DNA from: Podospora anserina
Lineage: Eukaryota
Direction: 5' to 3'
DNA length: 64,000 nucleotides
Assembly (NCBI GenBank): GCA_017654855.1
Contig: CM030338.1
Coordinates: forward strand, 4,030,001-4,094,000
Below, in pieces: positions 1 to 64,000 of the stretch. Both the position numbers and the translations under genes were made by a program. How positions within the stretch are numbered: the first letter of the stretch is position 1; each line of letters opens with the position of its first letter. Under the pieces are notes generated by a model that was given only the letters and a program-made list of their open reading frames with translations, was not told where the DNA came from and did no database searches.

Positions 1-1300
1 CTCGCGATTCTGCTAACACTGATGGCAGAGGGCCTAAGGCTGCCAGGACGGGTTGAAGCGCAGCTGTGGCATGGACAGCATCTCGGGATATAGCACTGCA
101 GCTGGGGTTGGCTTGCTGGATATGGACCTCGGAATTTGGGTCACCAACTTAGCGCTGCACTCAAGGTGTGCAATATTAGCATTATAAAGCACATATTGAT
201 AGTATTCTTCATCATTTCCCATCATGGCCTGCAATTATGTTACTGTGCTATCATCTTTTAAGGCTATATACTTCGTTGTTTTTGATACCCTTTGAAGCTC
301 ATGAGCCATGACCTTCGTAACTTTCGATTGGGTGTCTATTCATGTTTGCTATGTTGCGATTAAGTTCACAGCGTTGAGCTCTTTTCTTTCTTTCTTTCTA
401 GGTTTGTGTGCTCTCTTAGAATATCTGCCGTGTAACTCAGGTACCTGAGATAACTTCGAGGTTCTTTAAGGTTTTAAACGAACTTTAAACTAAGGTAAGG
501 AATATAGATTCATATTCCAATGCAATAGATAGTGCTACTGAGGGATTCTCATGATGTGGGATGCCTTTTGGATTGTGGAATATTTGTATACGGTATTTTG
601 GTCTTCTTGATTGAAGACGAGCCATGATTTTCAAGATACGCAGGTTTGGCTTTTTTAAAATCAAAACATTATCTGGGTTTTGGATAATTCAAAGGTCAGA
701 TAATTCCGCCATTTAAAGTTGGTCCTTTTACGAGCAGATGCTGATAAATGAAGTGGAACTTATATATGAATTAGCTACAATACATACAGCGATCGATATA
801 TATATTGTATTACTGTACTTTACTTTCACTCTAGGCTAAGATCTTTCAAGGAGTAGCTTCAAAGCTTCCACTAAATAGAAAAACAAATTCAACATTATCA
901 TAAACCTCAATGTGTTACATATGTAGGAGGATGGCATAATATATCATTTGGTTTCAGATGCCGACAGTGACTTGGAAGTGGAAGAAGGCGGTACCATATA
1001 TCAATGGGCAACTTGAGATGGAATGAGCGGCCGAGGCACATTATAATTAGAGGTACAGGAAGCCAATGCTTTTGAACGGCTTCTAACCAAGGCCTTCTTT
1101 GGGCTGCAGTTCTCCTTTTTTTCTTTTTCTTTTTTTTAAGCTGAGGTCGAGACAATAGGTACAACGGCAGTTGCGACTTCATCGTTCTGGATAGGTACCA
1201 TACTTGTCTATAACTTCTTTCCTGGTTTCATCTATCAAATATGTTCTTTGCCTGGCAGCTAGCTTGCAATTACACTGAAGCACGTCAACAATTTGACCGA
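1..1300. other. AT-rich, TpA-rich degenerate region, possibly a RIP-mutated repeat or gene relic
   Basis: Visibly more AT-rich than the rest of the window. It has no credible long ORF and carries a T-rich run near 1116-1137. The element family cannot be identified by eye. Confidence 0.4.
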
Positions 1301-1388
1301 CAGCTCCTTCGCCTTTGCTCGCGGTTTTTTCTCTCACCACGAATCATTCTAGAAGATCATGTCTCTCTTCCATCAGAACACCCTGAAA

Positions 1389-2692
1389 ATGGACTCATCG
1401 GGGTGGAAAAATGCTAAAATGATCCGCCTACGATTATTTTACGCCACGCCTGAAATCCTGTCGACAGCCGACACAGCTGAAATCAAGAAAGCTTATAAAA
1501 GTCTCTGTCTTCATTATCATCCGGACAAAATCTGAGTACCCAAGCCAGAGCGACCCGAGAGTTCCAAAAGGTACGTCAATGCTGGGGAGCCAGCTGCTTG
1601 TGGAAAGAGAAAACATTGGATAACATGCTAATTCTGATACAGCTTCAAGAGGTCTATAACGTCCTGATTGATCCAGAGGAGCGCTCGTCATACGATGATA
1701 AAGTCCTCCAGACCTACATGCGGTGGCTTGAGTGCAGAATGGAACGCATCACGTCTTGCCTGGCCTGTGAAACCGACCTCGACACAGCGCAGAAGACAGA
1801 GCTTTCGGCTCTTGAAGATCTTCCAACCCACCTTCAACTCGAGTTAGGCAGTGTTACCAAGTTGATCACAAACAGCAAGAGTCCTTCTTCAGGTCGCACC
1901 CCAAGCGACATTCGGATATGCAGAGACGGCGGGCTCAACAAAGCTAAGGAACGGTTCCAAATTGCTGCCGCGGAAGCCGCTTCGTTGGAAGAGAGCAGGC
2001 TAGCTGTCTTCACAAGTCTAAACTACAGCACGACTCACTGTAACAATTTGAGATACGAACTCACAGGCGACTCTGAGGCTTGGGGGAATGGGTGGGATAA
2101 GCATGCAGGCCAGGATCGAATGACCCTTAAAAAGGAGCTTGAGCAGATGAAGACCGAAATCGGGGTCATGTCATTGAAAAGGAAGGAGAGAGATCTCGAG
2201 GCTGCATTGTCAGAGCTAACGAGTGTTAGGGAGGAACTGCTACGTTGCCAGGTAGTCAATGCTGTATATGCTGTGAGGGAAACAGTGATGAAGCAACGGA
2301 TTATGGAGCTGGAAAGGCAAAACTTGAAGCTGGCCAACACAGCTACCCTCCTGAATACTGCGAGGGCTCAGCTGATCAGCAAGGACATGACACTCAAGAC
2401 ACTTGGCGCCGAGAACACGAAGCTCAAGAAGGTGGTGTCGGATTACAACAACAGTATGGGCATACTTGAGACTAGCTTTCAGAAGGTCAAGGAGACTACC
2501 AACAACTTGGCGATTGGAGCGCTGCTTTAGTCGAAGGATGAGCAGGGAAGACGAGATGCTGGTCCAGCAATCGACCAGCCCAGCGTTGATAAACGGACTC
2601 GGACCGCTGCGAGCATTTGTGAGCCGCCGAAAAAGAGGGGAAGAAAGCGCGTCAACAAGGACTTGGATGAGTTGCTCTCGGAGGATTGGTAG
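1389..2692 (+). pseudogene. J-domain (DnaJ type C) + coiled-coil paralogue 1, disrupted as written
   Basis: ATG 1389 reads ...FYATPEILSTADTAEIKKAYKSLCLHYHPDK, then TGA at 1533. One extra A in the run at 1527-1530 restores HPDKNLSTQARATREFQK. Intron 1571-1642 (GTACGT...GCTAAT...CAG) joins LQEVYNVLIDPEERSSYD and a coiled coil. An in-frame TAG at 2528 is followed by an open tail to TAG 2690-2692. Confidence 0.75.
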
Positions 2693-3301
2693 GTAGTAAG
2701 GTTGCTCTTAGAGCTTCTATCCTGTGGGCCGGGCCACAGTTGGTTGGGTTTAGATAGGTTTTCTGTTCTCGGGAGTAGTTCTTCCTAGAGTTTCACAATA
2801 TGAACACTTTTTTCAATTCTGCTTGGGCGCTCGCTCCCCCAGGTCTACTGCTAGTAACACCAAGAAACCTGACACAAGCAACAAGGTCTGAGTCTGATGA
2901 GGACTGAACCCAAAGATGCATTGTGGATACGTAGATAAGGTCGCTAGGTACCCAGGTAGGCAGATAGGCACTTTATACTTGCTTTGTTGATATCCAGCGT
3001 CTTGTACCTACCTTACTTATTTCTCTAAGAGAACCGTTATCAGACTGGGTAATAACCTCTTCCCAAAGATGGGATGAAATCTCGAGCATATCTTTGTGGC
3101 CCTAGGCACCAGTAAAAGAAAGAAATCACAGCTTGTTGTTTTCTTCTCCGAGACCTCTGAAAATCCCACACAGCTTCAAACTCTTTTCGGAGTTGCCGCT
3201 AAGCCCTTCACACTTCCATTGAGCTGCCTCAATGACCGGAGGCACTCACGGAACAGGAGCACTAGTACAACAAATCAAACTGTCATCGTAGAATCCTCAA
3301 C

Positions 3302-4078
3302 ATGCCGTGGCCTGCGGTGCCTGTAGCCGAGCTGCATTACTACACGACTCTCGAAATCACACCATCCGCGACCAAGGCCGAGATCAAAAAATCATACAGA
3401 CAGCTGGCGTTGATTTGGCACCCGGATAAGCAGCAGTCGCTCTTCGAGCACCAGCCTGGCGAAAAGTTCAAGAAGGTATCACATTGCGTTCTTCATGGAT
3501 GGTCTTTGTACTTGCACTAACCAACAATCTCCAGATTCACAATGCATACGAGATTCTATCCGACGACAGGGCGTGGAATCATTGTGATAAGACCATCCAG
3601 CCGACTCTGCCACATCGAGAGGATAATGACAAAAGGGCGCGACAAGCTTTCGGCCCTAAGCAAGAAGCAGAAAAGCGAATGGCGCAAGTTGAAGGCGACA
3701 ATCACTAGCTTGAAGGAAGAGCACTCCAAGCTTGAGCTGGAGTGCGAGCTGAAGGAGCCCTTGATTAGCAGAGCAGGCCAGAAGCCATCAGAAGGATTAG
3801 ATCAAGGCGGGAATCAATTTCAACATACAACAGCCCAAAAGCCATCCCCGGTTCACTGCAATCAAGCCAAGAATGGAGATTACTGTGCCCACCCGGATCC
3901 GTCAACTCACCTGGGGAAAGCAGTGTCAAGACCATTCTATTGGAACCCGACACAAGAGCTGGCCTACAGCCGCCCAACTGAACCAGCATCTAACGACAAA
4001 GAAACAAGTGACGACGACGACGACGTGGAGATAGTGATGGTGAGATGCGTGCACTGCAAGGTACCACATGTCATCTAG
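3302..4078 (+). pseudogene. J-domain + coiled-coil paralogue 2, frameshifted after the J domain
   Basis: MPWPAVPVAELHYYTTLEITPSATKAEIKKSYRQLALIWHPDK...EKFKK, then intron 3476-3534, then IHNAYEILSD. Similarity to paralogue 3 continues in another frame (SRLCHIERIMTKGRDKL) from about 3598. As written the spliced ORF stops at 3708. Confidence 0.75.
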
Positions 4079-4602
4079 GCCTAGCACTCATCATCTTCTT
4101 CCCGCGGCAACAGTGTCCTTCAACACGGCATGAATCTACCGCCGGATGGAGGATGTCAAGGGCAGGGCCAAAGACCCCATCCCTATTATATAGTTGATTC
4201 TATTTATTCTATTTCCCTGGGAATTCCCTACTTCATGTAACCAGTCTTTGCGATCCAACATGATGTCACTGGCCTCCTTGAAACCCAAGTGGGAGCAAGT
4301 GAGGAAGCAACCTCGTCGGCAGGGCAAATTTCATGGCCTCAAAGCTGGGATAAAATTCAGACTTGCTCCCCACAACTGGGCGGTATGTCCTTGGAAATTC
4401 ACCTGTTTACTTCAAAATTCGCTGCCTGAAATTCACCATTGCCTTCACTGCGCAACTCATCTGTCGCTGCTTTCTCCGCAACCACCCAAAACGCTACCTA
4501 GATCTCAAGCTCCGCCAGTGTGTTTTGTGCGACAACAATACCACCAGGATAATTGTTCCCTCATTGCGATCATCCACAGTTCACAGTGCCATATCCAGCA
4601 AC

Positions 4603-5874
4603 ATGTCCCGAGCCGCAGTTCCCGTTGTCGACTTGCGTTACTACTCCACCCTAGAGATCAAACTCTCTGCTACCAGAGAGGAGATCAAGAAGTCGTACAG
4701 GCGGCTTGCGCTCCCTTGGCACCCGGACAAGCGCCCAGCCGCTGACCTTGATGCGACTGAAAAGTACCTACCTCATTGCCTTTTTCTCAGTCGACATTAT
4801 ATTTGCCAAGTACTAACTCACATCTTTCTCAGATCAACAACGCCCATGAGGTCCTTTCTAATTATACCTCGCGAGCCCAATATGATCAATCGGTCCACAG
4901 TCGCCTACAGCAAATCGAGAGCACCAGGCTGAATGGCACCGCCAAGTTGTTCTCATACCAGCGAAGACAGCGAGATCCGACAACGGCCTCTGCGGCGTAC
5001 TAGAAATCAATTGAGATCACACGGAAGGAACTAGAAGCGTTGGAAAGTGAGCGGTCTCAGCTGGTGCTGGAATTCAATCGACTGGTCACCGAACCAGGTC
5101 TTAGGTAACTCGACCAGCTCTTCATCATCAACTGCGGGACCCTCGACTACACCCTTCAAGCGGGACAAGGAAATTTTACGGCAAGAGGAAGAGGCGTGAA
5201 ACAGGCTGCGCGAGACATTCAAAAGGTATTATGAGTCCCGGGGAACTGGCTACGAGGATTGGGAGAGACGCTATGAGGCTTGGGTGGAGAGGTACGACGC
5301 CGAACAAAGAGAAATAAGAGAATGGGCTCGACGAGTTGGGGAGGAGTGGAGACGACAGGGAGGAAGGGAGCCGAAGGAGGAATACTACAGGAGGAGGGCA
5401 AGAGAAGAAAAGCAGAGGAGGGTGGATGAAGATATACGGAGGAGAGCAGAAGAAGAGATGCGGAGGAGGGCAGAAGAGGAGATGCGGGTGAGAATGGAAG
5501 AGGATTGGATAAGGAAAAGAGAGGCGTGGATACAGACAAGAGAGAGGTACTGGGCGGAAGTTGAAATGCGGAGGGCAGAAGAAGAGTGAAGAAGGGCGTG
5601 GGTGGAGGCACAGGTAGACGAGAGGCTTAGACAGGCCGGCATCAACCGCGCCCACCATGTTCATGCTGCCCAATCCCAACCCACGACAAATACAGCATTT
5701 TCATCAAAGCCCCCGGAAGATTGTAAGCCAAAGCGACCGGAGGAGCCAATGTTCGGGGGCATTGCTGAGGAAGCCCATGGCAAGTTTGTCCCTAACAACA
5801 GGAAAAGAGGTCGAGGCGACCAGGCTGATAGTGACGGGGCGAATGAAGAGGGGAGGAAAAGGGTCCGGACATGA
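4603..5874 (+). pseudogene. J-domain + E/R-rich helical paralogue 3, multiply disrupted
   Basis: [43 protein letters not shown]. Intron 4764-4832 (TACTAAC branch) splices out of frame with [18 protein letters not shown]. Further lesions: TAG 5001, a frame change near 5085-5110, TGA 5197 and TGA 5587. Ends ...RKRVRT at 5874. Confidence 0.8.
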
Positions 5875-6943
5875 GAGTGAACGAGTGTAGTCCGGAGATA
5901 TAGTAACTATAAGGGAAAGATATTGAAGGAGAGGGTCACTGGGAAGAAGAGGCACACTGGTCATGTTATAGAACGGTGGACCAAGAAACTAGGGAGACAA
6001 TGCTACTTTGTCTTGAACAAGGTAAATGCATTCTGGAGAGGACCGGAAATATTTGGGTTGAGTTTTGATTTTTGTTCAAGTAGAATTGTAGAAACCACCT
6101 CATGTCTAGAAGTGTAAAAATGGACTTTTAATCAAGCCTGCACTCACAGCTTTAGGCTTCCGATCCTAGGTAATGTCGGTGTTTCTATTGCAAAATTCGA
6201 ATACGTTAAAATGTGCAGAATGTGGGATAGACTCTGCCATGAAGTAGTAGTTTGATCGAAAATACTGAGAGGTTGCAAAGATCAGGTTTGTCTGGAATGT
6301 TGTTTGGCAACATGAACAAGACATTGATGGAATTCCGGGCCAATGGGGAGGCAGAATACCTGAAGAGGCTATTTTGGCAAAACAATTCCGTGTTGCATAA
6401 GTGGGGCGCTCGGACCCATCGCCGTGCAGTAACGTCAGCTGGAAGATGGAGCGAGATGGGAGGCTGGGCGACGGCAGCCCTCCTATTTTTCCCTGGCAAC
6501 GCAATCCCGTCCCTTCTGCTCACCGGCCTCAACATCGCGCGCATCCAACGGCGGAGCAACCATAGCATAGGGCTAGCACCACCATGTCCAGACATTGACG
6601 ACCCATTACCAGCCTCGCACCACATTCGTTGAACCCATCCCACCTTCGTTCAATTTTTCAGTCGTTTGTATTCGATTCAGCCTTTTCGCCATCCGCCATC
6701 GCCATCCATAACCATCTCCACCCAGTCTTCAACATCCTTCGTCGCAACAGAGTTACCTTAGCCATCACATTCCGACCGTCGCCCATCGCAACCACTCCCA
6801 ACCCCTCCATCCCCACCCTCCGCCTTGAAATCCTCGAATATCCACAGATTGAACACGCTTCTCTCCTTCTCCTGAATCGTCCCCTCCAACCTTATCGAAT
6901 CTCCCTCCGTTGAGGCCCTCACCGGCCCCCTCCATCACCCGGG

Positions 6944-8057
6944 ATGACTTTCGGGGACTTCACCAGCATCTGCCGCATGGCACCGCTGCCACTATGCTCC
7001 TCAGTCGGCCCAATAACCTCCATCGCAAGCGGCGTGGGCATCGAACCTGACTGTTTCTCACGGAATATTGAGCTGGCAAATACCATCATTTTCCAAGGCG
7101 CCGCCAGCGCCATGCACATTGTTGCCTTGATCATGACTGTAACCATGATCCTGCACGTTCGGGGAAAATTCACGGCAGTTGGTATGTGAATTTCTCATGG
7201 TTTGGGTCCGAATTCTGGAGTTCAAAGACTGGGCAACTGACAGGTTTTGCAAACCAACAGGTCGGAAAGAAATTACGAGCTTCTTCTACCTCTACATGCT
7301 CCTCACCTTCCTCTCCCTCTGCATTGACGCGGGTGTGATACCCCCAGGATCGGCACCGTACCCCTACTTCGTCGCTGTTCAGGCCGGTCTCACGTCGGCT
7401 TTGGTGACATGTCTCTTGATCAATGGCTTCGTCGGATTTCAATTATACGAGGATGGGACACCGCTCTCGCTCTGGATGATGCGCCTCTGCTCTGCCGCTG
7501 CCTTTGTCATCTCGTTCCTGGTGGCGCTCGCAACTTTCATGACGTGGGCTGGTCTTGGTCCCACCAACACTATCGGCTTGTTTGTGGTGCTCTACCTTCT
7601 CAACGCCATCCAACTCTTCGTCTACGTGGTTCTGCAAATCATTCTCGTCACTCGGACGCTTCAGGACCGGTGGCCCCTGGGCGATATCGCGTTTGGCGTC
7701 TTCTTCTTCGTCATTGGCCAGGTCATTCTCTATGCCTTCAGCAGGCCGATTTGCAATTCTGTCAGTCACTATATGGATGGACTGTTCTTTGCGACAACGT
7801 GCAATCTTTTGGCCGTCATGATGGTGTACAAGTATTGGGATTCCATCACTAAGGAAGACCTGGAGTTCTCGGTGGGCACGAGAATGAACAACTGGGAGGT
7901 CAAGGAGTTGATGGGACCCTCGCCCGAAGACGACCTGCAGCAACGTCGGGCCACACAAATTTACCACGACGATCCATATGGCCAGTCGAGTGCCTATGAT
8001 TCTCATCCGAACCAGCACTATTCGTCTAGTCCGAACAGGCTCTCCCGGTACCAATAG
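6944..8057 (+). CDS. CHS7: Chitin synthase export chaperone
   Basis: MTFGDFTSICRMAPLPLC...RNIELANTIIFQ...KFTAVG|RKEITSFF, multiple TM helices and YKYWDSITKEDLEFSVG. Intron 7182-7260. Confidence 0.95.
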
Positions 8058-8654
8058 AGGTAGATGCCTTGGGCGCAGGGAGATGGGGGTGTTTCTTGTC
8101 CTACAAAGGTCTCTAGCGAATGTTGAAGCATGGGGGAATAATCCCCATAGCACTGAAGATCAACAGTCTGGGTTTAGGGACGTTGGTTGGTTGGTTGGTC
8201 TTTGTGTTTGCTCCTTGTCAAAAATGAAGCCTCGAATGCAATGTCCCCTTTTCTTTTGTTTTGTATTTGCTGCAAAGAGTTGCCTTGGCATCAGCGTGTT
8301 GGCTTTTTTTGTGAAGGTTCTTTTCCAGTCTTGGGGCGTTACTATACAGCGGGACATGATATTTCTTGAGCATGGATGAGGGGAAGGCGACTTACACTAA
8401 TAGCTACGTGGTTGTGTTGGCAGAGCATCATTTGTTCCTACATAGCTTGTTCTCTGTATATGCATCAAACTTACCTACCTGCCTACCTTAATTATCACGA
8501 GTTTGACCACGACTTATGTATGAAATTGGACCATGTCATGTCAGACGAGAAGGAGTTGGAAGGTCGGCTTGATCGGGGGCACGTGCGCCCGCCTTGATCC
8601 CTCCATGGATGCCCCCGATACCCCGGCAGTCGCGCTTAACAACAGTTGTCAGGT

Positions 8655-8685
8655 CAGACTCTCCAGTGACAGACTCTCCAGTGAC
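8655..8685. repeat. 15-bp perfect tandem duplication (CAGACTCTCCAGTGA x2)
   Basis: Read directly from the sequence, upstream of the gene at 9365. Confidence 0.9.
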
Positions 8686-9364
8686 TGCCAATCCCTAATA
8701 ATCATCTAGGTCATCTCTCTCCTCACGAGACAGATTGCCACGGCAGTCAAGGCAAACAGCCCAGACGCGCCAAAACGCCCCCTAGGTCCAGGTCCCGATC
8801 AAGGTCCCGACCACATTGAGCGGACATTATTAGGTTTTCGAGCCACAACCTAGGCACCTAGGTCGGTAGCAGCTTCTGCTTTTAATTGGGGGCGCCGCAA
8901 CCAAGCAAGAAGCAAGCAACCTAATCGGACTTGGCTTTTTCGCAAAGCTTCAATCTCATCTCAGTCACTCAACACTCATATTCGCTATCAACTTTGAACT
9001 TACCTAGTTCCATTCCGCCACCTGTCACCACCGTCAATTTCCCATCGTCGCCGTCATCGCCATCGACTGTCGGCACCATCGTCATACTACTCGCAGCCAC
9101 AGCACCTGGTATCGTGTTTCTGCGCGCTGAGAGCTGGATCCCTATATTCTGCAAGTGAGTTTACCCGCGCTCGGGATGAACCCAACTTCGTCTCAAATGC
9201 GAAATGCAGCCTGCTAACAACGCCCTAGCTCCAAGGCTTGTCTATGTCCATGATGCCAGCGACTGACCAACAAGTTTGATGGGACTCCGTTGAAAAGCTT
9301 CACTCGGTCGCTATATTTCTGAACGACCCGTGCACCTCAAGCCCACCTCAGCAAAACAGCAACC

Positions 9365-12300
9365 ATGTCCGCCGCTGCCCACCCTAACGGCCATGGCAAC
9401 GCGCATCTTCCTCTGGCCAGCCAGGCCACTGCACTCGCTCCTGCTTACCAAAGCATGTCTGAGGAGATTTATCAAGAGGTCTGCAGGAGCATGATGGCCT
9501 CATTGGACCGTGTCCGCCAAGAGGACATGCGCAACTTCCGAGATCTCCATGCCGCCCACAAAGCCGCCCTTGAACAGGAACAGATGGACTACACCCAACA
9601 GTTCTTCCAGCTTCAGAAAGAAATGACGGCCCTCACCAAAGAAGGAGCGGCCGCCGATGCCGACATCTCGAAGCTAGAGGAACTTCTTTTGCAAGCCCGG
9701 AATAAGAGGCAAGAGGTGGCGAGCAAGATCTCATTCACCCAAAAAAAGGTTACCGATGTCCAGTCCTTACAACACCGCAAACACGCTGAGCTTCAGGCAC
9801 TCGCCAAGAAGCACGAGCAGGATCTGAAGGATAAGGAGATGAGGTGGCAGCAGATTCACCAAGACCGGCTGACTCTACTAGAAAGCAAAAAACCTTCCTC
9901 CCTTCGACAAGCCCAAGATCAAAATTTGACAGGGCTAGACCAGGCCATGGCTGATGATGCCACGATTGCCTCATCGCCCATGCAAAGTTTGAGGGCACCA
10001 CAACTCGCCCCTAGGGTTTCACATCAATCCACGGGATCAGAGGGCATGTTCATGGGCGGGCCTGTTCAGCCTCCATCTCTCAAAGCGCCCACAGATAATG
10101 GTCCTCTTGAGTCACCGGGTCTCTCAGTCTCTAAAAGGATAGGCGCTCCAGTGTTAGAGGCGCCAACACTTCCAAGGAACCACGACGCCGAGGAGCAGCG
10201 TCTCGAAGGCGCTTCCCGTCCTGCGGCAAGTCAAAAAACCCCGATCCTTCAGGCACCAACAGGCTACCAGGCGCCATTTGCTCAACCTCAACATTTTCCA
10301 CCGCCAAACCCGAACGCTTCTTCGGGTGCGCTCGTCTCCGTCTCCCCAACTGTTGTTCCGAGCGTTGAGACCCCCGATCAACAGACAGATCCAGCTGTGT
10401 CCGAGATGCAGAATGTAACTAGTACAGAATCACTTAATGTACAAGTACCGGAAGAGCAAGCCACACCAGTCACCGTTGCTGCCCTCAACGGAGCAACCGA
10501 CATTCCGACCCCTTTGCAAACCTCCGAAGAGGGTCCCGAGGCAGACGTCTCATCCAAGGAGGGGACAGAGGGCAAAGCTGTCGATCTGGGAGCCCCCGCC
10601 CGGGCGGAGGTTTTCTCCACACATACTGAAGGCTGGGACGTCGAAATGAGAGATGCTGCCCCCCCTCAGGCTGCCACCGAGACGACTGTAGTTCTGGGCC
10701 AAGAGAATGCCGGACCTACCGTCTTCAAGTCTCCTGATCAAGTGGAGACTCGAGAGGCAGCATCTCAAAGAGCAGACGTGGAAATGTCAGGCATTCAGAT
10801 CACAGCGAAGCAGTCCGAGGTGTCACCGCCTACACAGATAATGGATGCTACGACCTCCAAACTTGGTGCTGACTCGGCGAATGTCGATAATGGGTCTCCG
10901 GCTCTAGCAGATACTGCTGATTCGCCCCTTTCTGATCTTAGTTCGATCCCATCACCGCCATCCGACACATTTACACACGAAGGTAGCCCACCTAGACAGC
11001 CTCCTAGTGTGTCGGACGGCAAGCTGTGCGTTTTTGATGAGGACGGCAGACTGGTGGGACAAGTACGTCGTCTGACCCACACCACCTCTCCCAACATTGA
11101 AAAGATAGCGGCATTTCCGCTCAAGCGCCATGTTCAAATTCGTTCTGGCCGCAAGTTTACCTCGGAGGATTTGGATAGGGTATACCACGTCAGTGATGTT
11201 AAAGGGACAAAATGGACAAGTTGTTATATCCAAGCCACTGGGAATATTCAAGGTCAACCCTGCAATACCTGCGCGAAGCACAATGGGCCGTATGAAGAGT
11301 GCATCATTTTGGATGCTGACGATAGCTTTCCAAAATGTGGCAACTGCGAGTGGAATCGGCAAGCCTGCGTGGGTGCCTCTTTGCGGCCCAAAACAGCGTC
11401 GGCCCCAGGCCCTGCTCCGGACCCGGCTGCGGCTGCGGCTTCGGCTCCGGCTGCGGCTCCGGCGGTGGCTCCGGCTTCAGCTCTAGAACCAACACCGGCA
11501 ACAATATCAACTGCCATCAGCAAACCCTCCTTCGGTTCCAGTTTCACCGCTATAAACAGCCCATCAGGGGACCAGCAAGACAGCGCTTCTGCCAAGGATA
11601 CAGCCGATGCCGCCCAAAATCAAGCCGCGCCTCCCGTCAAGAAGGCCGGCCGAAAATCATTGCCCACCTCACGTGTACAGTTGCCCTCTCATCCAGGTAC
11701 CCCACATGCAGGCTCGCCTGAACCGGCTGAACCAAGTCGTGCGTCCCTTCCGGAGATCACCAAGGAAAACCTTTGTCTGAAAGATGACGGCGTGGTGTAC
11801 ACGGAGCCTCCGTTTATGGCTGGTGTGCCACTGGCCAAAATATCTCCCGATCATCCGTATTGGGAGCAAGACTGGGATTCCGATATTGCCTCTCACGTTC
11901 GAAAGGAGCTTGAAAAGTGGACCACCAAATTTCAGGAGATGGACAGTCAGGGAATCAAGGACCACCGGAAATATGAAGCTCAGCGACAGATCAATAGGGG
12001 CCAACTGACACTCAAGTTTCTAGAGGAGGGCGAACTACATCCATACCAGCTTGTTGGAAAGGCGTGGATGGACACCAAAAAGATTATCAAGTACAACACT
12101 CTATACCGCCTGGCGAGCACTTTGATGGAGGACCTCCCCAAAATGGACCTTGGCATGACACCGGCTGAATGGATGCGTCACAGGCTTTACGAGATTTATC
12201 AGGAGCAGGGCCCCCATTTCAACTTGGCTTCGACAGTAGCTAGTTTCTACCACGACCCCAAGCACGCCCAGGTCCGGGCCAAGAATGGAATTGTCAGTGT

Positions 12301-13260
12301 TGGTCGCCCGCACAAGTCAGCAACCAAGCCTAAAACTCAGATTCCTGGGCAGGAGGACAACGGTTCGAAACTTACGCCGAGGGCGTTGAAGCGGAAGGAA
12401 CCACACGCAACGCCCAAGGCAGCGCCAGTTCCGCCCAAACAGGAGGATGCAGAACCCGAACCTGAACCGCAGCAACTTCAGCCGCAGCAGCCGGAGCCTC
12501 GCCCACGTTCATCCCCTCGAAAGCCAGCAGGACTTGATCACAAACCAAGGCCACGTTCGCGATCTGGGAACCCCCCTTCTGCTCCTATAGCCGACTCGGA
12601 CGACGAGGGCATGCCTCTGATCCGGGCAGCCCATGCCACCCCGCCGCCGCCGCAGGCAAAGAAAAAGATCCGCGTTACGTCCACTGTAGATCCAAGCAAC
12701 ACGCCAGACCTCTACTACCACGGATTCACCGATGTAGACTCTTGCTCCGATGACCGGCTCGAGCAGATTGACTGGCGGGTGAATCAAATCAAGACGGCCG
12801 AGGTATCGACGAATCCGGGGGTGACTCAGTACTGGCACTGGGTGGACGACGCGCACCCCGGCTACTGCGAACACCAAGTGCTCAAACAGCTCCGCCCCCC
12901 CAAGTGGGCCGTGTTCAAGGAGCCGTACAACTTCCATCTCCGGACTGTGGACTGCGAGGAGATTGTCTACGGCCCAGGCAGCCACAGGGTGATCATTCGG
13001 CGCAAGGCGCATCTGCAACCCAAAAAGGGAGACATGCTCGCCGAGTTCAAGCGTGATCGGACAAAGAAGAGATTTTTGGAGTTTATGCACCAGAGGGGGG
13101 TGAGGATCGTGAGGAGTAATAAGTGAGTGCGCTGGTGTTTCTTTTATCTTTGGCGCATAACCAATACTGACAGGTGTTGGGTAGGGAATATGTCGACGGT
13201 GCGTGGGAGAACTTGAAGCCAGCCTTTGACATGCCCGGCCAAGACCGCGATTCGGACTAG
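9365..13260 (+). CDS. Large uncharacterised protein with N-terminal coiled coil and DUF3716-like Cys cluster
   Basis: 1253-codon ORF containing CNTCAKHNGPYEEC...KCGNCEWNRQAC. Terminal intron 13123-13184 (GTGAGT...ACTGAC...TAG) adds EYVDGAWENLKPAFDMPGQDRDSD*. A probable 5'UTR intron lies at 9155-9228. Confidence 0.8.
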
Positions 13261-14361
13261 CATTCTCACTGGTGGACGAGTCTCTTCATACCATGTTCCC
13301 AGCACATTTGGGGAGAGTCTGGCTTCTCCTTTTGAAAGCCCCAGATCTGGAGGACAAGTTGTACCACAGAGCTGCTGCCTGTGAGACAAGCTGGTTCGCC
13401 AGAGGGGACCAACAAAAACGTGTTCGAGTTTACCGAGCAGAGTGAGGGGTTGTGGGATACACAAGTTACCTACTGGCAACGTTTCCTTGGTTTGCTTTCT
13501 GTTTGCTCTTCGTAATGTTGGCCCGTTTCGTTTCTTTGCGTATATAAGTTGTAGCAAGCTTCGGGAGTCGCGAGGCGCCGTTTCTTTTGTTGGAGTGGAC
13601 TGTGGAAGGAAAGAGGTGCGGCTAGCAACAAAAAGTGGGAACTGCTTTATGGAGTCTGTGGTGGTATAGGTTTCGAATACTTGTACAATACAATGGGAAT
13701 GAGTGCGGAGATTGTGAGAGCAAATGCGGATCCGATGGTTTTGGAAGTTTTTATCTTTAATGAAGTTGGTAGTGCTACTTTCTAGAGCGGCTTTGATGTG
13801 GTTGCTTGTGAGTCATCTGGCATCTATTGACACGACCATGATTGTTGACCTGAATAACCCTGAAACTTTGGCGGGATGGTGAGTTGGTGATGTGGTATGA
13901 ATGCTTGATTTAAGCCGTTTCGATTTGAAGAAGTCTTGGGAGCTCACACCAAAGAAAATTCCGTTTTATAAGACATCAAGTTTTGGCAGCCTTCTCCACG
14001 GGGCTGTGTAGCCTTGCCTTGCGCCAAGGAATGCCATGCGGCAGGAAGCCCACAATCGGAACTTGCCGTCAAAATTTCCCGGAGCAGAGGCAGAGCTCAT
14101 AGCGGAGTGTGTGGGCAGCCCAAGAACCACCGCCGGGGAGTCGCAACCGTGATAGTTGAAGCTGCCGTCCCACACCTCATTCCCAGCGCAGCAGCAGCCA
14201 TTGATTCTACCTGTCGCCAGCGCCACCCTTGATATCACGCCCTCCAACAACCTGCGACGACGAGCGAGCAATAGGTTGTCGATCAACCCCGCGCCGCCAA
14301 CCATCCTTCCCCCACGAAAGACAAACCGAGCGACGACGACAGAGGAAAGAAGAGAGAAACC

Positions 14362-14809
14362 ATGTTGTACGAGACAATCGGCATTGTATGTCCCCCCTCG
14401 CCGAGCCCTCTTTCAAACGAAACAAAACCAGCAAACCACCCGATTTCTAACAAAAAGCTCCTTCTTGTTTTTCCAGGTCCGCTCCGGGCACCTCCCCGAA
14501 GTAAAAGAGCTGGTCCTCACGGCCGGCAAGATCATCCTCCAGCAGGGGGGTGTCATCCGCGACATCCGTAACTGGGGCACCTTCTCCCTCCCCCAGGCCA
14601 TCTCCCGCGGCCAGCAGCGCCACACAAAGGGCCACTACTTCATCATGCGCTACGACTGCGGCATCAAGGCCAACGAGCAGGTCCGCAAGACGCTCGCCCT
14701 CGACGTGCGCGTCATCCGGTCCGCCAACGTCAAGCTCGGCAACGGCAAGCTCGAGACGCTGAGCAAGTTTGGCGAGATTCGGTGGGATAAGCTGGAGGGG
14801 GAAGTGTAA
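14362..14809 (+). CDS. MRP17: Mitochondrial ribosomal protein bS6m
   Basis: MLYETIGI | intron 14386-14476 | VRSGHLPEVKELVLTAGKIILQQGGVIRDIRNWG...HYFIMRYD...LDVRVIR, the S6 pattern. Confidence 0.9.
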
Positions 14810-15509
14810 GAGATGCGGTAGCGGAAAAGAAAAAGAAAAAAAAGAAAGAAAGAAAAACGAAAAATAGAAACGGGATACCCAGGGATAAACAATGAACGTG
14901 AGGGGCTTACAAGGGAAAGGAGGCGATTTCAGAGATAAGAGTTTCTGTATGATATGTATTGTATATGGATTGGCAAGGGAAATATGGAAGAAGAGGCTAC
15001 CATTTCCAAGGATATGACATGGCCATGCTGAAGTCTTGCAGGTGAGCATCTATGCATCACGGTTTCTAACAGAGGACGTCCGGAACTTTAAGAGCAGCAG
15101 GCAGTTGCGGCATCTCAAACCAGAGGGGCGCCAGTATTCGGCTACTAAAGATGACGAGTTGACATTTTGCATACTATTTTCGCAGGACTCGGTCTTGTTG
15201 CAGAGGCATATGCTGTAGTAGACCAGCCTCCAGAATAAGCCTTGTACCCAACAAGTAGCCCATTAAACACGCAGAACGCTTCTTTTGGTTTAGTCTATTG
15301 TGGTGCTTCATGCTTTCCCCTTTACCAGCCTGCAGATATAACGCCATGACAAATGCTTCAGCCCGTGTACCCATCCCAGAAGCACCACGCCCTATGCAAA
15401 TCCCCCGTATGCCCGCCCCTCCGGTTCCGCATGAGGAATACGACCCTCCATGGCAAGTCCTGGTACGAACCCTCCAAACCCAGTGACAGTATTTGAACAA
15501 GCGCCTTCT

Positions 15510-17770
15510 CTACTCGTCCACGTCCATGTCGTCCTTGGCCTTGGGAGCCACAATCCCCTTCTCCCGGCACCAGACCACAAAGTCGTCGATGATGCCTGGC
15601 CAAGCTTGCTCCTCGGACCAGAAACCAAGGGACTCATCCTCGAGCGTCTTGTTGACGAACACCAATGTCTGGTTCCACAAGTCCTTGCTCACGGTGCGTG
15701 TCCACTTTCCTTCTTCGGCCGCGTCGGGATTTGGTGGCGGAACGTAAAACTTCTCCTGCAGGTACTCTGACCACGACTCCAACCAGTTGACATTGGCAGT
15801 CTTCCACTCGTGCCCAATGCCGGCGTCGAAAAGCATCTCCCACATAGCGCAAGCCGTGTCCATGGCCATGGCCTTGTTAGTTTTCCCAACAACAAAGGCG
15901 TACTGGTACAGCTTCTTGTAATAGGCTGGGTCGTGGGAGACCTGCTTCATCCGAGATTGGACATAGCGTTTTTGGGTTGCCAGGTCGGGTTTGACGCTGG
16001 CGTCGAGAGTTTGGATGACCTCGCTCCAGCCCTCCACAAAGCCTTCCTTGGTGATTTCTCCAATGGTCGTGGCCTTGACGATTTCACACACCACAAGCAG
16101 GCTGTAATCGGCAGGGTTGGCGCCCACAGCCTCGAGGTAGCGCATGGATGAATCTGCCCCCAGGGCCGGGTCCCCGCTATCGTGGTTGTCATTCTTGTCC
16201 TCGTCTAGTTTGGATGTCAGAATTGACCTGGGGGGTTCCCTTGCCGAGCATAAACTTACCAGTCTCGAAATTATCAAAGATGGCTTCTAACTGCTTCTTT
16301 CGCGCGTCTGCCTCCTGCTGCTTCGCACTCGAAGCTCCATCATGGGCAGAAAAGTATCTAGAGCAGAAAGATTCGAGGTCAGCGGTTCTATTCAAGAGTG
16401 CATGTGCGGACTGCGCTGCATAAACAAAACGAACTTGAGTGGCGACCTGTCTTTCGACTTGGACTTTGCCCCCTTGGCCGACAGATCGGGGGCGGCCTTC
16501 TTGGTGGCAGACTTTGACTTTTTCGGTGCCTTGGGCATGATGATGTCTGGAGGCTTGATGGTGGTGTTGGGTGGGGCTTCTCTAATGGAGAGCTGTGGTG
16601 CAGGTTTTGGATTGGAATCAATAGTAGGGACCGGGAGAGAATGCAGTGATGAGTCGCCGCTGTCAGTCTCGGTCGCTCCCTCACTAGGCGGCGCCTTTGG
16701 TGGAGGTTGCCCTGGTCGTTTGTGAAAGCACGAGGCAAACAGGGTGCGGAGCACACTGCGCCCGCTGTTGCCTTCGTGCCTGCGGCTAGTGCCCATTGTG
16801 AGGAAGAATCAGGTCCTAGGAATTGGATGGGCAGGTGCAAGAACTTGTTTTTTGCATTCGATGCTTGATTTGCTCAAATGCCCGGATGCTCAGATGCTCA
16901 ACTGCTCAGAGCGTCTCCCAAGATCAGACTGAGGTGGGTTCCACTGGAAACCTTCAATAAGCCAGAGGGCAACGCCCTCATAATGGCTTGAATGCGCCAA
17001 AAGTCAAAGTAATGCCGACGGTCAAGCGTCGCAAAGGAGAAGAATGAAAAAAGAAACGAGAAGAGAAGTGTCCCCAAAAGAAAAACAGCCGGGAAAAAGG
17101 AACAGTTGCACAAATGAAAGTGGGATGGCAAGTGTTTTGTCTAGTTGCGAGAGCTTATATGAGACATGGTGTCGCAATGCCGATCTCTTCTTCCAGAACA
17201 CTTCCACGGCCGGCCACCCCCCCTAAACCCAGCGTTTGGCCGTCTATCTCGTGGAGAGTGGAGGCCGGACGAGCCTCCTTATCCATCGCCAACCCGACGA
17301 CATGACCATTTTCCCGTCTCCGGGATGGGAGCCGCTTCAAGCAGGGAACCCAGCGGGGGTGGGGGGGACCGCCATGGCAAGGGCAACCAACTTGGACAGT
17401 GCCGGCGCGGTGACAAAGTGCAAGGGGAACAGCAGGAGACTAATACGAATATGCGTAAATGGAAATGAAACTGACCTGTTCACAGCGGCATTGAGATCGT
17501 AGTTGGAATTCTTCAGGTACTGTCGCATTCATCCAGGTGTCAGCGCGCGGGTCATGCGGGAGCAAGGATAGAGGTCCATAATAGTTGATATCGGCCCGAA
17601 AGAAGGGGGTCTTTTCGGCCATACGGTATGACGGGACGAGAAAGAGAGAGAGAGGGAGGGAGGGATGGAAGAGAGAGAGTTAAACCCACCAGCTGCGCAT
17701 TTTCACGAGACGCATTTGTGGCCTCGACAAACTGCGATGCCAGGCGCCGCTGTGTGGTTGTGGACGGCAT
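15510..17770 (-). CDS. DCN1: Defective in cullin neddylation protein 1 (UBA-like + PONY domain)
   Basis: Exons 17770-17690, 17519-17476, 16357-16260 and 16204-15510. The N-terminus QFVEATNASRENAQLYLKNSNYDLNAAVNRYF is UBA-like. The C-terminus SKDLWNQ...AWPGIIDDFV is the cullin-binding domain. Confidence 0.92.
16435..16796 (-). CDS. Putative alternative first coding exon of DCN1
   Basis: Open frame from ATG 16796 (second ATG at 16538) to donor AA|GTTCGT at 16434. It is phase 2 and matches the acceptor at 16358, giving a 77-nt intron and ...KDRSPLK|YFSAH. Confidence 0.6.
17030..17160 (-). promoter_or_regulatory. Candidate internal core promoter in the DCN1 long intron
   Basis: Minus-strand ATATAAG at 17160-17154, followed by a long pyrimidine-rich tract upstream of the alternative exon. 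Confidence 0.35.
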
Positions 17771-19332
17771 GGCTGCTGGCACAGAACCCAAATAATAAAG
17801 CCCAGTCCGCGGCCGTAAGACGGTGACTGACTGTCTGTCGGATGTTGCCCTGCACGCTCGACGTCCTCCAAGGTCTTGTCCAACACGAGGGCAGGACAAG
17901 AAGCAATCCGCACGGTATCGCACAGGCGGCAGTAGCCCAGGTCTCTTCGCAAACGGGAGGGGTTGGCTGGGAATGGCTGGATGGATGGATGGCACGGCGG
18001 CGTCCGTTATCGTTACTGGGGCGGATAGAGCAGTGGGAAGTCAAAAAACAAGCCCTAGATGTCGACTGCCGAGGCGATCAAGTCGTGTCTTTTTTCGTTC
18101 GGTGCAGGCAGAAGAGGGGAAGACTGGTGGTCGGATTCGGTCGCCAAGCGAAAGGGGGGGATGTCGAAAAGGGCCTAAACGCCTGTTCGGGTCTGAGATC
18201 CGAATCGCGGGGTAGTAGACAGCGACAGAGAGGTGTATTCGCTTGTGGCGGACAGGGCAGTACGGAGGTGTCGAAGCAACAGTTGGGGAGGGGCACTGCT
18301 ATATAAACCTACTGAGGTGGCTCACACGGCGAGAAAGAAATGGATGGGATGGATGGATGGATGGATGGGTGTTGAGCTTTCAAAAAGCGTCAGACCGGAA
18401 TGCGGCGCCTTGGGCTGGCAAGGCTGAAAAATGGACGTCATGGCGGGGACCCCTTCAGGTTCCGTCCCGTCCCTTGAGCTCGGGGTGTGGATCTGAGGTA
18501 AGGCATCGACCATCGCTAAGCAGCTATCGCTATCGCCGCCGTATGGCGGGAATCTTGGCGTCCGTCCGGGGGGGCTGTTTCTGGTAGGCCCATTCACCGC
18601 ATCTCGGGCAGACCACTAGCGCAGCTGTCACGGTGCCCGGCGTGGAGCTGCCGATGCATTTTACTGTGACATTTACGGCCTTGGTGGCATAGTCTCGGCC
18701 GATATATTTCATCTTTTTTGCCGTGAGCATTATTAAGAACGAAACATCTACCTGGTTCTGGTCAATCTCGTCTGTGTCAGTGCAAGTGTGAGAATGATTT
18801 GATAAGTAAAGGGGTATCGCAACACTGGGCGGCGTCCCTGCCAAAAAACAAAAAAAGCAAAAAAAAGCAAAACAGAGGTATTCATATATACAGCCTTCCG
18901 TTCATCCCAAGTCGACATAAAATGAACTCCGCCCATGAATGATGTGAACAGCGCCAGAAACGACGAAAGCAAAACCGCCGCTTCAGCCAACACTGCACCT
19001 AGTCTATACTTTCATGCCCAATCCTCGCTGGCTTTCATGCTCTCAGTCTCAAGTGTTGATCCTGCTGCCCGTCACAGAACTCCTCCAATCGTTGTAGCTT
19101 GGCGTGTTGTGCCTACGTCTTCCGTACCCTTATCACGGTTGGCCTGGGACAGCCAAGTAAATCCAATCGAGCCAATCGTGTTGTGGCTGCTCTCCCTCCG
19201 AGCATCGCTGTCCGATACAACATTCAGATCTGGTGGTATCTGAAGCGTCTTCGGACTCACTAGCCTCTCGCCGCGCCTTTCACCACGCATCGCCCGACTC
19301 CGCTGGAGCGAGCGCATGTCTCGGCAAGCCCT

Positions 19333-21934
19333 CTAATCGCCGAGTGGCATGCCCTCAAGTTCATCAATAAGCCGGCGCCAGTTGTCTGCCAGCATCTCCG
19401 AGTACTTGACGCGCTCCTGAGCCCAATCTTGGTTCCACCGCGAGACGTTGTACTGGGTTTGCTGGAAAAAGAGCAACTCGTCGCGGATGCATTCCTTCAC
19501 AAAAACGGACCGATTGTGCTGGTTGACGATCGACTCCTTGTCCTAGAGTGGCCCTTTGGTTAGTTCCCAAGTTCTGGGTCTTCCACTGCAAGCGAACCTC
19601 GAACGAACCTTGATGATGGCTTCCACCACCTTTTCCATCTCGCCCGGCTTGACCATCCCTTCTGGCTTGGTGCGCAGAGCAGCAAGCCGTGTCTCGTTTG
19701 TGGCAATGCGGCGCTCCAGCTGAGGGATATTGTCCTTGTCGAGTCTTTCCCTACGATCAAAAAGATCTCGCAAACTGACCAGCGCGTCTCTCTGGCGCTT
19801 GAGGTCCTCCAACACACCTTCGTCCCACGCACGAGCTTCGTCCTCCAGCAAACCCTGGGCCGTGCGCAGATGACGACTCATTGCTTGGAGGCCGTCATTC
19901 AGCAGGGGAATTTCGTTGGTGTCGGTGGCATATGTGTCGGCACTGGCCTCGGTCAAGGACGTGAGGGTCAGCGCAACCCGGGCATGGTCAGCGGCGACGC
20001 CCTCAGAGCGCTTGACAAGCCGGTCCATGATGTTGCAAACCGTAATGTATAATTCAGCGCTCCGTTTTACGCCAGCACGAGTGCGACTAAAGAGTTCCTC
20101 CAGCGTCTGTGGGAGGGAATCTTCGAGCCCTGGAGGCAAAGCGCGGCCGGCAAACTCATCCTGTATGGAGATCGTAGCTTGCTTCCGCCAAACCGACAGT
20201 TCCTGGTGCTCCTTGGGTCAGCTTCGACATCAGTCACAAAGAAGGCCGGGATGTTACTCACGGTGGGGACGGTTAAGAACATGATGACCATCTGCTCCTG
20301 GCTCAGGACTGGATGCCGAACAAGCGCGTTGAGGAACCTAGCCAGACCGCGGCGTCTCTTCTCAATAAAGGCCCCGTCGTTGGACAGATGGTTTCCGTTG
20401 ACTACATCCTATTAGCATCCTTCGCTGTCGCAATCGCAAAATGATCACGGTGTTCGCACCTGCAACCCGCTTCGGAGGTAAAAGCGGCAGCACTCGGAAG
20501 GGATATCGCTTGTGCAGACAGTCCAACAACCACACAAAATCGCTATACCGTCGAATCACCTTGCTGGTTCGTCTTGTGCTGGATACCTCGTAGTTGTGGT
20601 GCTGAAACAGAAACATGCCCTCCTTCTCGGGCATCAAGGTAACCAGTATGTTTTCTTCCACAGCTGAGCCTGCTCGCCCGCCTCCAATGGTCCTGCTAGG
20701 AGTCGGGCCCACGGGCTGAACAATCGCAGGCTCACGCGCCCCTTCGTTGACGGCAAAGGGAACAGTGGGAATGGCACCCTGACTGCTGAAACCACCGGCC
20801 GATGACGGGTTCCCATCAAAAAATCCCCAGGTGCCTGCCGACTCTCCTACTGGTCCCGAAGCGGACGGAGGTGCACTGGTGGTGAAGGTAGACGTTGTGC
20901 GGCCCGGCATCGTAGCCTGTGGGCTCGTGCTGAACAAGCCGCTCCCGTTCTCAACGGGTGCCGTACCGGGGACATCGCTGCCGTTGGATCGCGGGGGTTC
21001 GGGGGCGTGGTTATGGTTCTTGTGCACGTCGGGCGTGTTCCACGGATCTTCTGGGTAGTCCATGGACGCCTTCCTAATGGTGCGATGCTGGCGGGGCGAA
21101 GGAAGCGGCTTGTGGGCCGACGCAGGAGGAGGTGGTGACACTGGTCGCTGAGGCGGTTTGGCACCCAGTTCGGCAAGATGGGGCAGGGCTGGTGTGGTGT
21201 CGACGAGGCCGTGGAGCTTGGGCTGGGGTAGACCTGGGGAGTTGACGCAACAAGGTTAGCTTGGATAAGCGCAAGGATGCAGCGGGAGGGAAATCAATCG
21301 AGGTGGTTGACAGCTCGTGGGATGCTGGCGATAAGATAAGGTGATGCAACAGGCGAAGAGACACTGTAGTGGAAAGCCGAAAGACAACAATGATGTGGAG
21401 AGGCGGGGCAACCCATCACTCACTTCGGCGGCGCTCATCCACACCATCCAGGCTAACCGTCTCGCCTTCCTGGGCCAGACCAATCAAGGCCAGCAGAACA
21501 TTGAACTCGCCCCGTTCCAGCGAGATGCCCTCGCTGCCGCCGCCGGGAGGAACCACAATCCCCATTATGCGTGCCTGGGCATCTGCACCTAGCTTAGCAG
21601 CCGCTAATGTTCTCGCGACGCCACCAGACGTGATGCGGCCTCCGCTGCCATCCTCGCGGGACACGGCGTCGAACACCTCGACGTAGCTGTCGGGCACATC
21701 CGACGAAGCCAGCAGGTTGCGGATCAGATCGGCACGAGTGTGGTGCTTGCGGGGCGTCGGCAGGTCCCACGGCGACGAGTCCGACCCAGCATCATCGTCT
21801 GCGAAGAGAGCCGTTGATGTTGATTTAGTCATGGGCGACTCGTCCTCAAAGAGCGATGATTTGCTGTTTGCGACATGGCTGGGCCCGGTGCCTGACGAGG
21901 CAGCTTCTGGCAGAGAGCTTCCAAAAAGAGACAT
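19333..21934 (-). CDS. MVP1: Sorting nexin Mvp1 (PX-BAR)
   Basis: MSLFG start. PX domain KEGMFLFQHHNYEV...RRYSDFVWLLDCLHKRYPFRVLPLLPPKR...FIEKRRRGLARFLNALVRHPVL, then a BAR-like C-terminus ending EGMPLGD*. Four introns. Confidence 0.93.
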
Positions 21935-22245
21935 GGCAACAAGGACAATGGGGTAGATAGGTAGGTATCAGATTGAAAAGCAGGTTGAAGAGAAGGCAAG
22001 ACTATGTGCGACGTGATTGATGGCCAGAGACCAATGGTGATTCCTGAAAGCAGCTGTCGCGATGCGCTGCAAATATCATAAATGCATTGGATAGAAAGGT
22101 CCTTGGAGTGCCAGCGATGTTGCAACGATGCTAAATGGGGTGTTTTGTTTCTTCACGATGGCGAGGGATGTTGGAGATGTTGGAGGACTCGATGTTTCCT
22201 GGACGGGGGCGCTGGCGGCTGGACCGACTGTGACGAAACCAGTTC

Positions 22246-22273
22246 CTGCTGCTGCTGCTGCTGCTGCTGCTGC
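22246..22273. repeat. (CTG)9 microsatellite
   Basis: Read directly; intergenic. Confidence 0.9.
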
Positions 22274-22502
22274 ACACGGAGCGTGGCCGGACAGGGATAG
22301 CTTGTGCTTGACTTGTGCTTAGCCTTGGGAGAAACCGTTGCAGACTACGCCACAAACTGGCGCATCAGCCACATGGAACAGCCCAGCATGGAAATCAACA
22401 TTAAAGGCACTTGCGTAGAATAAATGCTTCACAACACGGGCATCATACAGTACATTTTTGTCATTATAAAATACACCGCCCCAATTGGCCCTGGTTTGGA
22501 TT

Positions 22503-23451
22503 CTAAAAGAGCCTCTCCTCGCTCGCGTCGGCCGACTTCTTCGACTTCTTGCCCACAAGAGCCTTCTCCCCAGGCACCTTGAAGTACAAACTGGGCGACT
22601 CGCCGGTCTTCAACGTGTGGCTCAGGTACCCTCTGTGTGCAGGATCCCGGTAATACTCGATATCCCATCTGCTCGTCGGGTCTGGCAACCGGTAAAAGTG
22701 CTTTCTGCTCGTCCTCGCCTGCTGCAACACACTTTCGACATGCTCGGGTCCGACCGGAAGGGGCTTGTCGGTGTGGACGCTCTTTCCGGCAACCAGGTTC
22801 TTGATGGCCGCCTTTGTGTAGTATCTCGTCGTGATCTTGCCGCCAGCGGCCTCGACAGCCAGGATGGCAGAGGCCGATGCTCGGGAGACGACAATGTCGA
22901 TCGGTGTCCTGATCTCGTTCTTTCCACGGGCGAGAAGCTTGATCCCATCCTTGATTCCAACCAGTCCAGACCTCACAAGTTCGCGGGGGGTAATCGTCTT
23001 GGTGGGATCCAGGCGGCCAGCGTCGATCCAGCATTGCAGTCGGTCGAGGTTAAGTTCGGCCATTACCGGCGCGCGACTGAAGCATGGTATGTTAGCCCAG
23101 TGCCTCCAGATGTTGCAGAGATACCTACTGGTTGACAAAGCCCTTCTGACCATGCTTGAAGATGAGGGGAGTCTGACCACCCTGAAACCACGGGTTGACC
23201 TTGTTGCGGGCCTTTGTACCCTTCATACCACGACCGGCCGTCTTGCCATAGCCGGACGAGGCACCACGACCTCTGCGGATGCGCTTGTGGTAGGCACCCT
23301 TGTTGTCAGAGAGGCTGGCGAGAATCGAGGCGCTCCTGGTCTGCACAGACAGCGCGGCGAAGAGGGAGACGAGAGATGGCTGCTTTGGCGCCACCTCGAG
23401 GGCCCTTCTGCAGCATTGCGCCGCCTGCGCAAACGGTAATCTGGGGGGCAT
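22503..23451 (-). CDS. MRPL10: Mitochondrial ribosomal protein uL15m
   Basis: Presequence-like N-terminus, then RRGRGASSGYGKTAGRGMKG...FQGGQTPL, LNLDRLQCWIDAGRLD, DGIKLLARG and VEAAGG. Intron 23128-23077. Confidence 0.92.
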
Positions 23452-23746
23452 CGCGGCGGTGGGCTGTCGTGATCGCTCTGCGCTCTCTCAAAAATTGGTC
23501 GGCGGTTTCCAATTCGAAATATCCCGGCATCCAAGCCCCTCCACGCCATTGGCTGCAGCCACCCCACCTTCCACCGCTGGCAGCTTGAAAGCCTGGCAGC
23601 AGCTGGCAAGTACTTTACCGACAGCTGTGTTGGGGTGACTTCGAAGGTATCGACTTCACACTCCTTTGAGAACACTTTGTAATTCTGCAATAGACACATT
23701 CAGACAGGGAGGCCTGTTTGCAGCCGAGTGTCAATATCATTACTTT

Positions 23747-26251
23747 CTATCTCTTTACACTTCCCGGCCCCTTCCCCAACTTGTACTTGTCTTCCACCGC
23801 CTTGCTATACGGCAAGGTTGTATTTCCAATCCTTCCATCTCGCCCCGTGCTGCTTCCTCTCACGCACTTTCCATCCCCCCAAGCAACTTCCCTCGCAGCT
23901 CTCCAAATGGCAGTGATGTTTCTCGCCATCTCCCACGTAAAAAACAGCCTGCAATGCGCCGCCTGATACCTCATCTGCAGCGGCACCTCCTTGTCCCCAA
24001 TAACCTCCCCCTTCTCGAGATCATACGGGAACATGTTCCCCAGATTGTACCCCACGTTCGCCCCGCCAGTGTCTCTCGCCGCAGTCGGGAGACCGACCGG
24101 AATCCGGAGAGGCGGCTTTCCGTTGACCGGAAGCTTGACTCCAGGAGGCAGAGGGGTGGAGGCGTTTCTCGGGTCGGGACTGACGAAGTCTTGGAAGCTG
24201 TACACCGGTCCGCCTTTGACTTGACCGATGGCCTGCATGGGCTGGTTCAGAGGACGGCCGCCGAGGGCGATGGTTTTGACGCCGTGGATGTGTGCGAGGA
24301 TCGAGGTGAAGATGGCGCAGGCAGATGCGCACTCGCCGTCTGTGACGATGACCATGTCCTCGGGACGGAAGGGCGGCGCAGGGGAGACGGGTGGGAAGGG
24401 AAAGGACTCAAACGCGTTGATGGTTACGTTGATAAGAGAGTGGTTGGTGAAGCTGTTACCTTTTGAGTCGACAACCGGGCCGAAGAACTCTTGGAAGGAG
24501 GACCATCGAGTGCCATTGGGCGTCAGGTATAGGTTCAAGAGGCTGCGGAGAGGTGCGGTGAGTGCAGTATTATTGGACTGAAGCTTTTCGAGCTCGGTCC
24601 CTATCCACTGGAGTTGAGGGTGGGCTCGAACTTGATGCAAGAGGGGCCAGTTGTATGGCGCGGCTGGGTTGGAGACAGGAAAGAGATGAAGGTAGACGAT
24701 GGTAATGTAGTCGGTGAGCCCACCGCCATTTCCCTGCAGGTCCAGAATGAGCTTTGTACGATTCGAAGCTCTGGCTGCCGTGATAAAGTCTTTGGTAGCG
24801 TTATTGACCCTTGCAGGGAAGGAGAGCAAGGCCAAAGGGTCGTAAGGGCTCTGCGTTTCCACAAAGCTGTTGAGGGCAAGCACTGCAGTATCCTCAAAAG
24901 CAACTTCTGGCAGCAAGAATGTCCGCAACGACTCGCTTGGTGTTGTGCTGAAGGGGGTCGGAAACCCATTACGGGGAGCAGTCCAATTCTTGTCCGCCCA
25001 GTCGTAGGCTATCTGCGCCCAAGTGCTGGGAGTCGTCCCATTCCCCTGGCCGTAGGCGTTGTATAAACTTGTTCCAGAATCGATATCGGAGAAATTTGCG
25101 CGCACATGAGCTGTGTTGTCAAAGCGAAGAACGGTGTCATTCTGGAGCTTTACATTTGTGGCATCTTCAAGACCGAGAATGTAGATATCATTGTTCTCTA
25201 TGTGGTTCAAATTGGCGTCTTTGGAAACACTTGGGAACAAAGTGTTGAACCGAGCATCCGGATCGTGGCTGCCACTGCTTTGGATGGATGATTTGAGGAA
25301 GAAGTCGATAGCGGGGACGCCGTTGATAGATACGACTGGAGAAGGAGTATACCCATCACCGGTGTGCTTGATGTCGTCTCCAGACAAGGAATACTGTTAG
25401 CAACTGTCTGTTTATCAAAACTCGGGATATAAAACAGAAATCCATTACCACGGAGATATATGCTTGGTAGTTCGAGACCATCCTGAGATATCGAAACGAA
25501 CTGGACAGATCTCTCAAACGTAAACAACTCCAACAGCAATGACCTGGCGCTAAAGTGGCCATCCCTAACACGGGTGCTAAGGAGAGTATGCAGATCCGCT
25601 AAAAAGTCGAACATGTTGGAATATATTTGCTTTTTACCTTGAAGATTTGCCGAGATGTCCTTGAGTCCTTGAGTCAAGTCAACAGCCTCGGATAGATAGC
25701 CCTACAACATGTTTTTTCAGCATAAATTACTTCCAGTAGCATCCCAGAAGTTCCTAGGATTCCCTAATGTTGGGCACAACGTCGAAATGCATTTTTGTTT
25801 CTCACCTTGGGGGGATTACGCAAGTAGTCCACTGTGCTTTGCCATTCGACGAGAGGAGCAAGATAGTCAACATGGCTCTTTGCCACATCTGCATAAAGAG
25901 GGATAGATTTAAGGCACGCAAAGGCAAGAGATGGCCGTATAGGAGAAGGCGGGACGGGTGGTTGAAGCAGTCGGAAAACCCCGTCTAGGTTTTTAGGAAC
26001 TAAGGCCAAGTACCCAGTGTCAATGATACATTCAACTGTATTGAGACAAGGTGGAAAATATGGCACTGACCGATATCATTGTCTATCATCCACTTTGCGA
26101 CATTTTCCTGGATCTCTTTGCATGGCTCCTTTACACCTGTCCATCCGCGAGAGACTTGCGCGTTGTGGACATCGAGGGGGTGGGCGGAGGCTTGGAACGG
26201 AAAGACAACCAGCGAGGCAACCGATGCCACTCCAAGACAAGTGAACTTCAT
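23747..26251 (-). CDS. Secreted peptidase S41 family (CPAF/tail-specific protease-like) protein
   Basis: Signal peptide MKFTCLGVASVASLVVFPFQASA. Motifs AFACLKSIP, EWQSTVDYLRNPP, RDGHF, LILDLQGNGGG, VTDGECASAC and QAIGQVKGG. Three introns. Confidence 0.85.
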
Positions 26252-26652
26252 GGCGCAATGTCAACAAGGGTAAGTAACAGCCGGATATGTTTCAAGAGTT
26301 GCTGGCAGATATGCTTGGGGCTCTTTTATGTTGATTCTCATTGTTACACAAACCTCTACTCAGCCAACTGCGGTCGTGCGATCTACAGAGAACCACATAA
26401 CACGAGGATGGGTCGACAACAAGCGAAATCCTTCGACACGTCATGGCGTGTTGTTGGTAGTTAATTCCTACAGCACAGCCACATGCTTACCGGTTATATT
26501 CACCTAGGCGTTCTTGACTTCGGGCTGGATTGCCGAGTACCACCTTGGCGGCAGGAGTCTTGGTTTCTCACCACGAACACACTTGAACAGGTAGGTAGAT
26601 GTCTACATAATTGGGCATTAGATACTTGATGCTCTCTAATCAGCCAAGGCAT

Positions 26653-28314
26653 CTATACAAAAGAAGGTGTTATCCGACAGCAGCTGATGACATGGCTGAT
26701 TTTCTCCCAGTAGTCCACCTCCCCCTCAGCCAAATCATCCTGCGCCCAGACAGCTTGCAGAAGCAGCTTAACGTGATTGAACGACCTCGACGATTCCTCC
26801 TTTTCCGCCCTTGCGATGAGGTCAAGAATCACTGCTCTGTATTCGTCGTTTCTTGCCTCGCATCCGAGGATAAAGACGGGGAACTGTCTATCACAAGACT
26901 TAAGTTTGGGCAAAATTGAAAAGGCTTGGGCAATGTGCTTTTCAGTTCTGAAGGACTGATTGATTAGGTTGTTGGACGCTCGATTGAGATATATAAGGAG
27001 TGCCAGTCGGTAGAGTTCCAGGAGTAGCAGTGAGTCCCTTTCTTCTGGACTGGAAACAGTTGTCCCTGGAGTGGATAGGGGAAGACTACGAATTCTCCAA
27101 TCAAGAATCTGGAGAAAGTTTTTGTAGTCTTCCGTCTCTTTGGACGACTTCTTCCCGTTGAATGCAGTCGCAGGGCGTGCCGAAAATGCATCACAGACTT
27201 CAGATAGAAGCTTGATGAGACCTGTAGCCAAAGACTGAACATTGAAGGGCTGTGGTGTGCTGTTAGAGTATGTGGCTACATCGTGAAAATATCATCCTGA
27301 TCTTACCTTGGTCAAAAATCTTTGCGATCCTGTGCTTGCAGCAGTCTGTTTCTGCCAGTGTTGAAGACTGAAACGCGCCAGCACATCATGGTAGTATACC
27401 CAGTCAAGAATCATAGCCAGGTCTGTGTTTCCTTCTATCTTATCCAATCCGACAGTGTGGATGACCTTCTTAGCGTTCTCCAGGTAAATGATCCATTCAC
27501 CCGAAGTGCAAGAGGACTTGTGCGCCTCAAAAGAACACAAGAGCATTCCTGCAGCCACATGTTGGATTGCGTCGGTTGCACCAATAGGAGTGATGGACGA
27601 TGCAGCCCCCAATGCCTGAAGTGCCGTGATTTTGAGCTCAAACGCTTGTGAATGGACATCATCCCGATGTAAGGCGGAAAACGCAAGAAGGCACTGGAGA
27701 ACTGCGGTAGCTGATGCCGAAGTATTTGCCAAGGCAATCCGAATGAGGGCGTTCCCCAGCTCGAAGCTGTCGTGGCCAAATATTGCCAGCGACTTTGAGG
27801 CCGACTTTTGAAAATGCTGAAGGAGGTCTTCGTCTTGAGCCTTGATTACAGATGGATTCCATGCGAGGGGTGGCTCAAGGGTTGGCTGAGAATGCCCTTT
27901 TCCCACAGAGGCGTTCAGGTAGTAGTGCAGTTCAAGATCTTTCTGGGAAACATGAACGATCCTTGTAGTTTGAGAATTCTTGTGTGCTTGCTTCCTCGTG
28001 CCGGTTGAAGACCGTGACCGCGGTGTTGGAGACTGACCCACCATGGCTCGTCTTTTGTCGCCTAGACGGGGCCATGATAGCTGAATGGTGCGGTCGGATT
28101 TGGGAAAGACACATCGTTGTAGTTGGCACTCCGATTGTGCGCCTGGAGTGGAACTGACAACTTCTGGAAAGTCGTCGTGTTGCATGTCAGCTCTCGATGT
28201 TGCTCCTTCTGCAAACACGCGGACCAGACTTCTGGGCTCACCTGTAACACCATCTTGCCCACCACCGATCGCTATCCTTGCCGTTGAAAACGCCATCTCG
28301 GTCTTGAGTGCCAT
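26653..28314 (-). CDS. Fungal-specific transcription factor domain protein (Fungal_trans_2-like) with no intact Zn2Cys6 cluster
   Basis: LSWP linker, AVLQCLLAFSALH, MLLCSFE...W, WVYYHDVLARFSL and FPVFILGCEA. Intron about 27307-27251. An upstream in-frame ATG at 28380 is possible. Confidence 0.8.
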
Positions 28315-28703
28315 GTCAAACAAGTAATAAGGTGTTGGCTCAGTCTGTCGGACGTGAGTGGTGAGCCGGGGATAAATCATCTCTCACAAATCAAGTGGGT
28401 CGATGGCTTATAAATCAATACACACCACCAACACCAACATTGTTGTTGAAGCCAGAGGACAGTAGCATTTTCTCTTTGTGGTTAGACTATCTTTGAGGTG
28501 TGGCTATGGTTTGTTGGAAGCTGTTTACCTGCTTGCTTCTGTTCGTTTCATTGCGAGCTTGAATACCTGATAACCAATTATCATCAAGCCCACCAGTACA
28601 CAATCCTTCTCCATTGGCACAGTCGGGAAACTGCATGCTTATGAGATCCGAACGGTTCAATCAGCCACTGATAGGGACGACGCGCACAGAATCACGTACA
28701 CCA

Positions 28704-29809
28704 TCACTTCAGCTCCTCTCCCCACTTTGATGTCTTTGCCACAAACTCCTCCCAAGTCGTCAACTTGTCCTCCAGAAGCGCATGTGTCTCGTCAAGACTT
28801 TCTCCACCATAGTAGCCAAACTGCTCGAACAAATGCATGTTTTCCAGCATCTCTTGTGCGACAAAGTCGGGTGCACCCTGGTACTTGGTAAGAGCCTCGT
28901 AAAAAGCCTTGTCGGGTATCTGTTTGTAGCTTGCTGTCTTTCCCGCCTCGGGGAAGACCTTCTTGAAGCCCTCGACAATCTGGGCATTGGTAAGATAGCT
29001 GGTGGCACCAAGGAGACGCTTGCCGAGAACCTTGTCACGATTCAGTACAGCTGCCTTGATGAACTTCCCGGTGTCGGCGGCTGCGTCGAACAGGGGCTGA
29101 ACAGCTTGGTCGGAAACAGGCAGGCTCAAGATCCAGGCATTATCGGCCTGCGGATCGCGGCGGAACATGCCACCAGGAAGGTTCGACATGTAGGCTCCTG
29201 CAAGAAAGAAGGTGGCTGGGAGGCCAACCTCACGGGCGTAATCCTCCACCAGAGCCTTGCTGTCAAAGTGGTACACATTCGGCAACTTTCCATTACTCAC
29301 TACAAGAACATGGCCGGTTAGCTCAAGCTAGGTACCTTACACACGTGATTCAGAGAGGACAGTTTGGGAACTCACATTTCGTGATGTTGAGAAGCGAGCT
29401 CCAGATGAAATGCTGGACGCCAGTCTCTTTGGCAGCATCGACAAGGTTCTTTCCTTGCTGAATTTCCAGCTTCATGTCACACTTCTCCCAGTAGTTGGTG
29501 ACTGCGTATACAGCCGAGGCCCCCTCCATGGCTTTGATCAAAGTGGACTTATCATTAAGGTCGGCCTGGCCAGATTAGCTTTTATGATACCTTACTGAGC
29601 GAAGATGAGAGCAGTTGGAAGAGACTTACAGCAACGACTACGGCACCTTTCTGCTGAAGCTTTTTGGCTGACTCCTTGGTTGTGTCGCGAGTGACGGCCC
29701 TAACACTCCAGCTTGACTTGAGTTTCGGATCTTGAAGAAAAATGTCTGCCACAGAGCCACCTTGGGTGCCAGTGGCACCAAAGACGGTGATGATGTTTTT
29801 GGTGGACAT
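28704..29809 (-). CDS. NmrA-like NAD(P)-binding protein
   Basis: ITVFGATGTQGGSV Rossmann motif, then YAVTNYWE, EIQQGKNLVDAAKETGVQHFIWSSL and HFDSKALVEDY. Two introns. Confidence 0.92.
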
Positions 29810-30823
29810 TTTGATAGATTGAAAAGCGTGTAGTTTTATTGATAACGGGCGAGAATAGGGATAAGACTGTAGCACTATATTGCCTGGAGAAGTACGATGC
29901 TTGGAAGAGGTGACCTCCTCTTATAGCCTTTGGACACCTCACTGCAGAACGCTGACTGCGCCGCACCCTTCTCTTGAACCGTATTAGATAATAGGTCTTG
30001 CTGACTGTATATCACTTTGTCTACCTAACTCCGTTCATGCATAAGGCATGGCACTCATGACCAACCTCTACGCTTAATAAGCGGCCATGCAATCAACTGT
30101 CGCTACCTGCAGCCAACACGCGGACAAAGGACCGTATGTCGCTTAGTATTTACTTACAAAGGATTGGTCACCATTTTCCATCAGACATTGAGGGGCGATC
30201 TAACTGAGACCAGAGTGGCTGGATTACTCACGGTTCCGTCGTTTCTTGCTGTATGAGCCCGAAGTGGAAGGACACAACCGGATGTAAAATATGAACGGGC
30301 AGGTACCACAGGTCTCGCCAGCCATTTGTTCTTATCCATGATCTGGAAGAAGTGGTCCAATGACTCTGACCTGTAGGTTTTGAGCGGTTCCGGGTGTTGT
30401 GGTAAGGCAAATGCTCATGGCTGGACCGTGGAAACTAGTGAGCCCAGTTGTCGACTCTTCGTGGTAATGACAAGGTAATGAGTAGGTAGTATTGAGTTTG
30501 ACTTAAATAGGTTCTCTAAAGAAGGGGCTTAGTTAGTACTATAGCCAGTAAAAGGCCAGGACTATGTTAGATAGTTGACGAGCCGAGCTGTTTACTGTGA
30601 GCTTCTTGAGATTGATCGACATGGACTGCACTTCTTGGCTCACAGTCGGAAGTCATTCTCCGTCAGCTATTGTATCGGCCAGCCCCACAAACTCCACCAT
30701 AATCGCGAACTGCAAACGCGAGGCCGATGACCTCAAGGAGAGGAAAATATATGTACCAGGTGGTGATGAGAGGCAAACCGACCTCTTTCTAATAGTACCT
30801 CTTCTTCTGCTATCATTTCCAAC

Positions 30824-32098
30824 ATGTCCGGAAATAGCACCACCATTCCCACCCGTCCCTTGGGCCCTGGTGGCCCAGAGATTCCAATTCTAGGGTTAGG
30901 GTTGATGGGCCTGAGTTGTAAGTCACCTCACCCCCTGTTTACCCCTGAACTGTGTGAATTGACTTGAGCTGTGATGCAGCATTCTATGGAACCCCCCCTT
31001 CTGACGATGAGCGTCTCGCTTTTCTCGACCGCGCTCATGCGATCGGATGTACACACTGGGACTCGGCCGCTCTGTATGGAGACAGCGAGGTCCTGCTTGG
31101 GAAATGGTTTGAAAAGACTGGGAAGAGAAAAGACGTAAGTGTTGTTGTCTCAACAGCCTTGATTAATCCAGACTCATCAGCTTATCACGAGAAATAGATT
31201 TTCCTAGCCACCAAGTTCGGCAATAGAGTGCTGCCGGATGGCACGAGAGAATTCTGCAATGAGCCCGAGTACATCAGGGAAGCAGTGAAGGCGAGCTTGA
31301 GAAAGTTGAAGACAGACTACATCGATCTGCTGTACTGGTATGGCCCCTTTAGCACATTGAACTTCCCAATCTAACAAATGAACAGCCACCGCATCAGCGG
31401 CAAAACCCCGATCGAAGATGTCATTGAGACCATGAAGGAATTTGTCGAGTATGCCCTCCTCCCAACTTCCAGCAGTCTCACAAGATGCTTGAAATGCTGA
31501 CCAAGCTCCAAGATCTGGTCAAGTCCGCCACATTGGCCTCTCGGAATGCGGTGCCGACACACTCATCCGCGCAAGCAAGATTCATCCCATCAGGGCTTAC
31601 CAGATCGAATATTCCCCTTTCACAAGAGATATTGAGTTCCCCGACCTCAACCTAGCCAAAACCTGCCGCGACCTCAAGATCCCCATCGTTGCCTACTCTC
31701 CGTTGGGCCGAGGCATGCTCACGGGTAAGTATTCCTCGGCGGACGACTTTGAGCAGGGCGACTTCCGCCGCGCAGTTCCTCGCTTCTCGGCCGAGAACTT
31801 CCCCAAGAACATGGAGTTGGTGGAGAAGATCAAACAGATTGCAGCCAAGAAGGGGTGTACGCCCGGTCAACTGACTCTGGCATGGATGATGAAGCAAGAC
31901 CTCGTCTTCCCTATTCCGGGAACAAAGAAGATTGCATATCTGGAGGAGAATTGGGGAGCCAATTCAGTCTATGAGACGCTTACCAAGGAGGAGGAGATGG
32001 AGGTGAGAGCGGCGATCGATAAAGCTGAAGTGTATGGCACCAGATATCCTGCGGCGGCGATGGGTGCTTTGGTAAAGGACACGCCACCCCGTTCCTAG
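30824..32098 (+). CDS. Aldo-keto reductase
   Basis: ILGLGLMGLS, WDSAALYGDSE, IFLATKFG, DYIDLLY.HR, IGLSE, AYSPLGRG and PIPGTKK. Four introns. Confidence 0.93.
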
Positions 32099-32743
32099 AC
32101 CATGGCCTAGGGTAGCACAGCAACGCATGCTATATTCTTACCACAAAACTTGAGCTAATGTTGCATCATGAACCCTCCCAACGTTCAACGTCATGGCGTT
32201 ACTCTTTGCTCTCAGCCACTCTATGTGGGTTGATTTGGAATCGAAAAGGCGGACTGGATCTTTCGATATTCATAATGAGCTGCCTATGTACAGCTCCATC
32301 CAATTTGCTTGTACGCAAGAGGGTTTTACCCATTTTGTTGCCATATCCATCACCACAGCCAATCAGAGGCACGATCGGATTTATAGCTCGCAACAAAGCC
32401 GAAGCCAGTGTGCAACTCCTTGATATGCACCCTCGACCTTTTTAGGATACATGTTTCTGAACGGCAAAAGCCGAGTATCCAAACCCGAGGGTGGACTTGG
32501 ACAGGGACACGATAAGACGGAGTCGGATTGAATTCAGACCCGATGGCTTAAGCCCGTGTGTTTTTGCTTGCTTTGGCAGCAGGCCTTCCATCACAGTTAA
32601 ATACACCCTCTAGCCACCTTCCACGGACTGCTTTTCTCTTCAAAGTGTCTGCAATTGAAGCATACGTACTAGTTGTCTACTCTATTTCTCTCTCTGAGCA
32701 CTCATCCCTTCGAGAAACGAAGTACGCAACACTCTCAGCCAAG

Positions 32744-34104
32744 ATGTCACTCCCCCAAACATACAAGCAAGCTGTCTTCCGGTCAGCCGGTGCACCCCTG
32801 ACGATAGAAGAAGTGCCCCTTCGGCAACCCGGACCAAAAGAAGTCTTGGTCAAGGTGGAAGCCTGTGGAGTATGCTTCTCTGATATGTTTGCTCAAAACA
32901 ACATCATGGGTGGCGGATTGTAAGGACTTTTCCCCTCTCAGACTGCAATCTGTTCAATATCGTTGGATGCTGACAGACTAATAGTCCCATTGTTCCCGGC
33001 CATGAGATCATTGGTCGGGTAGCAGCGGTAGGACCCAATGTCAGCACCTGGAAGGTTGGCGATAGGATCGGAAGCGGATGGCATGGTGGACACGATGGTT
33101 TGTCTGACCCATCACTTCACATAGCAGCAAGCAGCCAAGATTGCTGACCAACAATCAATTTGAAAGGCACCTGTCGGTCCTGCAAAAAGGGGTACCACCA
33201 AATGTGCGATAACCAGGTTGTCAACGGAGAAACCAAACAAGGAGGGTGTAAGTCCGTCCGTTACTGGCCGAGTCCGTGGGCAGTGAATCCAACGTACTGA
33301 CAATGCCAGACGCCGAGTATGTCTTGCTGCGCTCCGAGGCGGGTGTCCCCATTCCCGAAACAGTGTCAGCCGCCAAGTACGCGCCTATTCTCTGCGCCGG
33401 CATGACCGTCTTCAACTCAATTCGGCACATGAACGTTGGTGTTGGCGAGACGGTGGCTGTCCAGGGGCTGGGCGGGCTCGGTCACCTAGCTATCCAATAC
33501 GCCAACAAGTTCGGATATCGCGTGGTGGCCATTTCCAGGGGCGCTGACAAGGAGAGCTTTGCGCACGAGCTGGGGGCACATGAATACATCGACACGTCCA
33601 AAGTCGACGCCGGAGAAGGTTTGAAGAGGCTCGGGGGCGCCTCGCTGGTGGTGACTACAAGCCCCAGCGCGAATACAATGTCTGGGTTGATGCAGGGCTT
33701 GGGGCCGCTGGGCAAGCTGTTGATCCTGAGTGTGCCGGGCGATGTGAGCGTCAACACTGGAGTCATGGTAAGTGAACTGTTCTGCTTGCCTGGCAGGTTT
33801 GGTGTTGAACCAGTTGCTAATTCATGCCTGTCTACCTACTCAGCTGAGATATGGGTTGTCTGTTCAGGCGTGGCCGTGTGGCCATGCTATCGACTCGGAG
33901 GAGGCAATTGCCTTCACTCAGCTGCAAAACATCGACTGTCTCATTGAAGAATTCCCATTGGAGAGGGCCAACGACGCTTTCGGTGAGTTTTCCCTTGTCG
34001 CAGACACACAAGGGAACCGTGTCTTGTCATGATGGGTATCTAACGTTTGCCCAGATGCTATGCTAAGCGGGACGGTCAGGTTCCGAGCCGTAATTACGTT
34101 TTGA
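32744..34104 (+). CDS. Zinc-binding medium-chain alcohol dehydrogenase
   Basis: ACGVCFSD, PGHEIIG, structural-zinc Cys residues, ILCAGMTVFN, VQGLGGLGHLA, ending VRFRAVITF*. Several short introns. Confidence 0.92.
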
Positions 34105-36601
34105 GTAGTAGAAGTCCAGTACGCCGGAGCGGGAGGACCGGCCGGTGATAAAATCACTTAATTGGAAGCGGAGGGCCCGGCATGAAGATGCAATGCAGTT
34201 TGTTGTTTTACCGGCCCGGTTTTTCCATCACTAATGAATGACTCGTGGCATAATCCTGTTGATGATCTGAAACAGCCATAATGGGACAGAAGCCGGATGA
34301 CTACGGGAATATGCAGCCACATCAATGATAGTATACAGATCAGGGTTCACCAATGATCGCCAGGTCCCGCGTCCTTGGCCGTTGGATCGGTGGCCAACAA
34401 ATGCCAGTAATAAATCTCTGAGTGCCTAGTTATCTCCGACAACAACAGCGAGCCACCGAGCATCTTCGAGGACAAACCTACGGATACCCCGCCGACCGAT
34501 GACGTCAGTCAACTGATTTGCAGCAGGGTTGGGATGCCGACAGCCGAAAATTCGGCCGGCACCGCAATTCTTTGGTGTTTGTCTTCTTTGTAGATTGCTT
34601 CTGCAGCTGTAAATTTATTTATATATATATATATCGGTTAGAGATGAGCCATCTTTCATTGATAGCCCAAACTTCAGGCAGGGAGATCCAGGACTCGATC
34701 TTAAGTTCCACCCGGGCGGAAATCATCTGTCAGACAGGCGATGGTGGGGGCACAGGAACCAAAGCGAAATCGCGGGGTCGCCTTGTGACGGGACTGGGTG
34801 CAGGTGCTATGTGTATAATCGCATAATCCTGCTTTGTGCAGCCAGCGAGTGGCCAATGGCAAATGCCCGCGGGAGCTTTGGCCGCTTGCATGGGACAACT
34901 GCTCGTTGCTGTGCCTTGGGTTGGGCCGGTGTCAAAGCCCAGGAGTTGTTTCGTCACGGGCAGTGGAGGGGCCCAGATCTCACACATTAGGTTGTTTCCA
35001 TATATAAGCACATGTGCGGTTGTTGTCAGTGTGTATTGTTATGGACGATATACTCTGTATGTTGGAGGAACGGCTCAATGTCTGTGAGAGCAGTGGGGGT
35101 CCTGAGGTGGACGAGATCATCCTCCTGATTGGTCCGCCGGGCCTGTCCCGGTTTGGGCCCGAGTCTCAGCGAACCAGGAGCAGGGGTGCCACCGTCACCG
35201 TCGAAAATACATCATAGTTTTCGACTGGTCATCATGGGCCTAGCACAACTGGGCTGCTCCCCTCCATCCTGTTCAAGTTTGGACAGCACATGGCTTTTTG
35301 ATGCAATCCAATTCTATTCTTGTATTTTTCTACTAGTGTGCTACAACGTGCAATACCCAACTTTAATTCCTGCCTGCCACCCAGCCACCCTACCACCCTG
35401 CCTCCCTGCCTCCCTGCCTCCCTACCTACCTTACACTTCCCGTCTACCTACCAACTTCCAGGAAGTCCCATCACAGCATTCCACGAGGACCCCGCGCAGT
35501 GACGGATCCGTCCAACATCGACCCGTTCATGCTTTGAACCCTTCGATCGCCTCGTCCCACCGCTTGCGAATCACCACGCTACTCTATCGCCCCGTCCACC
35601 GTCCCCGTTGGCGTGCACGCGAACCCTAACACATACCCCTTCCCTTCCCTCGGCCGCCACTCCACGCCGCCCTCGAGAAAAGGACCTCATTGCTGTGCAA
35701 ACACGCGCAGTTCTCCCAGACGAGGGAAAAACTCTTTGCCGTTGTCAACCTCTTAAGAGCAGCCCCAAGACATCCAGGCCGCCCTCCCTCCCTTTGGTTT
35801 CCAGCTGATCGGCTGTCTTATTGTCTTGCCTGCGGTGGTACCAGAACCCGTGTCCCAATTTGCGCCGAGCACAAAGCCAGAGACACCAAAGTCCACGCAG
35901 ATGATAATAACGGGGCTGCTATGATTCAGTTGCAGGTACGTGCTCGTGCTGGTGCTGGTGCTCTCGGCCAGCAACGCTCCCCAACGGTCCCCCTTCCGCA
36001 TCCGTCATGTCTCGCCCTTCCCTTCCACGTCCACGTCCACGCCCACTTCCACTTCCGCTTCCACTTCCCTGAACGGTCGACAGGAGGTATAGTGTGCCTC
36101 TCCTGCCCCGTCTGCCCCGTTTTCAACTCGGTATCATCCATGACGGCCGCTGTAGTTGCTGTTGCTGCTGTCTCTGCTGCTTCGACCGTCTCGACATACA
36201 CCTTCCCGGCCACCACCACCACCACCATCATGCCTGTCTGTCATGGCGCTTTCTCGAGACACCCGTCACAATGCTCCACCACGCCGCCATGCTCCCCACT
36301 GGGGTACCTCCCCTCCTCGTTCCGCTGCAGGCGCATTGGACCGTAGTCCTTCCCAGCACCTCCGTGCTGGCGCCGGCCAGTCGCAGCATCCTCTGTCCGC
36401 CTACAGCGTGGCCCCGACCCCGGGGCTCCTGGACGGAGCTGGGGACATCTCTATGCCCCTGATGGTCGGATGCTGTGTGTTTTCCTTCTGTTCACCTACC
36501 ACCAATGCCGTTCCCTCTTCGTGCTCATGCTTGCCTTGCCGGTGCTATCACCGCCCTTTTCGTGCCCTTTTCTACGAGAGCTCACTTCTAACCCGGGCGC
36601 C

Positions 36602-39600
36602 ATGTCTGCTGCAGGTACCGAACACGATCGATTGCGTCCCGAGCCCTACTTCTCGTCCGCACACGGATCCATCTACTACACACCGAGACACCCACTTGAG
36701 CGCAGGCGCCGCACCGAGAGTGCTAGCTTCCCGACGCCGCTGATACAGCCTCGCCAGCGTCGACCTCACTCGATTCACATCATCTCGTACCCTCCTGGTT
36801 TTATCCCCCCGGATTTGCGGCCGCCAAAGTCGAGTCAGACGTCCACAAGGAAGACCACCAGGAAATTGAGCCGAGAGCAGAAGAAGGCTCAGAAGGAGGG
36901 CGAGAAGGAACGGAGGAGGCTGGAAAAGGAGCGGTCAGAAAAGAAAGAGAAGCGGCGGTCTCTTCGATCACTGCCACCTGGTGCTGAAAAGGTCGGGAAG
37001 GTGTTGGACAGGATAAAGGCAGTCTTCTCCCACTCGCCGAACTCTACGCCCACAGTTACAGCAACCCCTACGTCGAGGGCCCAGTCCCGCCCGTCGAGCT
37101 TTATAAGCTTCGCCCGGCGACTTTCCCGATTCGAAGGATCCTACGTCGAAGACCCCGTGATCGATATTCCAGTATCTACAGGCCGACCAGGTGGGGAGGA
37201 GATAACGGTCGAGGAACCCATCATGGCTACCGCCACTGCCCCGAATCCCTTCGGAGGGAACGCATTTCAAGCATCCAACAGGACCAGCATGGTGTCGATA
37301 CGATCCGCCAAGAGCATGATGAGCTCATCGGTGTCCGAAATTCAGAAGCCTGTAGCATCAGGGAGCGGGCTGACCTGCTCGATATTATTAGCAGAGCCGA
37401 ATGTCTTTCTCACGGGATTCGAACATGACAGTCACTCCAGGCGCCAAGGACAGCAGCAATCAAGCGCACTGCTTCGTGGAAAGCTGCAGTTGAACGTGTC
37501 CAAGAATGTCAAGATCAAGTCGGTCACGCTGAAGCTGGTGGGCAAGGCCAGAACGGAGTGGCCCGAGGGAATTCCGCCGTCCAAAACGGACCTGTTCGAA
37601 GAGCAGACGCTCCGCACCCAGTCCCTTGTATTCTTCCATGCCATGCATGAAGGCATGTGGGAGACGGAGTATGGGAGCCAGTGCACATTTGTGCCAAAAG
37701 CCAGCTCTACACATCACAATCTCATGTCCTCGCTCTACAACAACTCCAATTCGTCACTTCATATTCTCGGAAAGTCTAGAAACTCTTCTACGCTGACAGC
37801 CAAGGAAAGGAAACGCCTTTCCCTTCAGTCTGTGCAGTCCCGAAGTTTTGGAAAGGGCGAGTCACCATTTGCGAATCCGGTCCAAGCAAAGGGGTTCAAG
37901 ATTTTTGGCCCCGGCACATACGAGTACGCCTTTGAGTTGCCCATCGATCACAACCAACTCGAGACGACAAAGCTCCAATACGGCTCGGTCCGGTGGGAGC
38001 TGGAAACCATGGTGGAGCGTGCTGGAGCGTTCAAGCCGAACCTGCACGGTTCCAAAGAGGTGTCGATTGTCCGTCTCCCCGACCAGATGTCTCTCGAGAT
38101 GACGGAGCCAATATCCATCAGCCGCCACTGGGAAGATCAGCTGCATTACGACATCATGATCTCGGGGAAGAGCTTTCCCATCGGCGCCAAAATCCCCATT
38201 GCATTCAAGCTCACGCCCTTGGCAAAAGTTCAGGTCCACAAACTTAAAGTGTTCGTGACAGAAAGCATCGAGTACTGGACCAACGACCGCCATGTTACGC
38301 GCAAAGATTCGGGGAGGAAGATATTATTGCTGGAGAAGGTGGCCGGCAAACCCCTGGACAAGCAATACGAGGCCAGCGACATCCGTGTTCTGAGCGGTGG
38401 CGAGCTGGATGCTGAACAACGGGACGAGGCGCGAATGCTGGCTATCCGAAGACGGCTACAAGAAGCTGCCAGGGCTGGCGGTCCTCCGCGGCCACTCCCT
38501 GATCCGAGCAACAATTTGTTGGGTGAACTAGACCTTGGTCTGGAGAGCTTCTGGGGAAGCACCGAGATCGAGATGAACGTGCAGCTACCAACATGCGACA
38601 TGATGGCGCGCGACAAAACGCTTCGCTTGCATCCCGATTGCAGCTGGAAGAATGTTAATGTCTTCCATTGGATCAAGGCAAGTAAGTTTTTTACCAATCA
38701 TGCTCCTCATACTAACTACAACTCCAGATCGTCATGCGCATCTCTCGCTTGGACCCGGATGATCCCGCAGGAAAGCGTCGGCGGCATTTCGAGATCAGCA
38801 TTGATAGCCCCTTTACTGTCTTGAACTGCCGTGCAACCCAAGCCAACACGTCTCTCCCGCAGTACAGCGGGCGAGACGGCCCTGCCGAGCAACGACAGCA
38901 GATGTCGTGCGGTTGTTCGGACGCGCATCCTTTGGATCCCAACTCATCCAACGCGGCCACGCCGCTCGCCATGATCGAAGAGGATGCCCCGAGCCTGAAC
39001 AACAGCCGACTGCGGATTGACTCCAACATCAACACCAGCGCCGGCGGTCTGCCCAGCATGCCCCAGGCTGCCCACCTACAGTCCGCCGCTCGAACTGGCG
39101 GATCTGTGCACAGGGCCAGCAGTTCGCTGAGCCGTGCTCGGGGTCTTCCAAGTCCGCTGGACCGTGAGCCACGGCCTATTCACCTGCTGAGACACCCCTC
39201 ATACAATCCGCCTCCCTTCAACGCAGACGATCCGCCGCCACCGCTGCCGGCGGAGCTCATGACGCCACCTCCCAACTACGACATTATCGTGGGAACTCCG
39301 AGCGTGGACGGCATGGCCGACTACTTTGCACGTCTGGCTGCGTACGACCTGGAACAAGAGGGCTCGAGACGGAACAGCGATGATACGATCGGACCCATCG
39401 ATGTCGACCCATTTTCGGGCGCACGGCTGACACCTAGGCCGCCGCATGAAGCCGGCGATGACGACTCTTCTGACAGCAACGACGATGAGGTCGCCCGGGC
39501 CCACCGCCGCGGACGAGTCAATGTGGCCAATCCGAGAACACCGGGCGGTCGTTTGGTTCCAAGTCGGAGTCTGGAAATCGAGCGTCCCACCGTGAGGCTC

Positions 39601-39633
39601 GACATGACGGGGGTGGTGAGGCGGGGGCAGTGA
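36602..39633 (+). CDS. Alpha-arrestin (Aly1/Aly2/ApyA-like ubiquitin ligase adaptor)
   Basis: LLRGKLQL...VGKARTEWPEGIPP, GTYEYAFELP, HWEDQLHYDI, HWIK|IVMRISR and HFEISIDSP. The tail carries LPQY and PPNY. The in-frame splice is a GC-AG intron, 38678-38727. The start is uncertain (36470, 36602 or about 37222). Confidence 0.88.
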
Positions 39634-40796
39634 GGTCCATTTTGTCTTGGAAACGCGGGAACGGAACATCTGTAGTACTGGATATCGGATATTCGAAGTT
39701 TTGGGAGTTGGCAAACGAAAAGATACCAACGGTTCTCCGGGCCCCTTCCCCCCTCTATTGTTCCTGAGAGACATGACCTCACGGCTTGAACATTCAGCTA
39801 CCTACCCTCCACACAAACCCCACACGACACATGTATATGCAACACACATTCACACACCATCTTTATGTTTTCATGGCATGGCACAAACAAAATACCCCCT
39901 TTTTTGTTATTCTTTGACTGCATCCATCATCCTGCATGCATTGACAAGGGAGATGGATAGAATGATGACTTTCATGAACGGTAACACGGCACGGCACTGA
40001 AAGGGAAAGAAGACATCATGGAAAAGAGAGGGAGAGCGTGAGAAAGAGAGGAATAGGTCGAATCAAAAATAGGCATCGAGGTGGTAGTCTTAGGGTAATA
40101 TAATTCGAGGCTTTGTGTCGCAAGTTGTTGAACATGGTAGTGACTACTTGTGTCAAGTGAATTCAACTCCTCTTCAATGAAATGACCATCCTCATCGTGC
40201 CCCATCCAAATCACATCATTTTACTCAGTTGGAGAAATCGCAAAAGACGTTCTAAAATCAGAGCGCTCGTGGGGCCACTGGTATATTTTCAATCGCTTCT
40301 TCCTCGCTGCATCGCTTGCCACATCAAATATCGTTACAGACAAGAGCTCAAAAACAGCCTTGCGATCGATCCCTTCCACGCTCTCCATAATCCACCGCCC
40401 ATGTGATCCAATTTACTTGATGATGGCTCCCACTCCTTTCTGATCCATCTTTATCCGGGGGTATTATAAGTTCATCTTCCAAAAAGGTAAAAAAGAAGAA
40501 CCAACCAAAAAAAAAAAAAAAAAAAGAAGGGTCACCATAAAGACAAAAACACACTGCCCACTGAATACCTGCTCCCAAAACGCCACAAGAATAAAAGACC
40601 ATTGTATCGATAGGTAGCTTGTCCACCAATACTAGTGACTTGCTCGAAAATGCACAAGTCCCGACCCCAACACCCAGAATAATGCATATGCTGTGTCAAC
40701 AAGACAAGAGCTGAAGAGCTGGAAAAGCGTAAATAATACAATGTGGCGTGAAGGAAAGACGCCGAGAAAACACAGAATAAAAAGATGGCCAGACAT

Positions 40797-42902
40797 TTAG
40801 TAGTGCGAACGGAATGAATCCGGGCGCCCGACAGGCGGCACGTGAGGGGGTCGATGCGGTGCGGGATCGGGAAGCACCTGTTGCGAAGAAGGGTAAGAGT
40901 GCTGTCTGTCCATGGTGTACTCTGGCACAATGCCTGTCCGGTATTCGTTCCTCCTTCCAAGCGGCTGATAGTGCATCTGGTTTGGCGTAACAGCGTTCTG
41001 GAAATGGTACTGGTGGAGGAAGGCAGACGCGGGCGGAATGAGCAGCGTGTTGACTTGTCTCACGGGCTTGTAGGGACTATCGCGTTGCTGCAGATAAACC
41101 GATGGCGAGTGTGAGATGGGCGTGTGCAGTCCGCTGGTGGCCCCAGCGTTCCCCATGGGTGTCCCAGAATGATGACCATAGGGGTCGACGGAGAGTGGCG
41201 AAGACCCGGCCATGTTGGCGCTGGAAGCCAGGTGGTGCTGGGGAGATGGACGCTTTGTTGGCGTGCCATAGGACATGGGCGGGAAGCTTGTTGTCGGAGT
41301 GGTCACCGACTGTGGCGCCGAGCTCACACTGGGCCCGGATGTAACCAGCACAGACTGCTGGGGCGCATAAGTGGTGGCATTGGGGTACACGGTAGCCATG
41401 GCACGCACACCCGGCACAAGCGGCGGCAGTGACAGTGGTGAAGCCTGTGGCGGTGCGTATGCCGCCGAGGATGTGAACGACTGGGTTGTCACGAGGGGAC
41501 CAGCATGGCCTGTGTTCAGTGCCAAACTGGGCACGGCAACACGCCCTTGATCTGAGCTCATGGATGGAAGTGGCCGACTCTGGCCGGTAGCAGAGTGGAT
41601 GGGTCGCTGAGAGCCGATAGGAGGGTGCGAGGCAACGTGTAGACCTTGGAGCGGTGGTGCCTGCGATGGGAGGTGGTGGGCTGGCAGGTGGATGGGTTGG
41701 GGTTGTTCAGGGGCAGTACGGCCAAGACGCTTCGCAGGGGGCTCGGTCGGGTCATCTTCGGTAAAACTGCGCTTCCTCAAAAGGTGCTGTTCTGGCTTCA
41801 AGGCAAGGGGCGAAACGGCACTGTTGGATGAATAGGGGTGTGGCCAGCCCACTGGCCCATGATTGTTGCTGTTCTGTATGTTTCCGCCAGAAAAGGGCCC
41901 GGCTGGGGTCGGCTGCATCGCGGCGGTGCTCATCGGAGATGGAATTGGTGAGGCAAAAGCGCGATGGCTCGGCGACGGCATCAACAGCGGCGATGGCGAA
42001 GGTGAGGGTGATCGTTTGGCGATTTCCAGGTACTCGTACACGTTGGCGAGCTTGTCCAGCCATGCGCGCCACTGCTCGGCAGAAACCAGCAAACTATATC
42101 TCATGTTGCTCAAGAACTCAACCTCCATCACGTGAATCTCGTTCACCCCAATGCCTGACACCTCTGCCCATGTCTTGTTGGTATAAGTGTTGTCATCCAG
42201 AAACTTGTTCCCAAGCATCAGGGCGACGGTCAACAAGCGGAACTCGCTGCCCGGTCGACCCTTCACGCTGGGGTTGGCCATTTTGAGCCTATAGATGTAG
42301 AGAAGCGCAAGCAGCGCCACATTTTGGGTGATCTTTGTAGCGTCCACGATATTCATTACCCATTTCTTGAAGTCGGATGTCGCCACAGCGTTGGCCGACA
42401 ATCGAGCAATGGCGGCGTTTGGTGGCAGGGTCCGTATTTTTTCAGCCGTCTCAAACGTCTGCGGAGACTCGAACCAAAAGAGAGCCGCGACCTCGGCCAT
42501 CAAGTCTCCCAGATTCCCACCCCTCGGGCTGATGCATTCTGGAATTTCCATGCTGTGAAACACCAGGCTCATGTCCAATGGCGGCGATGATGGTCGGGAA
42601 GAGTGCCGGTTTGACCCTCGTCGTTGGTTAGGGGCAACCGTTGAGCTCGGCAAGGCCGCGACGGGAGCAGCAGAGGAGGAGGGCAGATTTGGTCTCGGAG
42701 CTTGTTGGACCTGGGGCTGCTGATAGACAGGTGCAGAACATCGTGAGGTGGAATTGTATATTTGCTCGTTCGGCGGTGGTCGCTCGTTCAGGGCGGATCG
42801 GTAGCGATCTTGCTGGGGCATTGGTGGTGGGGCGTGGGTCGAATGGTGGTGGATGTGGTTTTTGGAGGATGCCAAGTGAGGCATCTCGTAGGTGGTCCCC
42901 AT
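40797..42902 (-). CDS. Pho80/Pcl-family cyclin, Clg1/Mug80-like
   Basis: Cyclin box ALLALLYIYRLK...RLLTVALMLGNKFLDDNTYTNKTWAEVSGI...MEVEFL, followed by a long P/S/H-rich tail with SPYKPVR. Intronless 701-aa ORF. Confidence 0.9.
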   Translation of the reverse strand: MGTTYEMPHLASSKNHIHHHSTHAPPPMPQQDRYRSALNERPPPNEQIYNSTSRCSAPVYQQPQVQQAPRPNLPSSSAAPVAALPSSTVAPNQRRGSNRHSSRPSSPPLDMSLVFHSMEIPECISPRGGNLGDLMAEVAALFWFESPQTFETAEKIRTLPPNAAIARLSANAVATSDFKKWVMNIVDATKITQNVALLALLYIYRLKMANPSVKGRPGSEFRLLTVALMLGNKFLDDNTYTNKTWAEVSGIGVNEIHVMEVEFLSNMRYSLLVSAEQWRAWLDKLANVYEYLEIAKRSPSPSPSPLLMPSPSHRAFASPIPSPMSTAAMQPTPAGPFSGGNIQNSNNHGPVGWPHPYSSNSAVSPLALKPEQHLLRKRSFTEDDPTEPPAKRLGRTAPEQPQPIHLPAHHLPSQAPPLQGLHVASHPPIGSQRPIHSATGQSRPLPSMSSDQGRVAVPSLALNTGHAGPLVTTQSFTSSAAYAPPQASPLSLPPLVPGVRAMATVYPNATTYAPQQSVLVTSGPSVSSAPQSVTTPTTSFPPMSYGTPTKRPSPQHHLASSANMAGSSPLSVDPYGHHSGTPMGNAGATSGLHTPISHSPSVYLQQRDSPYKPVRQVNTLLIPPASAFLHQYHFQNAVTPNQMHYQPLGRRNEYRTGIVPEYTMDRQHSYPSSQQVLPDPAPHRPPHVPPVGRPDSFRSHY

Positions 42903-45900
42903 GTTCTCGTCGGCCGGTGGTGTTCAGAGTCCACCCGAGTAGTCGGGGTCTCGCAGGTCGCCGAGGTTCGGGGTATGGAGGGGGAGCAGGCGAAGTCCTC
43001 GAGGAGCGGGCAGTTGACACTGGTGCATGCCCTCCGGCTGAAGGTGGTGACGAGAGGGCTGGCGAAGAGAAGCGGAGAAGAAGTCGGAGGAGCAAGAGGA
43101 GGAGGAGATGATCGCAATTGAAGTCATGCGGTGAGGACTCTTTCTCTTGTCGACAGCTTTGGGGGAACCTGGAAAAGGGGGGTGGGGGGGGGTGGTGGTT
43201 GAACCGAATCGCAAACGAAAAAAGCAGCCGGTTGCTACTAGACAGATGTTGGTGGTTGCTGGTCCGAAATCACATTCCACGCCAGGAACTGCAGAGAACC
43301 GCAGAGAGTTCTTTCCACTTTGCTTCGTACCTGCAAGCTTTTTGCCTTTTGTTGCATCACACGACTAGGAGCTCGCTCCTGCCTCAACAAGCTCAACCTT
43401 TTATGGCAGCAGGTACGAAGCTTTGGAGTGAAGTGAAATCGTGTTGTTGGACGTGTATTGCGTTGTGACCTCAGCCATGGCAGGGACCCCGTCAATATAC
43501 GCTTCCACGTCCCGAACTCGAGCTACTAAGCCAGCCAAGTCCAGTCCAACCCAGCCAGCCAGCCAGCAATTCTTCTTCTTGATACAAGCAAGGTAGTAAG
43601 GTAGGAGTCGCTGCAGGAGCTGGATAGGTGGTGAGGTGGTGAAGCAGCTGCCTGGGAAGAACCTGGAAAGGACGAAGGGAGAGTGATTCATCAATGGATG
43701 GGAAGAAGGGAGGAAAGTGACGACGAAGAGGACGACGAGGAGGTTGACGAGGAGGAGGAGAAAGATCCTCGATCCGTGAAAACATCCATACCTTTTTCTT
43801 CTCCAGGTTGTCTACCTTGCCTGCTCCATGTGAGAAACTTGGGTTGCGTAGCTGGTGCGTTGCTGCGTCTTAGTCCCAGTCGCCGCAAATGCTGCTAATT
43901 TACTTTGTCCCTGGTCGACGTCGTTGTCTGTGTCTGGTGCCGTGCAAGGGGGCGCTGTGCCGCCGCGGTCGTTCTGTGCCCGCAGCTCAGAGCAGGTCAG
44001 GTACCTTACCTACTGTACTGAGGTACCTTCTGAGGTACAAACCCACCCACTACTTGCAGCCTGCCCCACAGGGCTCCGACACCACCTCACTGGACCTCAG
44101 CCATGGAATCCTCGCTTGCCACTTGCACTGAACTTGGTTTGATGCTTCTTCCAGCGTCTTCTTTCTTTCTTCGTCAACCATTCATAGGTTTGAGCTCAAA
44201 AGGACTCGCCGTTTACCGAGTATGGAGGACAAATAGGAAAAAGAGAGGCTACGACTGCCACGGCTGTGAACAGGCCTGGGCACAGTGGGGGAGGAGGGGA
44301 GGGGGTGGTGGAAGTCGTTCTTTTTTTTGTCCCTGTCCACGCATTTTGGCTTGGGGCGCGCACATCGCCCGGGCACCTCAGCCAAGCAACCTGGAAGCTC
44401 CCACCCATCAATTCGTTCCCTCCATCCCGCCGCAGCACGCTTTGTCCTCCACCATGCGTTGGAGGCTGGCACGCCGGAGACACCACCACCAGAAAGAAGT
44501 AAGGTGGCCGGACTGTCCTATGGCTTTCTCAGCCTGGGCTGTTGAAAGATTGACTCCTCACTCAATCGATACTCAATGCCCTGTTCTGTTGATTTTACGT
44601 GTCTCCGGGTCACCTAGCGCGAGCCATGGCCACCTCCATGCCTGAGGGGGAGGGGGCAGGAAACACTGGAGGGAGGCGCACACCAAGGAGCAACCTGAAA
44701 GCAGCCACATGTCCGAGTAAGAAAGCCCGGATCGCAGGGATTCCCAACGATTCAAAAGCCCCAACCCAAGCCCTTTTTTTTTTGTCTCGCTCGAAACGGA
44801 GCATGTTTTTGTTATTTACAGTGCGCACTGTATGCGGTCGGTCGGTCCTCCATATTTCCTTATATATTGCCGCTAAAGAGTTTAGGGAAATGGCTGCAAC
44901 AACCAGGTGCCATCCTCTCCCTCCGGCGTCTCCACTGGCGATCAGTGATTGATGATAGAAAAAAAAAAGGGGGCAATCGTGGTCCTCTTTTTCCCTCATC
45001 AAGTTCCATCTCAGTAATGGCTGACGAATAGCGGTATGTACGGGTTGCCGACAACCCCTCGGCCCTCCTCTTTTCAGCACCGGGTCGGTCCATGTCATCA
45101 TCGTTGCCATCAGAGTGTCCGTCATGATGCAACAGACTAAACAAAGTCCAGACGACAACAGCCCGAGGGAGGGGGAGGCATCCAGACGCGCGTGATTATT
45201 CTTGTACCGTGTGCATTCATCTATCAATCTCTTTCCTGTCTTGGCTCTTTGCCCTGCCCTTGCTCGGCTGCCGCCTGTGTGACTGGCTGACGTACTGAGA
45301 AATGTTCCACCGTTCAATCATACCACTCACTGATTGAGAGTGCGAAACTGTGTTGGGTTTTCTGGAACCCTGGCTTTTGGGGAGCCAGAAGAGAGAAAAA
45401 GGAGGGAAGGGGTGTGGATGTCCGCCGAGATTTTTCTATGTATCTGGCCGTTTGAGCCGAAGAATCCTACACGCTTGGATTTGTTTCTGCAACACTGAAA
45501 GCAACAGGAATGGAATCATGCCGCACAGTGCGCCAGTCTGAGTCTGAGGGGTCTACACACTTGCCTGGTGCGCCTTGGGCCCAGCCCGGTACGAGTGGTA
45601 AAAAGAGAGATAGATCATAGGACTAAGCAGGCGGCTGCATAAAGCCCGAATGCACCATCCATTCCGCAAACACCACTTGTGACTCGGAGACATTGATCAA
45701 GGGACTCCATGATGGTGATGGCTGATGATCAAACCCCTGTCGACCTCCTCTCGGCAAGACACCGTCTCCTGCCATCGGCCACACCAAAAAGGTGGTCAAG
45801 TGGTTATGGTAGAACAGCGCGGGGACCTCCCCAAACGTGGTTTATTATAGGCAAAGCCCCTCGAAACGGATGGTTCCAAAAACCCGTGGCGCCCACATAG

Positions 45901-48900
45901 ACTCTCGCATTCTTGTGGCATCTGGCATCTGGCTGACTCGTAATGCCTTGAGCCACTGTCCTATCCTCATCAGTGTCATCGTGTCTTGAAGCAGGCTCTG
46001 ATGACATGTCGACAAGCGCCAAACCGGAATCTGGGCGCCCTTTTTTTTGGCGGTTCAGGGTTGGATCGGACTCCTGGCAAGCCTGGAACCTGGGGAGTGG
46101 AGTGGAGTGGCTTTATCCGTATTTCCACTCAGCAGAGCATGACGGTGCAGGTAAGAGCCTTGATAAGAGCGCTGGCAAACCGGGAGAAGGGTACCAGACA
46201 GAGAGTCTCACGGCATCGTCTTTCCCCTATCAAAGGGCCAAGCGACCAATCCTCCTCCAGGGGGGTGGGTGGGTGGGTTGGGACCCTTTTGTGCTCTGTG
46301 TCTGACATGCACACACGCTGCCAACAAATTACAAGGGAGGCACACACAGGATCGGCCGAGTAGGTCAAAAAGTAAGCAACGGTCGTATCAACCCATTCTC
46401 GTGTAAAATCGACAAGAGGCGCAAGTCATCGTCGCATCCGTTTCCTACCTTGCCCAGTTCAGCTGCAAACTCCGTCCCCCGGTCTTGTCAAGTGGCTACA
46501 CCATCAGAACGGAAACGGATGGTGAGGGGTCGTGATAGTCGTTTGCTCTCGGAATATCCGCATCAAACCCCGCCACAGAAAACTTTATCGGAGAGGCGGT
46601 TTTTTTTGTTGCCTTTCCCGGAATCTTTGGCTGCGGGAAATCAGAAAGTAAGCCAATAATAGCCTTTACTCAACAGCAAAGGAGCGTCTCCCGAGCTTCG
46701 AAAGAAGCAAAGGAAAGGAGCACAATATCCGTGTCGGACACTTTGTACACATAGTGACGCCCATGCCTCGTGGACGGAAGCTCCGGGCGGGGGCTTTCCG
46801 GCAACGAATCGTCCGGAGGTCCTCCGGAAGCCAAGCCGCACTTGGGTGTTCCGGGGAGCACAATATGAGGTGGATTTAGTTGGTTGCTGGGGAACTCACC
46901 ACTGTCAGGGTGCATCACGAAGATGGCCATTTCTGACCCCAGGATTGGTCAGCTGCCTTTGCCTACCAACTCGTGCCCCGAACAAGGCTGGAGCTTGTCG
47001 GACGGCCGCAGACGGAGCTGTTTGCGGATCGCTGCGTTTACTTGCTTTCCCATTTGCCTCTTTTTGCGGCCTTGTTGGTGGGACCGACTGTCGTAACCCC
47101 CCCTTCTAGGTTCCCCCGCTTCCAAAACTCGCTTCGCAGGCTTTGTCTAATGTAGGCTCGGTGCGGTGCGCCGTGAGGCGGCTGACATGCGAAACTGAAC
47201 CGATAACAGCAGGTTTGTAGCGCAACGCCCGGTCCGCCAAAAGTCCTCTTGCCTCTCTGTTGCATTGGGGGGTCGTGTGTGTTCCGAGGAGCACCTCAGT
47301 CCTGCCGTCCGCCCAGTCAGCGGGGTGGGAGTGCCTCTGCTATTTTTCGCACTTGCTGCAGCCGAACTGTCAGAAACTCAAGGAGCTAGATGGATGCGTC
47401 TCCATGGGTGCGGAGCATGCCGCCCGAGCGAGTGGTTCATTGGGGGGTTCTGTTGAGCTTCGCTCTTCTGACCGGGAAGCATATTGCACCACATAAATTT
47501 GCAGATCGAGGTTACCGCTCTGGAACTAATATCACATGTTGCCGCCTTCCCACCTCACTGGGGGGGAAATCAACTAACGCGAGAATGGCGTTCCCCACTT
47601 GTCAGCGCGTGTGTCTTCCGCGTCAAAGCCCCACCTCCGTTCTTCGCACTGGCCAGTTTGATGAGCCAAGCAGGCCCATACGGCCGTGTCCGGAACACAG
47701 GATCGGGATCCCCCCAACTTGCACACACCACAACGTCATATCCCTTGATCATCTCTCTCCGCCAACTTGGTTTGAACTGCAAGGGAACTAATAGGCAGTA
47801 GTCCTTGTTGTGTTCCATATTCCCGTTTCTTGCATATTCTGTGTCTGTTTTGTCTGGGACCACTTGATGCCGCAAGGGCCTTGCGGCGTCACTATACGTA
47901 CACCTGTGGCATTTTGTAAGAGTCGAGTAGGTCAAGAAAGATTTGGGCTGATGAAACATTGAATAAAAGATGTTTTGCATCAGCTTCCATGATTGGAAAT
48001 AGCTAGATCAAACATTAAGAACAATACAAACGGCTGCCTTTCCAGAAGGACCATAATCGAGAGGTAGCCTCATGGTTGCTGGCTGGTTTGATGGGGAGTA
48101 AATGAACAGCATGACTAAAACTGCAGGTTTGAATCAAAATCTGGCTGAACTCAATATCCTGTAGGTCATGTGGAAAAGTGATGATGTTCAGCAGAAATCC
48201 CATCAAAGAGCGTGTGCAGACAGAAGATAATAGCGAAGTAGGTAGGTAGTCGTCCGCCGATTTTCCAATGGACTGAAGGGCCAGGTATAAACTGGTATGC
48301 CTTACCGAGCCTAGATAGAGAAATGTACTACTTGCTTTGACCTGACACCTTGAAGTGGCAGCACTTGTACAGAATTATATCCATAATACGCTATGTAACT
48401 AGCTACCTGCCCACGAAATTATGCCTACCGATCTGGACTGATTCTCGGATTATGGGCAACACTGTCACTGTGTTTGATTTCAACGCCCCCTTTTTCCTTG
48501 AAAGGATCCTGGAGCTTTTGGGGTTGTGCTGCACAACTTAGTGGGTAGTTGATGATAGTCTCGCGGCGCATGATAAGCCACTACATTGACCAGGTAGATC
48601 AACATCTGTATCGATCACTAGCCCAACAACTAGGTACTGGAGTGGAAGTAACAAGACAAAATCTCAGCAACAGAACCAAGCCAGACTGCTGATATTCAGG
48701 GTCTCAGCAAGCGGTGGCAAATGTCTGTCCCCTCCCGTTCGAGATGCAGGCACACAAGCTTCCAAAGAGCGCACTATCCAATCGATCTATCAACAACATG
48801 GCATGTCGTTGTCAACACAAGCACCAAGTGTCTCGGCAAGTATCCATCACACCACCCGAAGCAGAACATTTCCCGATGAGCAAAGGTTAGGTAGATCTAG

Positions 48901-51900
48901 ATCCGATTCGAACCGCCAACTGGCATCTAGCAGGCCAAATATAGCCACCAGAATGTTTCCAGAATTCGACAACCGGGTAGTTGTTATCCGGGGAGCATTT
49001 TCAGTCTGAAGGAAGCACACCTAGCCTGCTTCCGCACAACAAAGCCTCACTTTAACACCTCCTTTTTACCTGTATTAATCCATTGACGGTCTAGAAAGAA
49101 GGGCGGTCTGAAAACGCACAGAAATATCCATCTGGAAAAGCCGCTCCTGTCATGTAGGAGATCAAGCCAAGACACAGATAATGGCGTGTATGCGGCTCGT
49201 ACCCTTGTGGCGAATGGCCAAACCGCCCCTACTACGTGTAAACCCATCCATCAATCGATTTGAAATTCCCTCCCCGCACAAAAAACATGGCCTTCAGGGT
49301 TAAGCCTCCTAGACCGGGTAACGTCCAAGTCGGTCTCATTGGGCAACACATCGGAGATAGGCTGTGGCTTTTGCATCAAAACATTCGATGGAAGCTGTCA
49401 GCTTCAATAGGCCGCTGGCGACATTACTAGGTAGGCCACATAGTCCAGAGTTATTTGCTTCGATGTAACTCAGACCGACAAGAATTGCCCATCCGTTGTT
49501 GTTTACCTTGATTTCACCTACCATACATGCAGGAGCGGAGGCAAAACCCAAACACTCGCCCTTAGCCGTTGGAGGCACTTATGCTTCGGACAGCGTATGA
49601 GGCGGCAGACGGAAGCACAGCATGATGATCTGAGATGAAAGTGAACATTTGCCCCTTTCCCGATCCGATCACAACTTCTGGCGAACGTTTCAGAAAACTT
49701 GTTTACATATCAGGGACAACAACAGACAGTAAATAGCGGGTCTTCCGGCCAACAACTCGACTCTGCCGTACGATACTGTGCTGCAGTTGCCTGACCCGAA
49801 CGTTTGGGACGCAGACTGGGCTTCTGCTGACGAGTGGGTGGGACCTACACTGGTGCTATTTCCCACCTTGGCTGCCTCCAGCCTTGCTAGCGTTGGGGGC
49901 AATGCTCTGTTGAGCATAGAACTACGTGTTGCTGTTGAGGCTCTGCGTTTGAGTACCAACATCAATTGATACCCAAGGCCCCGTCTGCCGAGTATAAGCG
50001 AGCCATCGTCAGGCTCGGTGGACACGAGACAGATGAGGCTCAGTCTCCCTCACCTTTGACAACATTTCCCTCATCCAGCTCGAATATGGATGCCATGGCT
50101 TTGGCCTACCTGGCCAGTCCTGTGCCCAAAGCTGACGCAAACGTGGAAAGATTTGCCCCTGTCGCTCAAGCAAAGTGCCAGCGAATAGCTCCACGTTAAA
50201 GCAGATGATGAGCTCTCCTATGCGAGTATGCGGCAGACGGGGTGGAGTTTTGAAGCTGTGGAGCAAAGCCGTTTGGTACATGTACTCTCGTATGTAAGGA
50301 AGCCAAACAAGAGCCGCAGCTGCAGGCGGAAATCCCCGTACAAGATGCCTCACCCAACGCCGACGCAAATCATCATCGAGAGGATGAGGTGACATGCCGG
50401 AAAAGGGGGCGGGAAGGGCGATCCTATTAAGACTCTCCAGCATGTTGCCCGACTCCCCAACAGCCAACAGCCCTCACCGCCGGGTGAAGATAAGCAGGTA
50501 TCATGCATTGGTTTGGGAGATGAGAGCATGAGCAGCAGCTGCACTCCACCTGCATCCACGTAGAAAAACAGAGAGAAAGCAATGCCAAAATGACGTGTGG
50601 TCGTCTGCGATTCATCGAAAGCCAGCTTGCTCGCCTCCATTTTGCGGATCGTCGCAGGGTCGGTCGGTGGAGACAAACAAATCGGCTGCACATGGCCGCA
50701 TGACGACGAGCAACAGGTTGAAAGCTGGGGAACTGTCTGTGGCCGCAGAGCAGAACCACTCCACTTTTGGCCGGGCAAAGAAGGCGGTCAAGAGGCATGT
50801 AAGTATGTAAAGGTTCCGGAAGGATGGCGGCGGTCGAGATGCTTCCAGCAGAACCGAGGTCGTCCAAACCGGGACTGAGGCATGGACAGGGAACAGCGTG
50901 GAGAAGGCCCGGCCCGCTCACCCCGCCCGCATGGGACACCCAAAGCTCGGGACCCGTCACCGAGACGGCCCGGGGTAGCATCGGGGGAGTCCACTTTCCA
51001 TCTCAGTCTCTTCCGCATTCCTCATCCATCCCTAGTGTACATACAGTCCGGCAACCTGCTGGCATCCATGATGATGATGACGAGAAGAGAAGAAGGATCG
51101 CTTCAGGCCGCAAGCGTGGGTAGGACAAGGCTAGACGGATAGGCCGAAGATAGATTGCTGATCATGATCACCCTTCCTTCCTTCTCCGACTGTCTCTGGC
51201 AAGGTGCTAAAGGTGCTCCGGCACCGAGAAAAGGCTGCCTCCAGCATACCTATATGACGAGGGATGGAACAGGAAAAAGGCTGCATTGGTGCTTGTGACA
51301 GGCGAACCGAGACAATGGGGTCATTGGGCACCCAGCCAATTGCTTCTTTAAGCCATCGCGTTGTTGCGGACCGGGGGAGAATTTGGCGAGACTGGACACG
51401 TCAAAGGTCCAAAGTGAGGTGAAAAAAAAGCGACTGTCGTGGCCCAACGATGCCCAACGGCTTCCCGCACCGGCCCCCCTTTAGCCTAATCGGCGGCCAT
51501 GATTGGCAGGAGGGTGCATGCCGAGCACCCCACAGGTGCATGCACGGAGCCGCTGACGTCCATTTGGACGGAACGGGCAGCGAGGTACAGAATATCTTCC
51601 CATGCCTCTGTTTTGCGCTTCTGTGCCCCAGCTTTGAGCAAGTGCCGTCTCCAATCATGCTTGGAATGCAAATTTTCCCAACACGCTTCCTTCCCCTCTG
51701 GTGTGATTTGGTAATGGGTGGCAACCTTCTCTTCTGAAGTCCAGCCTTCTTGCTCTCTGCCCAACCGTCTCCGTCGTCGTCACGCCCGGGCTCAGCTCCC
51801 CCTCACCGTGTCTCTGCCCAATGCCCACCTACCCGTAGCCCATCTCGTGCCCGATTTGGCCGTTGGCGAGGCTGTCTAGCCACATTCAGGGTGAGTCACG

Positions 51901-52370
51901 TTGTTCGTGGTCCTCTTCATGGCCCTGTTATGCCAAACACCGCGGTGTCCGGTGAGGTACCTGTTTGATGCGGCCCTTGCCCCGGGAGCCGCCCATCCGC
52001 CCTGACCCGCTCTCTGCTCTCAAAACCAAGCCGTCGTCCTGCACGCCCTAGACCTGCTCCGTCCCGCTTGCTTCCCCCTGAACTGCATCGACACCAAACC
52101 GTCTGGCTCCACGCGCACAACAAACAGCAATTCTCAGCCAAAATATTGAGAGTTTGACCCAGCAATGCCCGCTCGTGATACTGCTTCTTACCCAGACCAC
52201 TACCACGACGACCCAATAATCGCCCGAGAGCCCATCTGACTGACCGTCTTTTGATATCTGCTCAGGACATATACTACTTTGCACATCTGTCTCCACATAG
52301 CCCATTATTCCATCCCATCCTGTACTTGACCACGAAACACACAACACCACCGGCCATCATATCACCATCC

Positions 52371-55300
52371 ATGGAGAGAGAACGGCAATACCTCCGCCCG
52401 AGGGTAGGGGGCACTGTGACCCCGGGCTCTGACACCCGCCTGAACAGTCGGCCAGCCGAGTGGCCTGAGTGGGAAGGCCAGCAAGGTCGAGGAGATCAAC
52501 AACAGCAGCAGCAGCAGCAGCAGCAACCCAAGTCTATCCTCCGCAAGTCAGCCAGGCCATCGACAAGGCCACGCCGCAACTCGGACACGTCCGTCACATC
52601 TTCCAACATCCCCGGAGTGGGCGCCGGCAGTGACTCGGAGCTGGGGGTCAGACCCTCGCCCAGAGCCCACCACATCTCAGCTGCCTCCACGCCAACAGCA
52701 TCGCCGACAGCGTCGCCCATGCTCTCACCCTCTCTGCCGTCAGCCTCTACCAGCGTCCTGCCTCGCAAGGTCCTGAAGGCCAAGTTCCCAGGGGTGCCTG
52801 CTGAACGACAAGGGACTGTGAACCTTCGGCCCTCCCGAGCCTCTTCTTCCACCTCCAACCTCCCACCCAGCTATCATGGGCCACCACCATCCGTGGCACG
52901 CAATGTGCTTTCCCCCCAGTTCATGCCTGATAATAACAGACAACTGGTTCACTCGGGTCATCACGAAGCCCGCCAGGAGCACTACGACCGCCCCGATCGG
53001 CGCGATTACCGCTCTGATCCGGACCCCGAAACCGAATCTGTTTCCTCCACCTCGGAGCTCTCGTCCACAACAGAAGCCACTACCGTCATCTCGGAATCCT
53101 CCGAGTCCTGCGAGAGTGATGTGACCACTACGGAGGCCAACACCCTTGCCAACACGGGCACCAGAACGCCCTCCGTTCGCTTCACACCCAGTGTTATCGG
53201 CTCTTCATCCAGTGTCGTTAGTTCTGTTGCGCCATCCAAGAATGCCCCCCCTCCTCCCAGCCGCAAGGTCGTCAGACACCGGGTTAGCGGGCCTCAACCA
53301 AGGCTCACATCTTCTGCCGACCGAAGTCTCACCGGCGGAGGTCGTATCAAGCTGCTCCCTTCCAGCGCACCCCCCGTCGACACCAGATACCAATGGGACC
53401 TGGAGCAACGCCAGCAGGACCTTGAGCGGAACATGATGCACAGGATCGAGCAACTGGAAGCCGAGACACGCGCCCTTCGTGAGAGCGAGGCCAAACTCAA
53501 GATGGACCTCGAAGACAGCGCCGCCCAGATATCCGCCACCATGCGGGAAAAGTCTATGGCTGAGGGTGAGCGCGATCTGGCTCGCAACGAGAGGGCTGCG
53601 CTTGAGAGGGAGCGTGAGCGTGAGCGTGAGCAGGAGCGCAGGAGCAGGGAGGAGCTTCTCTCCAAGCTTGACGCGCAAAAGGCGATCATCGACGAGTTCC
53701 GCAGCAACTCAGACCTCACCAAGGGCATCCTGGACGAAGTCGAAAAGGAACGCGACGTTGAACGCACCGACAAGGTTGAACTCTACGGCAAGCTCGAGGC
53801 CACCAAGCAAGTTATGGACGAGTTCAGGAACACGATGGACCTGCAAAGGGTCATGATCATGGAGGCTGAGCAGAGCCGTGATGACATCAGGGAGATCAAG
53901 GACAAGCTCGAAGTCAGGGTGCAGGATCTTGAGAGGGAGCTCGAGAAGCTCCACATCGACCGCAAGGAGCATGAGGATCTCTTGTCTCAACAGATCGTTG
54001 CTCTGGATGTTCGCAACAGTGCCCTCCTTGAGCAGCGTGACAACAGAGACAAGGAGATCGCGGAGCTGACGGCCATGCGGGATGCTATGAAAGAGGAGAT
54101 TGAAGCGCTCAAGGTTTGGGTGTCGGACTTGACTGCAGAGAAATTGGCCGCCGAGGAGGAACAGCAAAACATCAAGATTAAGGCTAGCGGGGAGCTGCAG
54201 GAGGTCAGAAGGGCAGCCGAGGAGGAGCAGCAGAGAATTACAGAGGCTGCAGAGGAGGAGCAGCAAAGGATCACCAAGGCGGCCGAGGAGGAGCAACAGA
54301 GAATTGCACAGGCTGCAGAGGAGGAGAGACGGAGGATCACACAGGCAGCCGAGGAGGCGGAGCAGGCTCTGAGAACGACATTTGCGGCCGACAGGGAGGC
54401 TCTTCAAAAGGAGATTGACGAGGGTCAGCAGCCGCTGCGGGCTCGCATCGAGGAACTGGAAAAGGAGAGGGATGCGTTGGAAGCTGCCAAGGCTGCTTTG
54501 GAGCAAGAAAGGAGCGACCTGCAGTCGGCACTCAATACCGCCAACGAAGAAATTGCCGCTCTCAAAGCCCAAGTGAAGGAGCTGACATTGTCCGGTTCCG
54601 AACAGGCCACCAAGATTTCTGCTCTGGAGGAGGAGCTTGCATCAACCCAGACAGAGGTCAGCAGCCTCAAGGCCCGGATCGATGGTCTCGAGTCGGACAA
54701 GCTCGGCCTTAAGCAGAAGCTCTTGGATCTCCAGGTCGACCTTGGCGGCAAGCAAATTCAGATCGAGGCGCTCACAACCGACCTTGCCGGCTCTAAAGAG
54801 GCCAACATCTCTCTTGCCAGCCAGAAGATTGAGGTGGCCAACCACCTTAACACGGTGCAGGAGTATCTTGTCGCTGCCAGTGCCGAGATTGCACAGCTCA
54901 AGACGGAGAAGGACACGATCCAAGCCGAGGCGGACAAGGTTGCTGGCCTGATGAGTTCCAAGGCGGCACTCGAGGACAAGGTTGTGGATCTCGAGGGCAA
55001 GATCTCGACACTGGAGAGCAGGATTGCCGTGCTCCAGGCCGAAGCGGACAAGATCCCCGGCCTCACGGGCGAGAAGGAGGAGGCGTTGTGTCAAATCTCG
55101 CACCTCGAAGGAAGGAGCGTCGATCTCCAAGTACGAATCGGTGAACTCCAAGCTGAGCTCTATGCCAAAACCACTGAACTGGAAGGTAAGCTGGCGCAGG
55201 TCCAATCTGAGGCGGACAAGGTCCCTACCATCGAGGCAGCCAAAATTGTTCTCGGAGGCAAGGTTTTAGAGCTTCAAGCCAAGGTTGTCGAGCTGCAGAC

Positions 55301-55905
55301 CGAGCTTGCCAAGGATCCAGATGCAGTGGCGGCGGCACTCAGAGTCGAGCTGGAGATCAAGAGTCAGGAGATCACGCGCCGGGTGGGTGAGATCACGGCA
55401 CTGACAGAGAGCAACTCGGCGCTGTCGGCCGAGCTTGGGGCCACCAAGCAGCAGCTCGAGACGTTGCACAGCTCCTACAACAGCATCACCGAGTCCTACA
55501 ACCAGGCAACCGAGCAGATCATCGAACTCCAGCACAAGGTTGAGAAGCTGACCCCCTCTTCGCGCCGGTCCAGCCGGTCCCGCAACGCCTCCCCGCAGAA
55601 GAAGGACAAGGAGAAGGACAGGGAAAAGGACAAGGAGTCCAGCAGCAGCAAGAAGGATAAGCAACGAGAACTTGTGGTGGTGCGCAACCCTGGCGACCGA
55701 GGAGGAGCACTGTCAGTCATGCTTCAAATCGCTGCCGCAATCTGAAGTTAACACAGGGCCCTCACTAACATGGGTTTACGTCTGCAGGCATCTCGTCAGA
55801 AAAAGCGAAATAAAACGCAATTCTCGATCTTCAAGCGTTAACTCGACTCCCACTCCGAGCCCCCGCCATTCCGACGCTTCATTTGCCTCCTCGTCCAAAT
55901 GCTGA
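52371..55905 (+). CDS. Long coiled-coil protein with disordered S/P/R-rich N-terminus, function unknown
   Basis: ATG 52371 (MERERQY), a polyQ stretch and about 700 aa of heptad-rich E/K/L sequence. Terminal intron 55712-55787 (GTCAGT...ACTAAC...CAG) adds HLVRKSEIKR...SSSKC*. Confidence 0.82.
54213..54365 (+). repeat. 33-nt coding tandem repeat (AAEEEQQRITx, about 4.6 copies)
   Basis: Units start at 54213, 54246, 54279, 54312 and 54345. Confidence 0.9.
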
Positions 55906-55955
55906 GCTCAGCACGACACATGCCACGAGACCTCTCTACGCGCTCAACACTAACA

Positions 55956-56003
55956 CACCACCATCATCATCACCACCACCACCACCACCATCATCATCAT
56001 CAT
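55956..56003. repeat. (CAC/CAT)n compound microsatellite just after the stop codon
   Basis: Read directly. Confidence 0.85.
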
Positions 56004-57230
56004 CCACCGAACTGAAACAATGAATATACCGCTGAGCAGTCGGATACGAGTCCGATACAGAAGGAGGGACATGTTCTTTGGCGACCAACATCGGGCGGAA
56101 GTTTACTTCTTTGTGTTTCTATCTCCGTGTTTTATTCTTTTCTTTTGCTTCACCATGTACTATCTCTTTCGCCGGAGAACCTCTGCCCTCTTGATCGACC
56201 ATCTATTCGGCCATCAGCTTCATTGACTTTCGGACTCGGCCCGGTTCAACAAAAGTCTTTTTGGGTCGACTGTCGTCTTTATTTGTTTTTGTTTCTTTCT
56301 TCTTTTATCGGTTGGTTGTCTTGGAAAGGCGGGGTCGGGTTAACAGTCACAAGGGGGAGGTATCATTTGAATGGGGTTTGGCTGCTTTGCTTTCATGTTT
56401 TGTTTTGGCTTTTGCTTTTTGGTTTAGAATTTCTTGTATTGAGTGCACAGCTCACTGTTTTATTGTTTTTGGTCACGACTTTTGTTACAGAGTTACGAGT
56501 CATGGCGTGATGCAATACTTGATGGGCATTTCAGATGGAAAGGAAAAATAGTAATCATATGCGCAGAGATGGGTGTGAGATTTGGGCATAATCTCTCGTT
56601 TATGGGAGGGAAGGGGGAGGAACCGAGGTGGCTGTGGCTGTTGATCCTGTAGCTGGCGAGAATTAATACACTGTTGGAATATTTGTCCAGACTTGACCAC
56701 GACTCTTCCATTCTCCAAATGGCCCTGAAACATGTCGATTCAAGTGAACATGATTATTCTCGGATCTTGGACTCCGAAGCAGTTTCCAATCACAGAATAC
56801 CCGGATGCCCAGGATAGGGGTCAAAACACCCGCGAGAAATACGCACCAATAAGATGGGTTGTATTATTCAGGGCTGTGGAATATTAATATGGATGCTGAT
56901 AGTGTGTCATTCCTCATGGCTCTGTAAATGCCCATCTCGACCGTTTTCGAGATGCAAAAGCTTGCCGAGGGCGACGTCATGTAGCCAGAATGAGATAGAT
57001 ACGGTGCTCCAAAGTCACATTTTTGGAGCGCATGACGCGGGCGAGCAAGTTGTTTACTTATCCTTGGACTCAGATCTGAACGAAGATCACGCAGGGTGAT
57101 TTATGATATTTAGCTGCCGATATTGTGTCTGTTTTTTTGGTGCGTTTCGAGACGTCATTAAAGGTTTTCCTTTTCTTTTCTTGACCTCGGAAGTTTACAT
57201 ACCTACCTACCTAGAGAAAACACTTGTATC

Positions 57231-58059
57231 ATGAAGACCTCACTTTTTGCTGCAGCGATTACAGCTCTCGGTATGCCCTCTCCCCCATTTGTCGCGTTGA
57301 TCAAGTCAGCGCTGACCGGTCCACAGCGGCACCGGTCGTGTTCGCCCAAGAGCGCGATCCTACCAGTGAAATCTACACCGACCCCTCCTCCAACATTACG
57401 TTCAATACATGGTCGCCGACGCCTTTTGTGACGATTGGTGTGGCGTTACCCCCAGACGCATTGGAGGCTGATGCAGATGAGTTTGTTGGGCTGATCGTGA
57501 GTCTTTGCCACCTCCCATGCCCTACAAATGTCAACTAACATTGGCATTCGTCAAGACCTGCTCCGATCCCGCCGGATGGTGCGGCGTTTCTCTCGGAGGC
57601 GGCATGGTGTCCAACCTCCTTGTGTTGGCCTACCCCTCCCCTTCTAACCCGGACGAGATCTTGACCTCGCTCCGTTGGGCGTCCGACTATGGTCCCCCCA
57701 TCGAGCCATACAACGGTGACGCCAAGCTCGCTCAAATATCGTCCACCTTGAACGCAACGCACTACCAGGTTTCGTTCCGTTGTGAAAAGTGTTTGGGAGA
57801 GTGGCGCCACGGAGAGGAGCAGCAAGGCGGCTCGTTTCCCAGCAGTGGTGGGTTCCTGCTGTTTGGGTGGTGTCATGCCTCGAGCGCGCCGTTCGGGGAG
57901 GCCGAGTGCGCAGACAAGGCCGAGATGAGCCAGCATGACAGCCAGGGTCTCTTCGGTGCTACTGTGACCAGCTTTACACTAGCTTCATCCGCGGAGGAAT
58001 ATGCTTTGTGGGCCGGGAAGGCGACTGGAGGGGCTGTGGACGGTGAGTGTGTGGTGTGA
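57231..58059 (+). CDS. Secreted stand-alone cellobiose dehydrogenase-type cytochrome b domain (AA8)
   Basis: Signal peptide, then YTDPSSNITF, GVALPPDA...EFVGLI, GWCGVSLGGGM (Met ligand), FRCEKCL and SQHDSQG (His ligand). Two introns; it stops with no GMC domain. Confidence 0.88.
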
Positions 58060-58443
58060 TGTATCGAAGGGTGGACTTAGCGAAGTCTAGAAATGTCTAA
58101 AATATAAAGAAGTAATCATTCCTCAACTATGGAACTGGCTGTTCGATCTCTTTGATTACTGTACCCAACCCCTTGTGCGGTTCATGTCAAGTTTCTTGCG
58201 TTGTCGTGGCCTGCAAGACCGTTACAAGGACTTGGCAATGTTTGGGAGGCGATGTCAAAATTGCGGCCAGGAACCCCGAGTACTGTGGTGGTCAGCATTT
58301 AGGTCAAGATTCTGATGATGTAAGTGAAGATGACAGAGATGGTAATGGCGTGAACGAAGAGTTCCTGGCTAAGGCGCTAGTACTTGACCAGGAGGGGATG
58401 ACCATGCACAGTGGTTCTAATTCTGGTCGGATATCGAATCCAC

Positions 58444-58483
58444 ACCTACCTACCTACCTACCTACCTACCTACCTACCTACCT
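58444..58483. repeat. (ACCT)10 microsatellite
   Basis: Read directly. Confidence 0.9.
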
Positions 58484-58847
58484 GGGGACAAACCATGACA
58501 TATCAGAATCTCGTGTCACCCTGTAGAGTACCGTTCATCCCTTCCACAACAGGGTGCGTAACGAGTCAGCCAATTAGGATGATGCCTTCGGATTTCATGA
58601 TGAGTCAAAATGAGCGGGTTGTATTAGAGTGTATTGAAGCTCCGAAAGTGACCGGCAATAGCTCGTCAACATTTGTCATATAGCTTTTCAGCATCCGTGG
58701 AATCTCGGCAGCAACGAAAATACCGAGTCATCTCGGATCGTCTCGAGGATGCCCGTCAGAATTCAATCTAGATAAATGTTGCAAACCCATCATTGTTGGC
58801 GTTGAAAGCATCAACGGCATTCACTGTATCGTATGTATTCGGAAAAC

Positions 58848-59797
58848 ATGCTGACCCGGCTCCTGACCATCGGCCATATGGCCCTGATCATCTTCCATCT
58901 CCAACTTTCTGCCTGCCATCCGTTGACTTCTGGCCCGCGTTATGAGGCAAGAGGAGTCACCACCAGCCATCGCTATCCAACCCGCGAACTTGCGGGCATC
59001 ACAGTGATTGACACCCCCCTCGTGCGCTCAGCCCAAGCCTTTGCTCTCGCACACAGCAGCTCAACAACCTACAACCACGTAATGCGCTCGTGGCTGTTCG
59101 GCGCCCTCATGGTTAAGAACAACGCAACTCTACAACGAACGATTGACCTCGAGATCCAAGCCGTGTCAGCCTTGTTGCATGATCTTGGCTGGTATGTTGT
59201 TTTCATCTCTATTTCTTATGTTCTTCTCATGCGCAGGGCTCTGATGTCTCAAGCAGGGACCAAACCCCATCGTCCCCTATCATATCCCCCGACAGACGCT
59301 TCGAAGTAGATGGCGCCATTGCCGCCCGTGCCTTTCTCCATGACCACCCTCACGGCAAGAAGTGGAATGAACGCCGCGTGCAACTCGTCTGGGACGCCAT
59401 CGCTCTGCACACCGAACGAGCCTTGAACTACTTCAAAGAGCCCGCCGTCCGCCTAGTCAGCCAGGGTATAAGCCTTGATTTTGAGACGGCAGAGATAGCG
59501 AAAGCCACGTTCGGGATACCTATTTCGGAGTACCGGGCTGTTGTGGCCGAGTTTCCAAAAGAAGGGTTCAAGCAGGCGTTGAACGAGACGTTTGTGTGGC
59601 TTTGCCGGGAGAAGCCGGGGAGCACTTATAGTGAGTTTTGCCTTCACCCAGCTTCGCCAGATAAAAAGTGAATGTATTGTGTGCTGACAAGAACTAAAAC
59701 AGACACCTGGATGCAGCCTTGGGGAGACCGATATGTGGATGGGTATAACTCGAGCGCGAATTTGAGGATCGATATTATTGACAGGAATCTTCCTTGA
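58848..59797 (+). CDS. HD-domain protein, cyanamide hydratase-related family, with possible signal peptide
   Basis: YNHVMRSWLFG, SALLHDLG|WD, RFEVDGAIAARAF and VWDAIALHT. Two introns. Confidence 0.85.
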
Positions 59798-61723
59798 GCA
59801 GTGCACTGGGTTTTGTCGGGACAATGGTCGCAAAGCATATGCTGGAAAAGGGTAGTTAAGGGGGGATCCACTTTTACCCCTTTTTTGCCATTGTGGTGAT
59901 GGTCTGAGTAGAATAAACTTTGTTTACCACTGGACCGGAATATACTCCGAGATGGTTGACCTGAGATGTCTCACATAAGCATCGCAGGTTGGAGCCCAGT
60001 GACCTCTTTGCCGGTGGCTGGGTTATCACTGAAGTTCTGAATATACATTTTGAACAAATGGACATGTGTCGAGGCAAGTTAATGTATAATCTGGCGTGTC
60101 AGTTTAGACCTTGTGTGGGTTGGCTGAGCGACGTCACAAGCCCGACTGTTTCGCGTGGCGATGCTGCAAACAGCACATCTTGCCGAGAAGAGGGCTTTTG
60201 TGGAGATAAGTTCCCAACTTGTGGTGACTCCTTCCTGTGCCTCGTTGTCACTGATGACGGGATGGTCCGGATCCCATAGCTCCGCCTCCTTCGAGCCGCT
60301 GAGGTCACCTACGTTAACAGCTCTTGCTATGACTGTCGAGGAGAGATGCTAGTGGATTGCAAAATGTGGACAAGAGAAAGGACGAGCATGAGAGCCAGAA
60401 TGAGCGGTAACGGCGAGTAAGAAGCACGTATAAGTGGATAACAAATTGCTGTTTTGGTGACCGAGACAAGGTGCCCGTGCCTGCCTTTGCCTGACGGATT
60501 CGAGAAGCTCTTTTTGTTGAGCTGTAGCTATAACAGCGCGATGTGCAAAAGAGTTGTTGGGCACACTCTGTGCTGATCAATGCCAGAAGGGAGCAAATAT
60601 CTTGGCTAGTCCAACTGTAGGTAAGGTACCAGGTTAAAGACGGCATCGAGTGGCTACGGAAATGTGGCTTCTCCTCCGACCACGGCCCGCCACAGGAGAT
60701 GACAAGGAGGTACCTGCAGCGACATGCTGCATCGTGCATCATTGAGAAACATGGCCAGGTGCTGTTAGTTGTCGAGGCCGCCATTGGGGCCATTGGGGCC
60801 GTTGCGCTAACCTGGGTTGACAGCGCACCAATAGAAAGCATTCGGGGTTTTCACCGCACTTGCAAAGCCGCACACAATTGTCCGAATAATCAAACAAACG
60901 GTGAAGCTCCCTGCTTCGAGGAAGGCGGGGCTCCCAGGCTGACTGGTCAGACATGGAAGTTGAAGGCCATACCGAGTAATTATATCAGACGAAGAACAGC
61001 TCAGTCAGCAAGACACATGGCTCGCGGCTGGCATTCCATCAATGTCTCGATTGATCGGCCTGCCCGAGAACCTTGCGGGCTTGCAATGGCCACGGACTCG
61101 AACCCGCTCGGGCGGTTCGGCGGGATCTGACCTGTCCCGTGAAACAGTGCCGTGTTGTTTGCTTCTGTGGCCTGCCGCCCTTCGTCTTGCTGCTCCAGGT
61201 GAAAAAAGCGATTATCCGTAATTCGGCGGTGACGTGTTGATCCAACCCCCCCCCTGAGCCCCTTACTCACTGGCATGGTATTTTCATGCCATCTTATCGT
61301 CCCGGACTCGCAACATCTTGCATTCTGCCAACGCACCTTTCTTCTATCTGGGCTTCACCGCAGATTGCCACACCTGTCCAGATCTCCAGCCATCAGGAAG
61401 GGGGCTTGGCACATGCTGCCCAAATATAGACTCACTTCGACCAGTAGGCAACGGGCCAGGGGTGAGTATCGCCGGGACAGATAACTCATGTCATGATTAC
61501 GTTGAGGGCCGGTTGCGATCTGCCAGCTGGACCAGCACACTGGTATAAGAAGGCCCTGCTCGGCCTCCACGAGCTGTCGTTTCTGGCCACCACTTCATCA
61601 AAGTTCTACAACACTGTCTGGCGTCACCGTCAAGCACATCTGAGTTCCAAGGTTACCTCGTCTCACTTCATCACAGGCATTCACACCAAAGTACATACCT
61701 ACCGCACCCTCGGATTAGTTACC

Positions 61724-62565
61724 ATGACGTCCCCCCAGGATCCACACACCAAGCTCTACTCGCACATCAACGGTCAGACCTCAGATCTTCTCGACCGTTA
61801 CGCCGTCTCGGAGCTTTGCAAAGGCTGGCCGGTTTATCGTGACGCCTCAGAATGGCAAAACTACCGCGATCTCTTCACAGCGGAGGGCGCCTACGTCTGG
61901 ACCAGTATGCCTTTTTCGTCCCCCCACTGTGTCCCCTGTGTACTGACAGCAATGACATAGCTTGGTCTGGCCCACGCACGGTAGATGAGTTCATCTCCAT
62001 CTCCAAAGCCGGCAAGGAGAAGGACGTCTTTATCATGCATCGCGAGTGTGGTACCCTCGTCGAGCTTGGCAAAGACAAGACTCGGGCAATAGGCAAGATG
62101 AAGGCCACCATCACCCACCGCTTCAAGTTTTCCCCTCAACACAGTAACGGAACTCACGCTGCTTTCAACGGCTCCAACGGTACTACCGGCACTCATCCGC
62201 ATGACGCTGCAAAAGCCGAGGGCGAGTACGAGTTTGACGTTGACTGCGACTGCCGCTTCATTTTTTTCGTCGAGAAGAACGCGTCGACCAACAACGAGTG
62301 GAAGACGCGGTATGTGAAGCTCTTTTATGAGAAGGACAAGGTTGTAACGGTAGACGGGTTCACGGCGCCGAGGTTCAGCAAGGCAGAGCTTGAGAGGATA
62401 CCAAAGGGGTATAAATACTTGGGAGCTGCGCAGGCGAGGCTGGGATACGAAATCGACTTGGACTTGCCCACTGCGTCAGGGGAACTTTGGGACCGCATGT
62501 ATGGCGAGATGGAGAAGTGGCTGGATGGGGGAAAGGTCGACTTGTTTTGGGAAGGGAAACAATAA
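61724..62565 (+). CDS. PEP2-like (SnoaL/NTF2-like fold) protein
   Basis: [17 protein letters not shown]...VWT|TWSG...[11 protein letters not shown]...[14 protein letters not shown]...[11 protein letters not shown]...FYEKDK. One intron, about 61905-61960. Confidence 0.8.
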
Positions 62566-63226
62566 GCAATGATTGGAAAGGGTCGCTCGGAGGATATTGG
62601 CTGGTGATACGCATTATACCCGTTTGGATCGGGGGATGTCTTCCATTTCTGTTCTTGTTCATGGCGCATCTTTTTGGTCAGATCCGGCTCAGCATTAGGT
62701 AGTTGACGCCAATGGTAGGTGACAAGATGTGCAGTAATAGACTTTCTCATGGCCGCATGGTAGCTGGCGAACCTCTGTTGACCCCTGAACCAAGCCGCTA
62801 CACACCATCGAGGGCGCACACGACATGGATGACAAGTGACGGCTGCCACCTACCCGGAGGCAACACGATTCCTGGCAGCAAAGTGCTGTCAATGAAGGCG
62901 GGTGCAAACAGGCTCACAACCCGTCCAAATGGCGCCATGTTATGATTCCCAGCTCTTGGTGACACAGACAGAGCGGCTTCCCTCTCCGTGACATGGCCTG
63001 CCTACTCAGGAGAGCCGGCCGATTTCGGAGTTTTGGCAGGTCGTTGAAGGCCAGCCAGGGAGCACACCGCCGCTGCCTGCCGGAGCGTGCATGCGGATCT
63101 ACCGGTGTTTCGGAGGGCAAAGACAGCATCGAGGTCATGTGAGACTTGTTCTGGGACGTTGTAGGTATTTGTGTGTGTCGACTACTACAGGGGGAATCTC
63201 TACAGTCCACCACCATCTCCAGGCCA

Positions 63227-63613
63227 TTACTCGGCAGCGGCGGCGGCGGCAGCCTTCTCCTTGGCGAGCTTCCCCATCTTCTCAACAGCCAGATTCAAGC
63301 TCGGCAGGTTGGCGCCCTGGATCATTGCTTGGCCGTTGACGGCAACCTGGTTGCCCTCCTTGAAGAAGAGGAAGGTGGGCATGGCGGCGACGCTGTATTT
63401 CTGGGCGACAGACTGTACGTGATCGACGTTGACTTTGGCAAAGGCAAGAAAGCCGGGGATCGAGAAGGTAGAAGCCATCTTGGAAAAGTGGGGATTGATG
63501 AGCTTGCACGGGCCGCACCAGTCGGCGTGGAAGTCGGCGATGACATACTTGTTCGACGCGAGGAGGTTGTCGAACTCTTGGTGCGAGCTAATGTGCTTGA
63601 CTTGATCGGCCAT
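63227..63613 (-). CDS. Thioredoxin
   Basis: IADFHADWCGPCK active site, FAKVNVD and AMPTFLFFK. 128 aa, intronless. Confidence 0.95.
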   Translation of the reverse strand: MADQVKHISSHQEFDNLLASNKYVIADFHADWCGPCKLINPHFSKMASTFSIPGFLAFAKVNVDHVQSVAQKYSVAAMPTFLFFKEGNQVAVNGQAMIQGANLPSLNLAVEKMGKLAKEKAAAAAAAE

Positions 63614-64000
63614 TTCGAAATTGGTAATGGTCTTTGGGAGAGAGTCGTGTACGAATGGAAAAGCGACGGAAGGGAGGAGATTGGATCAACGGTTTTGGAT
63701 GCGCGCACTCGAAGTTCGAAGACGGAGGAGATTCGCAATCGCGGGGGATAAAGAGCACAGCCCAGAGAGCTCCATCTGGAGCTTCAGAAGCGGTGGGGCC
63801 ATACTGGAAGTCAACTTCGTGCTGACTAATCATTCATAACCCTAACCCCCTGGGAAAGCGATGATGTCATCCGCTCTGATTCTTGTGTTCTGTCTACGTT
63901 CTTTTATGGGCGTGCCTGGCCACTCTGAAGAAGCAAATATTCTTCACCCTTACGAAGATACTCAGCGATATGTTGCAAGATAAAGGAAGCCGTTCTCTGT

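What the first reader, a model, noticed from the sequence alone, without database searches (positions are those of the whole stretch)
16358..17475. DCN1's 1.1-kb intron hides an alternative promoter and first exon: one locus, two N-termini
Seen: this intron is 1118 nt, whereas the other introns modelled in the window are under about 200 nt. Inside it are a TATA-like motif with a CT-rich tract (about 17160-17030) and an ORF from ATG 16796 in good context (ACAATGG). The ORF ends at donor AA|GTTCGT (16434), in the same phase 2 as the UBA exon donor and 77 nt from the shared acceptor. The product is MGTSRRHEGNSGRSVLRTLFASCFHK...MPKAPKKSKSATKK...KSKSKDRSPLK|YFSAH + PONY domain. Established: animal DCN1 paralogues differ in their N-termini (DCNL1/2 UBA, DCNL3 myristoylated, DCNL4/5 NLS). 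Inference: this fungus may obtain UBA versus basic/lipidated or nuclear neddylation-E3 isoforms from one gene. The Gly2 context is not an ideal myristoylation consensus.
Basis: partly seen in the sequence, partly recalled or inferred. Interest (0 to 1): 0.72.

Follow-up and report, generated by a model that had tools for sequence, protein, structure and literature searches.

The report
One DCN1 gene, two N-termini
A Podospora anserina neddylation gene makes two messenger RNAs with different first coding exons, giving either the usual ubiquitin-binding head or a different conserved head on the same catalytic body, and public annotation lists only the second form.

Summary
The window is Podospora anserina S mat+ chromosome 7, gene Pa_7_380 (DCN1 orthologue, minus strand).

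- **The exon is not hidden.** The exon inside the 1118-nt intron is the first coding exon of the reference protein (384 aa, no UBA). The unannotated part is the upstream UBA exon pair.
- **Both junctions exist.** Contigs of 4 of 4 runs from 4 studies carry 16435^16357 and 17476^16357 at similar k-mer depth.
- **Intronic starts are published.** All 10 published StringTie transcripts of this gene start inside the intron (window 16840-17150). These starts are coverage-based, not mapped 5' ends.
- **The ORF is conserved.** Its length alone is not significant (110 of 2000 shuffles). Its peptide motifs and phase-2 donor recur in three Sordariales families and 7 metagenome loci. UBA exons lie upstream in all 4 loci with enough flank.
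- **Myristoylation is not supported.** Gly2 is in 4 of 14 aligned N-termini. An invariant Cys in ..LFxSCFHKR is the conserved feature.

Best reading: two promoters, two mutually exclusive first coding exons and one acceptor give UBA-PONY (305 aa) and Cys/basic-PONY (384 aa) proteins. The mechanism is ordinary, and the DCN1 case and its N-terminal module appear undescribed. Function is untested.

The parts
17690..17770 (-). Distal first coding exon, coding part (ATG 17770): first 27 residues of the UBA-like domain. The 5'UTR extends upstream; its start was not determined.
   Evidence: Sequence. Contig pieces join 17690 to 17519 in X1, X6 and X8 (table 8). The spliced product equals P0064. Pfam UBA_4 E=5.2e-11.
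17520..17689 (-). Intron 1 of the distal (UBA) transcript, 170 nt, GTGGGT..ACAG.
   Evidence: (table 8).
17476..17519 (-). UBA exon 2 (44 nt) with phase-2 donor CAG|GTCAGT.
   Evidence: Joint 16357^17476 in 4 of 4 runs. Phase.
16358..17475 (-). 1118-nt intron of the UBA transcript. It contains the proximal promoter zone, the 5'UTR and the alternative first coding exon.
   Evidence: Joint 'skips 1118, CT..AC' in 4 of 4 runs.
16840..17150 (-). Zone of published transcript starts for the annotated (non-UBA) mRNA. 5'UTRs are 44-354 nt, and five of ten lie at 17024-17035.
   Evidence: Table S1 of PMC9801653, 10 rows, converted as ATG 16796 plus 5'UTR size. These are coverage-based StringTie ends.
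17032..17082 (-). CT-rich tract (84% pyrimidine) just upstream of the main start cluster. A weak TATA-like CATATAAG lies at about 17154-17160.
   Evidence: A promoter role is inferred.
16898..16981 (-). Upstream ORF 1 in the commonest 5'UTR (27 codons, out of frame with the main ORF).
16816..16857 (-). Upstream ORF 2 in the 5'UTR (13 codons).
16435..16796 (-). Alternative first coding exon, which is the reference annotation's exon 1. It encodes 120 codons plus 2 nt, with motifs LFASCFHKR, ATETDSGDS and MPKAPKK, and ends at phase-2 donor CAA|GTTCGT.
   Evidence: 100% identical to PODANS_7_380. Conserved. Joint 16357^16435 in 4 of 4 runs. No Pfam family.
16358..16434 (-). 77-nt intron of the non-UBA transcript. 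It shares its branch region and acceptor with the 1118-nt intron.
   Evidence: 'skips 77'. An unspliced 135-nt contig 16330-16464 is listed in X1, X4 and X8 (table 8).
16260..16357 (-). Shared exon 3 (linker helix, YFSAHDGASS...).
16205..16259 (-). Shared 55-nt intron.
   Evidence: Joint in 4 of 4 runs.
15510..16204 (-). Shared last coding exon: PONY / cullin-binding domain, to the stop codon.
   Evidence: Pfam PF03556 E=6.7e-29. AlphaFold2 is confident from about residue 126 of the 384-aa form.

Best explanation
Pa_7_380, the single DCN1-type NEDD8 co-E3 gene of Podospora anserina, is transcribed from two promoters.

- **Distal transcript.** It starts upstream of 17770 and carries two small UBA-coding exons. 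These are spliced across 1118 nt to the acceptor at 16357. The product is the canonical 305-aa UBA-PONY protein.
- **Proximal transcript.** It starts inside that 1118-nt intron, at about 16840-17150 and mostly about 17030, just after a CT-rich tract. Its first exon encodes a 121-residue disordered N-terminus. A phase-2 donor at 16434 is spliced across 77 nt to the same acceptor. The product is the 384-aa protein of the reference annotation, which has no UBA.

The two first coding exons are mutually exclusive, and both donors are in phase 2.

Shown: both junctions, both open frames, and conservation of the exon order, donor phases and peptide motifs in Sordariales.

Inferred: that the intronic starts are true promoter starts, and that both proteins are made. 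Also inferred is that the new N-terminus changes localisation or partners through its invariant Cys in a hydrophobic/basic helix, an acidic TETDS motif and a basic PKAxK stretch. This would parallel how the variable N-termini of animal DCNL1-5 are thought to act.
For: **Identity**
- The exon translation is 100% identical over 100% of its length to PODANS_7_380.
- The spliced model equals P0001, and the UBA model equals P0064, a protein known only from a Logan contig.

**RNA (4 runs of 4 studies)**
- Joint 16357^16435: 4 of 4 runs, depth 246 / 67.7 / 436.3 / 26.9.
- Joint 16357^17476: 4 of 4 runs, depth 298.2 / 36.8 / 501.7 / 58.7.
- Joint 16204^16260: 4 of 4 runs.
- All have CT..AC ends, which is GT..AG on the minus strand.

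**Starts**
- 10 of 10 selected StringTie transcripts of Pa_7_380 have 5'UTRs of 44-354 nt. That places every start inside the intron and none at the distal promoter.
- The same paper lists the gene under A5SS.

**Domains**
- P0064 has UBA_4 (5.2e-11) plus Cullin_binding (1e-28). P0001 has Cullin_binding only.
- P0064 aligns over residues 6-289 with full-length human DCNL1 and over 9-285 with yeast Dcn1.

**Conservation of the alternative N-terminus**
- It is found in annotated proteins of Podosporaceae, Chaetomiaceae and Lasiosphaeriaceae.
- In 14 aligned N-termini C23, R27, E43 and T44 are invariant. F20, S22, K26, D45 and P88 are at least 90% conserved.

**Conservation of the gene structure**
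- 7 metagenome loci hold the exon.
- UBA exons 1 and 2 lie upstream on the same strand in 4 of 4 loci with at least 1000 nt of upstream flank.
- The UBA exon 2 donor GTAAGT is phase 2 in 4 of 4 loci. The alternative donor GTCCGA/GTCCGG is phase 2 in 7 of 7.
- L006 joins to YYNDNQNHGG. That is the same junction residue as in the UBA-type protein P0014 and the non-UBA model P0013.
Against: - The intronic starts are coverage-based assembler ends, not cap-mapped 5' ends. That method kept only transcripts covering the annotated CDS, so it could not report the UBA form.
- In 2 of 4 runs (X1, X6) one contig runs unbroken from 16435 to 17505, into UBA exon 2. Some distal transcripts therefore read through the UBA donor. 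Part of the exon-containing RNA could be such read-through.
- The runs are only guessed to be RNA, and contigs cannot give strand, ends or levels.
- The commonest 5'UTR carries two upstream ORFs.
- There is no protein-level evidence for either isoform.
- L001/L002 and L004/L005 are near-duplicates. Independent lineages with upstream flank therefore number three, not four.
- No Neurospora or Sordaria protein appeared in any search.
Confidence: 0.75

Rival explanations
1. There is one promoter and an alternative 5' splice site. All transcripts start at the distal promoter. The 16435 donor is a downstream alternative to the 17476 donor. The long form ends the UBA frame after about 45 intron codons, so it is an unproductive or regulatory isoform and the intronic ORF is not translated from it.
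For: - Contigs continuous from 16435 to 17505 in X1 and X6, 2 of 4 runs.
- The gene is listed as 'A5SS' in Table S2 of PMC9801653.
- The UBA frame read into the intron stops after SVSFPF...GFPA.
Against: - 10 of 10 published transcripts covering the exon start inside the intron, with 5'UTRs of 354 nt or less. None has the 900 nt or more that a distal start would give.
- The ORF's peptide motifs, its start codon region and its phase-2 donor are conserved across three families and 7 metagenome loci. An untranslated retained intron would not show this.
Confidence: 0.1
2. The reference model is the only functional product. The upstream UBA exons are a relic or splicing noise.
For: - Public annotations of P. 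anserina and five sibling Podospora species give only the non-UBA form.
- The published transcript table lists only that form.
Against: - The UBA junction is present in 4 of 4 runs, at a depth equal to or above the other junction in 3 of 4.
- The UBA exons give an intact frame with a UBA_4 hit above the Pfam cut-off.
- The UBA form matches human DCNL1 and yeast Dcn1 end to end.
- The UBA exons and their phase-2 donor are kept upstream of the exon in 4 of 4 testable loci.
- The published method could not have reported a transcript that skips the annotated exon 1.
Confidence: 0.05
3. The intronic ORF is a chance ORF inside a non-coding or regulatory transcript, and only the UBA form is a protein.
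For: - ORF length is not significant: 110 of 2000 shuffles.
- No Pfam family.
- AlphaFold2 pLDDT is below 50 over residues 1-13 and 22-124.
- Two upstream ORFs precede it.
Against: - Invariant and near-invariant residues across 14 N-termini whose PONY domains are only 38-49% identical between families.
- An open frame and in-phase donor in 7 of 7 metagenome loci.
- ATG 16796 has the best initiation context of the ATGs in the 5' region.
Confidence: 0.05

Closest known systems
Yeast Dcn1 and human DCNL1/DCNL2 (UBA + PONY NEDD8 co-E3s)
   Same: The 305-aa isoform has the same two-domain layout. It has UBA_4 and Cullin_binding hits. It aligns with full-length DCNL1 (8or2_F, residues 6-289) and yeast Dcn1 (3bq3_A, residues 9-285).
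   Different: Here the UBA head is optional. The same gene also makes a form without it. Public annotation of this species lacks the UBA form.
Human DCNL3, DCNL4 and DCNL5 (PONY with unstructured, non-UBA N-termini; myristoylation site on DCNL3, NLS on DCNL4/5)
   Same: The 384-aa isoform is a PONY domain behind a predicted disordered N-terminus. That N-terminus carries a Cys/hydrophobic/basic motif and a lysine-rich stretch. [quoted passage not shown]
   Different: In animals these are separate paralogous genes, whereas here it is an alternative first exon of one gene. I found no sequence relationship to them, because the exon matches no Pfam family. Gly2 is not conserved, being in 4 of 14 N-termini. 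Lipidation or nuclear import is untested.
Alternative transcription start sites and alternative first exons in fungi
   Same: Two first exons are spliced to one acceptor and change the protein N-terminus. The phenomenon is reviewed for fungi in PMC9604717, of which I saw only the search listing and the start of the abstract.
   Different: Nothing differs in mechanism. What is particular is the gene, the swap of a folded domain for a different conserved module, and conservation across an order.

Membership tests
DCN1 / DCUN1 family (PONY-domain NEDD8 co-E3) | PONY / cullin-binding domain (Pfam PF03556) above the curated cut-off | tested here: met
   Exon 4 alone scores 101.1 bits against a cut-off of 27.9. 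P0064 scores 100.6 bits and P0001 99.6 bits.
DCN1 / DCUN1 family (PONY-domain NEDD8 co-E3) | DAD patch that binds cullins (D226, A253, D259 in yeast Dcn1, as quoted in PMC4886823) | tested here: inconclusive
   D328, A354 and D360 of P0001 are invariant in 11 sequences. Their spacing is 26 and 6, against 27 and 6 in yeast numbering. I did not verify the residue-by-residue equivalence to yeast.
DCN1 / DCUN1 family (PONY-domain NEDD8 co-E3) | Promotes cullin neddylation with the NEDD8 E2 | not testable with these tools
UBA-type DCN1 (yeast Dcn1, DCNL1/2) | N-terminal UBA-like domain | tested here: met
   This holds for the 305-aa isoform only: PF14555 at 42.6 bits against a cut-off of 21.8, residues 12-49. 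The 384-aa isoform has no such hit.
DCNL3-type, N-myristoylated | Conserved Gly2 in a myristoylation context | tested here: not met
   Gly2 is present in 4 of 14 aligned N-termini, all from Podospora and close genera. The others begin MA.., ML.., MF.. or MT... In L003 and L004 the only in-frame Met gives MIRRFF.. or MIRRIF... The consensus itself is recalled, not computed.
DCNL4/5-type, nuclear | Functional N-terminal NLS | not testable with these tools
   A basic stretch MPKAPKKSKSATKK is present, with P88 at least 90% conserved. No NLS predictor or assay was run.
Alternative-promoter / alternative-first-exon gene | Two different 5' exons joined to one common acceptor in RNA | tested here: met
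   Joints 16357^16435 and 16357^17476 are each in 4 of 4 runs.
Alternative-promoter / alternative-first-exon gene | An independent transcription start for the downstream first exon | tested here: inconclusive
   10 of 10 published StringTie transcripts start inside the intron, but these are coverage-based ends. Contigs cannot show starts.
Alternative-promoter / alternative-first-exon gene | Both first exons keep the downstream reading frame | tested here: met
   Both donors are phase 2. Both spliced CDSs are open, at 918 and 1155 nt.

The most novel reading that the evidence does not exclude
The Sordariales-specific N-terminus is a lipid anchor. The invariant Cys in the hydrophobic/basic helix (..[LF]RR[LF]FxSCF[HQ]KR) would be S-acylated. 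Promoter choice at one locus would then switch the NEDD8 co-E3 between a soluble ubiquitin-binding form and a membrane-bound form. That would be a convergent, single-gene counterpart of animal DCNL3.

A bolder variant is left open in most species but is unlikely in Podospora. In many species the mature N-terminus would read M-[ILF]-R-R-[FL]-F. This resembles the hydrophobic, basic N-terminal helix of the NEDD8 E2 that docks in the PONY pocket (my recollection, not computed), which would suggest self-inhibition.
Probability: 0.2. Interest if true: 0.6.

Novelty: new variant of a known kind. Interest (0 to 1): 0.48.

Why it matters
- **Annotation gap.** In UniProt and NCBI, the DCN1 orthologue of this model fungus and of its annotated relatives appears to lack the UBA domain. 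The domain is in fact encoded by two unannotated upstream exons and is used in about half of the junction-bearing contigs.
- **Design of experiments.** Anyone studying cullin neddylation, CSN or CAND1 cycles, or senescence and development in Podospora would otherwise work with an incomplete gene. This applies to deletions, tags and promoter fusions.
- **Evolution of the family.** The locus suggests that N-terminal diversification of DCN-type ligases, reached in animals through five paralogues, is reached in an order of fungi through two promoters in one gene.
- **Genetic access.** The role of DCN N-termini is described as largely unclear in PMC4886823. It becomes testable in a haploid organism by mutating one start codon at a time.

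Tried and rejected
- **RNA holders.** No RNA holder is listed on record, and kinds are guesses ('RNA?'). I take no position on expression levels from this.
- **Parts without cover.** X4 has no depth at 17219-17420. The intron contigs of X4 and X8 end at 17212 and 17334. I first read this as a hint of an intronic start. Uncovered parts of contigs are not evidence, and the two ends do not coincide, so I do not use it.
- **Complex prediction.** I tested residues 1-45 of P0012 against its own PONY domain (115-365). The score was 0.04 and there was no verdict. It says nothing either way.
- **The protein-atlas search on the exon.** No usable hit.
- **Pfam on the exon.** 0 families.
- **The genome search 'own'.** No genome is held for this window.
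- **ORF-length shuffles.** Not significant, so ORF length is dropped as an argument.
- **TATAWA search.** I searched the 700 nt, or as much upstream sequence as each locus holds, before the most upstream in-frame ATG of each alternative ORF. There were 0 matches in 7 sequences (the window and six loci). In L001 and L002 that ATG lies upstream of the conserved start, so the stretch just before the conserved start was not scanned there.
- **The search for related loci with the 14-sequence alignment.** I repeated it with a 4-sequence alignment.
- **Programmatic acceptor search in the loci.** It failed for most loci because a further intron intervenes. Acceptors were read by eye instead.
- **Literature.**
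  - 'Pa_7_380': 0 papers in main texts.
  - DcnA + neddylation + Aspergillus nidulans: 0 papers.
  - Dcn1 + Neurospora + cullin: 6 listings, none on isoforms by title or abstract start.
  - DCN1 + neddylation + fungus + isoform + UBA: 52 papers hold at least 4 of the 5 terms. Of the 15 listed, none concerns a fungal DCN1.
- **Unreadable supplements.** Two supplementary .pptx files of PMC9801653 could not be read. They may show examples.
Full report
**What the sequence is.** The translated intronic ORF (window 16437-16796, minus strand) is 100% identical over its full length to 'uncharacterized protein PODANS_7_380 [Podospora anserina S mat+]'. UniRef names this 384-aa protein 'Defective in cullin neddylation protein'. 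The window is therefore P. anserina chromosome 7, gene Pa_7_380, on the minus strand.

A script spliced the window's exons. Exons 16796..16435 + 16357..16260 + 16204..15510 give exactly P0001, the reference protein. Exons 17770..17690 + 17519..17476 + 16357..16260 + 16204..15510 give exactly P0064. P0064 is a 305-aa protein present in the protein collection only from a Logan contig.

The five sibling Podospora species in the same 90% cluster are also annotated with the non-UBA start. Some of those models have small splice differences at the 77-nt intron.

**Check of the observation.** Every sequence detail holds.
- The long intron is 1118 nt (17475..16358).
- The gene's other introns are 170, 77 and 55 nt.
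- ATG 16796 lies in ACAATGG.
- The frame is open to the donor CAA|GTTCGT at 16434. That donor is phase 2, like the UBA exon 2 donor CAG|GTCAGT.
- The alternative donor is 77 nt from the shared acceptor.
- A 50-nt tract with 84% pyrimidines lies at 17082..17032.
- The TATA-like motif is only CATATAAG and does not fit TATAWA.

ORF length alone is not beyond chance. 110 of 2000 shuffles of the intron reach the ATG-ORF length. Two other frames of the same stretch are open for 130-161 codons.

**RNA evidence.** The run search returned 18 runs guessed to be RNA and 6 likely DNA runs, none on record as RNA. I laid four runs from four studies on 15300-18300. All four carry three spliced joints with GT..AG ends on the minus strand.

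| Joint | Skips | Depth in X1 / X4 / X6 / X8 |
|---|---|---|
| 16204^16260 | 55 nt | 382.9 / 346.3 / 265.1 / 135.3 |
| 16357^16435 | 77 nt | 246 / 67.7 / 436.3 / 26.9 |
| 16357^17476 | 1118 nt | 298.2 / 36.8 / 501.7 / 58.7 |

- The exon 1-exon 2 join (17690 to 17519) is visible as adjacent pieces of one record in X1, X6 and X8 (table 8). It is not in the joints table, which dropped a row at a skipped repeat.
- In X1 and X6 one contig runs unbroken from 16435 to 17505, which is 30 nt into UBA exon 2. Some distal transcripts are therefore not spliced at the UBA donor.
- A 135-nt contig (16330-16464) shows that the 77-nt intron is sometimes retained. It is listed for X1, X4 and X8.
- Contigs cannot give ends, strand or levels, so they leave the promoter question open.

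**Published transcript starts.** I read the following parts of Lelandais et al. 2022 (PMC9801653): the abstract, sections 6, 9 and 19, and the rows for this gene and Pa_7_390 in Tables S1 and S2.
- Table S1 lists ten StringTie transcripts of Pa_7_380 from three datasets. Their 5'UTRs are 354, 44, 299, 239, 239, 236, 228, 239, 352 and 189 nt.
- Added to ATG 16796, these place the starts at 16840-17150. Five of ten lie at 17024-17035, at the 3' edge of the CT-rich tract.
- All ten lie inside the 1118-nt intron. None has the 900 nt or more expected from the distal promoter.
- The method kept only transcripts that fully cover the annotated CDS. It could therefore not have listed the UBA form.
- The starts are coverage-based, not cap-mapped.
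- Table S2 lists the gene under 'A5SS' without coordinates. Junction filters were at least 2 runs and coverage of at least 5. This fits two donors on one acceptor, but I cannot tell which event was meant.
- With a start near 17030, the 5'UTR holds two upstream ORFs of 27 and 13 codons. ATG 16796 has the strongest context.

**Domains and fold.**
- The 305-aa form has UBA_4 (E 5.2e-11, above cut-off) and Cullin_binding (E 1e-28). The 384-aa form has Cullin_binding only.
- The alternative exon matches no Pfam family and gave no Atlas hit.
- The 305-aa form aligns over residues 6-289 with full-length human DCNL1 (8or2_F) and over 9-285 with yeast Dcn1 (3bq3_A).
- I ran AlphaFold2 on the 384-aa form with an 11-sequence alignment. 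The PONY part is confident. pLDDT is below 50 for residues 1-13 and 22-124, with one weak helix at residues 10-22.

**Conservation of the alternative N-terminus.**
- *Named proteins with a related N-terminus:* Cercophora samala (75% identity over the exon), Triangularia setosa (68%), Apiosordaria backusii (64%), two Cladorrhinum strains, Achaetomium macrosporum, Chaetomidium leptoderma, and Lasiosphaeria ovina and miniovina. By NCBI taxonomy these fall in Podosporaceae, Chaetomiaceae and Lasiosphaeriaceae.
- *Library search:* the HMMER scan of 1.84 billion representatives gave 11 hits at E up to 0.001. One is P0003. Six are short unnamed ORFs with the same motifs. One is a 48-aa fragment of this very exon. 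Three are long repetitive proteins with low-complexity matches only, which I set aside.
- *Alignment of 14 N-termini:* C23, R27, E43 and T44 are invariant. F20, S22, K26, D45 and P88 are at least 90% conserved. This defines three motifs: [LF]FxSCF[HQ]KR, [ST]ETD[SG] and MPKAxK.
- *Start residues:* Gly2 occurs in only 4 of 14. In 10 of 14 a Met directly precedes [ILFV]xx[LFI]F, where Podospora and its close relatives have Val.

Between families the PONY domains are only 38-49% identical. Such residue conservation in a disordered stretch argues for translation under selection.

**Conservation of the gene structure.** A scan of metagenome contigs with a 4-sequence alignment returned 7 loci. L001/L002 and L004/L005 are near-duplicates, which leaves five lineages.
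- By tblastn, all 7 loci have the alternative exon followed by PONY exons on the same strand.
- In the 4 loci with at least 1000 nt of upstream flank (L001-L004, three lineages), hits to UBA exon 1 and exon 2 lie 530-760 nt upstream of the alternative exon. That is 4 of 4. The other three loci have only 342-562 nt of flank and cannot be judged.
- The UBA exon 2 donor is GTAAGT in phase 2 in 4 of 4. The alternative donor is GTCCGA or GTCCGG in phase 2 in 7 of 7.
- I read the acceptors by eye. The automatic search mostly failed because a further intron follows.
- In L006 the exon after the acceptor begins YYNDNQNHGG. The same residues follow the UBA domain in P0014, a JGI-sourced UBA-PONY protein. 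They also follow the non-UBA N-terminus in the Chaetomium globosum model P0013. Both joins therefore seem to exist in a Chaetomium-like lineage too.
- The Podospora didyma model P0070 strings the UBA exons, the alternative exon and PONY into one protein. This shows the same exon order there, whether or not that fused model is real.
- No protein with this N-terminus came from outside Sordariales. None came from Neurospora or Sordaria. Those searches see only annotated or ORF-called proteins, and no fungal genome collection was available.

**How it most likely works.** There are two promoters, two mutually exclusive first coding exons with equal phase, and one acceptor.
- The distal transcript gives the canonical UBA-PONY co-E3.
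- The proximal transcript gives a PONY domain behind a disordered N-terminus with a Cys-containing hydrophobic/basic helix, an acidic Ser/Thr motif and a lysine-rich stretch.
- S-acylation of the invariant Cys or nuclear import through the basic stretch are my inferences and are untested.
- The idea that the N-terminus docks on its own PONY domain got no verdict from the complex test, which says nothing either way.

**Novelty.** The exon and the 384-aa protein are already in public annotation. The gene is flagged 'A5SS' in a supplementary table.

I found no text describing two DCN1 isoforms in a fungus.

Alternative start sites changing N-termini are a known kind in fungi. I know this from PMC9604717, of which I saw only the listing and abstract start.

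What appears new is threefold:
- the unannotated UBA isoform;
- the conserved non-UBA module;
- the conservation of the two-first-exon layout across Sordariales.

I rate it a new variant of a known kind, of moderate interest.

Noticed in passing
window 17360: The RNA-type contigs of X1 and X6 carry 5 and 4 extra G (plus strand) in a homopolymer run inside the intron, compared with the window. This is a strain difference or an assembly error in a poly-C/G run.
   Followed up: no
P0013, P0017 (Chaetomium globosum CHGG_05316, C. tenue); locus L006:366-760: These public models start at the internal MPKA Met and then read ..AARSDPTS... In L006 that stretch is the intron after the conserved donor AAG|GTCCGA. 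The two models probably miss the upstream Cys-motif part of the exon and read through the donor.
   Followed up: partly
P0057, P0060, P0061 (Podospora pseudocomata, P. pseudopauciseta, P. pseudoanserina): The sibling-species models differ from PODANS_7_380 only at the 77-nt intron. One reads it through in frame (26 extra residues). Two insert 10 residues (TADLESFCSR) through another splice choice. These are likely annotation differences rather than biology.
   Followed up: no
P0070 (Podospora didyma model): One annotated protein contains the UBA domain, then the alternative N-terminus (MASSDTLDSDSRVMVLQLFKSCFQKR..), then PONY. It is either a third real isoform or a gene-prediction fusion of the two first exons.
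   Followed up: no
window 16330-16464: An unspliced contig across the 77-nt intron is listed in X1, X4 and X8. Retention would end the frame after ..SPLKFVLFMQRSPHMHS.
   Followed up: no
window 16538 (Met87, MPKAPKK..): A second in-frame Met inside the alternative exon is conserved in 12 of 14 aligned N-termini. A Logan-derived ORF (P0068, 298 aa) and a 48-aa fragment (P0048) begin there. A shorter product lacking the Cys motif, made by leaky scanning or a further start site, is possible.
   Followed up: no
window 14066-14998 (+) and 19543-21967 (-): These are the neighbours. Downstream is a convergent gene, Pa_7_390 in Table S1 of PMC9801653. Its published 3' ends (about 14992-14998) lie only about 60-240 nt from those of Pa_7_380 (about 15060-15232). 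Upstream on the same strand are long ORFs of a gene with ..RRYSDFVWLLDCLHKRYPF.., which looks like a PX-domain protein by recollection only. Contigs of X6 and X4 run from the DCN1 5' region into it.
   Followed up: partly
window 18340-18372 and 17975-17995 (minus strand): Short (CATC)n-like repeats (catccatccatccatcc) occur twice in the region upstream of the UBA start codon.
   Followed up: no
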